In this document: positions 1 to 11,091 of the stretch, one piece after another | How positions within the stretch are numbered: the first letter of the stretch is position 1 | Layout of the letters: each line of letters starts with the position of its first letter | Source: a virus | UHGV virus genome: UHGV-0030812 | DNA: 11,091 bases | Strand: one strand, 5' to 3' | Notes under the pieces: generated by a model | Told to the model about the DNA's origin: nothing | Seen by the model: the letters and a program-made list of their open reading frames with translations, nothing else | The model's database searches: none | Program-made: the position numbers and the translations under genes

Positions 1-87
1 GTCATTATTCTCTGCGGTATCCGTTTTGCCGCCGAGATCATCGTGCCGTTTATTCTCGCATTATTTATTGCTGTTATATATAACTAA
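1..87 (+). CDS. 3' end of a gene running in from the left edge (last 28 codons, ...VIILCGIRFAAEIIVPFILALFIAVIYN*); probably chromosomal flank encoding a membrane protein
   Basis: Frame 1 is open from the window edge to TAA at 85-87; the tail is strongly hydrophobic. Too short to appear in the ORF track. Identity not recognised. Confidence 0.3.
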   Translation, partial: VIILCGIRFAAEIIVPFILALFIAVIYN

Positions 88-151
88 TTTCACTTAACGC
101 ATTGATTTAATTAAATAATTTGCACTACAAAAAGTGCCATAAATCGCAAAA

Positions 152-174
152 TGACTACACCAGTGACTACACCG
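152..174 (+). repeat. Left copy of a 23-bp direct repeat TGACTACACCAGTGACTACACCG (internally a tandem of GTGACTACACC); candidate integrase arm-type site near the element boundary
   Basis: Identical 23-mer recurs at 10865-10887 in the same orientation; looser similarity (GAAACAA / GGAACAA motifs) continues about 50 bp to the right of both copies. Confidence 0.7.
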
Positions 175-282
175 TTCGGTGCACTGTATGAAACAACGTG
201 GAACAAATAGACACAAGAAATATACAGGCGGGTCATCTTTCCAGGGGGAAGCGCGCTAATTCATGAGGGGCGTTAATGTTGA

Positions 283-437
283 TATGGGGATCCCCATAAC
301 GGGGCTACCGGATTTTTTTTCCGGTTAACTGTTAATCAGGCTGGTGGGCTTTACCTGTTTTGTAGGAGTGGTCATTATGACCATTCAGACAATGACCTTA
401 ATCAGAACTTTTCGCTAAAAAATGACGTTGGTCACGT
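283..437. promoter_or_regulatory. Non-coding stretch packed with palindromes: TATGGGGATCCCCATA (283-298), CCGGA-T8-CCGG (311-327), GGTCATTATGACC (369-381), GACGTtggtcACGTC (423-437)
   Basis: Inverted repeats read directly from the sequence; no ORF of 60 aa or more on either strand. Function (operators, packaging or recombination accessory sites, RNA structure) is not assignable from sequence alone. Confidence 0.4.
416..437 (-). terminator. Weak candidate intrinsic terminator downstream of the 93-aa gene
   Basis: On the minus strand, hairpin GACGUgaccaACGUC (5-bp stem) is followed by AUUUUUUA. The stem is short, so this is tentative. Confidence 0.3.
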
Positions 438-490
438 CGTCCGGAAAGCACAAAATCCCGTCAATTTTTAATTAACGGTTAAACCGTCTT

Positions 491-540
491 TTGTCACGGC
501 GTGTCACTGGTTGTCACTCTCCGTCACGGTATGTCGCTAC
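491..540. repeat. Five tandem 10-bp repeats with a GTCAC core (ttGTCACggc / gtGTCACtgg / ttGTCACtct / ccGTCACggt / atGTCGCtac)
   Basis: Exact 10-bp periodicity (one helical turn) immediately 3' of the 93-aa gene; typical of a protein-binding array (iteron, arm-site or operator array). Confidence 0.6.
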
Positions 541-543
541 TCG

Positions 544-825
544 TTAACGCCGTAACCGCTCCGGCTTCTTCCAGTGGTACGTAATTTTCTCCGTTTCCCG
601 ATACAGTGCCACGCGGCGATTGTAGGCCAGCATTTCAAGAACGCGGATCCGTATGTTGCGCATATCCACATCATTAAGCTGGATACCATCACGGCGCATC
701 ACCTCAGCAACAACACGCGCATAATTTTCGGCTGTCACGCTGTCCGGCTGCGTGGCCTGTTCGTCAGTCTGCTGGCTGATTCCACCAGCACGGCGGATTA
801 ATCCCAGTATTTCGGCTTCTGTCAT
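544..825 (-). CDS. Hypothetical protein, 93 aa
   Basis: ORF with ATG at 825-823 and TAA at 546-544, preceded by a weak GGGTG Shine-Dalgarno. No family recognised. Lies just outside cos copy 1. Confidence 0.55.
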   Translation of the reverse strand: MTEAEILGLIRRAGGISQQTDEQATQPDSVTAENYARVVAEVMRRDGIQLNDVDMRNIRIRVLEMLAYNRRVALYRETEKITYHWKKPERLRR

Positions 826-857
826 TGTGCACCCATCGTTCTGATTGTCTGGTGTCG

Positions 858-925
858 TCGGGTCCTTCCTGGAATTATGGCCCGTTACGGGGCGGCGACC
901 TCGCGGTTTTTCGCTATTTATGAGC
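858..925 (+). other. Lambda-type cos site, copy 1 (cosQ-like GGGTCCTTCCTGG, cosN GTTACGGGGCGGCGACCTCGCGG, then TTTTTCGCTATTTATGA), plus-strand orientation
   Basis: Contains the 12-nt lambda cohesive-end sequence GGGCGGCGACCT (890-901) within the symmetric cosN. Roughly 85-90% identical to the reverse complement of 1621-1690. Lambda match is recalled from memory of the lambda genome ends. Confidence 0.7.
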
Positions 926-938
926 TTTTTTAGAGGGA

Positions 939-1088
939 GGTTGTTGTTTAATTGTTTGTCATATCCATTTGATAACTAAGTAAAAATAAAGAGCAATACA
1001 ACAACCTGATAGTGTTTTTTTGATGCTAAAAATAAAAAAATGCTAATTGAATCAAATAGTTTTAAAAAAATACGTGGTTGTTGTATTG
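939..1088. repeat. AT-rich segment carrying three copies of GGTTGTTGT(A/T)TTG (939-954 plus, 994-1006 minus, 1076-1088 plus); cosB-like terminase/accessory-protein binding region adjacent to cos copy 1
   Basis: Repeats read directly; A-tracts throughout (930-1110). The arrangement (repeats in both orientations next to cosN) resembles the R-site layout of lambda cosB. Confidence 0.45.
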
Positions 1089-1118
1089 CGTATTTGATGG
1101 CGTAACAGAAAGTGATTT

Positions 1119-1559
1119 TTAACTTTGCTGTTCTGTAACGACTGATTGTTCCATGCTGGCACGGCGAACGCTTACGGCATGACGCCACCCAGCCAGAAAG
1201 CCAGCCATTTTATTTCGTGCCTTGCTCACATCTTCCGGTGAATAGCCGTAAATCTGCAAACCTTCATCAAATCGATGTTCTGTTTCTTCACTGGAGTACT
1301 CGTCACGCTCAGATGAAAGCAGCCTGGCAAACATAATTTTTTCCAGCGCACTGGTTTCTACGTGATATCTGATGGTCTCAAGACGGCTTTTACCTGAAGA
1401 CCAAAGCAATGTATGCCCGATGTGATAACCGCCAGACTTTCCGCGATCCGCATTAAGATACGGCATCCCCTGTTTGGTCCATGCGCGAATAGTGGTTCTG
1501 TTAACCTTGAAATGTTCAGCTATTTCCTGCTGACTTACAAAACAAGCTTTATCAATCAT
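1119..1559 (-). CDS. Small terminase subunit homologue, lambda Nu1-like (N-terminal winged-HTH); possibly a packaging-redirection factor
   Basis: 146 aa; N-terminus VSQQEIAEHFKVNRTTIRAWTKQGMPYL parallels lambda Nu1 KKQLADIFGASIRTIQNWQEQGMPVL. ATG at 1559-1557 sits about 60 nt downstream of cos copy 2, as Nu1 does relative to cos in lambda. The C-terminal half is not obviously Nu1-like. Confidence 0.65.
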   Translation of the reverse strand: MIDKACFVSQQEIAEHFKVNRTTIRAWTKQGMPYLNADRGKSGGYHIGHTLLWSSGKSRLETIRYHVETSALEKIMFARLLSSERDEYSSEETEHRFDEGLQIYGYSPEDVSKARNKMAGFLAGWRHAVSVRRASMEQSVVTEQQS

Positions 1560-1620
1560 AATGTTACCTTAACTGCATGGTTAAATATTAATCAAGTGGT
1601 GGTGGTGTCATCTTCACGGA

Positions 1621-1690
1621 AAAACGTCATAAATAGCGAAAACCCGCGAGGTCGCCGCCCCGTAACGGGTCCATATGCCGGAAAGGACCC
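1621..1690 (-). other. Lambda-type cos site, copy 2 (minus-strand orientation), directly upstream of the Nu1-like gene
   Basis: Reverse complement reads GGGTCCTTTCCGG...GTTACGGGGCGGCGACCTCGCGGGTTTTCGCTATTTATGA, which matches the remembered lambda right-end/left-end junction almost base for base apart from about 10 nt between cosQ and cosN. Confidence 0.8.
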
Positions 1691-1692
1691 AT

Positions 1693-1716
1693 AAAAAAAA
1701 GCCGGATTTCTCCGGC
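1693..1716 (-). terminator. Rho-independent terminator ending the capsid operon
   Basis: On the minus strand, GCCGGAgaaaUCCGGC (perfect 6-bp GC-rich stem) is followed by U8; lies 7 nt downstream of the 137-aa gene stop. Confidence 0.8.
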
Positions 1717-1722
1717 CTTGTC

Positions 1723-2136
1723 TCAGATGGTTTTCAGTATGCGATCGATGTCGCCGTCATCGCCCTGGTTTCTGCCATCGTATGCCATGCCAGCTGATAC
1801 GGCTTGCGGGCTGTGCATGTCCATAAAGTTTTCAAAGGCTGCGGTAAGTTCCGGCGCAACCTTCGGACGTTCCTGCTCTATGGTCATGCTAAGGATGCTT
1901 TTAGCCGTACCAACATCGATACAAGGCACGTTTGCCATTGCACGTAACAGCGGCTGATAGTCGCCAGATTCATCAAGCGCCATAATCGCATCAGCGCGCG
2001 GCTTGTCCTGCTCTTCCAGTTTGTTGAGTTGATATACGGCCTCGTAGGTTGATAAACCTCTGTCAGCCATTGCCCGCGCTTCTGCTTTAAATTTACTCGC
2101 CAGCGGTAGCGCCATGATGCTTTCATTCGTTGCCAT
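1723..2136 (-). CDS. Hypothetical protein, 137 aa, last gene of the capsid operon
   Basis: ATG at 2136-2134 with AGGGGA Shine-Dalgarno, 12 bp after the gpD-like stop. No family recognised. Confidence 0.6.
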   Translation of the reverse strand: MATNESIMALPLASKFKAEARAMADRGLSTYEAVYQLNKLEEQDKPRADAIMALDESGDYQPLLRAMANVPCIDVGTAKSILSMTIEQERPKVAPELTAAFENFMDMHSPQAVSAGMAYDGRNQGDDGDIDRILKTI

Positions 2137-2148
2137 CGTTTCCCCTGC

Positions 2149-2484
2149 TTATCGCGCCAGCGGCTGAACGGATACGCCAGAACCCGCAAAGGCGGCGCAT
2201 TTTTTCGCGTCAGTGTCGGCGCTCTCAGGCCAGTTTACGGCGGCGATATTAAATATCCCCGTCTTGTAACACTGTGCTGATTTCTGCTTTGACGTGTCCA
2301 CGGGGTACGAGGTCAGATAAACAGCCTTGCCAGATTCCTGACCATCCCACGGCTTAAACTCGCCATTGTCCGCCAGCATCAGCGGGGTAAATTCCTGAAT
2401 AACGCCAGCATCAGCGGCAAAATGTACCAGCGTCGTGGCGACCTGCTGACTGCCTGCAAATAACTCAATGTATGGAGTGTCCAT
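2149..2484 (-). CDS. Head decoration protein, lambda gpD-like
   Basis: 111 aa; FTPLMLADNGEFKPWDG and YKTGIFNIAAVNWPESADTDAKKCAAFAGSGVSV align with lambda gpD MTPLMLD...VAWDG and [40 protein letters not shown] Shine-Dalgarno precedes the ATG. Confidence 0.8.
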   Translation of the reverse strand: MDTPYIELFAGSQQVATTLVHFAADAGVIQEFTPLMLADNGEFKPWDGQESGKAVYLTSYPVDTSKQKSAQCYKTGIFNIAAVNWPESADTDAKKCAAFAGSGVSVQPLAR

Positions 2485-2495
2485 AGAATCCCCCG

Positions 2496-3551
2496 TTAAC
2501 CAATTTTGACGGTAACAAATTTGCGAATATCTGCCGGTACCGGCTGCGGTGCACTGTGTGTCTGCACGTACTCAATCGCCGGATCTCCGTCCTCAATCCA
2601 GTTTTTCGGGTAGTACATGTTTTGCGTTGCCCCCGTTCTTACTGCGTCCTGATCCATAATCGCACCATAGGCCACCAGCCCTTTATTGTTGGTGTTGCCC
2701 AGGACAAGCAAATCAGGCTCAAGGAAATATTTTTCTGTGCCGTCGCTGTCGGCGTATTTGCCGGAATAGACGATAAGGGCAATATCGCCCAGATAGCCTT
2801 TAAAGCTCACCACTTCGCCCAAGTTTTTACATGCCAGCTCTGCGGCGGACTCTGAACCACGGGAAAGATCGTACAGCTCACGGAATTTTTTAAAGCTGCG
2901 TAACGTTCGCCATACCTCAGCGCCCATAATCATGACGTTGGCGGGGCAACCTGCCTGATCGGCGTATAGTTCGATATCATAGATTGGATCGTGGATTTCT
3001 TTGTCCTGCTCTGACCATTTTTTACCGTCGGCCTGCTCTATGATGTTTTTTTCCGGTATCTTCCAGTCGATTTCATAGCGCTCTATGCCTTCGCCCTCAA
3101 TGATGTTTTTTCCGGTCGTTACCGCATTTACCGCCAGCCATTCCACGCGCGCTTTTATGGCGTTTATCTGGCGGCGCATATTGCCAGTAATCAGGCGCAT
3201 ACGGCGATAGGTAGGGTCGTTAAGCTGTGCCGGATCTTCTCCAGCCATGCGCATGATGGTTTTCGTTGGATCGATTTCGTGCTTTGGCTTCATGTAGCCA
3301 GGTTTGATTGTGCTGGTTTCGTACCCTTTATCGCGCTGAACCTGGCTACCCACCATAGGCGAACAAAACGCCGACATGGTGACTTCTTCAATGTCCAGGG
3401 TATCCAGCATGATGTTTTGCGTGCTGAATGTCGCCACGTTCGGGAAAAACAGCGTGGTAAACAGCGGACTGAATTTAAATTCCGCAATATCCCCGCGATT
3501 CAGGTACGCAAAAAGCTGGTTAGTGTTAAGTGCCATTGCTTTTACTGTCAT
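2496..3551 (-). CDS. Major capsid protein, lambda gpE family
   Basis: 351 aa, colinear with lambda gpE (341 aa) along its whole length: FKFSPLFTTLFFP / FKFDPLFLRLFF, PGYMKPKHEIDP / PGYVKPKHEVNP, EDPAQLNDPTYRRMRLI / EDPQNLADPAYRRRRII, VLGNT, YPKNW. Start ATG overlaps the upstream stop as TAATG. Confidence 0.9.
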   Translation of the reverse strand: MTVKAMALNTNQLFAYLNRGDIAEFKFSPLFTTLFFPNVATFSTQNIMLDTLDIEEVTMSAFCSPMVGSQVQRDKGYETSTIKPGYMKPKHEIDPTKTIMRMAGEDPAQLNDPTYRRMRLITGNMRRQINAIKARVEWLAVNAVTTGKNIIEGEGIERYEIDWKIPEKNIIEQADGKKWSEQDKEIHDPIYDIELYADQAGCPANVMIMGAEVWRTLRSFKKFRELYDLSRGSESAAELACKNLGEVVSFKGYLGDIALIVYSGKYADSDGTEKYFLEPDLLVLGNTNNKGLVAYGAIMDQDAVRTGATQNMYYPKNWIEDGDPAIEYVQTHSAPQPVPADIRKFVTVKIG

Positions 3552-3757
3552 TATTCCCCCCCGTGAACCTGATTCATACCCAGCGCCGCGCGTAAATAGG
3601 CGCGTACCTGCCAGCCTGTTGACGGCTCAACCATCGCCAGCGGATCAAGTCCTGCCGCAATGCCTGCTTTTACGTTCTGCTGGTGGCGTTCCTTGAGCGC
3701 CTTCACGATGTCGGGGCTTATGTACACCGAAACACCGCCTTTTTTCTCTTCAGCCAT
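3551..3757 (-). CDS. Hypothetical protein, 68 aa, first gene of the capsid operon
   Basis: ATG at 3757-3755 with AAGAGGAA Shine-Dalgarno; its stop overlaps the capsid gene start, indicating translational coupling. No family recognised. Confidence 0.55.
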   Translation of the reverse strand: MAEEKKGGVSVYISPDIVKALKERHQQNVKAGIAAGLDPLAMVEPSTGWQVRAYLRAALGMNQVHGGE

Positions 3758-3785
3758 AGTAAGAAATTCCTCTTTGACTTAAAAA

Positions 3786-3841
3786 ATTATAACTGGATGT
3801 TCATCCAGTTCTGATTATAATCAGGATTGCATTTTGTGCAA
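3786..3841 (-). promoter_or_regulatory. Capsid-operon promoter with three contiguous palindromes: AACTGGATG-tt-CATCCAGTT (3791-3810), CTGATTATAATCAG (3811-3824), TTGCAttttgTGCAA (3827-3841)
   Basis: Minus-strand TATAAT (3791-3786) about 30 nt upstream of the orf68 ATG; the palindromes overlap and follow the -10/-35 region, consistent with a tightly regulated late promoter. Confidence 0.5.
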
Positions 3842-3921
3842 TGATATTGAGTTGTGTTGCAAATTATGAAATGATGATCCCGCTCATGTGTGTCAGTGCA
3901 CCAAAAAGCCTCATATGCAAA

Positions 3922-3959
3922 AGCCCGATAAGCCACCTCTGACCTTATCGGGCTTTTTT
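3922..3959 (+). terminator. Strong hairpin plus T-tract, best read as a plus-strand intrinsic terminator (possibly bidirectional)
   Basis: AGCCCGATAAG-(11 nt loop)-CTTATCGGGCT is a perfect 11-bp stem followed by TTTTTT on the plus strand. No annotated plus-strand gene lies upstream. Confidence 0.55.
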
Positions 3960-4134
3960 ATCTGCCTGCAAAGATGTCGAACGAAAATTAACCACAACCA
4001 TCATCTTTTTTGCATCAAAACAATTAAAAACAATAAATTACGCTCATGATGATGATGACGATAAAATCACAAAAATGCGCTTTTTTCCGCGCCTCCCGCC
4101 CCGTGTTCAGGCCCACCCCGCCAGGAGGACCCGT

Positions 4135-4156
4135 AAAAAAGCCGGATTGCTCCAGC
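4135..4156 (-). terminator. Rho-independent terminator after the SSB-like gene
   Basis: On the minus strand, GCUGGAgcaaUCCGGC (6-bp stem with one G-U pair) is followed by U6. Sequence is related to the 1693-1716 terminator. Confidence 0.55.
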
Positions 4157-4172
4157 TTCTGTCACTCGTCGC

Positions 4173-4595
4173 TTAAAACGGTATGTTATCCCCGTACGGA
4201 TCATCATTCCCCGCCTGTTGTTTTGCCCTGTTCAGCGCGTCAGTAGCCTGGCCCTGTTGACCTTTTTTGCCGCCCAGTCGCGCCGTTCGCGCACTGATTA
4301 CACTGTCTGCGATAACCTGCCAGCCCTGCCGCGTTTCTCCGTTCTGCCCAGTCCACTGGCTGATCTGCATGTTACCCGCCACGCTCAGGAGTTCACCCTT
4401 GCGGTGCCTTTCCAGTGCTTCGGCCTGTCTGCCAAATGCCAGGACGGATAACCACATCGTCGCCGTTCCGTCATCTGCCTGGCTGCACGGAAGGGGGACC
4501 GCCATACGCGCCAGCGTCATCGGTGTGCCCTTGCTGGTCTGTTTTACCTGCGGGTCGTCCACCAGCCGCCCGTAAGCTGCTATCTGTGCTGTCAT
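4173..4595 (-). CDS. ssb: Single-stranded DNA-binding protein (SSB) homologue
   Basis: 140 aa; the OB-fold core WLSVLAFGRQAEALERHRKGELLSVAGNMQISQWTGQNGETRQGWQVIAD parallels E. coli SSB [51 protein letters not shown]. The acidic C-terminal tip DDPYGDNIPF resembles the SSB DDDIPF tail. Confidence 0.8.
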   Translation of the reverse strand: MTAQIAAYGRLVDDPQVKQTSKGTPMTLARMAVPLPCSQADDGTATMWLSVLAFGRQAEALERHRKGELLSVAGNMQISQWTGQNGETRQGWQVIADSVISARTARLGGKKGQQGQATDALNRAKQQAGNDDPYGDNIPF

Positions 4596-4870
4596 TATTC
4601 CACCTCTCCGGTTTTAACGTTGATGGTTGTTACCTGTTCCGCTTCGGCAATCTCCCGCTCTGTCAGCGTGGCAAAATTTGCCGCCGTCGTGGTCATGAAT
4701 GCGCTTATCAGTTCGGGATGTGCTTTCGCGTATCCTTCCCCCGCGTGGCGGTCTATCGTTCTGATTGCCACCTTTAAAGCGTGCTCTGTCATGTCTAACG
4801 CGCGATATTTCGGTTCTGTTCTGTCTCTGCGTTTTTTGAGTGATTTATTAAATTTCCCTGAAGTGTGCAT
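4595..4870 (-). CDS. Hypothetical protein, 91 aa, translationally coupled to ssb
   Basis: ATG at 4870-4868; stop overlaps the ssb ATG as TAATG. No family recognised. Confidence 0.55.
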   Translation of the reverse strand: MHTSGKFNKSLKKRRDRTEPKYRALDMTEHALKVAIRTIDRHAGEGYAKAHPELISAFMTTTAANFATLTEREIAEAEQVTTINVKTGEVE

Positions 4871-4919
4871 ATTTATTTTTACCCCCTCGTTTAAAAAGTT
4901 TTGAGTTGTGCCTCCCCTT

Positions 4920-5145
4920 GTCTACCTTATCTACCTTAGTGGCCCTCATACCAGTAATGGCGCGGCTTTCAGCGGGGTAGAGTGCTTTTATCCACTATCT
5001 ACCCCGTGTCTACCTCCCTGTCTGATTCAGGTAAAATCAGGTAGAGAGGGTAGATAGTGGGTAGACAGTAAAAAAAGGCTATCTACCTAACTTAATGCAC
5101 TGAATTAAATGTATTTTTCTTTACTCAGGTAGACAGGGTAGACAG
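4920..5145. repeat. Iteron cluster, candidate replication origin: at least 10 copies of GGTAGA(C/G/T)AG / (C/T)TCTACC in both orientations
   Basis: Copies at 4920-4926, 4929-4935, 4976-4982, 4997-5004, 5008-5014, 5040-5046, 5049-5057, 5059-5068, 5081-5087, 5128-5136 and 5137-5145. Located immediately 3' of the primase/helicase gene, the usual position of a satellite ori. Confidence 0.6.
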
Positions 5146-5158
5146 CAATTACAAAAAA

Positions 5159-6913
5159 TTATAAAAACGCGTCGCACTCGTCTGTTGTTATTGCGTTAGT
5201 CTGCGTTACTCCCTTAACTTTCCGCGTAATATATTCATGTCCGTAAACTTTCGCGGCTGGCTTCATAGCCTTGCCAAAGTCATTTACGTTTAGCGGTTTG
5301 CTCCTGCCTGCGTACGCCATAAACGCCAGATAGACGCGGTAAAGACTGTTTCTGGTCGTGTACTTCACTGAATCGCCACCGCCGCCCATCATCAGGCCGC
5401 GTGCTTCCTCCAGAAAATTCAGGAACTGGCAAAACTCAATAACCGGATCCGTCTGTTGCTTTATTGCCAGAGCTTCATCACCGTCACGCTGTTCCAGTAG
5501 TAAAGCCCTCGCCTTCTCAGGGTCGGTAAAGTTCGCCAGCAATCGGCGGATAATGACAGGGATTTCAGCCGCGATCTTTTCCGGTAGCTCCCTGTCTTTT
5601 TCGGCCTCACTGACGATATTGTCGAAACGGAAAATCACGCGACGACGTGCCACACCTCCGGCCCGTTCGGTGAATATCATCGGGTTATTGTTGGTCGCCA
5701 GCACCACCGCCCTGATTACAGCCGTGAAACGCTTTTCGTATTTCGGGTTAATTTCCACGGGGTCACCGCCCGTGATTTTCTTGATGCCCGTTCCTTCGCC
5801 TGTATATTTCGGCTGGTCAGCCAGGACGATAAGACGACTCCCGACAACCTGCGCACGTCCACCAGCATCATCAAGCGATGTCATTTCAGCGCTTACCGTG
5901 TTCTGTTTCCCTGCCAGAAGGCTGGCTATGTGTGTGAATGTACTTTTACCGCTCCCGCCGTCTCCGGTGGCCTCAATAAACATCTGCCAGTCGTACCGGT
6001 TCGCCATAATCATGTACAGCGCGGCACATATACGCATCATCTTGCGCGGGTCTTTTCCGGCTGCGTGCTCAAGCCATTTATGAAAGTTTGGCGCGTTATC
6101 GCGGATGTTCTCCCCTGGTGCTGGTGGCGTGTACTCAATGCCGTTGTGCGTGGTGATCCAGTTCTCCGGCGTGTGCGGGGAAAATTCCCCCGTTTTCAGG
6201 TCAAGCGCACCATTGGCGAACGGCAACAAATCGCCGGACGGCTCGCCCATTGGTTCGGCAATAACTTTTAACGCTTCCACGGCGTTATTGATTACGCGCT
6301 TGCTGAAAGTGGCCCTGTGCTCTGAATAGATCGCCACCATTTCGCGGCTAAGTTCCATTGTGCTGACCGGACACCATACCCCGCCGCGCCATACGTGAAC
6401 GATTTCACTTTCAGGATGTACGCAAACGCCATCAAAGCGATCGGCAAGCAGCTGCGCGCGCTCACTGTCCGCCATCTGCGAAAGTTGCGCCTTTTGCTTT
6501 ACCGGAAGCTCAATGACCAGACCATCAGAAAGATTCTGGCGCTCACGGGCCAGATATTCGCGCCAGTTCTCCACCTTCTGACCGTGCATACCATCAGGGT
6601 AAAAATTTGCATCCTGTACGCCTGCCGCCGCCAGCTTCTGACCAATCGCCTTTATCATTACTGGCGCAAGATATCCGGCCCTGAATATGCGCACGGATTT
6701 TCTGCCTTCCGGCACAATTTGCAGCTTATCCAGTTCGGATAACTGCTGCTCCCCAAGCCACACAGGAGGCTCATTATCTCCGGCCATACGCGCGTCATGT
6801 TCCTGCCATTGTTTTGCGTGTGACCAGGCATCACTACCCGCAAAAATAATGACTTCTGTTTCTTTGTGTTTTATGCCGCGTGACTGCTGTTTTACGTTCG
6901 GTGCCAGTTTCAT
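5159..6913 (-). CDS. Replication initiator: primase fused to a P4-alpha / D5-type SF3 helicase domain (Pri-Rep)
   Basis: 584 aa; Walker A GDGGSGKST and downstream LIVLAD-type Walker B in the C-terminal half. Size and layout typical of P4-family/PICI primase-helicases. ATG overlaps the upstream stop (ATGA). Confidence 0.85.
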   Translation of the reverse strand: MKLAPNVKQQSRGIKHKETEVIIFAGSDAWSHAKQWQEHDARMAGDNEPPVWLGEQQLSELDKLQIVPEGRKSVRIFRAGYLAPVMIKAIGQKLAAAGVQDANFYPDGMHGQKVENWREYLARERQNLSDGLVIELPVKQKAQLSQMADSERAQLLADRFDGVCVHPESEIVHVWRGGVWCPVSTMELSREMVAIYSEHRATFSKRVINNAVEALKVIAEPMGEPSGDLLPFANGALDLKTGEFSPHTPENWITTHNGIEYTPPAPGENIRDNAPNFHKWLEHAAGKDPRKMMRICAALYMIMANRYDWQMFIEATGDGGSGKSTFTHIASLLAGKQNTVSAEMTSLDDAGGRAQVVGSRLIVLADQPKYTGEGTGIKKITGGDPVEINPKYEKRFTAVIRAVVLATNNNPMIFTERAGGVARRRVIFRFDNIVSEAEKDRELPEKIAAEIPVIIRRLLANFTDPEKARALLLEQRDGDEALAIKQQTDPVIEFCQFLNFLEEARGLMMGGGGDSVKYTTRNSLYRVYLAFMAYAGRSKPLNVNDFGKAMKPAAKVYGHEYITRKVKGVTQTNAITTDECDAFL

Positions 6914-7209
6914 TTTTTACCCCTGAATCCGTTAATCATGGTTTTCAGCTTCTGGATGTTTGCCCGTGCCCTGGCGTTGCTGGTGGGCACGTTATGCGGC
7001 GCGGTCTGTACCAGAGAAAAATCACGCCGGAACTGATAAACAGGCATCACGCAATCATATTCGTAACCTTCACGGCGGTAGGTTACGCGCCGTTCTTCCA
7101 CGCCCTTAATCATTACCGTGCCGCCGTACTGGTCGCGGTAAATATCGCCGCGCGTAAATTTAGGGTGAGTGTTGCCACTGGCAGTTAAGCCAGAATATTT
7201 AAGTTTCAT
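6910..7209 (-). CDS. Hypothetical protein, 99 aa, translationally coupled to the primase gene
   Basis: ATG at 7209-7207 with GGAGAA Shine-Dalgarno; stop overlaps the primase ATG. No family recognised. Confidence 0.55.
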   Translation of the reverse strand: MKLKYSGLTASGNTHPKFTRGDIYRDQYGGTVMIKGVEERRVTYRREGYEYDCVMPVYQFRRDFSLVQTAPHNVPTSNARARANIQKLKTMINGFRGKK

Positions 7210-7279
7210 TATTTTTATTCTCCGGTGTGCTGTTCTTTATATCTGTCGTGCAATAGATCTATTTCTTGCAGTTCCATTA

Positions 7280-7417
7280 TTACAGGCTCAATTTTTGTTT
7301 GTCGCGTTCATTGTCGCCAAGTGTTTCAAGCCATATGCGTAATATTTCCATCATGCTTTCACTGTGAGAAAGTGCAAGAAATGCGCGGTCTATTGTTTCA
7401 AGGTAAATATCACGCAT
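7280..7417 (-). CDS. Small ORF, 45 aa (MRDIYLETIDRAFLALSHSESMMEILRIWLETLGDNERDKQKLSL), absent from the ORF track
   Basis: ATG at 7417-7415 lies 1 nt after the orf73 stop, with GGGGA 5 nt upstream; TAA at 7282-7280. Hand-translated; fills an otherwise empty 200-bp gap in a tightly packed operon. Confidence 0.35.
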   Translation of the reverse strand: MRDIYLETIDRAFLALSHSESMMEILRIWLETLGDNERDKQKLSL

Positions 7418-7418
7418 A

Positions 7419-7640
7419 TTAATCCCCGTCCGTCGTTTTTCTTAAAATAACCTCTGTCACGAAATCAGCATAATCGGCGACGATATTCAGTACATCAAGC
7501 CCCGTTGATTTATATTCTCTCGTGGAAAGTAAGAAAAAAGCCGCTCTAATAAGCTCTGGCATTGACGAAAGCGCATCAGCCGCATCATCAGGAACGCCGG
7601 AAAATTCCTGTTTCAGGGAATTAAAACGATCATCACGCAT
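7419..7640 (-). CDS. Hypothetical protein, 73 aa (or the C-terminal part of a frameshifted longer protein)
   Basis: ATG at 7640-7638 directly after the G9 tract, which could act as its Shine-Dalgarno. No family recognised. Confidence 0.5.
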   Translation of the reverse strand: MRDDRFNSLKQEFSGVPDDAADALSSMPELIRAAFFLLSTREYKSTGLDVLNIVADYADFVTEVILRKTTDGD

Positions 7641-7873
7641 AACCCCCCCCCATTTTCACAATCAGCAATCAGGATGGCTTTAGCCTCATTCAGCGCCATA
7701 TCCGCACTAAGTTGCATAACCGCCAGCGAATGAGGAACGAAAGCCCCTGCATATTCTGTTTCACTGGTGGCGTGCTTATGCGCCATGTCAGCAATAACAG
7801 AAATATCAATAAGCGCGTGCATCAGCGTAGTGAGCGCGGCGGCTGCTGCGTCCGGTGTGGTTTTATTGCACAT
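7613..7873 (-). CDS. Hypothetical protein, 86 aa from the ATG with the AGGAGG Shine-Dalgarno
   Basis: AGGAGG sits 7 nt upstream of the ATG at 7873-7871, so the ORF-track start at 7915 is probably too long. The ATG overlaps the end of the Icd-like gene. Ends ENGGG LCVMIVLIP* right after the G9 tract. Confidence 0.5.
   Translation of the reverse strand: MCNKTTPDAAAAALTTLMHALIDISVIADMAHKHATSETEYAGAFVPHSLAVMQLSADMALNEAKAILIADCENGGGLCVMIVLIP
7643..7651. repeat. Homopolymer C9 (G9 on the coding strand) at the orf86/orf73 junction
   Basis: Read directly; the two ORFs overlap across it in different frames. Confidence 0.9.
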
Positions 7874-8063
7874 GGCACACCTCCTGACGAATACGGGCGG
7901 CGAATACAGCAACACAACCGGACGGGCAACGGCTACGCGCTTCGCGTTCCGTCCAGGCGGTTACGTGGATGATTTGAGATTCTCCGGCACTTAGTGCCAG
8001 AAAACGCCACACAAAGGCAGTTTGTGTGTGCGCCAGACGTGGGGTATGCTGTGTTCCAGCCAT
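7863..8063 (-). CDS. Small protein (66 aa) resembling the Icd-like family of P4-type elements; first gene of the leftward replication operon
   Basis: ATG at 8063-8061 with AGGAG 7 nt upstream. Sequence MAGTQHTPRLAHTQTAFVWRFLALS...TEREARSRCP...FAARIRQE matches my recollection of Icd-like proteins (unverified). The ORF track shows it only as the tail of an implausible 378-aa read-through ORF. Confidence 0.5.
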   Translation of the reverse strand: MAGTQHTPRLAHTQTAFVWRFLALSAGESQIIHVTAWTEREARSRCPSGCVAVFAARIRQEVCHVQ

Positions 8064-8151
8064 AATCGTTACTCCTGTTAACGGTTTGGTTAGACGCCCC
8101 GCTACTGCCGCAAACAGTTCGGGGCGTTGTCGTTTACATCCTCTTACTGAG

Positions 8152-8228
8152 GTGTGATTTAAATTAAATTCAACTGAATCACAGGTCAAGTGTTTTTTGT
8201 GATTCTTTTTTGTGTATACTGAATCACA
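8152..8228. promoter_or_regulatory. Divergent promoter/operator region with two inverted-repeat sites: TGTGATT-N15-TGAATCACA (8153-8183) and TGTGATTC-N14-TGAATCACA (8198-8228)
   Basis: Repeats read directly. They lie between the leftward operon (start 8063) and the rightward RHH gene (start 8251). The second site overlaps a TATACT -10 candidate (8215-8220). Confidence 0.5.
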
Positions 8229-8250
8229 TCTTTTGTTTAGGAGAATGCAC

Positions 8251-8556
8251 ATGGCAAAAAACACTATCAACGACAAATCAAAACAGATTTCAATTCGTAT
8301 CCCACATGATGCTTTTGATGGCATGGAATCCGTAAAACTGGACGGCGAAAGCAACGCCGGATTCATAGTAACCGCCATGCGCGGGGAGATCGCCCGCCGC
8401 CAGGCAGAAGGAAGCAGTGAAAATCCTCTGATTTCTTCTCTCGATGCATTGGCGCAAGTGGAAAAAATTGGTATTAAAGCTACGGAAGAACTCGGGCAAC
8501 TTATCGCCATCGCTCGTGAAGAACTACAGCGCCGCAAGGCCAAAGAATCAGAATAA
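8251..8556 (+). CDS. Ribbon-helix-helix (CopG/Arc-type) DNA-binding protein; candidate repressor of the element
   Basis: 101 aa from the ATG at 8251, with GGAGA 7 nt upstream (the ORF-track GTG start at 8212 is probably too long). N-terminal KQISIRIPHDAFDGMESV...AGFIVTAMRGEIARR fits a beta-strand/helix/helix RHH fold. Divergent from the replication operon. Confidence 0.6.
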   Translation: MAKNTINDKSKQISIRIPHDAFDGMESVKLDGESNAGFIVTAMRGEIARRQAEGSSENPLISSLDALAQVEKIGIKATEELGQLIAIAREELQRRKAKESE

Positions 8557-8598
8557 TCACTATCAGCGCCGTGGTGTGAGGTATTACGGCGCATTGCT

Positions 8599-8787
8599 AT
8601 GCAGGACAACACAATGACCGATAAAGAATTGACCAAAACATTATCACCGGCACGGAAAAGACGGCGCAGAAAGATAGAGCATGAATCAGAAAGATTCGCG
8701 CCATGTGCTTTTGCCCTTGAGCAATTCCTTAAAGAATACAGGGAAAAGCGCTCATTGCAGGTATGGCAACGAACTGAACCAGACTGA
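8599..8787 (+). CDS. Hypothetical small basic protein, 62 aa (KRRRRK motif)
   Basis: ORF downstream of the RHH gene, ending before the 8883-8910 terminator. No convincing Shine-Dalgarno, so weakly supported. Confidence 0.3.
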   Translation: MQDNTMTDKELTKTLSPARKRRRRKIEHESERFAPCAFALEQFLKEYREKRSLQVWQRTEPD

Positions 8788-8882
8788 TTGCATTGCCCAC
8801 CAGCCTGATAGCGGCTATCATCCCCGTGCTTATGTTTGGGATCACACACACAAACGGCGCAGCGGGTTATCTGTTCAGAAAG

Positions 8883-8910
8883 GCGGCTCCATTTCGGGGC
8901 CGCTTTTTTT
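8883..8910 (+). terminator. Rho-independent terminator for the rightward RHH transcript
   Basis: GCGGCTCC-atttc-GGGGCCGC (8-bp stem, one G-U pair) followed by T7. Confidence 0.7.
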
Positions 8911-9056
8911 ATGCCTGAAAAACCCCAATTTTGTGGTTTTCCAGTCTCACCAGGGCGAACGAATCCCCGCCCACGTTCTGGCGTATATTCAATCTTCATG
9001 GTTATAGCTCTGTGTTCAGATGATTGATGTGTGGCGGCTGCGTGCCGCCAGCGTGA

Positions 9057-9245
9057 TTAATGAACTGCCTTGCAGCTATCCTTCCAGGCCAGAACCTCGG
9101 ATAAAGACCAGCCAACGGAACGACCGCTAAGTTTACGACGTGATGGGAATTGTCCGGCCTTTTCCAGGCGGTAGCGGCATGAGCGGCTAAGGCCTGTTAG
9201 CTTTTCGCATTCTTTTTCACGTATAAACCGATCAGTGCTTAACAC
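9057..9245 (-). CDS. alpA: AlpA-family transcriptional regulator (phage/satellite excisionase-like HTH)
   Basis: 62 aa, GTG start with AAGGGGG Shine-Dalgarno. LTGLSRSCRYRLEKAGQFPSRRKLSGRSVGWSLSEVLAW is the canonical AlpA pattern. Immediately upstream of int on the same strand. Confidence 0.85.
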   Translation of the reverse strand: MLSTDRFIREKECEKLTGLSRSCRYRLEKAGQFPSRRKLSGRSVGWSLSEVLAWKDSCKAVH

Positions 9246-9609
9246 TATTGCCCCCTTTCGTTTCTTAAAGAGTCATCAGGTGTCTTATTGTGTCGTATTG
9301 TTCCCGCTAGAGTGATGAATGGCAAATATTGAGGATGTATGATTTACAGAAAATGAAACAGTAAGAATAAAATCTTTTAAATTCATGTTAATACAAAGGC
9401 ATAAAATATTGTTTCATGCCTTTTTTCTCGCTATTTAAAGAGTGATTCGCTAGTGTATAAAAAACCAGTAACACATTAAAAATCAGCTACTTATAAATCC
9501 GTACACTTTTTCGCCTCTTGTTCGTAGTTGTTCCGCATTGTTGCTCATTGTTGCACGTTGTATCTGTTCGCATATCCAGTATGCGCATACTGAAAAAACA
9601 CGAAAAAAA

Positions 9610-10839
9610 TTATTTTCTTCTGGCTACTGGTAGCGTGGTTACGTTTTCATGTGTTCCCGCCAGTATCCCTAACCGCTCCGTCCACATATCCAGCGCATTG
9701 CGTTTAGCATCCAGATAACGGGAATGATTATAAACTCGCTGCATTCCTGGCATCTGGTGGCCTGTAAGCTGCTCCACGACATGCGGATCAACGCCTAAAT
9801 CGTTCAGCATGGTTGTAAAGGTGCGCCGGATGTCATGCAGTGACCAGTGAGGATGATTAAGCCTCCTGTGCGCTAATCTTCCATACTGCGATACGCTGGC
9901 CTCCTGTTTCACTTCCCCCAGCAATAAGCCCGTGTGCCTGTTCTGCTCCACCAGCTGCGTGACGAACGGCAGGATCGCTTCCGGTATGGGCCGGAATATT
10001 GCGACCTTCGTTTTGCTGTGCTCCTTCGGAACGGTCCATAGCATTTCCGTAAAATCCCACTCCCCGATCTCCGATAACCTCAGTTCTACCGTTCTGGCTC
10101 CGAAGACAATCAGGAGGCGGATTAACGCGACGTAGTAAGGGGAGAATATTTTTTTGTCCAGTGCCTGCAATAATTCGCCAAGTTCTTTGTTACTTAAGAC
10201 ACGTTCGCTTATATCCGGTTTTTTCCCAACGTCCGCCACGTTCAGATCGTCCAGAACGTTGCTGATTGCATAGCGCCGCCTACGGCAGAACTTAAGCGCC
10301 TGTTTGCACGCCTGTAGCACGAATCCGGCAGTAACAGGCGTTCGCTTTGCCACCTGGTCAAAACAGGCCAGCCAGTGCCGTAGCTCGCATTTATCCAGCG
10401 GCATAGCACCAATCTGCTGTATTACGTGATTATTAAGTCGCCTTTTCAGGGCGATATAATCCACGCGGTTTTCCTTTACGTAATACTCAAGCCAGTAGGT
10501 GAGCGCATCGCCAACCGTTACGGGCTTTAACGCTTCCTGTACGGTGTAATTCATCTCATGACGTGGATTTTTCCCCTCAGCCAGCCATGTGCGACACTGT
10601 GCGGCTTTTTCCCTGGCTGCTTTCAGGCTCAGATCAGGATAACTTCCCAGCTTAATGCGTTCGGGTCGTGTCTCCCTTCCCGTTCCGGCCCTGTATGTGA
10701 AATACCAGGTCAATTTCCCTGATGTTAAATATTTCACGCTCAGGTTTCCGCCATCACTATAAAACGTGTTTTTCTCCGCTGGCTTACCATGAAGTTTCCT
10801 TAGCAAGGTATCGCTCAGTTTGTTCATTGCTCTGCTCAC
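9610..10839 (-). CDS. int: Tyrosine recombinase, P4-type integrase
   Basis: 409 aa. Catalytic signature: R in ARTVELR, HDIRRTF (H-x-x-R), GHQMPGMQRVYNHSRY (H and Y nucleophile); N-terminal arm-binding-type domain. Start may be GTG at 10839 (AGAGGGGG upstream) or ATG at 10827. Confidence 0.9.
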   Translation of the reverse strand: MSRAMNKLSDTLLRKLHGKPAEKNTFYSDGGNLSVKYLTSGKLTWYFTYRAGTGRETRPERIKLGSYPDLSLKAAREKAAQCRTWLAEGKNPRHEMNYTVQEALKPVTVGDALTYWLEYYVKENRVDYIALKRRLNNHVIQQIGAMPLDKCELRHWLACFDQVAKRTPVTAGFVLQACKQALKFCRRRRYAISNVLDDLNVADVGKKPDISERVLSNKELGELLQALDKKIFSPYYVALIRLLIVFGARTVELRLSEIGEWDFTEMLWTVPKEHSKTKVAIFRPIPEAILPFVTQLVEQNRHTGLLLGEVKQEASVSQYGRLAHRRLNHPHWSLHDIRRTFTTMLNDLGVDPHVVEQLTGHQMPGMQRVYNHSRYLDAKRNALDMWTERLGILAGTHENVTTLPVARRK

Positions 10840-10864
10840 GTTTTACCCCCTCTTTACGAAAAAG

Positions 10865-10887
10865 TGACTACACCAGTGACTACACCG
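10865..10887 (+). repeat. Right copy of the 23-bp direct repeat TGACTACACCAGTGACTACACCG, about 25 bp upstream of the int start
   Basis: Identical to 152-174; followed by GAAACAAG / GGAACAAG motifs as at the left copy. Confidence 0.7.
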
Positions 10888-11091
10888 ATCGTTGCACAAA
10901 GGGCTACAACGTGAAACAAGCTGGAACAAGGAAAATCACAAATCTGTTGATAATCAAAAACATAATGCACAGCCTGAAACATTATGAAACAGCAAAAAAC
11001 ACTAAATGATAAAATGCTGTTATTCTTAACCCGCTGGTGCAACACATGGTCCGCTGGCGAGTGCCGCGTGTACTGGCGGTGTCGATTTTGA

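Follow-up and report, generated by a model that had tools for sequence, protein, structure and literature searches.

The tqsA gene of Escherichia coli holds a precise insertion of 10,946 bp (~10.9 kb) with a 9-bp att core at each end, and the window analyzed here, a viral genome record of 11,091 nucleotides, contains this insertion and its junctions with tqsA (Table 1). Joining the flanks over one copy of the core yields an intact tqsA, which is present with 100% coverage and identity in 5,174 of 5,426 E. coli genomes. The initial annotation had drawn the element from position 90 to position 10900; the att cores place its true ends farther out on both sides. The small size (about 10 to 15 kb for EcCICFT073-type phage-inducible chromosomal islands, PICIs), the specific att site, and the short duplication of the core are those of an EcCICFT073-type PICI. 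At least 80% of the window was found in 63 complete E. coli genomes, and the 11-kb organization is kept across many genomes.

Table 1. Features of the tqsA island, with positions in the 11,091-nucleotide window
Feature	Position	Strand	Basis or remark
attL core, TGCTGTTAT	69-77		Left junction within tqsA; 9-mer repeated at 11015-11023
Left internal direct repeat with tandem GTGACTACACC	148-223		76 nt, 76% identical to 10861-10936
Five GTCAC/GTCGC motifs	493-537		Spacing exactly 10 bp
Conserved hypothetical protein, 93 aa	544-825	-	phrog_1561; last island gene
cos2, inverted lambda-type cos	860-930	+	cosQ GGGTCCT; exact cosN at 890-901 (+); downstream of rpp
rppA (redirecting phage packaging protein), 146 aa, wHTH	1119-1559	-	RppA/RppC homology
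cos1, lambda-type cosQ-cosN with PICI-specific cosB	1585-1692	-	Exact cosN at 1649-1660 (-); directly upstream of rppA
Terminator-like hairpin after Nu3-like gene	1698-1719	-	9-pair stem, then T-run; consensus match only
Nu3-like scaffolding-domain homologue, 137 aa	1723-2136	-	phrog_53 C terminus, E=7e-9
Head decoration protein homologue (gpD/SHP family), 111 aa	2149-2484	-	PF02924, E=2.6e-17
Major capsid protein (MCP) homologue, gpE family, 351 aa	2496-3551	-	Phage_cap_E PF03864, E=1.9e-51
Conserved hypothetical protein, 68 aa	3551-3757	-	phrog_3255; first gene of head/packaging operon
cos-like segment (cos3), ~170 bp	3970-4139	-	cosQ GGGTCCT, cosN-like variant GGGCGGGAGGCG, phage-type cosB side; Stx-type lambdoid phage similarity
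Single-strand DNA-binding protein (SSB), 140 aa	4173-4595	-	PF00436, E=4.9e-15
Hypothetical protein, 91 aa	4595-4870	-	phrog_1231
Replication origin	4914-5148		Opposed iteron sets TRTCTACCY / GGTAGAnAG flanking an AT-rich stretch, directly 3' of pri
Primase/replicase (pri-rep), 584 aa	5159-6913	-	D5_N, DUF5906, Pox_D5 domains
DUF4222 protein, 99 aa	6910-7209	-	PF13973, E=1.6e-24
Three small conserved ORFs: 7280-7417 (truncated), 7419-7640, 7613-7915	7280-7915	-	phrog_2196; phrog_24341/2512; phrog_5146/2512
Icd-like protein, 66 aa	7863-8063	-	NCBIfam NF033153, 64.7 bits (cutoff 25)
YlcI/YnfO family protein, divergent orientation	8251-8556	+	NF041551, 65 bits; RefSeq annotation
AlpA activator, 62 aa	9057-9245	-	PF05930, E=1.9e-17
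Tyrosine integrase, 409 aa	9610-10839	-	Pfam Arm-DNA-bind_3 and Phage_integrase
Right internal direct repeat	10861-10936		Partner of the left repeat
attR core, TGCTGTTAT	11015-11023		Right junction; flank-joining evidence

The island has the unidirectional int-alpA-pri(rep) backbone of EcCICFT073-type islands, with an iteron origin 3' of pri whose layout agrees with that described for E. coli PICIs (PMC6092414). Its primase is 99% identical to that of EcCICFT073, and its integrase is 92% identical. Because the integrase carries an Arm-DNA-bind_3 domain, the two internal direct repeats are probably arm-type sites: the left repeat, located within the element some 80 bp from the att core, would be the P' arm of attP, and the right repeat would be the P arm. 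Among the smaller features, a search for the exact three-unit GTCAC-N5 pattern turned up no record but that of the window itself, and the EcCICFT073 locus lacks it. The window departs from its closest record by a C8-to-C9 change and a 31-bp deletion that truncates one of the small conserved ORFs, and these two alterations could impair some function.

Neither the ORF list nor Pfam and PHROG scans covering the genes on the minus strand plus two ORFs on the plus strand (with NCBIfam for some) yielded a portal, protease, large terminase, tail, or lysis gene. EcCICFT073-type islands likewise have no lysis, tail, portal, or terminase genes, and the result agrees with the earlier view of the element as a satellite and not a phage. 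The other ORFs of more than 200 aa, one of 378 aa and one of 241 aa, are all antisense to known genes; the 378-aa ORF, which was the one of the two included in the scan, matched no family. The genes that the initial annotation had named (int, alpA, the Icd-like gene, the primase, and the gpE-like and gpD-like genes) are all there according to Pfam, PHROG, and NCBIfam, as are lambda cos sites with an exact cosN. Thus, a P4/PICI-type int-alpA-primase backbone is indeed combined with lambda-family cos sites and head homologues.

The lambda cohesive-end sequence GGGCGGCGACCT occurs as two exact copies, one on each strand, whereas chance alone would give about 0.001 exact matches in 2 x 11 kb (our own calculation), and both copies sit in a lambda-like cosQ and flanks. 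The cos1 site differs from that of EcCICFT073 by one substitution and one T-run length difference, and it agrees with the published cos1 sequence, which runs into the rppA start codon. The cos2 site is identical to its EcCICFT073 counterpart across cosQ-cosN and divergent beyond, and it agrees with the published cos2 (supplement of PMC6739421). The gene next to cos1 had been called Nu1-like, and this description holds for its wHTH, as residues 8 to 71 align with the N-terminal wHTH of lambda Nu1 at 30% identity. The protein is nevertheless an Rpp and not a TerS; a full-length Nu1/TerS, which would have a C-terminal region for oligomerization and TerL binding, was rejected because only the Nu1 N terminus aligns, while the whole protein matches RppC/RppA (E=5.5e-31 for the RppC structure, PDB 6HLK). 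It is 98% identical to the EcCICFT073 protein encoded at the same position, c1503/RppA (PMC6739421), and a tblastn search of 50,697 phage records found no match to it. Rpp binds phage TerS, and the Rpp-TerS complex redirects packaging to cos1 (PMC6739421). The tqsA island therefore has the Rpp, and the phage cosQ/cosN with an island-specific cosB, that mark the EcCICFT073 type.

Between cos1 and the replication genes lie homologues of phage head genes. The MCP is 44% identical to lambda gpE and ~98% identical to PDB 3BQW ("putative capsid protein of prophage"), which is taken here as the CFT073 protein. The decoration protein is 37% identical to lambda gpD, with head decoration protein 1TD0 as its best PDB match (E=5.6e-13). 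The Nu3-like protein, assigned by gene order as the counterpart of c1501, is 99% identical to the CFT073 protein; the Nu3/scaffold region in phage 21-like phages aligns with its residues 49 to 131 at 36 to 39% identity (E=2e-5), and BLASTP found no match between it and lambda Nu3. The 68-aa protein that opens the operon has no similarity to lambda gpW. These head genes had been described as lambda derived; they are not recent lambda derivatives, and no phage MCP among the 50,697 phage records exceeds 47% identity. The whole 2.6-kb head/packaging module, cos1 and cos2 included, has 99% nucleotide identity with EcCICFT073.

We conclude, with a probability of roughly 95%, that the island in the window is a Gram-negative cos-type PICI of the classical kind, a member of the EcCICFT073 family that was integrated into tqsA by its tyrosine integrase. 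This assignment is based on a gene order common to both islands from int to the last ORF, near-identical proteins, and the 99% nucleotide identity of the packaging module. No feature of the sequence speaks against it. EcCICFT073 (Fillol-Salom et al. 2018, PMC6092414; 2019, PMC6739421) is the prototype Gram-negative cos-type PICI, has the same style of iteron origin, and carries a same-sized gene at the position of the last island gene. The two islands differ in four places: EcCICFT073 integrates at the roxA-phoQ interval; the small ORFs of the alpA-to-Icd-like regulatory region are not the same; one small ORF of the tqsA island has the 31-bp deletion; and the stretch from ssb to the head operon holds a PerC-like gene in EcCICFT073 but the Stx-type cos segment in the tqsA island. 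The initial annotation had envisaged a new lineage, but comparison with reference islands turned up a common, characterized type with the same gene set: the gene order is that of the prototype, whose capsid gene (c1499), head-decoration gene (c1500), and two cos sites were described in 2018 (PMC6092414). The tqsA island thus belongs to an already known family, of which it is an ordinary representative, and does not constitute a new chimeric type. As had been recognized, it belongs neither with the P4-like satellites nor with the capsid-forming PICIs (cf-PICIs), yet it fits cleanly into the EcCICFT073 type, in which the order of genes is the same.

One alternative is that the island represents a new lambda-dependent lineage between PICIs and cf-PICIs, which builds its own shell (MCP, decoration, and scaffold) and takes portal, protease, terminase, and tails from the helper. 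In favor of this idea, the island encodes each of the three shell-related proteins (gpE-, gpD/SHP-, and Nu3-like) as an intact homologue, and its MCP belongs to an old, distinct lineage that shares no more than 47% identity with any phage MCP yet is intact across different islands. Moreover, 21 of the 29 reference Gram-negative PICIs have a major capsid gene (PMC10111431), a frequency that suggests some selected function. On the other side, the lineage is not new, being the prototype PICI family, and experiments have been done on its near-identical genes. Deletion of c1499 or c1500 left transfer and interference unchanged, c1499::cat islands were still mobilized and transferred well, and EcCICFT073 DNA packaged with lambda was all phage sized (PMC6092414). 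The cf-PICI paper also places the EcCICFT073 family in large phage capsids (bioRxiv 10.1101/2022.09.08.507074). We regard a self-made shell as very improbable, and the earlier proposal that the island brings its own is at odds with these results. Rather, the gpE-, gpD-, and Nu3-like genes are best viewed as conserved passengers, which would be dispensable with lambda or phi80.

Other satellites also carry capsid genes. The cf-PICIs (e.g., EcCIEDL933) share with the tqsA island an int-alpA-rep backbone and an MCP gene of their own, but their head and packaging set is complete: besides the capsid they encode a portal, a prohead protease, head-tail connectors, HNH, TerS, and TerL, and they take only tails; the tqsA island is without portal, protease, connectors, HNH, and terminase. 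SaPIbov5, a cos-type PICI of Staphylococcus aureus (cited in PMC6092414), has a helper-type cos and an MCP homologue, Ccm. This homologue leads to small capsids, whereas the EcCICFT073 family has no such effect and is packaged preferentially via Rpp (PMC6092414, PMC6739421).

There is next to no chance that the island is a P4-like satellite of P2-type phages, a reading already refuted by gene content. P4 does share with it an integrase, an AlpA/Vis-type regulator, an Icd-like gene, a D5-type primase-replicase, and helper-dependent virions, and the P4 counterparts of the four island proteins are distant (PMC6092414 discussion). However, Sid, Psu, Delta, and Eps had no Pfam or PHROG match in any scanned ORF, in line with the earlier remark that the sid/delta/psu set is missing. 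The cos sites are also not of the P2 type, as cosN is twice the lambda sequence, accompanied by one Stx-lambdoid-type segment. Furthermore, packaging of the tqsA island would be redirected through Rpp, which targets lambda Nu1, and not by capsid-size redirection, and P4 is set apart from PICIs by its structure and its genes (PMC6092414). A decayed lambdoid prophage that kept head genes and cos by chance would account for phage-derived gpE-, gpD-, and Nu3-like genes and a lambda cosN, but it is just as implausible in view of the precise insertion with intact integrase and att cores, the complete PICI replication module with iterons, the absence of lambdoid regulatory, lysis, and tail remnants, head genes at most 47% identical to those of any phage, and an 11-kb organization kept in many genomes.

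For EcCICFT073, the life cycle is known from experiment. Lambda and phi80 mobilize it, alpA is helper induced, and cos1 and cos2 deletions have been made (PMC6092414); induction, high-frequency transfer, and helper interference have been reported with lambda, phi80, and CFT073 phage 4 (PMC6092414, PMC6739421). Dependence of the tqsA island on lambda, as first proposed, is almost certain given that the packaging module shares 99% identity with that of an island mobilized by lambda and phi80. We infer helper-dependent induction, transfer, and interference from the 98 to 99% identity of the relevant parts; for excision and integration we do so with an integrase only 92% identical and a different att site (tqsA versus the roxA-phoQ interval). 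By this near-identity, lytic growth of a lambdoid helper would switch on alpA, AlpA would activate the leftward island operon, and Int would excise the island. The primase-replicase would then fire the iteron origin, which lies just past the 3' end of pri, and produce concatemers. RppA would bind the DNA-binding domain of the helper small terminase (lambda or phi80 Nu1), and the RppA-Nu1 heterocomplex would no longer recognize the phage cosB but would recognize the island-specific cosB of cos1, allowing the phage large terminase to cut the lambda-identical cosN. Island concatemers would enter phage-made, phage-sized heads while phage packaging is blocked, and cos2 would serve as an inverted, weaker, Rpp-independent site.

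The one real difference from prototype EcCICFT073 is the cos3 segment, which is absent from that island and occupies the place of its PerC-like gene. In VT1-Sakai/Stx-type lambdoid phages, the region between Rz and terS matches it with 87 to 91% identity, and a prophage in strain EC69 matches it with 99.4% identity at the equivalent position, beside DUF1441 TerS, TerL, and portal genes. Of 5,426 complete E. coli genomes, 161 share this arrangement. There is a parallel in 11capE, a helper-embedded PICI that resembles the tqsA island in size, organization, and possession of a gpE-family gene and that has, at the equivalent position, a stretch ~90% identical to the cos region of its helper (PMC10111431); 11capE sits in the capsid gene of its helper prophage, whereas the island here sits in chromosomal tqsA. 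Judged by its identity to a phage cos region, the segment is probably a third, non-lambda cos site, one at which terminases from lambdoid phages with a DUF1441 TerS probably act directly to package the island.

The chimeric architecture of the island, a P4-type backbone joined to lambda-like head genes, is what defines E. coli PICIs of the EcCICFT073 family and is already known, having been described and dissected experimentally in 2018-2019 (PMC6092414, PMC6739421). EcCICFT073, from E. coli CFT073, is the prototype Gram-negative cos-type PICI, and the whole-element comparison between it and the window was made piecewise with alignment tools. The window and the CFT073 region share one gene order from int through the final ORF, and there is high identity between counterparts for the integrase (92%), the primase (99%), the 137-aa protein (99%), and the redirecting phage packaging protein RppA (98%). 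Across the 2.6 kb that run from the 68-aa ORF through rppA, nucleotide identity with EcCICFT073 is 99%; because this module contains too few substitutions, dN/dS of the head genes is uninformative. All the sequence features that define an EcCICFT073-type PICI were found in the window. The initial annotation had considered the element a poor fit to known families, but it has the same gene set as a common, characterised one, the very finding which that annotation had named as counting against its proposal.

The ORF list places almost all genes on the minus strand, and family scans revealed several small conserved hypotheticals in addition to the genes tabulated here. Neither the ORF list nor the family scans yielded portal, protease, large terminase, tail, or lysis genes in the window, and it contains no tRNA genes. 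Iterons are arranged in two opposed sets around an AT-rich stretch in the intergenic region 3' of pri, as in published E. coli PICI origins (PMC6092414). A promoter scan of the window showed no enrichment (12 found versus 14.3 expected from shuffles).

Island genes identified by family scans, and cos segments (cos3 putative), in window coordinates
Feature	Coordinates	Strand
Tyrosine integrase with arm-binding domain	9610-10839	-
AlpA	9057-9245	-
YlcI/YnfO gene, divergent	8251-8556	+
Icd-like gene	7863-8063	-
DUF4222 protein	6910-7209	-
D5_N/DUF5906/Pox_D5 primase-replicase	5159-6913	-
91-aa protein	4595-4870	-
SSB	4173-4595	-
cos3	3970-4139	-
68-aa protein	3551-3757	-
Major capsid protein (MCP), Phage_cap_E	2496-3551	-
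Decoration protein, lambda gpD family	2149-2484	-
137-aa protein, Nu3-like	1723-2136	-
cos1	1585-1692	-
146-aa winged-HTH protein, RppA	1119-1559	-
cos2	860-930	+
93-aa protein	544-825	-

Several small ORFs and sequence oddities were also observed. A 378-aa ORF at 7863-8999 (-), rich in Cys, Ser, and Arg and overlapping the YlcI/YnfO gene in antisense, had no family matches in scans and was rejected as a gene; support extends only to the final 66 codons, which are the Icd-like gene, and RefSeq labels part of the region an 'icd-like' pseudogene. The closest record, NZ_CP025903.1, has 31 bp (GAAGCGTTATTAATGCCGTGGCAATTCTTGA) that are missing from the window at about position 7292 (ORF region 7210-7417). 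Their loss cuts a conserved hypothetical gene of 234 nt (77 aa) down to a 45-aa ORF at 7280-7417; the strains may truly differ here, or the assembly may be in error. The homopolymer at 7643-7651 is C9 in the window and C8 in the same record, which could reflect slipped-strand variation or sequencing noise. This tract lies at the junction of ORFs 7613-7915 and 7419-7640, which match two halves of a single family, phrog_2512 (154 positions), and, from a count of frames, a length of 7 or 10 would place both ORFs in one frame and might fuse them. Finally, five GTCAC/GTCGC motifs with exact 10-bp phasing occur at 493-537, just 3' of the last island gene, and are possibly a protein-binding array; no exact three-unit version of this pattern turned up in the EcCICFT073 locus.

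The boundaries of the island are precise. The window matches E. coli strain 300709 from end to end (reported identity, 100.0%), and in that strain tqsA is annotated as two fragments split by the island. Both junctions share the 9-mer TGCTGTTAT (69-77 and 11015-11023), and the flanks joined over one copy of it are found intact in tqsA in 5,174 of 5,426 complete E. coli genomes; the island is therefore an exact insertion of 10,946 bp. Direct repeats of 76 nt (148-223 and 10861-10936), each with tandem GTGACTACACC units, lie within it some 80 bp in from either att core. These are probably integrase arm-type binding sites, distinct from the att cores.

Three other classifications were weighed and rejected. 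A defective prophage would not account for the precise att sites, the PICI replication module, or head genes that are at most 47% identical to those of any phage. Membership among the capsid-forming PICIs (cf-PICIs) and the P4-like satellites fails in both cases on the defining gene sets: portal, protease, connectors, and terminase are lacking for the former, and for the latter the scanned ORFs gave no sid/psu/delta-type matches, as the initial annotation had also noted, and the cos sites are of lambda type. The components named in that annotation are real, as evidenced by family scans and by two exact copies of the lambda cohesive end in cosQ/cosN context, and its view of the element as a lambda-dependent satellite is almost certainly correct.

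In the window, the lambda cohesive-end 12-mer GGGCGGCGACCT has two exact matches, at 890-901 (+) and 1649-1660 (-), whereas by our own calculation only about 0.001 exact matches would be expected by chance in this much sequence. Both copies lie in lambda-like cosQ/cosN context. The minus-strand copy is the cosN of cos1, which reads into the rppA start codon, while the other is the cosN of cos2, an inverted site downstream of rppA. Both sites are conserved between the window and EcCICFT073, and their sequences are printed in the supplement of PMC6739421. The 146-aa protein, initially annotated as the product of a Nu1-like gene, was rejected as a true small terminase (TerS): it matches RppA/RppC (E=5.5e-31 for the solved RppC structure, "redirecting phage packaging protein C") and resembles Nu1 only in its N-terminal wHTH. 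A tblastn search with this protein against phage records gave no match.

Work on EcCICFT073 has provided the mechanism, and we infer that the window island would share its life cycle. Expression of alpA is induced by lambda, by phi80, and by phage 4, a resident of CFT073; AlpA switches on the island, and excision and replication require int and pri-rep (PMC6092414). The island's cosQ and cosN are lambda-like but its cosB is different, and phage TerS is required (PMC6092414). One domain of RppA (c1503), a mimic of the DNA-binding domain of TerS, binds lambda and phi80 TerS. The resulting heterocomplex has lost recognition of the phage cos and instead targets the cosB of cos1, a switch that favours packaging of the island and at the same time blocks the phage; the TerS of HK97 is unrelated, and this phage is insensitive (PMC6739421). 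Deletion of cos1 lowers transfer, deletion of cos2 slightly raises it, and the double deletion abolishes it (PMC6092414). The packaged DNA is phage sized (PMC6092414), and about three island copies per capsid are probable, as suggested in the cf-PICI paper (bioRxiv 10.1101/2022.09.08.507074).

The window differs from EcCICFT073 between ssb and the head operon, where a PerC-like gene is replaced by about 170 bp, here called cos3, with no counterpart in EcCICFT073 by alignment. This segment is 87-91% identical to the noncoding Rz-terS interval of VT1-Sakai and several Stx2 phages and 99.4% identical to the equivalent position in a prophage of strain EC69, where it lies directly upstream of the DUF1441 TerS, large terminase (TerL), and portal genes. 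It resembles lambda cos in having GGGTCCT ahead of a G-rich 12-mer (GGGCGGGAGGCG) and differs from cos1 and cos2 in keeping phage-type sequence on its cosB side. It has the orientation of cos1. From its sequence, cos3 is probably a third cos site, one that differs in specificity and that terminases of that lambdoid class could use directly. At ≥80% coverage, the ssb-cos3-promoter arrangement, with its near-complete Stx-type cos region, was found in 161 of the 5,426 complete E. coli genomes, one of them from a strain with the label EcN_Sk, and is therefore a common variant. We found no relevant description of a third or Stx-type cos site in PICIs in the searchable literature.

GC-rich hairpins with T-runs adjoin cosQ-type sequences on the minus strand at 1698-1719 (after the Nu3-like gene, just before cos1) and, in the ssb-cos3 region, at 3925-3960 and 4130-4156, one after ssb just before cos3 and the other after cos3. 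Their placement means that each cos site is bracketed by terminator-like structures, of which a consensus terminator scan picked up only the first (1698-1719).

For the MCP, identity is about 98% with PDB 3BQW ("putative capsid protein of prophage") and 44% with lambda gpE. No MCP above 47% identity was present among 50,697 phage records, which points to an old, island-specific lineage and not to recent capture from lambda. Identity between the decoration protein and gpD is 37%; among PDB entries, 1TD0, a head decoration protein, matches it best. The initial description of these genes as lambda derived thus stands for gpE and gpD homology but not for recent capture. The 137-aa protein shows Nu3/scaffold similarity only with phage-21-like phages and a PHROG profile; BLASTP against lambda Nu3 gave no match, and PDB and Pfam searches returned nothing. 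It is a distant homologue of the phage-21-like Nu3/scaffolding domain, a similarity unmentioned in the EcCICFT073 papers (PMC6092414, PMC6739421). The predicted products of the head cluster are, then, scaffold-like, shell, and decoration homologues. The 68-aa ORF, equal in length to lambda gpW, was rejected as its homologue since it shows no similarity.

A Nu3-like homologue beside dispensable capsid and decoration genes sharpens the question of what the cluster is for. In EcCICFT073, deletion of c1499 (capsid) or c1500 (decoration) leaves both transfer and interference unchanged, c1499::cat islands are mobilised by lambda and phi80, capsids are of full size, and the routine marker is placed in c1501 (PMC6092414), the tetA marker site of published strains that corresponds by gene order to the 137-aa gene. 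Of 29 reference Gram-negative PICIs, 21 carry an MCP gene, and such genes are stated to be unnecessary for transfer (PMC10111431). It is conceivable, though we think it quite improbable, that the Nu3-like, gpE-like, and gpD/SHP-like trio works with other helpers to build or remodel capsids, making these islands dual-packaging, partial capsid formers. Such helpers might be phage-21-like phages or Stx-type lambdoid phages with a DUF1441 TerS; if so, the Rpp-dependent cos1 would serve lambda/phi80-type helpers and the complete, phage-type cos3 would serve Stx-type ones.

As a member of the EcCICFT073 family, the window island carries little weight as a discovery. What it adds to a known family, the cos3 variant and the Nu3-like assignment, is minor and of modest use to specialists; cos3, if functional, would widen the island's helper range to relatives of Shiga-toxin phages.

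Follow-up and report, generated by a model that had tools for sequence, protein, structure and literature searches.

The window analysed here, a whole stretch of 11,091 nucleotides, carries the same 23-bp sequence near both of its ends, and the question it raises is whether these direct repeats are the ends of a mobile element or instead serve its integrase (Int). The earlier note, made from the window alone, took them to delimit the element and read them either as Int arm-type binding sites flanking an attachment core or as att direct repeats in their own right. Both flanks belong to E. coli tqsA, and the element's ends can be placed directly.

1 to 68, plus strand: left flank, 5' part of the AI-2 exporter gene tqsA (RefSeq annotation of K-12 and the near-identical strain 300709; empty-site alignment)
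69 to 77, plus strand: attL core TGCTGTTAT, which holds the crossover (three-way alignment with the K-12 empty site)
11015 to 11023, plus strand: attR core TGCTGTTAT (empty-site alignment, circular contig)
11024 to 11091, plus strand: 3' part of tqsA, right flank (RefSeq annotation, empty-site alignment)

In a three-way alignment with the empty K-12 gene, the left flank matches up to the TGCTGTTAT at 69-77 and the right flank from the TGCTGTTAT at 11015-11023 onward, such that host sequence ends at 77 and restarts at 11015. This 9-bp sequence, present only twice in the window, is common to attL, attR and the empty attB at the host-element junctions; the 23-mer, missing from the empty K-12 site, is not such a shared core. 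The integrated element is thus 10,946 bp long (positions 78-11023). A metagenome-derived viral contig has a 119-nt terminal overlap that closes it into a 10,979-bp circle spanning the window from 69 to 11023; closure is exactly at TGCTGTTAT, the predicted P-core-P' junction matches the contig at 437 of 437 nt, and both 23-mers are kept inside. The empty site and the circle therefore place the junctions apart from the repeats, which do not delimit the element but sit within it, 74 and 127 nt from the cores. The core had been anticipated correctly on the right, within 10,890-11,091; on the left it is at 69-77 instead of 90-150. Bases 1-87, previously read as the tail of a flanking gene, hold the 5' part of tqsA: the insertion interrupts the gene, and the truncated frame runs on through three codons supplied by the element to a stop. 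The published att core of the tqsA phage-inducible chromosomal islands (PICIs) EcCI042 and EcCIK1516, ATAACAGCA (PMC6092414), is the reverse complement of TGCTGTTAT; the island occupies a PICI-specific att site, and the crossover core of the tqsA site is already in the literature, for EcCI042.

The island is a PICI, a phage satellite, of the EcCI042/EcCICFT073 type, about 11 kb long, within tqsA. Its minus-strand genes are int, alpA, an Icd-like gene, DUF4222, a D5_N primase, SSB, capsid E, decoration D and a TerS-like HTH protein, and its content is that of a PICI (about 10-15 kb, one transcription direction, without a full structural and lysis set). Two exact lambda cosN 12-mers are found at 890-901 (plus strand) and 1649-1660 (minus strand); the published EcCICFT073 cos1 contains the same 12-mer, and a cos2 is also named (PMC6092414). 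For induction, packaging and transfer by a helper phage the circular form provides indirect evidence only. Searches of the window for tRNAs and Rfam families were both negative, and a tRNA or tmRNA was dropped as the integration target; that no tRNA had been seen at the island edge is explained by the location of the target inside a protein-coding gene.

The 23-bp repeats must be viewed together with the two genes whose products might bind them.

152 to 174, plus strand: left (P') arm doubled motif, 2 x TGACTACACC, candidate Int arm-type sites
10865 to 10887, plus strand: right (P, int-proximal) arm doubled motif, 2 x TGACTACACC, candidate Int arm-type sites
9610 to 10839, minus strand: int, tyrosine integrase with an N-terminal arm-type DNA-binding domain (Pfam)
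9057 to 9245, minus strand: alpA, AlpA-family excisionase/transcription factor (Pfam Phage_AlpA, E 1.9e-17; PHROG 'excisionase and transcriptional regulator')

TGACTACACCAGTGACTACACCG occurs exactly twice, in the same orientation, as had been noticed, and none of 200 dinucleotide-preserving shuffles gave a 23-mer match, even with up to 3 mismatches tolerated. Both copies consist of the decamer TGACTACACC twice in tandem, at a 12-bp period, and the four exact decamers in the window all lie within the two 23-mers. The likeness around the repeats reaches 76 nt at 76% identity (148-223 versus 10861-10936) and takes in the partly similar GAAACAA-rich tract that the earlier note had seen after each copy. 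Inside the element, the distances to the edge and the centre of the core are 74 and 79 nt for the left copy and 127 and 132 nt for the right; in the circular form the two copies flank the core on opposite sides in the same orientation, with the 132-nt distance on the int side. The right copy does abut int, as 25 nt separate it from the GTG start. Residues 8-95 of Int match Pfam Arm-DNA-bind_3 (E 1.4e-18; Phage_integrase is also matched) and align with solved arm-binding domains, that of the HPI integrase (3JTZ/3RMP) and 3JU0. The protein is 92% identical to the EcCICFT073 integrase, and a single-protein search of genome contigs with it returned one locus only, a Shigella copy.

Between and beyond the repeats, the att region and the sequence upstream of alpA hold further elements.

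95 to 107, minus strand: IHF-consensus site AATCAATGCGTTA between the core and the left arm repeat, candidate bending site
189 to 218, plus strand: left array of three AACAA/ACAA-core units (TGAAACAACG, TGGAACAAAT, AGACACAAGA), 10-bp period, candidate sites of AlpA as recombination directionality factor (RDF)
10902 to 10931, plus strand: right array of three AACAA/ACAA-core units, 10-bp period
10974 to 10993, plus strand: two more GAAACA units near the core, 10-bp period
10998 to 11014, plus strand: block AACACTAAATGATAAAA abutting the core, candidate core-type Int site (attP alignment of five elements)
9279 to 9305, minus strand: AACAA/ACAA-core units over a promoter-like region just upstream of alpA
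9518 to 9571, minus strand: about six AACAA-core units, 10-bp period, directly past the int stop and upstream of alpA

The GAAACAA-rich tract resolves into about three units with AACAA or ACAA cores at a 10-bp period. Among relatives these units follow the AlpA type, and they are probably excisionase (RDF, AlpA) sites. Upstream of alpA, the relatives of the window-type AlpA group show such arrays clearly; in the relatives of the second AlpA group the arrays are not conserved there, which weakens the assignment to AlpA and makes its support partial. In the attP alignment of five elements, AACACTAAATGATAAAA is conserved among relatives whose cores all differ. The site at 95-107, on the P' side, is the sole perfect match to the IHF consensus WATCAANNNNTTR in the 11-kb window, the scan giving no perfect match in the P arm, and the EcCICFT073-type attP keeps an equivalent match though its spacer bases differ. 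A terminator-like hairpin at 122-137 was dropped as a part of the att architecture, as it is not conserved in more distant attPs.

Elements at tqsA, phoQ/roxA, yifB, clpS/cspD and thiM/rcnR all carry a doubled motif of 12-bp period twice, once upstream of int and once at the opposite end, with motif-to-core gaps of ~125-128 and 67-74 nt among these five insertion-site types. The layout is kept over five different cores, and the motif is independent of core sequence. In all elements compared the two arms match each other, and in the most divergent relative they have changed in concert, both to CTGACCACACA x2. Motif and core distances persist from 92% to 24% Int identity, phage P4 included, while nearby arm sequence diverges. 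The motif varies with the beta-sheet of the Int N-domain: among ~90 phylogenetically related loci of three types, SVKYLTSGKL pairs with AGTGACTACACC, SVRHSTSGLL with ATTAACTACACC and EIKHSKGGKL with AACTGACCACAC, types A and B differing only at flanking or spacer bases of the unit. The Ints of helper-embedded PICIs (HE-PICIs; 40-45% identical) pair with TGTATTGC, and the Int of a tRNA-Pro PICI, 25% identical, pairs with GTTATACG. The co-variation comprises only five clearly distinct motif/Int pairs and is confounded by linkage, both arms and the int 5' end lying within ~400 bp in the circular form; this linkage and the common descent of the loci reduce its weight.

How do these observations bear on what the repeats are? 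That they are crossover sites and element ends might seem natural, as the 23-mer is the longest exact direct repeat near both ends and, for some PICIs, equivalent doubled motifs appear as 'att site core' in a published table (PMC6092414), but we regard this reading as next to impossible: the stop and resumption of host sequence refute it, the empty gene lacks the 23-mer, the circle closes on TGCTGTTAT with both copies inside, and relatives with five different cores still carry the doubled motif. It is also very improbable that the repeats are functionless, as a neutral leftover of duplication or a chance likeness. No experimental function is known for them, which would suit such a view; the shuffles, however, never produced their like, their spacing outlasts the divergence of their surroundings down to the 24% Int identity of P4, and the concerted change of the two copies argues against a neutral leftover.

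An alternative deserving more weight, though we think it unlikely, is that the doubled TGACTACACC is bound by AlpA or another island regulator, as an int operator or RDF site, and that the Int arm domain reads the AACAA-core units. These outnumber TGACTACACC, with 3+2+3 in attP, and occur on both arms, a frequent trait of lambda-type arm sites; the position of the TGACTACACC pair, ahead of the int start and past any promoter further upstream, would suit an operator; and AlpA or an unknown protein has been retained as a possible binder of the homologous HE-PICI motif (Mageeney et al., 2023; PMC10111431). Yet between the EcCICFT073 and clpS/cspD types, and likewise among HE-PICIs, the AlpA recognition helix changes and the motif does not; between the clpS/cspD and thiM/rcnR types the Int beta-sheet changes while AlpA is constant, and the motif changes with it. 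Moreover, the 10-bp period of AACAA units, both in att and at the promoter of the regulator itself, fits what is known of RDFs such as 186 Apl and RdfS, and the four TGACTACACC half-sites equal the four Int protomers in number. Since the motif varies with the Int N-domain beta-sheet and not with AlpA, the 23-bp repeats are most likely Int arm-type sites; this part of the earlier note, candidate arm sites flanking the core, fits all of the positional and comparative evidence.

We consider it probable, then, that a tqsA PICI integrated at TGCTGTTAT uses the 23-bp repeats as the Int arm sites of its recombination complex. The N-terminal arm-binding domains of four Int protomers would dock on the four TGACTACACC half-sites, with the C-terminal domains engaged at the core sites of attP and attB, and a bend at the IHF-consensus site at 95-107 would let one Int bridge arm and core. 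Integration would leave one arm pair at each island end, which is why the pairs are seen near both ends. As the int-proximal pair lies so close upstream of the int start, Int bound there probably also limits int expression. A consensus scan gave no sigma-70 promoter for int in the P arm, between core and int, and inspection by eye gave nothing convincing, so that this autoregulation, for which no promoter is mapped, is something we infer. The AACAA-core units would probably serve as AlpA (RDF) sites that bias the complex towards excision and are tied to the regulation of alpA.

The boundaries of the island are thus corrected to the 9-bp TGCTGTTAT inside tqsA, the 23-bp repeats being candidates for an integrase assembly scaffold. 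In practice the gain is modest: satellites may carry long direct repeats near their ends that should not be read as att cores, and at least two 'att core' entries in the published PICI table look like arm motifs of this sort. For yejM, the published 'att core', TTTGTAGTTATACGTTTGTAGTTATACGG, has no exact match in the viral contigs, and the actual ATCC 25922 sequence differs slightly from it. The half-site/protein-residue pairs are candidates that engineers of P4-type integrases can test. The window Int and that of EcCICFT073 share the same arms with unrelated cores, TGCTGTTAT (tqsA) and AAATATGTCC (between phoQ and roxA). It is a tentative suggestion that the arm cassette, doubled 12-bp sites ~79/132 nt from the crossover plus AACAA arrays, could be an ancestral portable scaffold of P4-type integrases, which satellites retarget by swapping a ~30-bp core segment. 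If the overlap/core bases of attP and a few Int residues mainly set the target, this would be a natural and easily reprogrammable integrase system.

The closest known system is EcCI042, with which the island has its insertion gene, 9-bp core and two doubled motifs in common, the att, int and alpA regions being 98-99% identical. Gene order is that of EcCI042, EcCIK1516 and EcCICFT073 (int-alpA-...-DUF4222-replication-SSB-lambda-type capsid E/decoration D, plus cos sites), although the replication modules differ, with a D5_N/DUF5906 primase in the window and a RepA-type helicase in EcCI042; among the genes of the window none was identified as PerC. At the ycfD-phoQ site, EcCICFT073 has the identical arm motif and distances, and integration by its int-attP has been shown experimentally (PMC6092414). 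In that work arm repeats are not described, the equivalent doubled motifs of other PICIs being listed as 'att core' (Fillol-Salom et al., 2018, ISME J; PMC6092414).

The paired arm-site layout is itself ordinary and previously described. In HE-PICIs the doubled motif tgTGTATTGCantgTGTATTGCa is present twice in the same orientation, at 81±2 and 132±2 bp from the centre of attP; it was called unique to them, and its possible binders were given as the arm domains of Int, AlpA or an unknown protein (Mageeney et al., 2023; PMC10111431). As in the window (79 and 132 nt), these are tandem pairs of 12-bp period with one copy just upstream of int. The island differs in its motif (TGACTACACC versus TGTATTGC) and in its location, a chromosomal gene as opposed to a late gene of a helper prophage; it has the HE-PICI architecture and is outside that subclade. 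Phage P4 has a 20-bp core and targets tRNA-Leu. Its record (NC_001609) annotates tandem 12-bp 'attP arm sequence repeat' pairs that flank the core, on both sides and in the same orientation as in the window, one pair being 15 nt from the 5' end of int, and the N-domain of the P4 Int is also of the Arm-DNA-bind_3 type, at an overall identity of only 24%. P4 differs in its ATGCCCCC-like unit, its gaps of 112 and 53 nt and its extra single copies. The doubled-motif geometry looks general for P4-type integrases, those of P4 and of classical and capsid-forming PICIs.

In lambda-type attP, arm sites (P1, P2, P'1-3) lie apart from the core sites, together with IHF and Xis sites. The window resembles this arrangement in having candidate arm sites on both arms, at ~60-150 bp, and, on the P' side, a candidate bending site between arm and core. 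In ICEMlSymR7A, IntS has P4-type arm sites and, when bound to attP, shuts off intS (PMC11963761). Int autoregulation through att-overlapping sites, proposed here for the island, is a trait of the lambda-type, ICEMlSymR7A and 186 systems. The candidate RDF sites of the window also resemble those of lambda, ICEMlSymR7A IntS-RdfS and 186 Apl: they are direct repeats one helical turn apart, found beside a putative Int arm site as well as at a promoter. What sets the window apart is its symmetric 2+2 arrangement of directly repeated putative half-sites, in contrast to the 2+3 of lambda in mixed orientation.

The 23-bp sequence TGACTACACCAGTGACTACACCG occurs exactly twice, at 152-174 and 10865-10887, both times on the plus strand, and a match to it appeared in 0/200 dinucleotide-preserving shuffles even when three mismatches were allowed. 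Each copy consists of two tandem TGACTACACC units at a 12-bp period, and all four exact TGACTACACC decamers of the window fall within the two repeats; the likeness between the repeat regions extends ungapped over 76 nt at 76% identity (148-223 versus 10861-10936). The earlier note had described identical direct repeats, each followed by a GAAACAA-rich tract and the right one abutted by int, and all of this holds: the tracts resolve into about three AACAA/ACAA-core units at a 10-bp period, and 25 nt separate the right repeat from the int start. A tRNA/tmRNA search of the window found none, and an Rfam search of it gave no match.

Features around the two repeats
189-218: left AACAA/ACAA unit tract, 10-bp period
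10902-10931: right AACAA/ACAA unit tract, 10-bp period
9610-10839, minus: int, starting at GTG after a GAGGGGG Shine-Dalgarno

The ends of the element lie elsewhere. As an empty-site test, intact K-12 tqsA was aligned with both window ends: host sequence continues through TGCTGTTAT at 69-77 and restarts with TGCTGTTAT at 11015-11023. This 9-mer, with two occurrences in the window, is the sole block common to attL, attR and attB, and the island is therefore 78-11023, 10,946 bp. Since the host junctions map to TGCTGTTAT, the proposal that the repeats delimit the element, or are themselves the att repeats, is refuted: the left copy is 74 nt and the right copy 127 nt within the island. EcCI042 and EcCIK1516 have been placed in tqsA with the att core ATAACAGCA (Table S1, Fillol-Salom et al., 2018, PMC6092414), which is the reverse complement of the window core. 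The window flanks are the two halves of tqsA in the annotation of E. coli strain 300709, to which the window is nearly identical; the differences are a small number of substitutions, a 1-nt indel that falls within 7291-11091, and 30 bp missing from the window at 7291, within small ORFs (absent also relative to a circular contig, L011). The insertion leaves roughly the first 46 codons of tqsA (AI-2 exporter) on its left side, and the gene is not rebuilt by the island (window 1-87, 11015-11091): three island codons and a stop are added to the 5' fragment (..FIAVIYN*), and in-frame TGA and TAA stops stand ahead of the 3' fragment, such that island carriers are presumably tqsA-null or make an N-terminally truncated protein only.

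In place of the inverse PCR and attP sequencing suggested earlier, the IMG/VR metagenome contig L011 supplied the excised form, with its junction at the core. Its 11,098 nt close through a 119-nt terminal overlap into a circle of 10,979 bp, spanning window 69 to 11023 and re-entering at 69, and the predicted P-core-P' junction, where P is the int-proximal arm and P' the left one, matches it at 437/437 nt, which confirms the island ends independently. The equivalent junction, from a related island with a different core, is found in contig L087 (IMGVR_UViG_3300019373_000108). In L087 an attL junction with the host clpS-side flank stands at one end and P-core-P' at the other (head 1-330 and tail), so that either the insertion is a tandem double one or the assembly merged the integrated and excised forms.

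On the circle the core is flanked by the two doubled motifs in one orientation, 132 nt from its centre on the int side and 79 nt on the far side. The relatives compared have integrases 92% to 67% identical to that of the window and occupy phoQ/roxA, yifB (inside the gene), clpS/cspD and thiM/rcnR; the Int of the phoQ/roxA relative is identical to that of EcCICFT073. Cores differ among all four, each agreeing with its published core, and in every relative a doubled motif of 12-bp period is found close upstream of int and a second time at the opposite end, with motif-to-core gaps of ~125-128 and 67-74 nt across intervening sequence that diverges. Both arms of the most divergent relative read CTGACCACACA x2, the two copies having changed in concert.

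The 23-bp repeats are likely, and with good support, to be Int arm-type sites, the first alternative offered in the earlier note, which is backed by their position, the geometry in relatives and co-variation with Int. Residues 8-95 of Int give a match to the arm-DNA-binding domain in Pfam, and also to the solved domains by which the HPI and HAI7 integrases bind arm sites. Across about 90 loci, which are related to each other, the predicted beta1-turn-beta2 residue types of this domain track the motif variant:

Int type SVKYLTSGKL: motif AGTGACTACACC
Int type S[VI]RHST[SN]GLL: motif ATTAACTACACC (or ATTGAC...)
Int type EIKHSKGGKL...FRYRTG: motif AACTGACCACAC

Loci of the EIKHSKGGK type have the unit TGACCACACA where the KYLTSGK type has TGACTACACC, the Int residues concerned being about 30-55; we infer their placement in the beta-sheet from the 3JTZ alignment and knowledge of the fold. 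Another conceivable binder is AlpA, the excisionase-type regulator of the island, yet the motif is independent of it: SVKYLTSGKL and S[VI]RHST[SN]GLL integrases both occur with the window-type AlpA, S[VI]RHST[SN]GLL and EIKHSKGGKL integrases both occur with a different AlpA type, and in HE-PICIs the motif is constant while the AlpA recognition helix varies. The co-variation, which comprises five clearly distinct motif/Int pairs and is confounded by tight linkage of the arms to the int 5' end and by the relatedness of the loci, points to Int rather than AlpA as the probable binder of the doubled motif. What tracks AlpA is the AACAA unit, TGRAACAA with the window type and CGAACAA with the other, and two further arrays lie near alpA and int:

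9518-9571, minus: about six AACAA-core units, 10-bp period, immediately after the int stop
9279-9305, minus: three AACAA-core units overlapping the promoter-like region of alpA

The unit matches number 10, against 1.5 expected by chance; the alpA-upstream arrays are conserved in the window-type AlpA group and not in the second AlpA group. Recombination directionality factors (RDFs), for instance 186 Apl and RdfS, typically have direct repeats spaced by one helical turn both in att and at a promoter.

In the proposed mechanism, a lambda/P4-type intasome, four Int protomers would set their N-domains on the four half-sites (2+2) and grip the attP and attB core sites through their C-terminal domains. 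A candidate core-type site is the conserved block AACACTAAnTGATAAA, which adjoins each core on its int-facing side; the only perfect IHF consensus in the window (95-107) lies between the core and the left arm pair. Integration would part the arm pairs to opposite island ends, and AlpA on the AACAA arrays would direct excision. With the int-proximal pair standing between the int start and any promoter upstream of it, Int bound there would be expected to damp int expression; for IntS of ICEMlSymR7A, attP binding has been shown to lower intS expression (PMC11963761). A sigma-70 consensus scan between the core and int gave no promoter for int. At the distal end of the leftward operon, a terminator-like hairpin (GCACTTTTTGTAGTGC with an A/T-rich tail; 122-137, minus) separates the left arm repeat from the IHF-like site; it is not conserved in the more distant attPs compared.

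All family-assigned ORFs of the window are on the minus strand; they are listed here, followed by the two cosN sites:

minus: integrase, Arm-DNA-bind_3 and Phage_integrase domains
minus: AlpA
minus: Icd-like protein
minus: DUF4222 protein
minus: primase, D5_N/DUF5906
minus: SSB
minus: lambda-type major capsid protein E and decoration protein D
1119-1559, minus: small HTH/TerS-like protein
890-901, plus: exact lambda cosN 12-mer GGGCGGCGACCT
1649-1660, minus: exact lambda cosN 12-mer GGGCGGCGACCT

Both cosN sites sit in a 71-nt, 86% complementary inverted repeat (860-930 / 1620-1690) flanking ORF 1119-1559. The window also has an intact 378-aa ORF (7863-8999, minus) with an Icd-like/repressor-like domain at its end, the counterpart of which in strain 300709 is a short Icd-like gene plus a pseudogene (RefSeq). 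At least 80% of the window is present in 63 of 5,426 complete E. coli genomes, and int relatives in 1,241 of them. An int-alpA-icd-DUF4222-primase-SSB backbone is common to the window and the yifB, clpS/cspD and thiM/rcnR islands, and the morphogenesis cargo differs: lambda E/D capsid genes in the window, a ClpP-protease/capsid fusion in the clpS/cspD island, and in the other two a complete, cf-PICI-like HK97-type set that includes terminase, portal and protease. Evidently, the att/int and packaging modules have been swapped independently of each other.

The window is organised like EcCICFT073, a Gram-negative PICI with capsid and decoration protein genes and cos sites; the 12-mer recurs in its published cos1, and a cos2 has been named as well. 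The two integrases are 92% identical, with 34 amino-acid differences, and the arms are alike. Their targets are unrelated, inside tqsA versus the phoQ-roxA intergenic region, and a 30-bp segment around the crossover is replaced (window 10998-11023 + 78-107 versus 14137-14163 + 2977-3006 of the phoQ/roxA island, L003). Around half of these Int differences map to residues 1-57, in the arm domain and outside the core-binding and catalytic domains. EcCI042 has cores and repeats as in the window, and its att, int and alpA regions are 98-99% identical.

The att site of this island type was already published, and P4 and HE-PICIs are precedents for the arm architecture; the sole additions here are this motif, in this PICI clade, as an instance of that architecture, and the co-variation evidence for Int rather than AlpA. 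In Table S1 of Fillol-Salom et al. (2018), two kinds of entry given as 'att site core' look like doubled motifs of the arm type instead of crossover cores: the EcCIDI14 entry CGGTGTAGTTAATGGTGTAGTTAATT, when reverse-complemented, gives the doubled motif of this family (locus L007, 16252-16277 / 5636-5661), and for the yejM PICI entries the TTTGTAGTTATACG... repeats are 132 and 60 nt away from a core within the tRNA-Pro 3' end. The NmCIFF6 entry (TTTGGTAACACGTTTAGTAACAC) looks like a further candidate arm motif.

HE-PICIs, with integrases 40-45% identical to that of the window, share the layout, their doubled motif TGTATTGC lying 81±2 and 132±2 bp from the attP centre, a geometry that has been called unique to them (Mageeney et al., 2023, PMC10111431). 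The tRNA-Pro PICI of E. coli ATCC 25922 (Int 25% identical) has the motif GTTATACG 132 and 60 nt from a tRNA-end core:

L090 2252-2275 and 13509-13532: doubled motifs of the ATCC 25922 PICI, core about 2105-2119 / 13593-13607

In the GenBank record of phage P4 (Int 24% identical), 'attP arm sequence repeat' is the label of tandem 12-bp pairs at 3942-3965 and 4151-4174, with the core (4078-4097) between them and the int start (3926) 15 nt from one pair; the arm unit of this attP (L213 3915-4174) is of the ATGCCCCC type. Because the P4 attP has the same plan as those of the PICIs, the doubled-motif geometry is probably ancestral to integrases with an Arm-DNA-bind_3-type N-domain.

Follow-up and report, generated by a model that had tools for sequence, protein, structure and literature searches.

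The second, inverted cos site of an EcCICFT073-family phage satellite resembles a complete lambdoid phage cos

We analysed a stretch of viral DNA of 11,091 nucleotides (UHGV-0030812; hereafter the window) and found that the phage satellite in it carries, in addition to the Rpp-dependent packaging site of its family, a second cos site in inverted orientation that appears to be a complete cos of a lambdoid phage. A design with two cos sites has already been described for the EcCICFT073 family, and the window is a further member of that family. What is added here is that the slot of the second site, cos2, seems to hold a swappable and complete phage cos, of a type that complements the specificity factor encoded by the island itself. 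This would answer, in a form that can be tested, a question left open by the earlier papers on EcCICFT073 cos2, whose authors could not find a phage cosB (PMC6092414, PMC6739421).

Results

The window is a cos-type PICI inserted in tqsA

The window is a cos-type phage-inducible chromosomal island (PICI) of ~10.9 kb that belongs to the EcCICFT073 family of E. coli phage satellites and is inserted in tqsA. A copy with 99.8% identity was found in tqsA of E. coli strain 300709, where the two halves of tqsA lie ~10.9 kb apart. All genes of the window are on the minus strand. They encode an integrase (int, 9610-10839), AlpA (alpA, 9057-9245), a D5-type primase (5159-6913), a lambda E-like major capsid protein (2496-3551) and a lambda D-like decoration protein (2149-2484), together with a DUF4222 protein and an SSB. 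The gene content is that of a cos-type PICI, with int, alpA and a primase-replicase, without a full morphogenesis or lysis module, and with site-specific insertion. Helper-induced excision, replication and high-frequency transfer were shown for EcCICFT073 only (PMC6092414).

The packaging module is enclosed by two conserved genes. A 93-aa phrog_1561 protein (544-825, minus strand; PHROG E = 1.3e-55) forms the outer flank of the site in the cos2 slot and adjoins the module in the window, in CFT073 and in islands L002-L004. A 137-aa phrog_1999 protein (1723-2136, minus strand; E = 1.7e-64) forms the outer flank of cos1, and a terminator-like hairpin with a 9-bp stem followed by a T run (1698-1719, minus strand) lies at the 3' end of its gene, just before the cosQ of cos1. 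An Rfam search of the window at gathering thresholds returned 0 matches, and promoter-like matches around the cos/rpp module showed no excess over chance.

EcCICFT073 was located in the CFT073 chromosome (L006), where an inverted pair of cos sites surrounds rppA as in the window. The two islands share the family, the gene order, an Rpp with 98% identity, cos1, and an inverted second cos downstream of rpp (PMC6092414, PMC6739421). The original prediction had regarded two such sites as a non-standard arrangement, but they correspond to cos1 and cos2 of EcCICFT073, which were tested in both of these studies and are conserved in relatives. The texts of PMC6092414 and PMC6739421 do not state the inverted orientation, and they report a phage cosB in neither site.

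Two convergent lambda-type cos sites

A repeat search of the window gave, as its longest inverted repeat (I1), two arms of 71 nt at 860-930 and 1620-1690 that are 86% complementary and separated by a gap of 689 nt. The cohesive-end 12-mer GGGCGGCGACCT occurs in two exact copies in the window, at 890-901 on the plus strand (copy 1) and at 1660-1649 on the minus strand (copy 2), against a chance expectation of 0.06; at least two copies were seen in 0 of 200 shuffles. The original prediction of two lambda-type cos sites in inverted orientation was thereby confirmed. The identical cosN core ascribed to them is also real, although it measures 26 nt (CCCGTTACGGGGCGGCGACCTCGCGG, the longest identical run shared by the copies) and not 24 bp.

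Both copies were compared with an authentic lambda junction (L120). Between -7 and +33, copy 2 did not differ from lambda at any position, nor did its cosQ (GGGTCCTTTCCGG), which bears out the near-identity stated in the prediction. Copy 1 is, as had been proposed, the diverged copy in the opposite orientation; it showed a single mismatch at +18, and its cosQ (GGGTCCTTCC) was 1 nt shorter, lacking one T. On the plus strand, copy 1 comprises this cosQ-like element (860-869, aligned to lambda cosQ GGGTCCTTTCC), the exactly matching cosN cohesive end (890-901), and a lambda-conserved cosN-adjoining segment (CGCGGTTTTTCGCTATTTATGA, 902-923) that contains the mismatch and includes the I2 region. 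On the minus strand, copy 2 comprises cosQ GGGTCCTTTCC, the same as in lambda (1680-1690), the exactly matching cohesive end (1649-1660), and a lambda-identical cosN-adjoining segment (1627-1648, +13 to +34). By alignment with CFT073, the cohesive end of copy 1 lies at the published cos2 position and that of copy 2 is that of the published cos1. In both copies the exact GGGCGGCGACCT is set in a partly symmetric cosN, cosQ lies at its lambda position ~30 nt upstream of cosN, and R elements of a cosB are found from ~+50 on; lambda's own R sequence was present in neither. The sites are convergent and bracket a gene for a winged-HTH protein.

The gene between the sites encodes Rpp

The bracketed gene (1119-1559, minus strand) encodes a protein of 146 aa that matched RppC (PDB 6HLK) with E = 5.5e-31 over residues 2-125 and is 98% identical to RppA of EcCICFT073, identifying it as rpp (redirecting phage packaging), with an RppA allele. 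Like RppA, RppB and RppC, the protein is shorter than TerS, with its winged HTH at the N-terminus and its dimerisation region at the C-terminus. Residues R21, T22, R25, K29, K41 and F121, which are DNA-contact and dimer residues of Rpp (PMC6739421), are all present and were invariant in alignment A1. Similarity to lambda TerS was weak (E = 0.059). In Pfam, the 146-aa protein gave no match to Phage_Nu1 and only sub-threshold matches to generic HTH models; all phage and PICI TerS proteins compared do match Phage_Nu1. The gene had been predicted to encode a Nu1-like terminase small subunit, and this identity was rejected because of the homology to Rpp and the missing Phage_Nu1 match. Judging from the 98% identity to RppA, the protein of the window probably associates with the TerS of the helper, blocks packaging of the phage and promotes that from cos1.

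Copy 2 is cos1

Copy 2 (1620-1690, minus strand) is the site published as cos1, which depends on Rpp-TerS and is essential for transfer. The first 100 nt of the two contain 1 mismatch, and positions 1123-1769 of the window are 98.9% identical to CFT073. In the model of Murialdo and Feiss, Rpp probably binds an element named R3-PICI, which occupies bp 48-65 of cos1, and the ATG of rpp is at bp 102 (PMC9026076). Copy 2 agrees with this model in carrying a single R3-PICI at bp 48-65 (AGATGACACCACCACCAC; 1596-1613, minus strand), a proposed Rpp-binding site that differs from that of CFT073 cos1 solely by G->A at +50 (window 1611). Its bp 55-63 read ACCACCACC, and the rpp ATG is at bp 102. The text of PMC9026076 makes no mention of a second cos. 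It is copy 2 that carries the element-specific cosB of the island; the original prediction had assigned it to copy 1.

Experiments with EcCICFT073 showed that cos1 and cos2 are both functional and that transfer by lambda and phi80 needs cos1; deletion of cos2 increased lambda-mediated transfer, and deletion of both cos1 and cos2 abolished transfer (PMC6092414). Of the two sites, only cos1 has a cosB that is recognised by the RppA-TerS complex, and RppA boosts the transfer of cos1 plasmids only (PMC6739421).

Copy 1 resembles a whole phage cos

Copy 1 sits at the published cos2 position of EcCICFT073. Toward the outer flank, the window (543-931) is 93.8% identical to the cos2 side of CFT073, whereas positions 932-1122 have no homologous counterpart in EcCICFT073. 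The difference lies in cosB, which is of type C (ATGTCCGGTT) in the cos2 of EcCICFT073 and of a non-homologous type A (GGTTGTTGT) in the window. The type A cosB of copy 1 (902-1110, plus strand) is complete and of phage type, and it reaches to within a few bases of the rpp stop codon. The three repeats predicted to follow copy 1 were all found: an R3-like element GGTTGTTGT at +50 (939-947, plus strand), an R2-like element in inverted orientation at +106 to +117 (995-1006, minus strand; AATACAACAACC on the plus strand), and an R1-like element GGTTGTTGTATTGC at +187 (1076-1089, plus strand), the last two detected together as repeat I2. The R3-like element stands at the position of lambda R3 (bp 50-65, PMC9026076).

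The cosB region of copy 1 (902-1122) showed ~78% identity over 92% of its length to a region that was found in ~250 complete E. coli genomes. In the three places examined (L007, L008 and L010), the matched region lies directly upstream of the terS-terL-head-tail joining-portal genes of a lambdoid prophage. There, GGTTGTTGT occurs at ~+50, the inverted element at ~+110, GGTTGTTGT again at ~+187 and the ATG of terS at ~+229, the R1-like element being ~30-40 nt before the terS start. In alignment A2 of island and prophage sequences, the three R-like elements and two IHF-like stretches were invariant and the spacers had diverged. Because the R elements are invariant and laid out as they are upstream of prophage terS, copy 1 appears to be a whole lambdoid phage cos of type A, with cosQ, cosN and R3/R2/R1. 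Among deposited phage genomes, cosQ and cosN of copy 1 were matched and its cosB was not; phages with a matching cosB are known here as prophages only. Of the original prediction for this region, the repeat-bearing cosB after copy 1 stands, but its description as element-specific does not, since it is prophage-like.

Derivation of copy 1 from the cos of a sister island was considered and rejected. Positions 859-1009 of the window match the terS-proximal cos of TerS-type islands at 83% in inverted orientation, and this match is limited to the first 108 nt of cosB, whereas the prophage match spans the whole cosB. Moreover, the GGTTGTTGT elements are exact in the prophages, whereas sister islands carry GGTGGTGG/ACACCAACC.

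The cos2 slot holds different phage-type cassettes

Other islands carried other types of cosB in the cos2 slot. The type C cosB of EcCICFT073 matched prophages L011 and L012 (86-89% over 135 nt), the type D cosB of island L003 matched prophage L013 (80% over 152 nt), and the type B cosB of island L002 resembled, by eye only, that of the CFT073 prophage phi4. In the matched prophage regions, the cos lies upstream of terS-terL. These sequence matches suggest that in every island examined the cos2 slot is filled by an identifiable phage cosB and behaves as a swappable cassette.

Relatives were surveyed for both copies among E. coli-like viral contigs, in which the loci are closely related. Of the 21 RppA loci that were informative, 20 had the pair, whose sites lay at the fixed positions -101 and +649/+669 relative to the rpp ATG. 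The cassette in the cos2 slot of RppA loci was of type A in 9 and of type C in 11. In complete genomes the counts, which are approximate and do not add up, were 97 for rpp, ~35 for type A, 63 for type C and 15 for RppB-like islands. RppB-like islands (L009, L034-L036) retained the inverted pair on another cosN core, which also occurs in the lambdoid prophages L121, whose cosB and TerS are both of type A, and L122, with a canonical Nu1 TerS. Since the pair is found on this second cosN background, the two-site design recurs. Among TerS-encoding sister islands, both sites were present in 30 (16 of type B and 14 of type D). In ~22 TerS-type loci the second site was missing or degenerate, with no trace in 14, degeneration in 5 and truncation inside cosN in 2; the second site is therefore dispensable in that lineage.

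The cassette type complements the specificity factor of the island

The TerS proteins of types B and D and of lambda were full canonical Nu1 proteins (E = 1e-81 to 1e-86) with a DNA-binding domain of the form RTIxxWQxQGxP, and it is this domain that Rpp resembles. The TerS proteins of types A and C matched Nu1 in the C-terminal half only; this half is common to the two types, and their N-terminal domains are others. The TerS of PICIs has a type A-like domain. All 20 RppA loci carried a cosB of type A or C, and all 30 two-site TerS-type loci carried one of type B or D, an association (20/20 and 30/30) that stems from few independent events: each class contributes two cassettes, to which the replicate on the alternative cosN is added. 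Cassettes A and C thus accompany Rpp, and B and D accompany an A-like TerS, suggesting that the second site complements the specificity factor of the island and that, in each island, it would fit the helper class that the island's own factor is not expected to exploit. Against this, all TerS classes have kept the central helix, through which type A and type C TerS might yet pair with Rpp.

Discussion

Our best explanation, to which we give slightly better than even chances, is that copy 2 acts as the Rpp-dependent cos1 and that copy 1 provides a second, Rpp-independent route into particles of another helper class. At cos1, helper TerL would cut cosN once the Rpp-TerS heterodimer sits on R3-PICI (bp 48-65), and packaging would proceed leftward through rpp. 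These steps are experimental for the near-identical site of EcCICFT073 and are carried to the window by sequence identity. Copy 1 would have been taken over from type A lambdoid phages, whose TerS has a non-canonical N-terminal DNA-binding domain; their unmodified terminase would treat it like the cos of a cosmid, and packaging would run to the right. In lambda, a packaging run terminates only where cosQ precedes cosN along the path of the motor. If packaging began at one site of the window, the other would be met in the wrong cosQ-cosN polarity, so that, the sites being inverted, neither should end a run begun at the other. Recombination between copy 1 and copy 2 would invert rpp instead of deleting it. 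Four units of the island (~44 kb) would fill a lambda-size head, in agreement with the phage-sized packaged DNA of EcCICFT073 (PMC6092414).

Against a second route stands the observation that cos2 of EcCICFT073 is weak and mildly harmful with lambda and phi80 (PMC6092414). Yet the site is nearly universal next to rpp despite its cost with lambda, which suggests a compensating benefit with other helpers. The more general proposal, that the second inverted cos is a modular helper-range cassette drawn from the TerS class that the island's own factor does not mimic, providing two orthogonal packaging routes, is tentative, and we place it somewhat short of an even chance.

The rival that fares best among the alternatives, although we consider it unlikely, is that the second cos marks a scar of recombination or the edge of a cassette, a by-product of the capture and exchange of packaging modules (cosB together with rpp or terS) that has no packaging role of its own. 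Such exchange would be driven by crossovers in the ~70 nt of cosQ-cosN common to all lambda-like cos sites. Its traces are visible in several places. The flanks of the window are 92-97% identical to TerS-type sister islands and the interior between the cosN sites has been wholly replaced, which also bears out the predicted cassette bounded by inverted repeats; cassettes of types A and C alternate beside near-identical rppA genes; recombination has left L039 with a truncated rpp and, in slot 1, a phage cosB; and the two copies of L033 share the same cosN substitution, as gene conversion could produce. The loss or decay of the second site in TerS-type islands also fits a scar. However, a mere boundary does not account for three R elements that remained unchanged despite ~22% divergence of the spacers, for a cosB kept whole to within a few bases of the end of rpp, or for retention of a costly site in nearly all RppA loci. 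In RppB islands, moreover, the cosN type co-varies in both sites, and transfer from cos2 of EcCICFT073 was measurable (PMC6092414). We keep a second packaging route as the preferred reading of copy 1.

That route has also to be weighed against the possibility, raised in the original prediction and in our view less probable still than a scar, that copy 1 is a decoy, a sponge on a replicating multicopy island that titrates the terminase of type A phages and serves chiefly interference rather than transfer. The full phage set of R3/R2/R1 in copy 1 would suit such a role, and interference of PICIs with helper packaging is known (PMC6092414, PMC6739421). An intact cosQ, cosN and cosB, however, would be cut and packaged, coupling interference to transfer, and in EcCICFT073 the interference with the phage maps to Rpp and not to the cos sites (PMC6739421). 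Packaging in either direction by one helper terminase using both sites, also put forward in the original prediction, is highly improbable: lambda and phi80 do move some plasmid through each site of EcCICFT073 (PMC6092414, PMC6739421), and cosQ and cosN are nearly alike in the two copies, but the two cosB regions share no relationship and correspond to different determinants of specificity, the stimulation by RppA is confined to cos1 (PMC6739421), loss of cos2 benefits lambda-mediated transfer (PMC6092414), and, from the geometry, a large fragment cut at both sites would have ends that are identical rather than complementary.

If copy 1 is indeed a second packaging route, the poor or harmful performance of cos2 in experiments with lambda and phi80 only would be explained, and the helper range of virulence-associated satellites would be wider than these experiments suggest. 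Helper range would become readable from sequence, and exchange of a ~200-bp cassette could retarget PICIs engineered as delivery vehicles.

The proposed organisation can be compared with several known systems. Copy 1 follows the plan of lambda cos (cosQ-cosN-cosB, with lambda's R3, I1, R2 and R1) in the layout of its R-like elements, of which the first (R3-like) stands at +50, the second (R2-like) is inverted and stands at +110, and the third (R1-like) is again forward and lies beyond. It differs from lambda in its R sequence, which is of the CGTTTCC type in lambda and GGTTGTTGT here, and in that its cosB is followed by no terS and runs up to the 3' end of rpp, which is convergent with it. Between lambda and phage 21, the type of cosB tracks the DNA-binding domain of TerS, and the cassettes described here resemble these specificity pairs in that the cosB type goes with the TerS DNA-binding domain. 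SaPIbov5 and phage P4 are satellites that carry the cos of their helper. Like them, copy 1 includes a helper-class cos with its specificity region, and the native terminase could package the satellite; unlike them, the window adds a redirected Rpp/cos1 site that is inverted and ~760 bp away. In the HE-PICI 11capE, 258 bp at the cos position are 90% identical to the cos region of its helper prophage 50icd (PMC10111431). This is the same phenomenon as the cassettes in the cos2 slot, differing in that it is a single case with no tie to a two-site design or to a TerS domain class.

Recombinant and altered cos sites in related islands

The recombinant island L039 (L039:2290-2960) carries phage-type sites in its cos1 and cos2 slots alike, because the cos1 slot holds a type C cosB of phage origin, together with the initial codons of terS from a phage, and the cos2 slot is of type A. 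These codons continue, in the same reading frame, into the C-terminal half of rpp, so that the HTH domain is absent. In another surveyed island, an identical cohesive-end substitution, GGGCGTCGACCT, was found in both inverted copies (L033:2400 and L033:3170), which suggests that the arms underwent gene conversion or that both adapted together to a helper having this end. In two TerS-type loci from IMG/VR, the second cos ends exactly inside the cohesive-end sequence, with the truncated site, GGGCGGCG, abutting the 3′ end of terS. Such a truncation is what a deletion beginning at a terminase cut would be expected to leave.

Proposed specificity elements of the cos sites

The TerS proteins of type A and type C lambdoid prophages (L008:3217-3723 and L011:2684-3193, respectively) are nearly identical in their C-terminal halves, whereas their N-terminal DNA-binding domains are unrelated. 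This N-terminal domain swap parallels the difference between the two types in the R elements of cosB. In cos1, position 1611 of the window (bp +50) reads A, corresponding to T on the plus strand; G was present here (GAAGATGAC versus GAAGGTGAC) in EcCICFT073, in the copy of strain 300709 (99.8% identical) and in all surveyed IMG/VR RppA loci. The change falls within the proposed R3-PICI, in its 5′ part; R3-PICI is suggested to determine Rpp specificity (Murialdo and Feiss, PMC9026076). The R3-PICI core, ACCACCACC (window 1598-1606), belongs to the reverse complement type with respect to R3-like GGTGGTGGTGG in TerS-type islands, compared at about 12170-12180 of the sister island L002. The same core is also similar to ACAACAACC of type A, and relative to cosN the motif has the opposite orientation.

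A second cosN family, consisting of GAAACACCGGGGGT, about 6 variable nt and ACGCGCAAAAACGCGC, was recognized; it is bordered by a lambda-like cosQ on one side and by the TTTATGA segment on the other. It was found in RppB-type islands (L009:2945-3000 and 3690-3760, and L034-L036) and in two lambdoid prophages, L121 and L122. Prophage L121 adjoins a heat-labile enterotoxin IIA B-chain gene.

Capsid genes and island ends

Among its genes the island has those for a lambda E-like major capsid protein and a D-like decoration protein (window 2149-3551), but none for a portal, protease or TerL. Just inside each island end lies a direct repeat (148-175 and 10861-10888) that includes GTGACTACACC twice, and these repeats may be arm-type binding sites of the integrase. 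A short TGCTGTTAT is common to about 70-78 and 11016-11024 and may represent the att core within tqsA.

Follow-up and report, generated by a model that had tools for sequence, protein, structure and literature searches.

The open reading frame at positions 1119-1559 of the window (the whole 11,091-nt stretch of viral DNA analysed here) encodes, with a probability that we put at about 0.93, an RppA-type 'redirecting phage packaging' protein of a phage-inducible chromosomal island (PICI) of the EcCICFT073 type. The finding is real and not new, the gene being an allele of an already known, structurally characterised protein, and the gene itself brings no new biology. Its value is one of annotation: the 90%-identity cluster that holds both the window protein and RppA (229 members, all entries read) carries only the names 'hypothetical' or 'helix-turn-helix domain-containing' protein, although RppA has been characterised experimentally and structurally. 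The allele would also identify the locus as a PICI that parasitises lambda and prevents packaging of the helper phage. As far as could be checked, the only point of the locus that is mildly new concerns its second cos site (cos2), which has an exchangeable phage-type cosB.

Identity of the gene and its island

The window protein is identical to RppA (c1503) of EcCICFT073, the island of E. coli CFT073, at 141/144 residues (98%). The differences are A62T, A140V, D141V and a change of the stop codon to Gln that adds Gln-Ser, giving 146 instead of 144 aa. The 144-aa CFT073 counterpart lies at the equivalent island position (L002:12001-12435), and we equate it with RppA because the sequence of RppA (MIDKACFVSQQEIAEHFKVNRTT...SMEQSADTEQ) is given in Fig. 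S1 of Fillol-Salom et al. (2019, Mol Cell; PMC6739421), where 'EcCICFT073 cos1' leads directly into the start codon of the RppA gene. Among PDB sequences the sole strong match was RppC (Redirecting phage packaging protein C; 6HLK/6HN7), with E=5.5e-31 over residues 2-125. The preliminary description had held that sequence could not decide between Rpp and an independent solution; identity to RppA at this level decides for Rpp. The exact window sequence, with T62, is recorded on 48 contigs, so that at least this variant is real.

Homology to Rpp proteins extends over both domains, and the residues to which function has been assigned are in place. In alignments of 15-16 homologues, down to 54-56% identity, R21, T22, R25, K29, K41 and F121 are invariant and L51 nearly so, and the window protein has all of them; T62 and the C-terminal tail fall where the family is variable. 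Published mutants (PMC6739421) show what four of the conserved residues do: with L51D TerS is no longer bound, F121R prevents dimerisation, and R21A/T22A removes cos1-specific packaging while interference is kept. The protein has both the TerS-mimicking wHTH with R21/T22 and L51 and, with F121, the C-terminal helical dimerisation domain (alpha4-alpha6), which is unlike the Nu1 C-terminus; its gene lies directly 3' of an island cosQ-cosN whose cosB is devoid of phage R repeats. An AF2 model built from a 15-sequence alignment has helices at 71-84, 91-103 and 108-145 in addition to the expected HTH helices, at low confidence (pLDDT 62, and below 50 in the wing region). Foldseek with this model gave 6HLK as the sole significant PDB match (E=2.6e-5, TM ~0.35), a result that we treat as supportive only.

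Table 1. Features of the rpp locus and of the island ends, in window coordinates.
Feature	Position	Strand	Remarks
24-bp direct att repeat GTGACTACACCAGTGACTACACCG	151-174 and 10864-10887		10,713 bp apart, island ends
cos2 cosN cohesive end	890..901	+	convergent with cos1
cos2 cosB, phage type, 217 bp	902..1118	+	not the Rpp target in the published system
GGTTGTTGT, exact copies	939-947(+), 998-1006(-), 1076-1084(+)		bp 50(+), 109(-), 187(+) from the cos2 cohesive end
rppA allele, 146 aa	1119..1559	-	ORF list; ATG start; matches CFT073 c1503 RppA
Domains of the rppA allele			N-terminal wHTH, DNA-binding (~residues 1-64); C-terminal helical, dimerisation / TerS-binding
cos1 cosB region, Rpp-dependent by homology	1560..1648	-	as EcCICFT073 cos1 except bp 50, A for G
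Shine-Dalgarno-like AAGG	1567..1570	-	7 nt 5' of the rpp ATG; direct sequence reading
Proposed Rpp binding site R3-PICI AGATGACACCACCACCAC	1596..1613	-	bp 48-65; proposal of PMC9026076
R3-PICI conserved core ACCACCACC	1598-1606	-	
cos1 cosN cohesive end GGGCGGCGACCT	1649..1660	-	lambda-type; rpp start codon at bp 102
cos1 cosQ-like element TTTATGGGTCCTTTCC	1680..1695	-	cosQ consensus in Fig. S1 of PMC6739421
Terminator-like hairpin and T-run	1698..1719	-	between the end of the 137-aa gene (capsid module) and cos1 cosQ; consensus match only

The surrounding element is a 10.7-kb PICI inserted in tqsA and syntenic with the CFT073 island. Its int, alpA, primase, SSB, capsid and decoration genes, its att repeats and its lack of terL correspond to the EcCICFT073-type plan (int - alpA - pri/rep - capsid-like - cos/rpp, ~10-12 kb). 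The claim that the element encodes no large terminase held in the ORF list, in a Pfam scan of ten ORFs (capsid and primase included) and in the RefSeq annotation of a near-identical record, where the AI-2 transporter gene tqsA is interrupted by the island. With a stretch of the chromosome of E. coli strain 300709 the window shares 99.95% identity. Differences from that strain lie at 1376, 1611, 2475, 7292, 7651 and 11060 and comprise four substitutions and two indels: the substitution at 1376 gives T62 in Rpp, that at 1611 is the bp-50 change in cos1, and the indels are the loss of 31 bp at 7292 and one extra base in a C-run at 7651.

Elsewhere in the window, the minus strand carries at 1723-3757 the capsid/decoration module, with a Nu3/scaffold-like part; published work describes no phenotype for homologues of its capsid and decoration genes, and describes packaging into phage-sized heads. 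A 378-aa ORF at 7863-8999 (-) matches Icd-like and repressor PHROGs in its last 65 residues only; RefSeq has there a pseudogene fragment and several small genes, and the ORF is probably an artefact of read-through in non-coding or antisense sequence. The antisense ORF 1413-1694(+) and the ORF 976-1188(-) had no PHROG matches and were treated as spurious. An Rfam scan of the whole window gave no matches.

The two cos sites

Upstream of the gene, the 104-bp stretch between the cohesive end and the ATG is identical at 103/104 positions to the validated EcCICFT073 cos1. In the scheme of Murialdo and Feiss (PMC9026076), rpp of PICI-C starts at bp 102, counted from the cohesive end (their Fig. 1), and an 'R3-PICI' site is proposed for bp 48-65, with bp 55-63 as its conserved core; the single change in the window, at bp 50, falls inside this proposed site and outside its core. 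The cos1 cosB has no inverted repeats, only an ACC run. In EcCICFT073, RppA-dependent transfer is conferred by the cos1 cosB only (PMC6739421), and by homology the cognate Rpp-dependent cosB of the window would be this stretch between cos1 and the rpp start. Matches in a promoter scan of the cos1 cosB were at chance level. If the hairpin at 1698-1719 is functional, rpp would require its own promoter or antitermination.

On the other side of the gene lies a second site, convergent with the first, and a 71-nt inverted repeat (860-930 / 1620-1690) spans cosQ and cosN of both. We observed that cos2 (855-1118, +) is a complete lambda-style cos, with a cosQ-like element, cosN and a cosB with three R-like repeats. 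These are the GGTTGTTGT copies of Table 1, located 3' of rpp, between its stop codon and the cos2 cohesive end; their layout is like that of lambda R3/R2/R1, whose CGTTTCC cores stand at bp 53(+), 114(-) and 155(+). No perfect IHF consensus was found between the cos2 repeats. A putative second cosB-like place was indicated in strain 300709.

The preliminary description had taken the GGTTGTTGT repeats for the cosB cognate to this protein. A version of that idea can be combined with the Rpp assignment, namely that the protein is an Rpp whose DNA target is the GGTTGTTGT array, so that packaging is redirected to cos2 and not to cos1. The array is statistically clear (three exact 9-mers within 150 bp), and the 217-bp cos2 cosB differs from its EcCICFT073 counterpart, to which its sequence is unrelated. 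The array, however, co-occurs with a different DNA-binding protein. The cos2 cosB aligns at 78%, with all three repeats kept, to the stretch directly 5' of a Nu1-family terS that an E. coli RM9975 prophage carries, at a locus with terS (Pfam, 74 bits), terL, gpW and portal genes; TerS of this type begins MAFLLNKSDMASS. A scan of IMG/VR for the order cosN, GTTGTTGT, ACAACAAC, with the spacing of the window, gave 99 contigs. The next gene was the RM9975-type terS, forward and starting at bp 229, in 78 of them; in 18 it was Rpp, on the opposite strand, that best matched the DNA downstream at the protein level, and the remaining 3 were truncated. A blastn search of the cos2 cosB against the phage collection returned the generic cosQ/cosN part only, the homologues having come from E. 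coli prophages and from the IMG/VR scan. Since the repeats stand before a Nu1-family terS both in the RM9975 prophage and in these 78 contigs, they are to be read as the R3/R2/R1 sites of one lambdoid TerS lineage and not as an Rpp-specific array. The recognition-helix residues of the window protein, moreover, are those of RppA, the only cosB on which RppA acts in EcCICFT073 is that of cos1, which is conserved here almost to the base, and IMG/VR islands with Rpp 95-99% identical carry the same cos1. We regard targeting of the GGTTGTTGT array by Rpp as very improbable, and take the Rpp-dependent cosB to be, as set out above, the one between cos1 and the gene.

The cosB of cos2 is not the same in all islands: the motif is of the GGTTGTTGT type in the window, of the ATGTCCGG type in EcCICFT073 and of the TCAGATCC type in an O157 island. 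In CFT073 the ATGTCCGG repeats stand at bp 51(+), 110(-) and 140(-), and the cos2 cosB is a 90-93% match to the cosB that precedes terS, both in an O157:H7 prophage and in the PhiR12 phages. The TerS proteins of the two prophages (RM9975 and O157:H7) have a common C-terminal part and different N-terminal DNA-binding domains. Published descriptions state that no phage cosB is identifiable in the island and call the cosB regions 'completely divergent', and for this reason the phage-type nature of cos2 appears to be undescribed. We offer as a tentative reading, to which we give somewhat less than even odds, that cos2 is not a degenerate duplicate and is instead a complete helper-type cos, with a cosB module that is swapped among island variants so as to suit the DNA-binding domain of one lambdoid TerS or another. 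The island might then have two packaging routes, an Rpp-dependent one from cos1 for lambda/phi80-type helpers and an Rpp-independent one from cos2 for a second helper lineage; or cos2 might serve as a TerS decoy. If this is true, swappable cos2 cosB modules, together with the existence of rpp-less islands that have two phage-type cos sites, could explain the retention of cos2 and a wider helper range, which would be relevant to satellite-helper specificity.

Two further arrangements were observed among sister islands. In E. coli O157:H7 strain JEONG-1266, an island beside phoQ (L004:3989-4870) has in the rpp slot a full Nu1-family terS (180 aa, 82.6 bits). The cosB 5' of this terS contains ACACCAAC(-)/GTTGGTGT(+) repeats, preceded by a GGTGG run at the R3 position, and the convergent cos2 3' of it has TCAGATCC at bp 52(+), 113(-) and 152(+). 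In other IMG/VR islands (L010, L013, L015, L024, L032, L033, L061, L084, L085 and L105) only rpp remnants of 22-51 residues are left. These islands share the primase, SSB, capsid, decoration, 137-aa and 93-aa genes with the window family and have two convergent phage-type cos sites that differ in specificity, of the GGTTGTTGT and ATGTCCGG types, 536-637 bp apart (e.g. L010:4192-4727). Their appearance suggests inversion or recombination between the inverted cosQ-cosN repeats, and they would have to depend on direct recognition by helper TerS.

Likeness to lambda Nu1

The preliminary description had labelled the protein a small terminase, a TerS paralogue with a Nu1-like N-terminal wHTH and a C-terminal half of a different kind. 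Both observations were borne out, and the label was not. In local alignments residues 1-64 scored 62 against full Nu1, a value reached by 0/300 shuffles (23.6 ± 3.8; z ~10). Residues 65-146 showed no Nu1 likeness, their score of 29 being that of shuffles (28.8 ± 5.2), 144/300 of which reached it. PHROG 57 (terminase small subunit) was matched with E=4e-8 by residues 7-46 only, and phmmer aligned residues 6-70 with structures of the Nu1 DNA-binding domain (1J9I, 6HN7_B) at E=0.06-0.11. The Nu1 profile search, which the preliminary description had proposed, gave for Pfam Phage_Nu1 (PF07471) 14.6 bits over profile positions 3-36 of 164, that is over the HTH part only, against a cut-off of 30 bits and scores of 74-83 bits for true members at related loci. 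The likeness is weak and confined to the wHTH (~residues 7-64), and full-length membership of the Nu1 / small-terminase family was rejected. The protein is shorter than Nu1, as had been noted, by 35 residues.

A self-sufficient small terminase, in the form of a shortened paralogue of Nu1 that would itself bind the island cos and directly recruit helper TerL, is extremely improbable. It would account for the Nu1-like wHTH and for the position of the gene, which is that of terS in the cos-terS order, and related islands do have a true Nu1-family terS at the rpp position. Against it stand the sub-threshold family score, the lack of Nu1 similarity past the wHTH, the strict dependence of EcCICFT073 transfer on helper terS (PMC6092414) and the published analysis of Rpp proteins (PMC9026076), which argues that, as they have no TerL-binding domain, TerS provides TerL. 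Nothing supports the docking to helper TerL that had been suggested: where Nu1 would contact TerL, the window protein has the Rpp dimerisation domain. The sub-threshold matches of 20-35 residues to MerR, BldC and other HTH families, rejected as family assignments, together with the structural resemblance of RppC to MerR and BldC (PMC6739421), could be taken to indicate an ordinary HTH transcription regulator with no packaging role, a reading whose probability we consider negligible beside 98% identity to a packaging protein.

Proposed mechanism and comparison with known systems

The RppA-type assignment brings with it a mechanism worked out on RppA and RppC (PMC6739421). RppA blocks lambda and phi80, escape mutants fall in TerS, and island transfer needs RppA. 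RppC is a dimer through its C-terminal helices and binds one TerS monomer per protomer, its wHTH substituting for the second TerS DNA-binding domain. Transferred by homology, this would make the window protein a homodimer held by its C-terminal helices, each protomer of which would capture one lambda/phi80-type helper TerS monomer with its Nu1-like wHTH and helix alpha6 and replace the second TerS DNA-binding domain. The complex so formed, TerS-Rpp2-TerS, would no longer recognise phage cosB, so that the phage would be blocked; by means of the recognition helix of Rpp (R21/T22) it would recognise the island cosB beside cos1. TerL would still be recruited by the TerS C-terminus, and would nick the lambda-identical cosN and package island concatemers into phage-sized heads. 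In the window the cognate site would be cos1, directly 5' of rpp on the minus strand (cosN 1649-1660, cosB 1560-1648). We infer that the window allele, like RppA and RppC, captures helper TerS, stops the packaging of the phage and favours that of the island. The preliminary description had foreseen the formation of a heterodimer with helper TerS and the retargeting of packaging to the island; this has been shown for RppA, from which the proposal would extend to the window allele.

Four systems can be set beside the locus. The terS of the JEONG-1266 island resembles it in occupying the slot between two inverted cos sites in an island of the same family; its product is a full Nu1-family member with inverted R repeats in its cosB, whereas the window protein is not such a member. 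Lambda gpNu1 has a wHTH of equal fold type with weak sequence similarity, and its gene has the same position just 3' of cosN-cosB, but the window protein has no homology to it past ~residue 64, is without its oligomerisation and TerL-binding parts and is 35 residues shorter. RppC (6HLK; 6HN7 is its complex with lambda TerS 1-98) shares the wHTH followed by three helices ending in the long alpha6, and R21, T22, R25, K29, K41 and L51 are conserved between the two proteins. It is clearly more distant from the window protein than RppA is: RppA and RppC are 43.65% identical, and RppC, of 153 aa, has divergent dimer-interface residues, forms no heterodimer with RppA and binds lambda TerS more tightly (PMC6739421). 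EcCICFT073 itself differs in that it lies between roxA and phoQ, with an integrase of a different accession, while the window island lies in tqsA, and in the unrelated sequence of the cos2 cosB 3' of the gene. With RppA the window protein shares the start at bp 102 from cos1, a cos1 cosB that is 1 nt apart, and a common island architecture with the same neighbour genes.

What the first reader, a model, noticed from the sequence alone, without database searches (positions are those of the whole stretch)
1723..3757. Capsid E and decoration D homologues in a satellite that lacks portal, protease, scaffold and large terminase
The four-gene operon orf68 / gpE-like / gpD-like / orf137 has its own palindrome-rich promoter and strong terminator. 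The gpE homologue is full length and colinear with lambda gpE, and the gpD homologue keeps the conserved C-terminal block. No other head-assembly gene is present in the 10.8-kb element, so these proteins presumably co-assemble with, or compete against, helper-phage capsid proteins. This is the arrangement expected for a capsid-size redirection or helper-interference module, analogous in logic to the capsid-homologue Ccm of cos-type staphylococcal islands. Both roles are hypotheses here; orf68 and orf137 are candidate partners such as scaffold or size determinants.
Basis: partly seen in the sequence, partly recalled or inferred. Interest (0 to 1): 0.75.

Follow-up and report, generated by a model that had tools for sequence, protein, structure and literature searches.

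The report
Known capsid cassette of a PICI
An E. coli phage-parasitising island carries its own coat, cement and scaffold-like genes; the genes are real and kept by selection, but the same cassette is already described in the near-identical island EcCICFT073, where deleting it had no measurable effect.

Summary
Window 1723-3757 (minus strand) is a tight operon: orf68, a full-length lambda gpE homologue, a gpD homologue and orf137. It has its own conserved promoter and terminator.

The island is an Rpp-type Gram-negative PICI: int, alpA-like, primase, SSB, this cassette, a lambda-type cos site and RppA. The whole late region is about 98% identical in protein to EcCICFT073. Its capsid gene (c1499, crystal structure 3BQW) and decoration gene (c1500) were reported in 2018.

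Published deletions there changed neither island transfer nor lambda interference. DNA packaged with lambda was phage-sized. Only RppA blocked lambda.

What this work adds:
- orf137 is a truncated Nu3-type scaffold (hhalign 97%).
- PICI E and D each form a satellite-specific clade across six genera (bootstrap 200/200), always in int-alpA-primase islands.
- E has dN/dS of 0.06-0.14.

The cassette is therefore neither a prophage remnant nor decaying. My best guess (about 0.4) is that the island makes its own shell on the helper's portal, and that this is redundant with helper capsids in laboratory assays.

The parts
3758..3911 (-). Promoter and leader of the capsid operon. It holds a -35 TTGCAC (3841-3836), a 16-nt spacer and a -10 TATAAT (3819-3814). 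Two ATTGCA-N5-TGCAAT operator-like palindromes lie at 3826-3842 and 3856-3872, and CTGATTATAATCAG lies over the -10 (3811-3824). A leader hairpin sits at 3791-3810 and the RBS AAGAGGAA at 3767-3774.
   Evidence: Sequence. Repeats. The block is nearly invariant in six PICIs, including one whose cassette genes are about 65% identical (alignment A2). Promoter activity is inferred, not shown.
3912..3964 (-). Strong hairpin (21-nt arms, 86% complementary) followed by T residues. It probably acts as a terminator that insulates the cassette from the upstream replication/SSB genes.
   Evidence: I1. Conserved in five of the six aligned PICIs (all but STEC383).
3551..3757 (-). orf68, a small conserved protein of unknown function. 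It is translationally coupled to the capsid gene.
   Evidence: It matches phrog_3255 at 8.4e-37. Homologues 60-68% identical sit in the same slot in Salmonella and Pluralibacter PICIs. dN/dS is about 0.16-0.4 in most comparisons, with small counts. The AF2 model has two helices at pLDDT 73 and no fold match. It shows no similarity to lambda gpW.
2496..3551 (-). Major capsid protein, lambda gpE family (HK97 fold), of the PICI-specific clade.
   Evidence: Pfam PF03864 at 1.9e-51. It is 44% identical to lambda E. It differs at 7 of 351 residues from PDB 3BQW, which is the EcCICFT073 protein. dN/dS is 0.06-0.14. It is monophyletic with other PICI MCPs at 200/200 bootstraps.
2149..2484 (-). Head decoration protein, gpD/SHP family, of the PICI-specific clade.
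   Evidence: Pfam PF02924 at 2.6e-17. The best solved relative is phage 21 SHP, 1td0. dN/dS is 0.08-0.30. It is monophyletic with other PICI D proteins at 200/200, and its tree is congruent with the E tree.
1723..2136 (-). orf137, a truncated Nu3-type internal scaffold homologue with no protease domain.
   Evidence: Residues 45-119 hit the C-terminal end of phrog_53 at 7.4e-9. It is 37% identical over 83 residues to the C-terminus of phage 21 gp5/gp6, E 2e-10. hhalign against the Nu3/gpC C-terminal family gives 97.0%, E 9.6e-11, over 112 columns. A Lelliottia PICI has a full 447-aa S49 protease/scaffold in this same slot. The AF2 model is all-helical with a flexible C-terminal tail.
1698..1719 (-). 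Intrinsic terminator of the capsid operon.
   Evidence: 9-bp stem, 5 GC pairs, T-run. Conserved in EcCICFT073.
1620..1665 (-). Lambda-type cos site. The 12-nt cohesive-end sequence GGGCGGCGACCT is at 1649-1660. It is oriented so that packaging proceeds towards rpp.
   Evidence: Invariant with the left ends of lambda and phage 21 over about 35 nt, after which cosB diverges. The same 80 nt hit lambdoid prophage cos regions in 4189 of 5426 E. coli genomes.
1119..1559 (-). RppA homologue (redirecting phage packaging). It is context for the cassette, not part of the four-gene operon.
   Evidence: 98% identical to the 144-aa EcCICFT073 protein in the RppA position. It matches the RppC structure 6hlk at E 5.5e-31.

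Best explanation
This is the conserved capsid cassette of the enterobacterial EcCICFT073-type PICIs.

It encodes a matched set of proteins that all touch the coat protein:
- the coat protein itself (E);
- its external cement (D);
- a shortened Nu3-type internal scaffold (orf137);
- a small conserved partner of unknown function (orf68).

The most likely working:
1. After helper induction, the operon is transcribed from its own operator-controlled promoter.
2. Its products assemble satellite-made shells, either pure or mixed with helper coat protein.
3. Assembly takes place on the helper's portal, and the helper's protease matures the shells.
4. The helper terminase fills them. RppA redirects that terminase to the island's cos site, which lies immediately downstream.

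The shells are probably full-size. Four island genomes (4 x 10,713 = 42.9 kb) equal one phage-21-type genome.

The function is redundant with the helper's own capsids in laboratory crosses. That would explain the published null phenotypes. It would matter only with particular helpers or when helper capsids are limiting.

What is shown: the homologies, the operon structure, purifying selection, and the satellite-specific lineage. What is inferred: expression on induction, assembly on the helper portal, and the size of the shells.
For: The genes are maintained, not decaying:
- All four ORFs are intact in six PICIs.
- dN/dS is 0.06-0.14 for E, 0.08-0.30 for D and 0.07-0.54 for orf137.
- 597 of 5426 complete E. 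coli genomes carry the four-gene cassette at 92.7% nucleotide identity or more.

The lineage is satellite-specific:
- PICI E and PICI D each split from lambda, 21, Gifsy-1, N15, phi80 and an Edwardsiella helper in 200/200 NJ bootstraps, with congruent trees.
- PICI-to-phage E identity is 38-48%, against 51-98% within PICIs.
- No phage among 50,697 records exceeds 47.5% identity.
- Every relative examined in Salmonella, Edwardsiella, Lelliottia, Serratia and Pluralibacter sits in an int-alpA-primase island, in the order (orf~70)-E-D.

The set is what a shell needs:
- E is full length and colinear with lambda E. Its ortholog crystallised as the PDB entry 3BQW, 'Putative capsid protein of prophage'.
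- D belongs to the gpD/SHP family.
- orf137 is a Nu3-family scaffold that keeps the C-terminal FxxFMxxHSP block.
- A Lelliottia PICI keeps a full protease-scaffold gene in that slot, plus a head-completion gene.

The cassette moves as a unit:
- It occurs with different integrases, replication modules, and either Rpp or TerS.
- Its promoter block stays conserved throughout.

Size arithmetic: 4 x 10,713 = 42,852 bp, against a phage 21 genome of 42,931 bp. The EcCICFT073 native-type helper next to icd has a coat protein 100% identical to that of phage 21.
Against: - In EcCICFT073, deleting c1499 or c1500 left transfer by the resident helper unchanged. Replacing c1499 with cat left it no lower (1e5 against 8e3 for the tetA-marked island), and that island was also transferred by lambda and phi80. 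The marker in c1501 probably disrupts the orf137 homologue; I infer this only from gene numbering (PMC6092414).
- No one has shown that the proteins are made or are present in particles.
- A coat protein 42-45% identical to the helper's would have to work with a foreign portal, protease, FI, W and FII.
- One Pluralibacter PICI has the E gene frameshifted at a poly-A run.
- Some PICIs have E and D but no detectable scaffold homologue. hhalign of the small ORFs in that slot gives a probability of 0.4%.
- The fold searches for orf68 and orf137 were uninformative.
Confidence: 0.4

Rival explanations
1. Capsid-size redirection. The island's coat protein and its short scaffold would build small capsids that hold one 10.7-kb island genome and exclude the helper genome, as Ccm does in SaPIbov5 and CpmB in SaPI1.
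For: - The scaffold homologue is shorter than that of phage 21 (137 against 200 aa) but keeps the C-terminal block. From memory, this resembles how SaPI1 CpmB mimics the 80alpha scaffold.
- A related Pasteurella PICI with a capsid homologue does make small capsids (PMC6092414).
- The size test for EcCICFT073 was reported only with lambda, not with the native phage-21-type helper.
Against: - With lambda, all packaged DNA was phage-sized.
- The Penades group states that these E. coli PICIs are packaged in large capsids as concatemers.
- The island length is almost exactly one quarter of a phage 21 genome.
- Changing the island's size changed transfer 10-100 fold, as expected for packaging into full-size heads.
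Confidence: 0.1
2. Helper interference. The island's E, D or scaffold would poison helper capsid assembly by co-assembling into defective shells or by titrating portal or protease.
For: - Satellites commonly interfere at capsid assembly.
- The divergent E (42-45% identity to helpers) could be an incompatible subunit.
Against: - Deleting c1499 or c1500 did not relieve lambda interference.
- Of the post-ori genes expressed alone, only rppA inhibited lambda and phi80. Deleting rppA restored plaques fully.
- Strong purifying selection along the whole of E fits a working shell protein better than a poison.
Confidence: 0.07
3. Back-up or complementation role tied to the helper-embedded lifestyle. 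Many islands of this clade integrate inside helper head genes (E, A, B). Carrying E and D would cover the interrupted or under-expressed helper function, or supply homology for recombination with helpers. Islands at chromosomal sites, like this one, would inherit the cassette.
For: - Three of the nine related loci examined are embedded in helper head genes: E (L004), terminase A (L012) and portal (L015).
- PMC10111431 makes this proposal and reports capsid genes in 21 of 29 reference PICIs.
Against: - Excision restores the helper gene, so no back-up is needed.
- The E/D clade is old and distinct from helper genes, not a recent copy of a neighbour.
- The cassette is equally conserved in islands at tqsA, tRNA-Pro and the phoQ-side site.
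- It does not explain D, orf68 or the scaffold homologue.
Confidence: 0.13
4. Modification of hijacked helper capsids, or another non-shell role. The island D and E would decorate, stabilise or mark helper-made heads that carry island concatemers, or the proteins would serve in regulation or defence.
For: - de Sousa et al. postulate capsid modification or stabilisation by such PICI genes.
- From memory, D-family proteins can act across phages: 21 SHP stabilises lambda heads.
- The null transfer phenotype fits a subtle stability role.
Against: - It does not explain why a full coat protein and a scaffold homologue are kept under strong constraint.
- No evidence here bears on it directly.
Confidence: 0.15
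5. Functionless passenger. The cassette would be a relic of the phage ancestor of these islands, carried along because it sits between essential modules.
For: - No phenotype was found for c1499 or c1500.
- E is frameshifted in a Pluralibacter PICI.
- The slot after D varies in content between lineages.
Against: - dN/dS is 0.06-0.14 for E at dS up to 0.34, with intact ORFs in every E. coli copy examined.
- The pair is kept across six genera while synonymous sites are saturated.
- The promoter is conserved.
Confidence: 0.1

Closest known systems
EcCICFT073 late region (c1499 capsid, c1500 decoration, c1501, c1503 rppA) of E. coli CFT073; Fillol-Salom et al. 2018 and 2019
   Same: The gene order is the same: orf68-E-D-orf137-terminator-cos-rppA-orf93. 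Protein identities are E 98.0%, D 98.2%, orf137 99.3%, orf68 98.5% and Rpp 98%. The E protein of that island is the crystal structure 3BQW.
   Different: This island uses a different integration site (tqsA, against the phoQ-side site), so at least the att context of its left half differs. It lacks the PerC-family gene that precedes the cassette in CFT073.
Head gene block C/Nu3-D-E of lambda and phage 21
   Same: The three protein families are the same: S49-protease-linked Nu3 scaffold, gpD/SHP cement and gpE coat.
   Different: The gene order is permuted (E-D-Nu3-like, against C/Nu3-D-E). The protease domain, portal, W, FI, FII and terminase are absent. Identity is only 42-45% for E and 36-45% for D, and the island proteins form a separate clade.
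Ccm of the cos-type staphylococcal island SaPIbov5
   Same: It is a satellite-encoded HK97-fold coat-protein homologue in an island that carries the helper's cos site.
   Different: Ccm causes small capsids and blocks the helper (as cited in PMC6092414). The EcCICFT073 ortholog of this gene does neither with lambda. Ccm has no cognate decoration or scaffold partner, and there is no sequence relationship.
Capsid-forming PICIs (cf-PICI, EcCIEDL933)
   Same: They share the same kind of int-alpA-rep left half. The satellite encodes its own coat protein, and its capsid genes form a lineage separate from phages.
   Different: cf-PICIs encode the full head and packaging set (portal, protease, connectors, HNH, TerS, TerL), make small capsids and steal only tails. 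This island has none of those. Its coat protein is of the lambda-E family.
Helper-embedded PICIs (11capE type; Mageeney et al. 2023)
   Same: They belong to the same E-D clade and share the SSB-E-D layout (L004).
   Different: Those islands are integrated inside helper late genes and lack orf68 and the Nu3-like gene. This island is at a chromosomal site.
SaPI1 CpmB (alternative internal scaffold). This analogy is from memory and was not tested here.
   Same: It is a short satellite protein that shares the coat-binding C-terminus of the helper's scaffold.
   Different: CpmB acts on the helper's coat protein and is proven to redirect capsid size. orf137 comes with its own coat protein and has no known phenotype.

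Membership tests
Gram-negative PICI, EcCICFT073/Rpp type | Tyrosine integrase at one end, with att repeats flanking an element of about 10-15 kb | tested here: met
   The integrase is at 9610-10839 (Pfam Arm-DNA-bind_3 plus Phage_integrase). Direct repeats are 10,713 bp apart. The element is inserted in tqsA.
Gram-negative PICI, EcCICFT073/Rpp type | alpA-type regulator and a primase/replicase module, with genes running in one direction | tested here: met
   A 62-aa HTH regulator lies at 9057-9245 (annotation). The D5_N/DUF5906 primase is at 5159-6913. All of these genes are on the minus strand.
Gram-negative PICI, EcCICFT073/Rpp type | Helper-type cos site plus an Rpp protein | tested here: met
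   cosN is identical to that of lambda and 21. The Rpp is 98% identical to the CFT073 RppA-position protein and hits the RppC structure at 5.5e-31.
Gram-negative PICI, EcCICFT073/Rpp type | No tail, lysis, portal or large-terminase genes | tested here: met
   The Pfam and PHROG scans of the ten largest minus-strand ORFs and the RefSeq annotation of the rest show none.
Gram-negative PICI, EcCICFT073/Rpp type | Induction, replication and high-frequency transfer by a helper phage | not testable with these tools
   This has been shown experimentally only for EcCICFT073 (PMC6092414).
Lambda gpE major capsid family (PF03864) | Full-length match above the curated cut-off, colinear with lambda E | tested here: met
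   175.5 bits against a cut-off of 22.9. Identity to lambda E is 44% over 328 aa. Lambda capsid structures 7vi9 hit at 3.8e-83.
gpD/SHP head decoration family (PF02924) | Match above the curated cut-off, with similarity to solved gpD/SHP structures | tested here: met
   63.5 bits against a cut-off of 29.1. It hits 1td0 (phage 21 SHP) at 5.6e-13 and lambda gpD at about 1e-9.
Nu3/gpC-C-terminal scaffold family | Homology to the repeat region and C-terminal block of Nu3-type scaffolds | tested here: met
   hhalign gives 97.0%, E 9.6e-11. BLASTP against phage 21 gp6 gives E 4e-11. The phrog_53 C-terminal end hits at 7.4e-9. BLASTP found no significant alignment to the lambda gpC/Nu3 reading frame or to N15 gp6.
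Nu3/gpC-C-terminal scaffold family | Encoded in-frame within, or fused to, an S49 protease gene | tested here: not met
   orf137 is a free-standing 137-aa ORF with no protease domain. A Lelliottia PICI has the full fusion in the same slot.
Capsid-forming PICI (cf-PICI) | Own portal, protease, head-tail connectors, TerL, TerS and HNH | tested here: not met
   None of these is present in the window.
Ccm-type size-redirection/interference module | The satellite coat homologue causes small capsids and blocks the helper | not testable with these tools
   I could not test this here. Published tests on the 98%-identical ortholog were negative with lambda. DNA was phage-sized, the deletions did not relieve interference, and only rppA interferes.
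Degraded lambdoid prophage remnant | Related loci show flanking portal, protease, terminase or tail genes of the same phage | tested here: not met
   Nine related loci in six genera are all int-alpA-primase islands. Helper head genes flank the island only where it is inserted inside a helper gene.

The most novel reading that the evidence does not exclude
These classical E. coli PICIs are half-way capsid-formers. They make their own coat/cement/scaffold shell, from a lineage that has evolved inside satellites for a long time. They steal only the portal, protease, terminase and tail from the helper. This would be a third strategy, between using helper capsids and building whole capsids as cf-PICIs do. 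The shells might be selectively filled with island DNA or might widen the range of usable helpers.
Probability: 0.3. Interest if true: 0.65.

Novelty: already known. Interest (0 to 1): 0.3.

Why it matters
The cassette itself is published. What remains open is why most Gram-negative PICIs keep a coat gene and a decoration gene that have no laboratory phenotype.

The results here sharpen that question:
- The genes are under strong purifying selection.
- They form a satellite-only lineage across Enterobacterales.
- In E. coli they travel with a Nu3-type scaffold remnant, and in a Lelliottia PICI with a full protease-scaffold gene.

If the proteins really form shells, the boundary between satellites that hijack capsids and satellites that build them becomes a continuum. 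It would also mean that particles carrying virulence islands may differ in composition from helper virions.

If the proteins do something else, this would be a case of HK97-fold proteins recruited to a non-capsid role.

Tried and rejected
- The search for related loci with the coat protein in genome contigs found nothing confirmable. I used protein searches plus look-up of encoding contigs instead.
- orf68 as a lambda gpW analogue (same length, 68 aa): no similarity.
- orf68 as a ribbon-helix-helix regulator: the AF2 model has two helices but no significant fold match, so this is left open.
- Fold search of the orf137 model against viral structures gave nothing significant; the top hit, a 'scaffolding protein', had E 0.42.
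- The small ORFs that follow D in the STEC383, Salmonella and Pluralibacter PICIs as mini-scaffolds: hhalign probability 0.4%, so not supported.
- orf137 against lambda gpC (which contains Nu3) and against N15 gp6 by BLASTP: no significant alignment. Only the profile comparison and phage 21 show the relationship.
- Rfam scan of the whole window: no hit at E of 0.1 or below.
- NCBIfam has no model for any of the four cassette proteins.
- dN/dS between distant PICI lineages was unusable because synonymous sites are saturated. I used closer pairs instead.
- Degraded-prophage reading: rejected on the context of the related loci.
Full report
**What is there**

The window is 100% identical to E. coli strain 300709, NZ_CP025903.1 positions 1895501-1906621. 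It holds an island inserted in tqsA, bounded by imperfect direct repeats 10,713 bp apart. Nearly all of its genes run on the minus strand. In order they are:
- integrase, 9610-10839;
- a small HTH (alpA-type) regulator, 9057-9245;
- icd-like and DUF4222 genes;
- a D5_N/DUF5906 primase, 5159-6913;
- orf91 and SSB, 4173-4595;
- a 415-nt gap;
- the four genes of the finding;
- a terminator, a cos site, a 146-aa protein and orf93.

- orf68 (3551-3757), the gpE homologue (2496-3551), the gpD homologue (2149-2484) and orf137 (1723-2136) are tightly packed. orf68 and E overlap (ATGA), and 11-12-nt spacers carry G-rich ribosome-binding sites.
- The E homologue matches Pfam Phage_cap_E at 1.9e-51 over the whole profile. 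It is 44% identical to lambda gpE with only two gapped positions.
- The D homologue matches Pfam HDPD at 2.6e-17. It is closest to phage 21 SHP among solved structures.
- A 9-bp-stem terminator with a T-run follows orf137 at 1698-1719.
- Upstream, a strong hairpin at 3912-3964 separates the operon from the SSB gene.
- A TTGCAC-16-TATAAT promoter (3841-3814) is overlapped by two ATTGCA-N5-TGCAAT palindromes 30 bp apart and by CTGATTATAATCAG.
- This roughly 170-nt block is almost invariant in six PICIs, including one whose cassette genes are only about 65% identical. It is therefore a real regulatory region, although its regulator is unknown.

**What the island is**

- The 12-nt lambda cohesive-end sequence and about 35 nt around it are invariant with lambda and phage 21 at 1620-1665. 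After that, cosB diverges.
- The 146-aa protein downstream of cos is a homologue of the solved RppC (6hlk, E 5.5e-31). It is 98% identical to the 144-aa protein in the RppA position of E. coli CFT073.
- I located EcCICFT073 in NC_004431.1. It has the same order: orf68, E, D, a 137-aa ORF, a 144-aa Rpp and a 93-aa ORF, next to phoQ.
- Window proteins against CFT073 are 98.0% (E), 98.2% (D), 99.3% (orf137) and 98.5% (orf68) identical.
- The seven residues that distinguish the window E from PDB 3BQW are exactly the CFT073 residues. The crystal structure is therefore that of the EcCICFT073 capsid protein.

**What is already published**

- Fillol-Salom et al. 2018 (PMC6092414) name c1499 as a putative capsid protein and c1500 as a head decoration protein of EcCICFT073, and they invoke the Ccm analogy explicitly.
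- They deleted each gene. Lambda was still blocked, and transfer by the resident prophage was unchanged.
[quoted passage not shown] That island was transferred by the native helper, lambda and phi80.
- DNA packaged with lambda was all phage-sized.
- The standard marked island carries tetA in c1501. By gene numbering this is the orf137 homologue; that identification is my inference.
- Fillol-Salom et al. 2019 (PMC6739421) expressed each gene downstream of the ori separately. Only c1503 (rppA) inhibited lambda and phi80, and deleting it fully restored plaques.
- Dokland 2019 (PMC6893505) and Mageeney et al. 2023 (PMC10111431) repeat that the capsid homologue has no known role. The latter counts capsid genes in 21 of 29 reference Gram-negative PICIs.
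- de Sousa et al. only postulate a role in modifying or stabilising capsids.
- The finding is therefore not new.

**What I could add: orf137 is a scaffold homologue**

- Its residues 45-119 hit the C-terminal end of the PHROG 'head maturation protease' family.
- Residues 49-131 are 37% identical to the C-terminal 83 residues of the phage 21 gp5/gp6 protease-scaffold.
- A profile of the orf137 family aligns to a profile of Nu3/gpC C-terminal regions with 97.0% probability (E 9.6e-11, 112 columns). The alignment includes the FxxFMxxHSPxxV block near the C-terminus.
- The predicted structure is all-helical with a flexible tail.
- A Lelliottia PICI of the same clade carries a full 447-aa S49 protease-scaffold, 52% identical to phage 21 gp5, in exactly this slot after D. 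It also carries a head-completion gene.
- 'Lacks scaffold' is therefore inaccurate. The cassette holds E, D and a Nu3 remnant, in the order E-D-Nu3, which is permuted from the phage order C/Nu3-D-E.

**What I could add: a satellite-specific lineage**

- The best coat-protein match among 50,697 phage records is 47.5% identical.
- The native-type helper next to EcCICFT073 has a coat protein identical to that of phage 21. It is only 45% identical to the island's coat protein.
- Relatives 54-69% identical occur in Salmonella, Edwardsiella, Lelliottia, Serratia and Pluralibacter. Every one examined lies in an int-alpA-primase island as (small ORF)-E-D.
- In neighbour-joining trees, PICI E and PICI D each separate from lambda, 21, Gifsy-1, N15, phi80 and an Edwardsiella helper in 200 of 200 bootstraps. 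The two trees are congruent.
- Helper head genes flank the island only where the island is itself inserted in a helper gene (L004 in E, L012 in terminase A, L015 in portal).

**What I could add: selection and mobility**

- Among five E. coli PICIs with dS up to 0.34, dN/dS is 0.06-0.14 for E, 0.08-0.30 for D and 0.07-0.54 for orf137. For orf68 it is about 0.16-0.4 in most comparisons, up to 0.76 where counts are very small. All ORFs are intact.
- 597 of 5426 complete E. coli genomes carry the four-gene cassette at 92.7% nucleotide identity or more. About a thousand more match the cassette only at 60-80% identity. Of the sampled weaker hits, the longer ones span a PICI-type E-D junction and the short ones hit only a capsid gene.
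- The cassette is mobile as a unit. It occurs with different integrases and att sites, with primase or RepA-helicase replication modules, and with either Rpp or a 180-aa TerS after cos.
- One counter-example exists: the E gene of a Pluralibacter PICI is frameshifted at a poly-A run in two assemblies.

**How it most likely works**

The contents are the coat protein plus the partners that contact it: its external cement and its internal scaffold. All three are co-inherited, constrained and under a conserved promoter. That is what one expects of proteins that still build a shell.

My best estimate (0.4) is that the island makes its own shell, pure or mixed with helper coat protein, on the helper's portal. 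The helper's protease would mature it. The helper terminase, redirected by RppA to the adjacent cos site, would fill it.

Full-size shells are favoured for three reasons:
- Four island genomes make 42,852 bp, against 42,931 bp for phage 21.
- Changing the island's size changed transfer 10-100 fold.
- Only phage-sized DNA was seen with lambda.

The published null phenotypes then reflect redundancy with helper capsids.

None of the assembly steps has been shown. The rival explanations are size redirection with untested helpers, interference, back-up for the helper-embedded lifestyle, modification of helper capsids, and a functionless relic. They are listed with their evidence in the rival section.

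orf68 is conserved across genera and translationally coupled to E. It has no recognisable fold or family.

**Verdict**

The satellite identity, the homologies and the scaffold guess are right. The size-redirection and interference roles are contradicted by experiments with lambda and phi80 on a 98%-identical ortholog.
- Novelty: already known.
- Interest is modest. The open question of why PICIs keep these genes is real and now better framed, but the finding as written restates published observations and hypotheses.

Noticed in passing
window 3970-4139 (minus strand, between the SSB stop and the hairpin at 3912-3964): About 170 nt of non-coding DNA is 87-91% identical to unannotated stretches of Stx1/Stx2-converting phages. 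It is 74-78% identical to a stretch 100-200 nt from the right end of mEp460, mEp213 and mEp043. EcCICFT073-type islands lack it and carry a PerC-family gene there instead. There is no Rfam hit, and its function is unknown.
   Followed up: partly
window 148-223 and 10861-10936; phage 21 record OL657228.1: The island length between the att repeats is 10,713 bp. Four copies make 42,852 bp, within 0.2% of the phage 21 genome (42,931 bp). This suggests selection for a quarter-genome size, to be packaged as tetramers in full-size heads.
   Followed up: partly
L016 10409-11752 and 4117-4518 (Lelliottia sp. SL45, GCA_026672535.1): A PICI of the same E-D clade carries a full-length S49 head protease/scaffold gene directly after D. 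It also carries a Phage_HCP head-completion gene between alpA and the primase. This is an intermediate gene content between classical and capsid-forming PICIs.
   Followed up: partly
L010 9207-10270 and L011 7785-8838 (Pluralibacter gergoviae PICI): The PICI coat gene is split by a +1 frameshift at a poly-A run (…AAGKK|WSE…) in two assemblies. D, orf68 and Rpp are intact. It could be a pseudogene, a slippage-prone site or an assembly error.
   Followed up: no
L004 (E. coli MLI106K3), L012 (Salmonella), L015 (Edwardsiella tarda): Three of the related islands are helper-embedded. They are inserted in the helper's coat gene E, terminase A gene and portal gene respectively, each next to the helper's own head genes.
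   Followed up: partly
L006, L007, L008 (E. coli DEC9B, O103:H2 12009, THO-006), about 8275-8818 in each locus: The same four-gene cassette (93-97% identical) is followed after cos by a 180-aa 'terminase small subunit' instead of Rpp. The packaging-specificity gene is therefore swapped independently of the capsid cassette.
   Followed up: no
window 7863-8999 (minus strand): The 378-aa Cys/Ser/Arg-rich ORF in the mechanical ORF list is very likely spurious. RefSeq annotates a YlcI/YnfO gene on the plus strand (about 8281-8586) and icd-like fragments here instead.
   Followed up: no
window 1617-1697: The cos region matches about 80 nt in 4189 of 5426 complete E. coli genomes, including an unannotated stretch near 580.6 kb in K-12-derived strains (from memory, the DLP12 prophage region). 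This shows how widespread lambda-type cos sites are as potential packaging signals.
   Followed up: no

Follow-up and report, generated by a model that had tools for sequence, protein, structure and literature searches.

A cluster of three palindromes, packed into 55 bp in front of the capsid operon of an Escherichia coli phage satellite, is probably the core of a composite sigma-70 promoter/operator under dual control, in which LexA would act at the first palindrome (P1) and a second factor at a pair of dyads, O1 and O2, O1 being the third palindrome (P3) in a slightly longer form. In an undamaged cell LexA on P1 would block initiation. DNA damage would activate RecA, LexA would cleave itself and the operon would be derepressed; a lambdoid helper prophage is induced by this signal too, so that both events would coincide. 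The second factor would occupy both dyads, and its dimer at O1 would compete with RNA polymerase for a promoter to which the middle palindrome (P2) would supply the -10 hexamer TATAAT.

The capsid operon and its predicted promoter

The window, that is the whole stretch of 11,091 nucleotides which was analysed, is a chromosomal island located in tqsA of E. coli strain 300709, and its main genes all lie on the minus strand. Judged by its gene order, which is identical to that of EcCICFT073, it is an EcCICFT073-type phage-inducible chromosomal island (PICI), an E. coli phage satellite. The genes for a tyrosine integrase and an AlpA-family regulator are followed by small genes, by a D5-type primase gene and by an SSB gene, and a 415-bp spacer separates the last of these from the capsid operon (Table 1). 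The operon encodes, in this order, a 68-aa protein, a gpE-like capsid protein, a gpD-like (lambda-D-like) decoration protein, a scaffold-like protein of 137 aa which resembles the scaffold end of lambda C/Nu3 (a Nu3-like scaffold fragment), and, as the last gene product listed, the 146-aa winged-helix protein Rpp. In EcCICFT073 the genes of the capsid protein (c1499), the decoration protein (c1500) and Rpp (c1503) have been named in the literature, Rpp being responsible for packaging redirection. The EcCICFT073 island, taken from the CFT073 genome, carries the same module in the same layout, with a near-identical upstream region that includes P1.

Table 1. Positions of the main genes and of the predicted control elements in the window
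Feature	Position	Strand	Remarks
Tyrosine integrase	10839-9610	-	island gene order
AlpA-family regulator, 62 aa	9245-9057	-	island gene order
D5-type primase	6913-5159	-	island gene order
SSB	4595-4173	-	island gene order
Terminator-like inverted repeat I1	3912-3964		upstream of the promoter; A-run on one side, T-run on the other
O2, ATTTCA-N5-TGCAAC (coding strand)	3856-3872		30 bp upstream of O1; centre at about -57
O1 (P3), dyad ATTGCA-N5-TGCAAT	3826-3842		centre at about -27; overlaps the -35
Predicted -35, TTGCAC	3836-3841	-	16-bp spacer to the -10; 3 of 6 consensus matches; left arm of dyad O1
P2, palindrome CTGATTATAATCAG holding the -10 hexamer	3811-3824		inner TGAT/ATCA and TATAAT conserved
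Predicted -10, TATAAT	3814-3819	-	inside P2
P1, candidate LexA (SOS) box AACTGGATGTTCATCCAGTT	3791-3810		about -3 to +17 of the predicted promoter
Predicted transcription start	3806-3808	-	placed 6-8 nt past the -10
Shine-Dalgarno AGAGGAA of the first gene	3767-3773	-	kept in all lineages
First operon gene, 68-aa protein (phrog_3255)	3551-3757	-	stop overlaps the capsid gene start
gpE-like major capsid protein, second operon gene	2496-3551	-	Pfam Phage_cap_E, E = 1.9e-51; annotated major capsid protein

The inverted repeat I1 separates the capsid operon from the replication genes. It also marks a conserved edge of the module, where BLAST coverage stops at about 3959, and in Salmonella and Pluralibacter its place is taken by two similar hairpins in tandem with flanking A and T runs; the output of the terminator scan of the window does not contain I1. 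Since terminator-like hairpins lie upstream of it, the capsid operon is, on this evidence, a transcription unit apart from the AlpA-driven early genes. TTGCAC and TATAAT together form a plausible sigma-70 promoter with its start predicted near 3807, whose use in the cell we infer. The promoter consensus scan demands at least four of six matches in each hexamer and therefore does not list it.

All three palindromes were found as the earlier note on this DNA had written them and at the places which it gave: P1 is AACTGGATG-tt-CATCCAGTT with perfect 9-bp arms, P2 is a perfect 14-mer, and P3 is TTGCA-ttttg-TGCAA (3827-3841), to which one more pair adds the outer bases of O1. Of perfect palindromes with arms of at least 7 bp and a loop of at most 6 nt, the whole window has only eight distinct ones, and two of these abut at this cluster. 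When the window was shuffled 300 times with its dinucleotides preserved, 23 of the sequences had at least three palindromes (arms of 6 bp or longer) inside 60 bp; of 2000 shuffled versions of the 155-bp AT-rich spacer, 12 had that many. Chance alone explains the cluster poorly, although by itself the cluster is unusual rather than overwhelming. Conservation in relatives is a stronger argument than these shuffle statistics.

Fifty-five unique related promoters, which come from E. coli, Salmonella, Pluralibacter and metagenomic viral contigs, have this region in conserved form. They were derived from 80 loci obtained by alignment of the narrow family of the 68-aa protein (viral contigs) together with further sources: exact-protein look-ups added the Pluralibacter island and the Salmonella island, and a pattern scan added further lineages. 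Two scans of public species genomes with the 68-aa protein found nothing. On the coding strand the shared layout begins with a terminator-like hairpin (with A and T runs), a variable stretch, O2, a 13-bp spacer and O1, and continues with TGAT-TATAAT-CA, P1, a T run, AGAGGAA and the ATG. Column entropy is low at the -10 (0.03), in TGAT/ATCA (0.09) and in the O1 arms (0.10), with the ribosome-binding region also among the lowest, intermediate in the P1 arms (0.19) and highest at the outer pair of P2 (1.07). As whole elements, O1 and O2 are the most conserved non-coding parts of the region (0.14-0.15 vs 0.25 overall). A scan of the window against Rfam gave only a chance match to mir-135, far from the site.

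The palindromes had also been described as lying around the -10 region, which is right insofar as the predicted TATAAT (3819-3814, minus strand) sits inside P2. Promoters of the E. coli type and those of Salmonella and Pluralibacter all keep this minus-strand hexamer intact; the distant lineages L058 and L251 have TAAAAT in its place. Read on the plus strand, the palindrome decays, to TATAAA in Salmonella and to TTTAAT in the L058 group. Because the plus-strand reading degrades and the minus-strand reading is kept, the selected feature would be the minus-strand -10. The outer pair of P2 occurs as C/G, A/T, A/G and C/T, so the 14-bp symmetry is evidently not required, and in Salmonella and L251 it is gone. 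Another -10-like TATAAT further downstream (3792-3787) is TATGAT, TGTGAT, CCTGAT or TCTGAT in other family members.

A candidate LexA box and two conserved dyads

P1 consists of a 16-bp core, CTG-N10-CAG, inside a 20-bp palindromic site, and it looks like an operator for host LexA which covers the predicted transcription start. Scored with a LexA matrix built from 18 sites of UV-induced E. coli genes (PMC3009722, Table 4), P1 reaches a heterology index of 7.0-7.4 and 20.2 bits. The leave-one-out indices of the 18 training sites themselves range from 0.6 to 17.0; recA (7.1-7.4), sulA (6.1-7.3), cho (7.9-8.0) and ruvA (8.5-8.6) are close to P1, and dinG, dinB and polB all exceed 11. P1 is the best site for this matrix in the window, no better one is present in 49 kb of CFT073 DNA, and in random sequence of the same composition at most 0.5 sites per Mb are as good. 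Two matches, both at one locus, turned up in about 1 Mb of unrelated viral DNA, and the annotated LexA site of phi80, used as a positive control, was recovered with an index of 3.45. The earlier note had dismissed LexA on the ground that P1 has no CTGT/ACAG. This objection falls, as the validated ruvA box CGCTGGATATCTATCCAGCA and cho box CACTGGATAGATAACCAGCA share the form CTGG...CCAG (PMC3009722) and P1 scores on par with the boxes of recA and sulA. Both half-sites of P1 are nevertheless of this weaker CTGG/CCAG form.

The variation of P1 follows the same pattern. In 47 unique promoters 13 distinct 20-mers occur, in which CTG and CAG (positions 3-5 and 16-18) are invariant, each variant base is also found in validated LexA boxes, and the variants keep or raise the LexA score. 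This includes the variants that break the stem, CATACAG (a G over A in mid-stem) and GGATAAAC, whose index is improved to 6.1-6.4. In E. coli and Salmonella P1 starts 3 nt past the -10; in Pluralibacter the distance is 15 nt, which puts the box 12 bp further downstream. The box is carried by EcCICFT073 and by at least 208 of 5426 complete E. coli genomes; it is missing in the L058-type lineage (22 E. coli genomes) and in L251, so LexA control would not be essential to the module. It has been reported that EcCICFT073 interferes with lambda in plaque assays without any DNA-damaging agent and that the interfering gene is located in the capsid operon. As this interference needs no added DNA damage, some basal or otherwise triggered expression of the operon must take place without deliberate SOS induction.

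In the predicted promoter O1 reaches from about -35 to -19. It is the sole match without mismatch to the dyad motif in the window and is conserved in all lineages. O2 was seen both as the direct repeat D1 and as a match with two mismatches, the only other close one in the window. The two dyads, 17 bp each, share the form (A/G)TT(G/T)C(A/G)-N5-TG(C/A)AA(T/C), and no lineage has lost them, not even those without P1; their spacing is 30 bp in E. coli, Salmonella, Pluralibacter and L058, and 32 bp in L251, in which both are perfect. In Salmonella O2 is altered symmetrically to ATTTCA-N5-TGAAAT (TTTCA/TGAAA), the kind of change that a dimer-binding site would be expected to show. O1 and O2 stay near-constant while the product of the first gene falls to 60-69% identity, which favours a conserved binder, probably encoded by the host. 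Because O1 overlaps the predicted -35, a dimer on it should hinder RNA polymerase; a repressive role of the putative factor is what we infer and favour.

A single named candidate can be put forward for O1/O2. TTGCA-N5-TGCAA, a 15-bp inverted repeat, is the published operator motif of the LysR-type regulator IlvY, and O1 agrees with all ten specified bases, O2 with eight of ten in E. coli and with all ten in L251. The core of O1 from the K-12 ilvY-ilvC region, GTTGCAAAAATTGCAAT, is identical to O1 of the window at 14 of 17 positions and to one variant of the family at 16 of 17. Both systems have one strong and one weaker dyad in tandem, 31 bp apart in ilv and 30 bp apart in the island. The centres lie at about -57 and -27 in the island vs -65 and -34 or -43 in ilvC, and the strong dyad is promoter-proximal in the island, unlike in ilvY-ilvC. 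Moreover ilvY-ilvC has the divergent ilvY gene, in contrast to the island, which has no adjacent ilvY and no LysR-type gene among its genes.

Scans of the collection give the motif a wider distribution. Most matches to paired TTGCA-N5-TGCAA dyads were 9-bp tandem repeats in coding sequence, but a minority were real pairs in unrelated GC-rich phage contigs, beside genes which by sequence resemble Cro/CI-, AlpA- or Arc/Mnt-type regulators. As similar pairs thus stand beside other regulator genes in unrelated phages, the dyad motif alone names no protein. A scan with ATTGCA-N-AAAATGCAAT gave, outside the family of the 68-aa protein, chance-like matches, many of them apparently within coding sequence. 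IlvY may be taken as a lead and not as a finding. It is rather doubtful that O1 and O2 are real sites for IlvY or some other conserved LysR-type protein of the host, and that the operon is gated by two regulators borrowed from it; were it so, LexA would sense DNA damage and IlvY the metabolic state, and a mobile element would have copied a chromosomal operator pair.

Other known regulators and promoter types were compared with the region and set aside. Against the motifs of sigma-54, lambda CII (TTGC-N6-TTGC), NtrC, the marbox, Fur and FNR/CRP, P2 and P3 gave by eye only partial matches. A late promoter of the Q type has a Q-binding element, a sigma-dependent pause and a terminator as its defining features, and the region does not present them. 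Antitermination of the Pseudomonas AlpA type was rejected on the size of the protein, the residues of Pseudomonas AlpA being numbered to at least 142 vs 62 aa for the island AlpA. An identity of 13 nt between O1 and the lambda 6S region (CAAAATGCAATCC) was judged to be chance. The CytR operator is defined as TGCAA-N2-3-TTGCA or as octamer repeats with flanking CRP sites (PMC3454398); the half-sites of the island are reversed (TTGCA...TGCAA) and no CRP site is seen by eye within 5 bp, and CytR was ruled out. An autoregulatory role of the 68-aa protein as a ribbon-helix-helix protein is unsupported, though not disproved: its AlphaFold model has two helices (mean pLDDT 73), Foldseek gave no match at E <=0.001, there were no PDB or Pfam matches, and no fold or family was recognised. 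With hhalign the protein was compared to Arc, Mnt and CopG sequences and to two ORFs of L276, at 9% probability.

Other readings of the palindromes

Besides the promoter/operator reading, P1 can be regarded as acting in RNA, either as a 5' stem-loop which stabilises the mRNA or as a weak intrinsic terminator or attenuator. The terminator scan finds it terminator-like on the minus strand, with an 8-pair stem followed by ATAATTTTTT, and the isolated hairpin has -9.4 kcal/mol (z = -4.7). In Pluralibacter P1 is AACTGGATGTTTGTCCAGTT followed directly by TTTT, with sense-strand changes that are compatible with G-U pairing, and in Salmonella both sides of one pair are changed. However, an uncompensated stem mismatch is present in 11 of 47 unique promoters, one of them a G over A in mid-stem, and these changes move P1 toward the LexA consensus; the double change of Salmonella betters the LexA match as well. 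The stem has only three G-C pairs, in E. coli four non-U bases precede the U run, and a start at about 3807 would cut 3 nt off the 5' arm, which leaves -3.9 kcal/mol and a z of about 0. The operon is, besides, already insulated upstream by hairpins with A and T runs. An RNA stem would explain the variation of P1 less well than a LexA site and is an unlikely role for it. It is also very improbable that an AT-rich promoter and template-switch mutation at quasi-palindromes produced the palindromes incidentally, and that these have no operator role beyond the -10 and -35. Such an origin would agree with P2, whose symmetry is mostly that of the near self-complementary TATAAT and whose outer pair varies freely, with the occurrence of the P1 loop in both orientations, GAAC and GTTC, as a hairpin-templated change predicts, and with the finding of a 9-bp-arm palindrome somewhere in 21% of the window shuffles. 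It does not account for the conservation of O1 and O2 above their surroundings across lineages down to 60% protein identity, for a fit of P1 to the 20-bp LexA matrix that is expected at most 0.5 times per Mb, or for the invariant positions of P1, which are exactly those that LexA needs.

The single dedicated dimeric regulator proposed in the earlier note, a helper late activator or an island factor which would bind all three palindromes and time capsid expression, must be considered quite unlikely. The palindromes are indeed dense and conserved, and the 68-aa first gene, which always accompanies the region, could be an autoregulator; this protein, however, has no DNA-binding family or fold that could be found. 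The three sequences are unrelated, with no half-site common to them, and their conservation patterns and phylogenetic ranges differ: P1 is not found in L058 and L251, the symmetry of P2 is lost in Salmonella and L251, and the dyads are universal. AlpA of the island was likewise rejected as the binder, its own promoter having no O1- or P1-like motif by eye and none from a repeat search. Lambda and phi80 are known helpers of EcCICFT073, and a site common to lambdoid late promoters had been suggested. The motif search in the regulatory regions of both phages found neither motif: an O1-type dyad, with one mismatch allowed, is absent from these regions, and the two phages have neither a P1-like palindrome nor a P2-like site. 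Their pR' regions have no similarity to the capsid-operon promoter region, and a BLAST comparison of the spacer with 50,697 phage records gave no match. What stands of that proposal is the assignment of the region as the regulatory control region of the capsid operon and the role of at least two of the palindromes, which behave as conserved putative protein sites. The least probable reading is that P2 is a bidirectional -10, from which an antisense RNA of about 135 nt would run on the plus strand and end at the 3944-3964 hairpin and T run. TATAAT can be read on both strands, the 3944-3964 arm of the inverted repeat is followed on the plus strand by TTTTTTAT, and plus-strand 3828-3966 folds with z = -4.0, but much of this fold energy comes from the terminator hairpin itself. 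The plus-strand hexamer moreover decays as described above while the minus-strand one is kept, there is no acceptable plus-strand -35, many family members have unrelated sequence where the body of the putative RNA (3876-3905) would lie, and there is no Rfam match.

Related systems and biological meaning

A composite promoter/operator under LexA and a second factor has relatives among known systems. P1 resembles the SOS boxes of ruvAB and cho in its 16-bp CTG-N10-CAG frame and in a score within the validated range. The half-sites CTGGAT and ATCCAG of ruvA are identical in P1, and the two boxes differ only in the central four bases (GTTC or GAAC vs ATCT) and in the flanks. SOS boxes such as that of ruvA overlap the core promoter or the start, as P1 would with its predicted promoter. 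Unlike ruvAB and cho, which are repair genes, the genes behind P1 are capsid genes on a mobile island. In SOS promoters of the colicin type the -10 is closely followed by LexA boxes, and there is further control by a second regulator; the island has a like arrangement of a strong -10, a LexA operator (here a candidate) directly after it and further operators upstream, though with a single candidate box in place of the two overlapping LexA boxes of colicin promoters.

The nearest functional parallel is operon I of the Staphylococcus aureus pathogenicity islands (SaPI), which PMC11442139, citing Ubeda et al. 2007, reports as a LexA-controlled packaging and capsid-morphogenesis operon. Both are packaging/capsid modules of a satellite which form a transcription unit of their own, have a box for host LexA in the promoter (a candidate box in the island) and would follow the same logic of coupling to SOS-induced helper prophages. 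The LexA motif is CTG-N10-CAG in the island, with its Gram-negative host, vs AGAACTTAAGTTCG in SaPI, and the gene content is unrelated, with homologues of lambda E, D and Nu3 and Rpp in the island vs TerS and Cpm proteins in SaPI. Unlike SaPI operon I, the island has an extra conserved pair of dyads, and its box is present in only part of the island family.

In the literature searched, autoactivation of the early genes by AlpA is the only switch of Gram-negative PICIs that is covered. No description was found there of the mechanism by which their capsid and packaging-redirection genes are switched on, nor, within a coverage that is incomplete, of a LexA box in a Gram-negative PICI. A LexA box at the capsid promoter would be a simple answer to the question of how these satellites switch on their capsid and Rpp genes, and the conserved IlvY-like dyads point to a further regulator. 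If the proposed control is true, the wiring reported for SaPI operon I would have a second, independent example; the expression of Rpp, and with it interference and packaging, would be tied to the SOS response, and SOS-inducing antibiotics would be tied to the spread of the satellite.

Putative regulatory sites between int and alpA

The spacer between the integrase and AlpA genes carries, upstream of alpA, a LexA-like 20-mer which is conserved between the window (TACTGGTTTTTTATACACTA, minus strand) and EcCICFT073 (TACTGTTTTTTTATACACTG in CFT073), with a heterology index (the LexA score) of 8.2-8.9. It is similar to the uvrB box, but CAC stands in it where LexA boxes have the invariant CAG. A second and weaker LexA-like site of the same spacer, ATCTGTTCGCATATCCAGTA (heterology index 12.1), is overlapped by a perfect palindrome of 16 bp, CAGTATGCGCATACTG. 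Several short AACAA-type repeats (GCAACAAT, GCAACAAT, GGAACAAC and CGAACAAG) are found downstream of int, and units resembling them (GAACAAT and GACACAAT) lie near the alpA start; both groups may be AlpA sites or arm-type sites of the integrase. Coordinates of these and the other features are listed in the Table.

Table. Location of the features described (window positions unless a locus is named; L396, locus in EcCICFT073; L276, L300 and L318, unrelated phage contigs)
Feature	Position	Remarks
68-aa first gene (phrog_3255)	3551-3757	
Hairpin, 21-bp arms	3912-3964	flanked by an A run and a T run, one at each end
Long near-perfect hairpin	4991-5072	spacer downstream of the primase gene
(G/C)(G/C)AACAA(C/T/G) repeats and similar units	9520-9565 and 9285-9315	minus strand
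LexA-like sites and palindrome, int-alpA spacer	9451-9470 and 9562-9592	EcCICFT073 counterpart L396:7289
Paired GTTGCA-N5-TGCAAC dyads	L276:5002-5050, L300:8571-8619, L318:8322-8370 and similar loci	

Hairpins, the capsid module and the P1 loop

According to the PICI literature, the replication origin of these islands is placed downstream of the primase gene, and for this reason the long hairpin found there may form part of the origin. A scored match of the same hairpin to mir-135 was taken as chance. The hairpin with 21-bp arms lies precisely where the conserved capsid module ends (near 3959). The stretch 3500-3959 is common to many E. coli islands, and the genes upstream of it differ (e.g. 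PerC, other replication modules). Within the module the phrog_3255 gene is always found directly before the capsid gene, whose start its stop codon overlaps. The 68-aa product belongs to a narrow family (E. coli, Salmonella and Pluralibacter), and no recognisable fold or domain was found in it.

In the candidate LexA box P1 the central four bases (around the loop, window 3800-3801) read GAAC, its reverse complement GTTC, or GTAC across related islands, the last form being fully palindromic. Such a pattern would be expected if a palindrome underwent hairpin-templated inversion or correction.

Dyads resembling O1 in other phages

Pairs of GTTGCA-N5-TGCAAC dyads, with 19 bp between the two members, occur in unrelated phage contigs of 51-63% G+C, most of which have CGTCAA between the paired dyads (its complement TTGACG in L318). 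The 6S RNA region of phage λ contains, within about 44,700-44,730, TCTGCAAAATGCAATCC, identical over 13 consecutive bases to O1, the dyad at the predicted -35, and its flank (window 3824-3836); this match was judged to be chance because TCTGCAAAATGCAATCC is not a dyad. The genes adjoining the pairs are by sequence like Cro/CI-, AlpA- or Arc/Mnt-type regulators, and the paired arrangement seems to be an operator layout that recurs among other phages.

Follow-up and report, generated by a model that had tools for sequence, protein, structure and literature searches.

Five small open reading frames (ORFs) lie between a regulatory region and a primase gene in the window, the 11,091-nt stretch of viral DNA (UHGV-0030812) analysed here, and they raise the question of whether this block is a chain of independent small genes with an interference or anti-defence function, as a sequence-only reading had suggested, or a block of another kind. 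We found that all five ORFs exist on the minus strand and that they form four gene units rather than five independent genes, namely an Icd-like gene, a pair of modules (A and B), a gene C that is broken in this copy, and a homologue of rgdR. We consider it probable that the window holds an integrated phage satellite of about 10.95 kb that belongs to the PICI lineage of E. coli, with the small ORFs as the promoter-proximal part of its early/replication operon and with four conserved units in that part, and that a poly-G tract between A and B is free to drift in length. Satellites of this kind are common in E. coli, and RgdR has already been characterised.

The probable satellite and its small-gene operon

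The element spanned positions 69-11023, was inserted in tqsA and was bounded by 9-bp direct repeats.

69..77, no strand: att core repeat TGCTGTTAT, left end, in tqsA (copy at 11015-11023; a circular contig joins these points)
11015..11023, no strand: att core repeat TGCTGTTAT, right end, beside the integrase (9-bp repeat and circular contig)

In IMG/VR, a metagenomic contig of this element (L084) was circular and joined exactly at the two att points. This circular contig gives indirect support for induction and packaging by a helper phage. Apart from a 31-bp deletion, the window was 99.95% identical to the annotated island of strain 300709, which is also located in tqsA. A domain scan revealed an integrase (Phage_integrase and Arm-DNA-bind_3, 9610-10839), and a Pfam search revealed Phage_AlpA at 9057-9245 (E=1.9e-17). 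Additionally, the island contained a lambda E-type major capsid gene (Phage_cap_E), a D-type decoration gene (HDPD), a scaffold-like ORF and a TerS-like gene, and no portal, protease or TerL was found among the window's ORFs in PHROG and Pfam scans. Capsid genes are atypical of classical PICIs. The order of the satellite would be int, alpA and a ylcI-like regulator, followed by the genes from icd-like to rgdR, the primase, ssb and the capsid genes. The features of the operon are as follows.

8148..8228, no strand: divergent control region with two operator-like palindromes (repeat search D1, I3 and I6; putative operators)
7863..8063, minus strand: Icd-like gene, 66 aa, basic product (pI 9.3), first gene of the operon (NF033153; phrog_1743, phrog_6196)
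7613..7873, minus strand: module A (orf86), G9 allele, 86 aa (phrog_2512 positions 1-77 of 154)
7643..7651, minus strand: hypervariable poly-G tract, G9 here (lengths in metagenome, IMG/VR, complete-genome and exact-sequence data)
7419..7640, minus strand: module B (orf73), 73 aa, own ATG straight after the tract (phrog_2512 positions 78-145)
7280..7417, minus strand: orf45, 5' remnant of gene C, which is conserved and 77 aa long when intact (phrog_2196 positions 1-42 of 74)
7291..7292, no strand: junction of the 31-bp deletion (positions 7993-8023 of the related locus L001 are missing from the window)
7215..7277, minus strand: leftover 3' end of C (MELQEIDLLHDRYKEQHTGE, native residues 58-77, the last 20 codons)
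6910..7209, minus strand: rgdR homologue (orf99), stop overlapping the primase start (ATGA) (Pfam PF13973)
5159..6913, minus strand: primase (D5_N, DUF5906, Pox_D5), the replication gene putatively coupled to the small ORFs (Pfam/PHROG)

The control region, with the palindromes TGTGATT-N17-AATCACA and TGTGATTC-N15-GAATCACA, was located between the icd operon and a YlcI/YnfO-family gene (8251-8556, plus strand; YlcI_YnfO_N match, 65.7 bits). The Icd-like protein matched NCBIfam NF033153 with 64.7 bits (cutoff 25), and its PHROG families are labelled "transcriptional repressor". The tight chaining described earlier was seen at four junctions: an 11-nt overlap between the Icd-like gene and orf86, a 28-nt overlap between orf86 and orf73, a 1-nt spacer between orf73 and orf45, and an ATGA overlap between orf99 and the primase gene. 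It did not extend to orf45 and orf99, which were 70 nt apart. G-rich Shine-Dalgarno sequences were found before each ORF, as had been noted; in gene order from icd-like to primase, these were AGGAG, AGGAGG, G9, GGGGA, GGAG and AGGGG. The small ORFs are presumably translated, and the overlapping or nearly abutting stop and start codons would couple the translation of the units to one another and to the primase.

The same gene order was kept in 101 related loci, where an Icd gene was upstream in 101 of 101, RgdR was present in 100 and the 77-aa form of C (C77) in 81; the replication gene was of the RepA type in 61 and a primase in 32. A, B, C77 and RgdR were all under purifying selection, with dN/dS values of 0.27-0.38 per unit. 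The array is thus not a chance product, because its order recurs and its units are constrained; poor conservation, which the sequence-only reading had named as grounds for abandoning its proposal, was not observed. The content nevertheless turned over between elements: Sakai Sp7 has ECs1578/ECs1579 at the A/B position, and at least three unrelated families occupied the orf45 position across related elements. Such turnover is typical of accessory or conflict genes.

The earlier view that only the Icd-like protein is recognisable did not hold, since orf99 belongs to the DUF4222/RgdR family (Pfam; PMC3378721). It matched DUF4222 (PF13973) with E=1.6e-24 and 85.7 bits (cutoff 27) and was identical to Sakai ECs1581 at 80 of 99 residues (81%). 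Additionally, it keeps RGD at residues 20-22 and K35, reading KFT-RGD-IY and ..MIK35G. These matches identify orf99 as a homologue of RgdR, whose published function is to activate LEE1/type III secretion and to repress motility, and whose RGD 20-22 and K35 were shown to matter for activation of type III secretion (PMC3378721); RgdR is reported in all E. coli PICIs analysed (PMC6092414). The structure model of orf99 revealed a Tudor/SH3-like barrel with a basic helix. The predicted Tudor-like fold, a new prediction that is not in the published work, resembles RNA polymerase-binding domains, and RgdR may act on transcription through this domain and a basic, DNA-binding helix. RgdR is the only characterised gene in the block, as a regulator of host genes and not as an interference factor. 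The host strain may lack LEE.

The other units were assigned to families only in part. Profile searches matched A and B to the two halves of phrog_2512 and orf45 to phrog_2196, and the fold searches gave no match that indicated a function. PADLOC matched no family to Icd, A-B, C77, RgdR or X70, a PDB sequence search with the small proteins found no relative, and the PHROG search gave no annotated function for A, B or C. No defence or anti-defence assignment was found for the small genes; assignment to P4 epsilon or derepression families, which the earlier proposal had singled out as evidence against it, was likewise absent from the PHROG and Pfam searches. The literature on ECs1578-1580 consisted of a CGH table only.

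The poly-G tract between modules A and B

Residues 1-77 of module A are the conserved module (dN/dS 0.29; pI 4.75; predicted helical hairpin), and residues 78-86 (LCVMIVLIP) are a hydrophobic frameshift tail, which exists because the tract is G9 in the window. The tract encodes the Gly linker that ends A and lies 2 nt upstream of the ATG of B. In split alleles, module B had a dN/dS of 0.275-0.33 and a pI of 4.4, and its exact 73-aa product was found on 524 contigs. The outcome depended on the length of the run. With G7 or G10, a single A-B protein of about 150-155 aa was encoded; with G8 or G11, A ended in YA (79 aa in the G8 form) and B was separate, with the stop/start overlap ATGCGTGA that is used elsewhere in the array. 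The G9 allele of the window gave A with its 9-residue tail and a separate B. The best 120 homologue clusters were fused, with lengths of 148-161 aa (150-155 aa in all but five) and junctions reading CENGG-VMRDD or CENGGG-VMRDD, and the Met of B was retained in nearly all fused alleles. In remoter relatives, the modules were separate genes of about 75 aa that ended in ..HA* and had no poly-G. The structure model of A-B, of moderate confidence overall (pLDDT 62), consisted of two helical hairpins connected by a low-confidence linker that contains the tract.

In about 130 related contigs and in several hundred E. coli genomes, the tract ranged from G7 to G11. Because loci were found by a pattern that demanded conserved flanks and at least six G's, alleles without a tract are under-sampled in the following counts.

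52 metagenome contigs: G7 10, G8 27, G9 12, G10 1, G11 0, interrupted 2
80 IMG/VR contigs: G7 23, G8 33, G9 18, G10 3, G11 2, interrupted 1
Complete E. coli genomes (approximate, derived from identity bands): G7 126, G8 127, G9 97, G10 11, G11 no count
Contigs with an identical A+B amino-acid haplotype: G7 2, G8 292, G9 155, G10 123, G11 70

Length changed readily between close relatives. A tree of 116 loci required at least 42 length changes, compared with 54 +/- 2.8 when labels were shuffled; clusters at no more than 0.5% divergence had mixed lengths in 7 of 15 cases, and the window (G9) and L001 (G8) showed zero flank differences. Interruptions were rare (3 of 132 loci; 2 of 120 fused clusters). 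As a control, the capsid gene is preceded by a G7 Shine-Dalgarno tract, which did not vary between three elements with A|B tracts of 8, 9 and 11. Fused and split states were constrained alike (dN/dS 0.24-0.38 for A and 0.27-0.49 for B), and the in-frame fraction of about 20-38% fits neutrality and is also compatible with a selected switch.

These observations suggest that the poly-G would do two jobs, as the Gly-Gly(-Gly) end of A and as the Shine-Dalgarno sequence of B. Replication slippage would often alter the length of the run, and the length would set the outcome. Since B can initiate alone, every length would still yield both modules and leave the tract free to drift; with the tract doubling as the Shine-Dalgarno sequence of B, all lengths are probably functional. 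The tolerance of their fusion leads us to infer that A and B function as a single unit.

Gene C and the alternative readings

Full-length C (P0174), an acidic protein of 77 aa, matched phrog_2196 positions 1-74 and was found on 429 contigs. In the intact allele, the segment deleted from the window is flanked by the inverted repeat TCAAGAA/TTCTTGA. The extra bases were present in all of the best 60 complete-genome matches, and the junction was absent from 136 other tract-bearing loci and present in L139-L141. On this comparison, the 31-bp deletion is lineage-specific; it broke C and created the 70-nt gap between orf45 and orf99, which exists because the leftover 3' end of C lies there. Exactly this 45-aa product occurred on 24 contigs and was indexed in 49 collection blocks, and the three loci examined, of 23 similar places, all had the same context and G9. 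The combination of G9 and the deletion recurred in independent NCBI and Logan assemblies, so neither is an assembly error.

A second family, C69, occupied the orf45 position in related elements and had a variable poly-G tract of its own, in frame on 183 contigs and out of frame on 195, so that about half of the copies were truncated. This tract looks like a true on/off switch of the classical contingency type, by which poly-G tracts may be more than tolerated by-products. A, B and C are all small, acidic and helical (pI 4.4-4.8), and their proposed mode of action is the binding of other proteins soon after induction.

The C69 tract also agrees with the proposal that the A|B tract is a selected contingency (phase-variation) locus, in which slippage would produce subpopulations with fused A-B, split A and B, or tailed A that differ in activity, for example toward helper phages or the host. 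Five length alleles at substantial frequency within one amino-acid haplotype, lengths almost fully scrambled relative to phylogeny, the rarity of interruptions and the hydrophobic tail that G9 gives to A all agree with it. However, no allele is clearly off, because B retains an ATG and a putative Shine-Dalgarno sequence of its own and remains under purifying selection in split alleles; dN/dS was alike in both states, the in-frame share was near the one-third expected without frame selection, and the need for a G-rich Shine-Dalgarno sequence suffices to explain why the tract is retained. Moreover, the window's G9 was the same in the three independent assemblies checked, so switching is not extremely fast. 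We therefore regard this reading as unlikely. We are equally doubtful of its wider form, in which the A|B and C69 runs are both selected hypermutable switches that diversify satellite early proteins within a clone; if it were true, slipped-strand mispairing would give fused, split and tailed A/B and on/off C69 states, and the satellite would hedge its bets toward helper phages or the host. Somewhat less improbable, and able to coexist with the preferred explanation, is the idea that helper sensing, anti-helper or anti-defence activity resides in one or more of A, B and C. In its favour, these early satellite genes encode small acidic proteins of helical structure, cassettes at their positions are swapped between related elements, and the frequent lesions and on/off tracts are what conflict genes would be expected to show; yet the PADLOC, PHROG and structural searches and the literature described above gave this no support, and rgdR regulates host genes.

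Programmed recoding would yield A as well as A-B from one out-of-frame allele, through ribosomal frameshifting or transcriptional slippage on the run, on the model of dnaX or the phage tail-chaperone genes G/GT. On a G8 or G9 run, tRNA-Gly can pair again without mismatch in any frame, Shine-Dalgarno-like sequences such as this run stimulate frameshifting (dnaX/prfB), and G-strings cause low-level recoding, as in herpesvirus TK G-string mutants; most alleles here were also out of frame. Programmed sites keep a fixed arrangement, however, whereas this tract differs in length between alleles, many of which are in frame. No single mechanism fits, because the shift required is +1 for G8 and -1 for G9, and the ATG of B makes recoding unneeded. 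A programmed ribosomal frameshift site was rejected on the variable length, the common in-frame alleles and the lack of a stable RNA structure around the tract (z = -0.33), and we judge recoding in general to be very improbable. We give even less credence to the possibility that the variation reflects homopolymer sequencing errors or that orf86, orf73 and orf45 are remnants of pseudogenes in a decaying island. Some platforms do misread homopolymers, orf45 truly is a broken gene and some copies of an integrated island could be inert, but the independent assemblies, the similar length spectra in three unrelated datasets (including Illumina metagenomes), the invariant control tract, purifying selection on A, B, C77 and RgdR and the circular contig all argue against it.

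Comparison with known satellites and contingency loci

The element was most similar to the E. coli PICIs of the EcCICFT073/O-island 51 (CP-933C, Sakai Sp7) lineage, with which it has int, alpA, pri/rep and ssb in common (PMC6092414, PMC3378721), as well as the small-gene block from icd-like to rgdR and a size of about 11-15 kb. The ED1a relative occupies the same ydgG/tqsA site (ydgD-ydgG; PMC3378721). The Icd-like protein of the window was 88% identical to ECs1577 of Sakai Sp7, where the two gene positions that separate icd from the C-like gene are instead taken by the unrelated cassettes ECs1578 and ECs1579. In agreement with gram-negative PICIs, the island had an integrase at one end followed by alpA, its own primase, a size in the 10-15 kb class and att repeats at a dedicated site. 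In contrast to these PICIs, it carried structural genes (capsid, decoration and scaffold-like), and it lacked the complete head module of cf-PICIs, which comprises capsid, protease, portal, head-tail connectors, TerS and TerL; Sakai Sp7 does have portal, protease and TerL. With a partial capsid gene set and no portal, protease or TerL, the island matches the layout of neither classical PICIs nor cf-PICIs such as Sp7.

The P4/PICI-type position proposed earlier held insofar as a satellite small-gene block lies between a regulatory region and a replication gene; the P4 framing was only loose. In P4, the left operon comprises cI, epsilon, orf151 and alpha, with epsilon serving helper derepression. 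The window resembles it in that small genes come before a D5-type primase in one operon and that an integrase and an AlpA/Vis-like gene are close by, and only the integrase, the AlpA-like protein and the primase were shared with P4; the small proteins had no sequence or profile similarity to P4 proteins. No PHROG or Pfam match to Psu, Sid, Delta or epsilon-like proteins was obtained for any ORF scanned, and an Rfam scan of the window revealed no CI or C4-type RNA. Similarly, the Icd-like protein resembles the cell-division inhibitor Icd of the P1 immI operon in being small, basic and first in its operon and in its NF033153 match, although its gene has no c4-type antisense RNA upstream; division inhibition by it is putative. 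The orf99 product and ECs1581 are both 99-aa DUF4222 proteins with RGD 20-22, K35 and a basic pI of about 10, and both are encoded directly upstream of a replication gene whose start they overlap. They differ at 19 of 99 residues, and the LEE1/motility activity of the window allele is putative.

Finally, the A|B tract resembles the contingency loci of Neisseria, Haemophilus, Campylobacter and Helicobacter in being a pure run of 7-11 G's in a coding sequence whose length differs between near-identical strains and shifts the frame. It differs from them in its host, E. coli, where such switching is uncommon, and in its effect: because a start codon follows the run, and the run would itself be the ribosome-binding site, the tract would turn one polypeptide into two instead of switching a gene off.

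Organization of the small-gene block

The small-gene block and the primase gene downstream of it comprise the following features:

7863-8063, minus strand: Icd-like protein, 66 aa
7613-7873, minus strand: orf86 (module A)
7419-7640, minus strand: orf73 (module B)
7280-7417, minus strand: orf45
6910-7209, minus strand: orf99
5159-6913, minus strand: D5-type primase, downstream of the block

A G-rich Shine-Dalgarno sequence was found upstream of every start codon in the block. The sequence-only reading had described a coupled cluster of five ORFs, and this was largely right because the ORFs are present and closely packed at four junctions: Icd/orf86 overlap by 11 nt and orf86/orf73 by 28 nt, 1 nt separates orf73 from orf45, and orf99 overlaps the primase gene at ATGA. 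The exceptions were a 70-nt gap between orf45 and orf99 and the gene count. The claim that only the Icd-like protein is recognizable proved incorrect. In particular, orf99 matched Pfam DUF4222 (E=1.6e-24), contained RGD at residues 20-22 plus K35, and was identical to Sakai ECs1581 in 80 of 99 residues; judged from its sequence, orf99 is RgdR. As published (PMC3378721), ECs1581 (RgdR) is an activator of LEE1 and type III secretion and a repressor of motility, and its binding to DNA is non-specific. The predicted Tudor-like fold of RgdR suggests a concrete hypothesis for the mechanism of this regulator, namely RNA polymerase binding.

The synteny proposed as a check was confirmed across related islands. 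In 101 loci with sufficient flank, Icd was found upstream in all 101, RgdR in 100 and C77, the conserved 77-aa gene of which orf45 is a broken copy, in 81; the replication gene was a RepA-type helicase in 61 of these loci and a primase in 32. Of 5426 complete E. coli genomes, 1606 matched the block at least in part. Taken as a whole, the block is ordinary: a module of known kind in which one gene is known, it is the standard early module of a satellite family that a large share of E. coli genomes carry, and its last gene encodes the published regulator RgdR.

Function-annotated matches in Pfam, NCBIfam and PADLOC were limited to two: orf99 matched DUF4222, and the first ORF passed the Icd-like model of NCBIfam. 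A, B and C (the intact form of orf45) had no match in the same three collections and no fold match. PHROGs matched all units, solely with families of 'unknown function'. A HMMER search with the fused A-B protein against 1.84 billion representatives revealed 53 relatives, none informative, and Foldseek found no A-B fold match with E<1 in the PDB and BFVD. The PDB sequence/profile search returned designed helical repeats only, at E>0.003. A narrow-alignment locus search of GTDB species representatives found one Shigella locus, and the phage GenBank collection contained only matches of 58-74 nt, near the icd start and leader. The block encodes three acidic proteins, A, B and C (pI 4.4-4.8), and two basic ones, Icd and RgdR. 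Based on position, charge, turnover and lesions, it is plausible that A, B, C and the Icd-like protein act in helper or host interaction.

An Rfam search upstream of icd showed no P1 c4- or IsrK-type RNA at E<=0.1, and a consensus promoter/terminator scan of 6700-9400 gave nothing above shuffled expectation. Two operator-like palindromes, TGTGATT-N17-AATCACA and TGTGATTC-N15-GAATCACA, and two copies of the direct repeat ACTGAATCACA lie at 8148-8228, where the YlcI/YnfO-family gene and the icd operon diverge. The icd 5' leader (8094-8127, minus strand) contains a GC-rich hairpin, ACGCCCCG-N18-CGGGGCGT, without a T run, which lies downstream of the putative promoter and upstream of the icd Shine-Dalgarno sequence. 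We also observed that the icd frame is open upstream for 378 codons (7863-8999, minus strand), antisense to the YlcI/YnfO-family gene and a 62-aa ORF. RefSeq annotates an 'icd-like protein' pseudogene in strain 300709 at the equivalent of window 8442-8999, and Icd matched phrog_29966 (188 positions) at its C-terminal end only.

Fusion and fission of modules A and B

Family phrog_2512 (154 positions) is covered by orf86 at 1-77 and by orf73 at 78-145, and a coding-strand G9 run, the A|B tract, lies between the two (window 7643-7651). We found that the number and size of the products differ among tract alleles, as follows.

Products of the A|B tract alleles
G7, O157 strain: single 154-aa protein
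G8, strain 300709 and another island: 79 aa and 73/77 aa
G9, window: 86 aa including a 9-residue tail, and 73 aa
G10, other homologues: single 155-aa protein

In the G8 allele, A ends in ..GGT TAT GCG TGA, which overlaps the ATG of B. This ATGCGTGA junction was also found at the B/C boundary and in distant relatives without a G run.

Tract lengths in four sets of sequences
52 metagenome contigs: G7 10, G8 27, G9 12, G10 1, G11 0, interrupted 2
80 IMG/VR contigs: G7 23, G8 33, G9 18, G10 3, G11 2, interrupted 1
Complete E. coli genomes (approximate, derived from identity bands): G7 126, G8 127, G9 97, G10 11
Contigs with the window's exact A and B amino-acid sequences: G7 2, G8 292, G9 155, G10 123, G11 70

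On a flank-based tree of 116 loci, tract length required at least 42 changes, compared with 54 +/- 2.8 for shuffled labels, and mixed lengths occurred in 7 of the 15 clusters at <=0.5% divergence. The window and L001, the annotated island of E. coli 300709, have identical flanks and tracts of G9 and G8, respectively. In the 116-locus alignment, nucleotide diversity was 0.07-0.14 within ~40 nt on either side of the tract versus 0.2-0.38 elsewhere in A/B, a dip that comes partly from locus ascertainment. The A|B junction may therefore double as a conserved recombination joint at which A and B variants are shuffled.

Sequencing error is unlikely to explain this variation because the length spectra agree across datasets, G9 recurs in independent assemblies and a control G7 run is invariant. 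The control run (minus strand, 3556-3562) lies at the end of a 68-aa gene and provides the capsid gene with its Shine-Dalgarno sequence (..CACGGGGGGGAATAATG); it was G7 in all three loci containing it, where the A|B tracts were 8, 9 and 11. An artefact was therefore rejected, and so was pseudogene decay of A/B. The check for purifying selection proposed in the sequence-only reading was borne out, with dN/dS values of 0.29 for A and 0.27-0.38 for B; split alleles alone, in which A and B are separate proteins, gave 0.30-0.38 and 0.275-0.33, respectively. The Met of B is retained in nearly all fused alleles. The G run stops 2 nt upstream of the ATG of B, and we infer that it pairs with the anti-Shine-Dalgarno sequence, serving B. 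No frameshift-stimulating RNA fold was found around the tract (z = -0.33). The AlphaFold model of A-B (pLDDT 62) contained two helical hairpins, with the tract in the low-confidence linker between them.

We conclude that A/B is a natural fusion/fission polymorphism driven by the G7-G11 run. In the simplest reading, both modules would be made whatever the tract length, so that run length would drift; the in-frame share was ~20-38%, where one-third is expected if the frame is unselected. Tolerance of the fusion would imply that A and B work together, and the polymorphism predicts that they act as a single unit. The natural tract alleles are a ready-made allelic series for experiments.

Loss of gene C and turnover at its position

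Intact C is a 77-aa acidic protein of phrog_2196, whose exact sequence was found on 429 contigs. Among its best 120 homologue clusters, almost all share this length, and the six that deviate measure 76-126 aa. A 31-bp deletion in the window relative to strain 300709 (L001 7993-8023) shifts the frame and yields the 45-aa ORF. The final 20 native codons of C persist at 7215-7277, which accounts for the gap between orf45 and orf99. The extra bases were present in 60 of the 60 best complete-genome matches, and the deletion junction was absent from 136 other tract-bearing loci. The deletion is real, since the exact 45-aa product occurs on 24 contigs (indexed in 49 blocks) and the tqsA context is the same at the three 45-aa loci shown; 20 further similar places exist. 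In the intact allele (L001 7985-8030; window 7291/7292), a perfect 7-nt inverted repeat, TCAAGAA ... TTCTTGA, bounds the deleted segment and suggests a hairpin-mediated deletion.

Cassettes are swapped among the elements: other gene families can occupy position C, and a gene of ~70 aa is inserted after icd in some elements. One of the families at position C, C69 (MDKIPFDVL...), contains a poly-G run of its own, ranging from G5 to G10 among 16 loci.

Loci with the C69 family at the orf45 position
L004, L006, L019, L036, L037, L043, L048, L054, L058, L082, L085, L094, L105, L111, L112, L120

In one C69 haplotype, in-frame products of 69, 68 and 70 aa were found on 140, 41 and 2 contigs (183 in total), and products shortened by a frameshift to 47 aa (128 contigs) or 52 aa (67 contigs) were found on 195; about half of the copies are thus truncated. 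As read from these predicted products, the C69 run has an on/off pattern. Because two independent variable G runs occur in one module, it is possible that poly-G runs are selected switches. Under selection, the tracts would be an example of phase variation by simple repeats, which is rare in E. coli, and the first such example from a phage satellite. Should they only be tolerated, they still call for caution in annotation, as current annotations of thousands of genomes give the same gene variously as a single 'hypothetical protein', as two or as a truncated one. The literature on ECs1578-1580 and on homopolymeric tracts in PICIs contained nothing relevant that we found, and the unexpected feature of the block, the hypervariable poly-G junction with its sister tract in related islands, appears to be undescribed.

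The element and its relation to known satellites

The window was 99.95% identical to the annotated island of E. coli 300709, which splits tqsA, and 9-bp direct repeats TGCTGTTAT flank the element at 69-77 and 11015-11023. The window corresponds almost exactly to a single mobile element. The same element, there with C77 intact and an A|B tract of G11, makes up the IMG/VR contig L084 (11,098 nt); the 119-bp terminal overlap of this contig joins both repeat points, which indicates a circular form, either excised or packaged. Encoded on the element are an integrase, AlpA, a divergent YlcI/YnfO-family protein, the small-gene block, a primase and SSB, together with a partial head module:

544-3757, minus strand: region holding the partial head module
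2496-3551, minus strand: lambda E-type major capsid protein
2149-2484, minus strand: D-type decoration protein
1723-2136, minus strand: scaffold-like protein, matching the C-terminal part of a head-protease family
1119-1559, minus strand: TerS-like HTH protein

Different satellites occupy the roxA-adjacent site in different O157 strains. Sakai Sp7 (L142, ECs1577-ECs1582) is cf-PICI-like and has both a complete head module and the ECs1578/1579 cassettes, and strain 155 carries at this site (L002) an element with A-B (G7, fused), C77, RgdR, RepA and PerC. Sp7 has ECs1578/ECs1579 where the element in the window has A/B, and ECs1580 is a distant relative of C77.

Profile scans found no portal, protease or TerL among the island genes. 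Membership of the P4-like family was rejected, as was membership of the cf-PICI family, the island being without portal, protease and TerL; its partial head module corresponds neither to that expected of cf-PICIs nor to the classical PICI layout. Overall, the layout is the one that Fillol-Salom et al. (PMC6092414) described for the E. coli PICI lineage, in which the capsid genes found here are atypical.

What the first reader, a model, noticed from the sequence alone, without database searches (positions are those of the whole stretch)
7613..7873. G9 homopolymer at the orf86/orf73 junction: one-base slip would fuse the two ORFs
On the coding strand the sequence is GAA AAT GGG GGG GGG TTA TGC GTG ATG ..., with orf86 stopping 24 nt later and orf73 starting at the ATG right after the G-run in a different frame. 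A tenth G (or loss of two) puts the orf73 frame in register with orf86, giving a fusion of about 160 aa. This could be a slipped-strand phase-variable switch, a programmed frameshift, a recent pseudogenising indel, or a homopolymer sequencing error. Alternatively the two are separate genes and the G-run is simply the Shine-Dalgarno for orf73.
Basis: seen in the sequence. Interest (0 to 1): 0.5.

Follow-up and report, generated by a model that had tools for sequence, protein, structure and literature searches.

The report
Slippery poly-G run joins two genes
A run of nine G's between two tiny genes of an E. coli phage-satellite island really exists and changes length very easily, so that in different strains the two genes are either separate (as here) or fused into one protein, apparently without much consequence.

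Summary
G9 lies at 7643-7651 on the minus strand; orf86 (7613-7873) overlaps orf73 (7419-7640) by 28 nt; one extra G, or two fewer, fuses them into 151 or 150 aa, not ~160.

The window is an E. coli PICI-type phage satellite. The tract is highly polymorphic: pure runs of 4, 6-11 and 13 G plus interrupted variants. Islands with no SNP in 5.6 kb of flanks carry G8, G9, G10 or G11, each in many independent assemblies. Fused 150-155 aa proteins are abundant (O157:H7 is G7); split forms are equally real (CFT073, Nissle and Shigella are G8).

The window's exact 86-aa product occurs on 155 contigs, so G9 is neither a one-off sequencing error nor a dead gene. orf73 is intact in 48 of 49 split loci, and both halves have dN/dS of 0.2-0.35 in both states. 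Distant relatives encode each half alone, and each half also occurs beside other partner genes.

Length counts show no three-base periodicity, so the reading frame at the junction looks nearly neutral. No conserved frameshift direction or stimulatory RNA structure was found.

Best reading: a replication-slippage hotspot in a run that encodes a Gly tail or linker and probably serves as orf73's Shine-Dalgarno. It produces a tolerated fusion/fission polymorphism. Adaptive phase variation is not excluded. The proteins' function is unknown.

The parts
7643..7651 (-). G9 homopolymer. It encodes the Gly-Gly-Gly C-terminal tail of orf86 and is the SD-like element 2 nt upstream of the orf73 ATG. It is a hypermutable tract.
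   Evidence: Tract lengths of 4, 6-11 and 13 in relatives.
7613..7873 (-). orf86: an 86-aa small helical-hairpin protein (phrog_5146; N-half of phrog_2512). In this G9 allele it ends in the out-of-frame tail LCVMIVLIP.
   Evidence: The exact product is on 155 contigs.
7419..7640 (-). orf73: a 73-aa small helical-hairpin protein (phrog_24341; C-half of phrog_2512) with its own ATG at 7638-7640.
   Evidence: The exact product is on 524 contigs.
7613..7640 (-). The 28-nt overlap of orf86 and orf73 that is specific to the G9/G12 frame. In G8/G11 alleles the overlap is the 8-nt ATGCGTGA.
7880..7884 (-). GGAGG Shine-Dalgarno of orf86.
   Evidence: Read from the sequence.
7280..7417 (-). Truncated third small ORF (45 aa here, 77 aa in relatives; phrog_2196). 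It is broken by a 31-nt deletion at about 7290-7291. It starts with the same G-run + ATGCGTGAT cassette.
7863..8063 (-). Icd-like 66-aa gene immediately upstream; it overlaps the orf86 start by 11 nt.
6910..7209 (-). DUF4222 gene (context, same operon).
5159..6913 (-). D5_N/DUF5906 primase-helicase (context, satellite replication module).
9057..9245 (-). AlpA-family regulator (context).
   Evidence: AlpA's role as master regulator of Gram-negative PICIs is from PMC11773190.
9610..10839 (-). Tyrosine integrase (context, island end).

Best explanation
The G-run is a replication-slippage hotspot at the boundary between two small genes in the early operon of an E. coli/Shigella PICI-type phage satellite. 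The two genes fold independently and can be translated independently.

The run does two jobs. It encodes the glycine tail of orf86 (or a Gly linker when the genes are fused). Lying 2 nt upstream of a conserved ATG, it also supplies the SD-like element for orf73.

Gain or loss of G's during DNA replication moves the locus among three states:
- n = 4, 7, 10, 13: one fused two-domain protein of 150-155 aa.
- n = 8, 11: two genes coupled by an ATGCGTGA start/stop overlap.
- n = 9, 12 (this window): two genes with a 28-nt overlap and a 9-residue out-of-frame tail on orf86.

In every state both domains are made, tethered or free, so selection barely sees the frame and tract length drifts. The window's G9 is a genuine, heritable split allele.

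Shown: the polymorphism, its occurrence on otherwise identical islands, the coding integrity of and purifying selection on both halves in both states, and the existence of stand-alone versions of each half. Inferred: slippage as the mechanism, SD function of the run, near-neutrality of the frame, and that the two proteins act together.
For: Fused homologues are abundant. All 120 listed hits to a hypothetical fusion cover at least 97% of it; nearly all are 148-161 aa, and three 224-aa entries carry an extra N-terminal ORF. Junctions read ENGGVM, ENGGGVM, ENGGGGVM and ENGGGM.

Tract census.
- 83 loci: G7 x23, G8 x22, G9 x16, G10 x4, G11 x2. Also G4 fused x3, and interrupted runs of 8 nt (x5) and 12 nt (x2) that keep the locus split.
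- Complete E. coli genomes, exact junction matches after subtracting about 121 partial matches: G7 ~349, G8 ~130, G9 ~25, G10 8, G11 1, G6 1.

Many lengths on one background.
- For the window's own amino-acid haplotype: G8 form on 292 contigs, G9 on 155, G10 fused on 123, G11 on 70, G7 on 2.
- Islands with 0 SNPs in 5.6 kb of flanks carry G8 (L100), G9 (window, L090, L097), G10 (L087-89) and G11 (L031, L108-110).

Tract length is inherited.
- All O157:H7 assemblies sampled are G7; CFT073 and several independent Nissle 1917 assemblies are G8.
- The 31-nt deletion marker occurs only with G9.
- A control G7 run before the capsid gene is invariant in 9 loci whose junction tracts are G8-G11.

The two genes are separable.
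- Distant relatives are mostly stand-alone proteins of about 75 aa. C-half homologues start exactly at the M of MRDD.
- PHROGs holds separate families for each half and for the fusion.
- orf86 occurs upstream of a different gene (L047, L052), and orf73 downstream of a different gene behind a G6 run (L081-83; about 240 complete genomes).
- AF2 gives two helical hairpins joined by a low-confidence linker, pTM 0.45.

Both halves are coding in both states. orf73 is intact in 48 of 49 split loci. dN/dS is 0.22-0.34 in both classes.

Length distributions decline smoothly with no 3-nt periodicity.
Against: Neutrality is inferred from length distributions that are confounded by clonal sampling (O157:H7 dominates G7).

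About 91% of tracts are uninterrupted, although synonymous GGN changes are possible, and dS is lower next to the junction (0.28 vs 0.92). This could mean selection to keep the tract mutable, or an RNA-level role, rather than drift.

No read-level data were available. Some length calls at G10-G11 could be assembly errors.

SD function and separate translation of orf73 are not demonstrated. The proteins' function is unknown: no Pfam or NCBIfam hit and no structural match.
Confidence: 0.6

Rival explanations
1. True contingency locus. The poly-G tract is maintained by selection because high-frequency, reversible switching between tethered and untethered forms, or altered orf73 dosage, changes a satellite phenotype such as helper sensing, replication licensing or phage interference. 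This would give the island population bet-hedging diversity.
For: - Four tract lengths occur on SNP-identical islands, and five lengths on one protein haplotype.
- The tract is kept pure in about 91% of loci despite available synonymous interruptions, and the junction flanks are nearly invariant.
- Both in-frame and out-of-frame states are common in nature.
Against: - A slip does not switch either product off, because orf73 keeps its own ATG and SD-like run.
- Length distributions show no frame periodicity.
- G7 and G8 are stable across many assemblies of clonal lineages.
- Stably split (interrupted) and stably fused (G4) islands both exist.
- E. coli is mismatch-repair proficient, so expected rates for G9 are well below those of classical contingency loci (general knowledge).
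- No phenotype is known.
Confidence: 0.17
2. Recoding. In split alleles such as this G9, ribosomal frameshifting or RNA-polymerase slippage on the G-run produces some fused protein in addition to the two separate products. The locus then always yields a fixed mixture of products, as with programmed frameshifts in phage and IS genes.
For: - G GGG GGG formally fits X XXY YYZ with perfect re-pairing in either direction.
- The run is SD-like, and internal SD-like sequences are known stimulators of frameshifting in dnaX and prfB (general knowledge).
- Fused proteins are clearly viable.
Against: - Relatives need different shifts: none for G7/G10, +1 for G8/G11, -1 for G9/G12. No conserved recoding requirement exists.
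- There is no stable or unusual RNA structure downstream; z = -0.23.
- Interrupted tracts (GGGGTGGG, GGGGGTGG) that would damp slippage persist in split islands.
- Stand-alone homologues of both halves exist.
Confidence: 0.1
3. Artefact or decay. The G9 in this window is a homopolymer sequencing or assembly error, or a recent inactivating frameshift in a degenerating island.
For: - This island copy carries another lesion, a 31-nt deletion in the third small ORF.
- Its closest complete-genome relative has a nonsense codon in orf73 and a frameshifted integrase.
- Long G-runs are error-prone in several sequencing chemistries (general knowledge).
Against: - The exact 86-aa G9 product is on 155 contigs from several sources, and the index lists it in 337 blocks of the collection.
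- G9 plus the deletion recurs in L090, and 11 further places listed as similar to it were not shown.
- The control G7 run is invariant.
- orf73 is intact in 48 of 49 split loci with dN/dS about 0.3.
- Interrupted 8-nt and 12-nt tracts give the same split frames without a long homopolymer.
Confidence: 0.08

Closest known systems
Simple-sequence-repeat (homopolymer) contingency loci of Neisseria, Haemophilus, Campylobacter and Helicobacter, including H. pylori poly-C/G tracts that toggle split versus fused ORFs
   Same: - A poly-G tract in coding sequence.
- Tract length differs among otherwise identical sequences.
- Slips change the reading frame and the protein product.
   Different: - The host is mismatch-repair-proficient E. 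coli, where such loci are rare.
- The slip does not turn a gene off, because the downstream half keeps its own start. The outcome is tethered versus free domains.
- No switching rate or phenotype is known.
- The length distribution shows no sign of frame selection.
Gene fusion/fission ('Rosetta stone') pairs
   Same: - Two proteins of about 75 aa occur as separate genes in some genomes and as one polypeptide in others.
- The domain boundary lies exactly at the junction. This suggests that they act together.
   Different: Fusion and fission here are recurrent and reversible within one species, even within SNP-identical islands, and are driven by a single hypermutable tract. They are not a rare, fixed rearrangement.
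Translationally coupled overlapping genes (ATGA / ATGnnTGA overlaps) in phage and satellite operons
   Same: - The G8/G11 alleles have a classical ATGCGTGA start/stop overlap with an upstream purine-rich SD-like run.
- The neighbouring small ORFs use the same cassette of a G-run followed by ATGCG.
   Different: - The SD-like element is an expanded pure homopolymer of 7-13 nt.
- Its length sets which of three overlap or fusion geometries is present.
Programmed -1/+1 frameshifting and transcriptional slippage (dnaX, IS elements, phage tail chaperone G/GT)
   Same: - A perfectly slippery run sits at a junction of two overlapping ORFs.
- The fused product is viable.
   Different: - No conserved frame relation among homologues.
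- No downstream stimulator.
- Many relatives are fused or split at the DNA level.

Membership tests
SSR-mediated phase-variable (contingency) locus | Simple sequence repeat within or just upstream of a coding region | tested here: met
   G9 lies inside orf86 and 2 nt upstream of the orf73 ATG.
SSR-mediated phase-variable (contingency) locus | Repeat length polymorphic among closely related strains | tested here: met
   G8, G9, G10 and G11 occur on islands with 0 SNPs in 5.6 kb. Five lengths occur on one protein haplotype.
SSR-mediated phase-variable (contingency) locus | Length change switches expression of a product ON/OFF or alters it | tested here: inconclusive
   The frame change converts a fused protein into two ORFs, but orf73 keeps its own ATG and SD-like run, so nothing is obviously switched off.
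SSR-mediated phase-variable (contingency) locus | High-frequency reversible switching within a clonal population, with a selectable phenotype | not testable with these tools
   This needs reads or fluctuation assays. Indirectly, G7 and G8 are stable across many assemblies of O157:H7 and of Nissle/CFT073.
Programmed ribosomal frameshift site | Slippery sequence allowing tRNA re-pairing | tested here: met
   G GGG GGG, met trivially.
Programmed ribosomal frameshift site | Stimulatory downstream RNA structure at the proper spacing | tested here: not met
   The fold of 7540-7665 (-) has z = -0.23, and 82 of 200 shuffles fold as well. No conserved hairpin lies 5-9 nt downstream.
Programmed ribosomal frameshift site | Same frame relationship conserved among homologues | tested here: not met
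   Homologues are in frame (G4/7/10/13), +1 (G8/11) or -1 (G9/12).
Two independent, translationally coupled genes | Downstream ORF has a conserved start codon and an SD-like element; each ORF exists alone elsewhere | tested here: met
   - The ATG is conserved in the 79 loci recovered with a junction pattern that specifies TTATGC, so this count is partly circular. Every fused protein whose sequence was read keeps the M of MRDD/MLDD.
- Stand-alone C-half proteins start at that M.
- orf73 follows a different gene, with G6 + TAAAC + ATG, in L081-83. orf86 precedes a different gene in L047 and L052.
- PHROGs has separate families for each half.
Pseudogene (frameshift-inactivated fusion) | Loss of constraint on the part downstream of the frameshift | tested here: not met
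   orf73 is intact in 48 of 49 split loci. dN/dS is 0.31 in split loci and 0.34 in fused loci.
PICI-type phage satellite (context of the locus) | int - alpA - small ORFs - primase/rep - SSB - capsid/packaging genes in an island of about 11 kb at a chromosomal att site | tested here: met
   Pfam and PHROG hits. The same layout occurs in CFT073 and O157:H7 islands, whose strains carry the experimentally characterised PICIs EcCICFT073 and EcCIEDL933 (PMC11773190). Helper-dependent mobilisation of this copy was not tested.

The most novel reading that the evidence does not exclude
The poly-G run is a selected contingency locus of a phage satellite. By slipping, the island population continuously generates variants in which two early proteins are tethered, coupled or uncoupled. 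This would change their stoichiometry or activity, and with it helper-phage sensing, replication or interference. It would be a bet-hedging device of a kind not described for PICIs or for E. coli mobile elements.
Probability: 0.15. Interest if true: 0.65.

Novelty: new member of a known kind. Interest (0 to 1): 0.4.

Why it matters
- Annotation: for this widespread E. coli/Shigella satellite family, the 86 + 73 aa pair, the 79 + 73/77 aa pair and the 150-155 aa protein are alleles of one locus. PGAP and PHROGs currently treat them as unrelated hypothetical proteins.
- Function: the recurrent fusion is a natural 'Rosetta stone' hint that the two uncharacterised early proteins act together.
- Typing: a G8-G11 tract that varies among SNP-identical islands could mark very recent divergence. 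It is also a caution for frameshift-based pseudogene calls.
- Biology: if the switching proved adaptive, it would be an unusual example of SSR-based phase variation in a phage satellite of a mismatch-repair-proficient host.

Tried and rejected
- Pfam and NCBIfam scans of both ORFs and of the fusion gave nothing. PHROGs gave only unknown-function families.
- The AF2 model of the fusion (pLDDT 70, pTM 0.45) followed by Foldseek against the PDB gave no match with E below 1, only generic helical hairpins. No function could be assigned.
- A BLASTP test for paralogy among orf86, orf73, the third ORF and the upstream 70-aa ORF found nothing significant.
- An RNA fold downstream of the run, looking for a frameshift stimulator, found nothing unusual.
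- The species-representative genome scan found only Shigella flexneri.
- Literature searches found nothing on this tract. They covered PICI + frameshift, poly-G phase variation in E. coli prophages, homopolymeric tract + PICI, and EcCIEDL933.
- The '>=99% identity' band counts of the short-junction searches over-count. About 121 records match the right flank only. I corrected for this using the G6 and G11 queries.
- The nucleotide conservation profile around the junction is partly circular, because loci were selected through junction motifs. I did not use it as evidence for a conserved element.

Full report
**Observation**

The + strand of the window has C9 at 7643-7651, which is G9 on the coding (minus) strand. 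It is the only homopolymer of 9 or more bases in the 11,091-base window. Dinucleotide-preserving shuffles expect 0.06 such runs per window.

On the minus strand the sequence reads GAA AAT GGG GGG GGG TTA TGC GTG ATG ATC GTT TTA ATT CCC TGA.
- orf86 runs from ATG 7873 to its stop at 7613-7615. It is 86 aa and is preceded by GGAGG at 7880-7884. It ends in Gly-Gly-Gly plus a nine-residue out-of-frame tail, LCVMIVLIP.
- orf73 runs from ATG 7640 to its stop at 7419-7421. Its ATG lies 2 nt after the run, so the two ORFs overlap by 28 nt.
- One more G, or two fewer, joins the frames. The product would be 151 or 150 aa, not about 160.

**Context**

All genes lie on the minus strand:
- integrase, 9610-10839
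- AlpA-family regulator, 9057-9245
- Icd-like gene, 7863-8063
- orf86, orf73 and a third small ORF
- DUF4222 gene, 6910-7209
- D5_N primase-helicase, 5159-6913
- SSB, 4173-4595
- major head protein, head decoration protein and a small-terminase-like protein

This is the layout of E. coli PICI-type phage satellites. The same arrangement is found in the CFT073 and O157:H7 islands. These strains carry the experimentally characterised PICIs EcCICFT073 and EcCIEDL933, in which AlpA is the master regulator (PMC11773190).

A 551-nt query around the junction matches 1186 of 5426 complete E. coli genomes. Among species-representative genomes, only Shigella flexneri has the locus.

**Fused homologues exist in large numbers**

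I searched with the hypothetical G10 fusion. All 120 listed hits are E. coli proteins covering at least 97% of the query. Nearly all are 148-161 aa; three 224-aa entries also include an upstream ORF. Their junctions read ENGGVM (G7), ENGGGVM (G10), ENGGGGVM (G13) and ENGGGM (a different indel).

PGAP annotates the O157:H7 copy as a single 154-aa hypothetical protein.

**Tract-length census**

In 83 loci (80 IMG/VR contigs and 3 complete genomes) the pure run is G7 in 23, G8 in 22, G9 in 16, G10 in 4 and G11 in 2. The remaining loci include:
- three with a short G4 that is stably fused (GAATATGGGGTTATG)
- five with interrupted 8-nt tracts (GGGGTGGG, GGGGGTGG) that fix the split G8 frame
- two with GGGGAGGGGGGG, which is in the split G9 frame

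In complete E. coli genomes I used exact-junction queries of 61-66 nt. About 121 records match only the right flank at 100% identity, as calibrated with the G6 and G11 queries, and I subtracted them. The remaining counts are approximately G7 349, G8 130, G9 25, G10 8, G11 1 and G6 1.

**The tract changes much faster than the surrounding sequence**

An exact-sequence look-up for the window's own amino-acid haplotype found:

| Tract | Product | Contigs |
|---|---|---|
| G8 | 79 aa | 292 |
| G9 | 86 aa (the window's product) | 155 |
| G10 | 151 aa, fused | 123 |
| G11 | 80 aa | 70 |
| G7 | 150 aa, fused | 2 |

The matching 73-aa orf73 is on 524 contigs.

I then fetched the DNA for these forms and compared 3 kb on the left of the tract and about 2.6 kb on the right. 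Islands at the same pntB/tqsA site with zero SNPs relative to the window carry G8 (L100), G9 (window, L090, L097), G10 (L087-89) and G11 (L031, L108-110).

Five of eleven multi-member haplotype groups, defined by identical 460-nt flanks, contain more than one tract length.

**These are not random sequencing errors**

- Tract length is stable within clones. Every O157:H7 assembly sampled is G7. CFT073 and several independent Nissle 1917 assemblies are G8.
- The window carries an independent marker, a 31-nt deletion in the third small ORF. L090 shares it, 11 further places listed as similar to L090 were not shown, and among the loci fetched it occurs only with G9.
- A G7 run just upstream of the capsid ATG (window 3556-3562) is G7 in all nine loci that reach it, although their junction tracts range from G8 to G11.
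- Interrupted tracts produce the same split frames without a long homopolymer.

I could not inspect reads, so a minority of G10-G11 calls may still be wrong.

**The two ORFs are separable genes, and both are functional in both states**

- Against 1.8 billion 50%-identity cluster representatives, the fused protein finds only 51 relatives. Most of the distant ones (41-60% identity) are stand-alone proteins of about 75 aa matching only one half. The C-half proteins begin exactly at the M of MRDD.
- PHROGs holds one family for each half (phrog_5146, phrog_24341) and one for the fusion (phrog_2512). All are of unknown function.
- orf86 is followed by an unrelated gene in L047 and L052.
- orf73 follows an unrelated gene in L081-83, behind a G6 run and TAAAC. 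About 240 complete genomes match only from the orf73 ATG onward.
- AlphaFold2 models the fusion as two helical hairpins joined by a low-confidence linker at residues 74-96, with pTM 0.45. Foldseek finds nothing significant.
- orf73 is intact (73 or 77 aa) in 48 of 49 split loci.
- dN/dS is 0.22-0.34 for both halves in both the split and the fused classes.

A pseudogenising frameshift is therefore rejected for the family. It is unlikely for this window too, although this particular copy has lost the neighbouring third ORF.

**Recoding**

The run is formally a perfect slippery site, but three results argue against a programmed event:
- Homologues need no shift, a +1 shift or a -1 shift, depending on tract length.
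- The RNA downstream folds no better than shuffled sequence (z = -0.23).
- Islands with slip-damping interrupted tracts stay split.

Low-level ribosomal or RNA-polymerase slippage on G9 cannot be excluded without protein data.

**Interpretation**

The run encodes Gly codons at the end of orf86. It also sits where the Shine-Dalgarno of orf73 should be. The neighbouring small genes use the same cassette: GGGG-ATTAAT-ATGCGTGAT before the third ORF, and GGGGGCGATT-ATGCGAAAT in L047.

Mononucleotide runs are known indel hotspots in E. coli, and G:C runs of 8 bp are already outliers in its genome (PMC8510543). Slippage at this run moves the locus among fused, ATGCGTGA-coupled and 28-nt-overlap states.

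The length distributions fall off smoothly and show no enrichment or depletion at 7, 10 and 13: 349, 130, 25, 8 and 1 in complete genomes, and 292, 155, 123 and 70 on one haplotype. The reading frame therefore appears close to neutral. This fits both domains being produced whether tethered or not, and it suggests that they work together.

I give this reading about 0.6. The main reservation is that most tracts remain uninterrupted and that synonymous divergence is low next to the junction (0.28 vs 0.92). Selection for mutability, meaning a true contingency locus (about 0.17), would also explain those two features. Clonal sampling also limits the neutrality argument.

**Novelty and verdict**

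I found no paper describing this tract. The phenomenon belongs to a known kind: homopolymer slippage that generates frame polymorphism and gene fusion or fission.

It is a clear and well-populated example in a setting where this is uncommon, a phage satellite of mismatch-repair-proficient E. coli. Its outcome is also unusual, fused versus separate rather than ON versus OFF. I rate interest as moderate (0.4).

Noticed in passing
window 7280-7417 (-), deletion at about 7290-7291: The third small ORF (77 aa, MRDIYLETIDRA..., phrog_2196 in relatives) is cut to 45 aa by a 31-nt deletion relative to L031 and L001. L090 shares the deletion, and 11 further places listed as similar to L090 were not shown, so it is a clonally inherited lesion and not a one-off error.
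   Followed up: yes
window 7863-8999 (-) and 8212-8556 (+): The 378-aa minus-strand ORF is a read-through composite; only its last 66 aa are the Icd-like gene. PGAP calls the upstream part an Icd-like pseudogene in L001. The opposite-strand 114-aa ORF has a strong PHROG hit (phrog_6522, 3e-57). It is called as a 101-aa gene in related contigs and is probably the real gene there.
   Followed up: partly
window 3556-3562 (+ strand C7, i.e. G7 on -): A second G-run (G7) lies 5 nt upstream of the major-head-protein ATG, at the 1-nt overlap junction with the 68-aa ORF. It is invariant in all 9 related loci checked, so it served as an internal control for homopolymer calling.
   Followed up: yes
window 7417-7440 (-) and L047:3210-3270: Successive small genes in this block start with the same cassette: a G-run, a short AT-rich spacer, then ATGCG(T/A). 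Examples are GGGGATTAATATGCGTGAT and GGGGGCGATTATGCGAAAT. This looks like a reused translation-initiation and module-junction sequence at which different gene modules are swapped between islands.
   Followed up: partly
L001 (NZ_CP062876) 4291-4512 and 1273-2501: The closest complete-genome relative (99.8% over the junction region) also has G9. In addition it has a GAA>TAA nonsense codon in orf73 and a frameshifted integrase, so that copy of the island is decaying.
   Followed up: partly
P0013, P0022, P0047 (224 aa); L002:1558-2020: Some gene calls extend the fused protein further upstream through the 70-aa ORF that is present in O157-type islands (MSQEITLQQAAERAH...). This gives a 224-aa triple fusion. 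It was not checked whether this is a real in-frame read-through or a gene-caller artefact.
   Followed up: no
H65 (O26 RM10386) vs H58 (O26 RM8426): Two O26 strains carry the island at similar chromosomal coordinates (about 1.63 and 1.68 Mb) with G6 (split) and G7 (fused) respectively. This is a possible single slip within one serotype lineage, or an assembly error.
   Followed up: no

Follow-up and report, generated by a model that had tools for sequence, protein, structure and literature searches.

We identified a small ribbon-helix-helix (RHH) protein of the YlcI/YnfO family that probably acts as an autoregulated repressor of the early/replication operon of a phage-inducible chromosomal island (PICI), by way of four short half-sites that cover both its own promoter and that of the operon. 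The window, the whole stretch of 11,091 nucleotides analysed here, carries the gene at 8251-8556 on the plus strand. The module is a familiar kind of RHH repressor-operator pair, from an uncharacterised family and in an unusual layout. [quoted passage not shown] The RHH module may be the repressor that these islands were thought to lack.

Island type and gene order

Apart from 30 bp missing near 7291, the window is a 99.95% match to an island in E. coli strain 300709 (NZ_CP025903.1), where the insertion interrupts tqsA. An ORF at 7280-7417, in the region of the missing 30 bp, encodes 45 aa in the window, and its counterpart in NZ_CP025903.1 is annotated as 77 aa. The genes follow the order int and alpA, then a primase/SSB replication module, then a late module, within about 11 kb and inside a chromosomal gene; judged by this layout, the window is an EcCICFT073-type PICI in E. 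coli tqsA. The late modules of the window and EcCICFT073 have in common a 207-nt ORF, a 1056-nt capsid gene, a 336-nt decoration gene and others, and their order matches too.

The minus strand carries the integrase (9610-10839), alpA (9057-9245; Pfam PF05930, E = 1.9e-17) and an operon headed by an Icd-like gene (7863-8063; NCBIfam NF033153, E = 5.7e-18). This operon runs leftward through three small ORFs and DUF4222 (6910-7209) to a replication gene, the D5_N/P4-type primase (5159-6913). After the primase, in minus-strand order, come SSB, a 68-aa ORF, major capsid, head decoration and three further ORFs. The plus strand carries only two genes, the RHH gene, which is convergent with alpA, and a 62-codon ORF (orf62, 8599-8787). 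The Icd-like protein is named a cell-division inhibitor by NCBI, and it hits the PHROGs 'transcriptional repressor' families phrog_1743 (E = 1e-24) and phrog_6196 (E = 1.5e-18).

Helper-phage induction and packaging have been demonstrated for EcCICFT073 only; in this island AlpA activates the island genes and its own promoter, and over-expression of AlpA alone is sufficient for induction (PMC6092414). Such islands have been split into integration, Bro, replication and late zones in an account that names immunity RNAs, in which the P4 CI RNA also appears and from which the RHH protein is absent (PMC10111431). A 2026 survey lists YlcI/YnfO merely as a 'prophage-associated protein'. In the literature searched, coverage of which was incomplete, we found no functional study of YlcI, YnfO, DUF3950 or an RHH/CopG repressor in PICIs.

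The RHH protein

The gene has an AGGAGA Shine-Dalgarno sequence at 8239-8244 and encodes 101 aa. The RHH domain spans about residues 9-54, and a linker connects it to a long helix (59-100). Residues 9-50 pass the cut-off of NCBIfam NF041551 (YlcI/YnfO; E = 2.8e-18, 65.7 bits vs 30), and YlcI/YnfO is the name that PGAP gives to the gene in E. coli genomes. The island form consists of YlcI/YnfO plus the C-terminal helix (phrog_6522). The full-length gene is present in 654 of 5426 complete E. coli genomes, and also in many other Enterobacterales.

Hallmarks of RHH proteins are a G-x-S/T/N turn preceding helix 2 and an N-terminal strand of alternating polar and hydrophobic residues. The window protein has a D-G-E-S-N turn at 31-35, before helix 2 and with E33 invariant, and the alternating strand K-Q-I-S-I-R-I-P, in which R16 and P18 are invariant in the alignment. 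AlphaFold models, which are of single chains, place an extended N-terminus ahead of helices 19-28 and 35-54 (residues 1-57, pLDDT 84.7), the strand-helix-helix order of about 45 residues that defines the fold, and give residues 59-100 as one long amphipathic helix. The nearest folds include the RHH antitoxins Rv0298, ParD, HicB and TacA.

No curated RHH sequence family was matched above threshold, the best Pfam match being PSK_trans_fac at 16.5 bits vs a cut-off of 28.3. We take this family, an Rv0623-like transcription factor in Pfam's description, to belong to the RHH proteins; sub-threshold matches to it were found in 20 of 27 homologues (best E = 0.0011). A search of PDB sequences returned no RHH relative. 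Its best match (E = 0.012) aligned residues 46-86 (window 8386-8508, LSSLDALAQVEKIGIKATEEL) with the helix-hairpin-helix region of Hef; I73-G74 is invariant inside this segment, and AlphaFold nonetheless gives one unbroken helix. A tblastn search of the protein against 50,697 phage records gave zero matches. The original prediction of an RHH regulator is thus upheld by the modelled fold and the motif but not by a curated RHH sequence family, and it is on fold, rather than family membership, that we accept the N-terminal domain as a supported RHH domain.

Repeats and half-sites

The original prediction placed two repeat sites, about 45 bp apart, between the RHH gene and the divergent Icd-like gene, and both their presence and their location are borne out. 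TGTGATT-N17-AATCACA occurs at 8153-8183 (TGTGATTTAAATTAAATTCAACTGAATCACA) and at 8198-8228 (TGTGATTCTTTTTTGTGTATACTGAATCACA), in a 45-bp register; TGTGATT-N13-17-AATCACA has 2 matches in the window and 0 in 200 dinucleotide-preserving shuffles. An 11-nt direct repeat (ACTGAATCACA) reappears after exactly 45 bp, and the arms TGTGATTC and GAATCACA are 100% complementary. Over the 11 kb scanned, exact TGTGATTYA is confined to 8153, 8175 (minus) and 8220 (minus), and a one-mismatch copy is found at 8198. A CRP site (TGTGA-N6-TCACA) was ruled out because the spacing here is 21 bp.

The four half-sites are H1 (8153-8161, plus, TGTGATTTA), H2 (8175-8183, minus, TGTGATTCA), H3 (8198-8206, plus, TGTGATTCT, with the one mismatch) and H4 (8220-8228, minus, TGTGATTCA), and their centres are 24, 21 and 24 bp apart. 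For comparison we assembled 100 related loci, 20 of them from a profile scan (9 loci) and exact-protein look-ups and 80 more from IMG/VR. The set of 20 covers E. coli, Serratia, Edwardsiella, Yersinia, Klebsiella, Enterobacter, Xenorhabdus, Photorhabdus, Pantoea, Lelliottia, Phytobacter and Erwinia. In every locus with an examined neighbourhood the RHH gene is divergent from an operon led by an Icd-like gene, and it nearly always converges on alpA, or on AntA/Bro-N genes situated after alpA. Repeats lie at about -98, -75, -53 and -30 from the RHH start codon in nearly every locus (the equivalent of H1 at about -98 from the ATG, 21 loci).

The orientation of the half-sites is forward, reverse, forward, reverse in the window class, and forward, forward, reverse, reverse in Pantoea, Lelliottia and E. 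coli O170:H18. Because the inner half-sites are flipped in some specificity classes, the palindrome is not what is conserved. The description of the sites as paired inverted-repeat operators therefore holds for the window, where both repeats are present, but the conserved unit across the loci is a set of four 9-bp half-sites spaced at about 22-23 bp (about two helical turns) and not two palindromes. An in-place flip of an asymmetric site is neutral for a two-fold-symmetric dimer, so the flipped half-sites would fit one RHH dimer per half-site. A fifth half-site, one more two-turn step into the icd leader at about -120 from the RHH ATG, was seen in loci L018, L012, L013, L014, L010 and L016; the window has only the four.

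Predicted divergent promoters

In a generic scan for promoters and terminators over 7900-9100, neither divergent promoter was over threshold and no clear terminator was found between alpA and the RHH gene. Promoters were assigned via hexamers conserved across 21 loci. The predicted -35 of the leftward (icd operon) promoter is TTGACC at 8184-8189 on the minus strand, between H2 and H3; minus-strand matches to TTGACA at 5-6 of 6 positions lie between H2 and H3 in 17 of the 21 loci, and in 16 of these at -67 to -69 from the RHH ATG. Its putative -10 is TAATTT (8161-8166, minus), with a 17-bp spacer, and most of the loci have a TAnnnT-type hexamer 16-18 bp from the leftward -35. For the rightward promoter, of the RHH gene, the likely -10 is TATACT (8215-8220, plus). 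TATA(A/C)T is present at -36, between H3 and H4, in 13 of the 21 loci, and the rightward -35 is T-rich and very poor (2/6) in most.

Transcripts are predicted to start at about 8154 (minus) and 8227 (plus). H1 would then lie over the leftward start and touch the leftward -10, and H2 would occupy part of the leftward spacer, right next to the leftward -35. H3 falls in the spacer/-35 zone of the rightward promoter, and H4 directly follows the rightward -10, over the predicted RHH transcript start. The half-sites are thus near -25 and -3 of both predicted promoters, in mirror symmetry, and occlusion of both promoters is therefore predicted. From this geometry we infer that repression of the icd-primase operon together with autoregulation is the most likely mechanism.

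An antisense open frame from the alpA operon into icd

The icd frame is open for 331 codons upstream of the icd ATG, across the 187-nt operator region and up to the alpA stop codon (7863-8999, 378 codons, minus strand, open to 9056), and so reads antisense to orf62 and the RHH gene and across the operators. It is free of stops in the 190 nt upstream of RHH and antisense to the RHH gene in 41 of 51 unique loci. The other two minus frames have a mean of 5-6 stops in the same 190 nt and are open there in none of the 51. The open frame and RHH share wobble positions, and the probability of the open frame in shuffles is 0.7-3% per locus. Often the frame's first ATG and the stop codon of a preceding AntA/Bro-N-type gene overlap, by 1 nt or 8 nt depending on the arrangement. 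The peptide itself is not conserved and looks non-protein-like, and where the two frames overlap, conservation is always higher in that of RHH. PGAP labels 8442-8999 as a partial 'icd-like' pseudogene. Intact AntA or Bro-N antirepressor-type genes lie between alpA and RHH in L017-L020 (Serratia, Edwardsiella, Yersinia, Klebsiella); the window and EcCICFT073 have only remnants, with a Bro-N-like stretch in the CFT073 frame.

Transcripts of the alpA operon may run on into icd, in which case they would be exposed to Rho-dependent polarity unless ribosomes kept translating them; icd/ant in P1 and kil/eta in P4 follow the same logic. Transcription may be able to continue only if the leader is translated, and such a need would account for the conserved open frame. 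If transcription from the alpA operon into icd is real, AlpA would drive antisense passage over the repressor gene and its operators, and the activator would override the proposed repressor. In such a scheme, AlpA-driven transcription of the alpA/antirepressor operon would be kept translated by an open frame indifferent to its sequence, and the antisense transcription would both silence the repressor and bypass its promoter block. We offer only tentatively, and with considerable doubt, the full proposal: the YlcI/YnfO RHH protein and its four-half-site operator would supply the immunity-type repressor that Gram-negative PICIs have seemed to lack, and would form part of a convergent-transcription switch with an antisense open frame. 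If the missing-repressor reading is true, capsid-forming PICIs are included in it.

The protein could also bind the sites and yet serve mainly as an autoregulator, as a dual regulator like P22 Mnt (which represses one promoter and activates its own) or as a roadblock to transcription from the alpA operon. We consider this unlikely, although several observations agree with it. The conserved open frame reaches from the alpA operon across the operators, the rightward promoter in most loci combines a good -10 with a very poor -35, as is often the case in activator-dependent promoters, and EcCICFT073 is induced by AlpA alone (PMC6092414). However, the mirror symmetry of the sites in both promoters suggests an equal effect on both. 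Moreover, sites at -3 act repressively in known promoters.

Covariation of half-sites and the RHH strand

Half-site sequences fall into at least 8 classes at fixed positions, and each class goes with one version of RHH residues 7-18. In class A, that of the window, residues 7-18 are NDKS(K/R)QISIRIP (NDKSKQISIRIP in the window protein) and the half-site is TGTGATTYA. Other pairs are NAKSQLTTVRVP with GTGTGTTTCA, N(A/T)KSQSLTARIP with GTGTAAG(AC), NAKSQMTT(I/L)RVP with GTGA(G)ATATAC, NNKSQQ(L/I)NARFP with TGG(T/G)ATTCA, KN-containing strands (e.g., NNKSQIKNVRVP) with GGTGTG(T/C)A, and NAKSQALKARVP, found in EcCICFT073, with GGTGTGGCCCA. Across the 100 loci, half-site sequence changes with RHH residues 7-18 alone, one-to-one.

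Operator identity correlates with N-terminal identity at a partial r of 0.69 once C-terminal identity is controlled for, a value reached in 0 of 2000 permutations (43 unique combinations); the reverse partial correlation is 0.11. In E. coli islands outside class A, identity to the window is 84-95% for icd and 68-91% for RHH codons 19-57, but just 62-74% for the operators and 52-59% for RHH codons 1-18. Class-A islands from four other genera are 80-88% identical to the window in the operators, 76-85% in codons 1-18 and 40-48% in icd. Some loci of other classes are close to the window in AlpA (94-97%), Icd (up to 97%) and primase (97%), and there are class-A loci with AlpA at 28-41% identity. 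Class-A half-sites accompany three replicase types (D5_N, DUF927 and Zn-ribbon-Toprim-DUF927), and orf62 is 98-100% identical across three operator classes. AlpA, Icd, primase, DUF4222 and orf62 were ruled out as the specificity partner, as none of them tracks operator class; so were the small leftward ORFs, which do not track class in L013 and L014. Class A never occurs twice in one genome, an observation without power, as just 35 genomes carry it. Cognate pairing of the RHH protein with its operator is, from these comparisons of sequence, strongly supported, with a caveat of linkage because the specificity codons adjoin the half-sites.

The position of the covarying codons immediately beside the half-sites would suit another reading, in which AlpA, the Icd-like protein, a host protein or a helper-phage protein binds the half-sites and the RHH gene covaries as part of a shared recombination block. 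The label 'transcriptional repressor' on the two PHROGs families matched by the Icd-like protein would also suit it. We regard this as quite improbable. Operator class is independent of AlpA, Icd and the other proteins just listed, the boundary of the recombination block is inside the RHH gene, just past the DNA-reading strand, and class-A half-sites are retained across five genera despite the divergence of spacers and flanks.

The short form in EcCICFT073

EcCICFT073 (L023 9474-9653; NC_004431.1 1380473-1380652) encodes only a 59-aa version of YlcI/YnfO, with 51% identity to the window protein over residues 1-51. An internal deletion takes out the long C-terminal helix, and the RHH domain is retained. 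Its H1 and H2 are intact direct repeats of GGTGTGGCCCA, and its H3 and H4 are degenerate. Given this short form, the full-length protein is not needed for quiescence of that island, which limits the original claim of a 'master' repressor. That the model island has the short form may be one reason why the protein went unnoticed.

Neighbouring elements

The second plus-strand gene, orf62, encodes a small basic protein (MQDNTMTDKELTKTLSPARKRRRRKIEHESERFAPCAFALEQFLKEYREKRSLQVWQRTEPD; phrog_21027). EcCICFT073 has an identical copy (100%), and two other E. coli islands have versions with 44-70% identity. Its conservation is limited to E. coli islands: L013 and most other genera lack it, and Klebsiella (L020) has only a partial match of 32 residues. 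On this distribution, orf62 is not a required partner of the RHH gene. It is very unlikely that the RHH protein is an antitoxin, with orf62 its toxin and the repeats serving only the autoregulation of the pair. The RHH antitoxins among the nearest folds, the sub-threshold PSK_trans_fac match and the presence of a small gene downstream in E. coli islands point that way, but the RHH gene and its sites are retained where orf62 is missing, orf62 has no Pfam or NCBIfam family match, and half of the sites lie over the divergent promoter of the icd operon. The conserved adjacent toxin gene that marks a type II toxin-antitoxin system was not found.

We identified a hairpin in the leader of the icd operon (8088-8127, minus strand; stems 8120-8127 and 8094-8101) that is followed by CTAACCA. 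Both are kept in 21 of 21 loci, with compensatory changes in three pairs. The hairpin has no Rfam match; an attenuator, a processing site and an antitermination site are candidates for its function. C4, isrK and the P4-CI immunity RNA had no Rfam match at E <= 1 anywhere in the window. The sole Rfam match in the window, to mir-135 (E = 0.27, 4991-5072), is due to chance and coincides with an iteron palindrome.

That iteron cluster (4914-5148) lies just beyond the 3' end of the primase gene, ahead of the next ORF, and has at least 12 copies of (T/G)(A/G)TCTACC, in both orientations and with nested palindromes. It is a probable replication origin, and its iterons are unrelated to the RHH half-sites. 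Four evenly spaced repeats do resemble the arrays bound by the RHH proteins ParG and omega, but it is extremely unlikely that the half-sites are origin iterons or a centromere-like site rather than operators, as class-A half-sites are found with three replicase types, the separate iteron cluster beside the primase gene removes the idea of origin iterons, and a partition ATPase is not encoded in the window.

Proposed mechanism and comparison with known systems

In the repressor mechanism that we favour, the protein would recognise the four TGTGATTYA half-sites in the 187-bp gap to the icd-like gene. A single RHH dimer probably reads each half-site via the N-terminal strand (residues ~9-17), and the long C-terminal helix probably links dimers bound about 75 Angstrom apart. 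The bound protein would shut the leftward promoter, and with it the icd-like gene, the small ORFs, DUF4222 and the primase, and would also shut its own rightward promoter. Strand and half-sites seem to be swapped jointly, as a specificity cassette. We propose that related islands consequently carry versions that do not cross-react, like phage immunity types. The natural class swaps would be ready-made, orthogonal pairs of small repressors and operators. With a concrete candidate, predicted operators and promoters, and at least eight natural specificity classes, the repressor question becomes directly testable.

NikR is an RHH protein whose E. coli operator is GTATGA-N16-TCATAC. NikR tetramerises through a metal-binding domain; the window protein offers only a helix of 42 residues, and nothing in it points to a ligand site. 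Stl, which with Rpr represents the master repressors of Gram-positive PICIs (SaPIs), has a helix-turn-helix fold, as opposed to the RHH fold of the window protein, and is relieved by helper-phage proteins. No sequence match to Stl/Rpr turned up in the general family and structure searches. Stl/Rpr and the window protein are alike in being encoded divergently from an excision/replication operon and in allelic diversity (PMC6092414).

Within the YlcI/YnfO family (NF041551), the likeness is in the N-terminal 42 residues, which match the profile (65.7 bits vs 30). YnfO of K-12, labelled DUF3950, differs in that it is encoded by a short, 234-nt gene in a lambdoid prophage, beside ydfO and divergent from nohA, and the island form has the added C-terminal helix. 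The P1 immI region (c4-icd-ant) and the P4 left operon (kil/eta, CI RNA) have an Icd-like first ORF and a structured leader. The window operon shares both of these features, but its control appears to be protein-based.

P22 Mnt combines an RHH domain at its N-terminus with a helical oligomerisation domain at its C-terminus, and binds a single 17-bp operator with adjacent half-sites in the immI region. This operator is between divergent promoters, one of which is Mnt's own, and Mnt holds a lytic-type function silent in the quiescent state. No sequence relationship to Mnt is detectable with Pfam or the PDB, although the window protein is likewise small, with its RHH domain ahead of a C-terminal helix and its putative operator between predicted divergent promoters, one of them its own. 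The two differ in the operator, which in the window has four half-sites two turns apart as opposed to one 17-bp operator for Mnt, and in the genes controlled, which are the icd-primase operon here and ant in P22.
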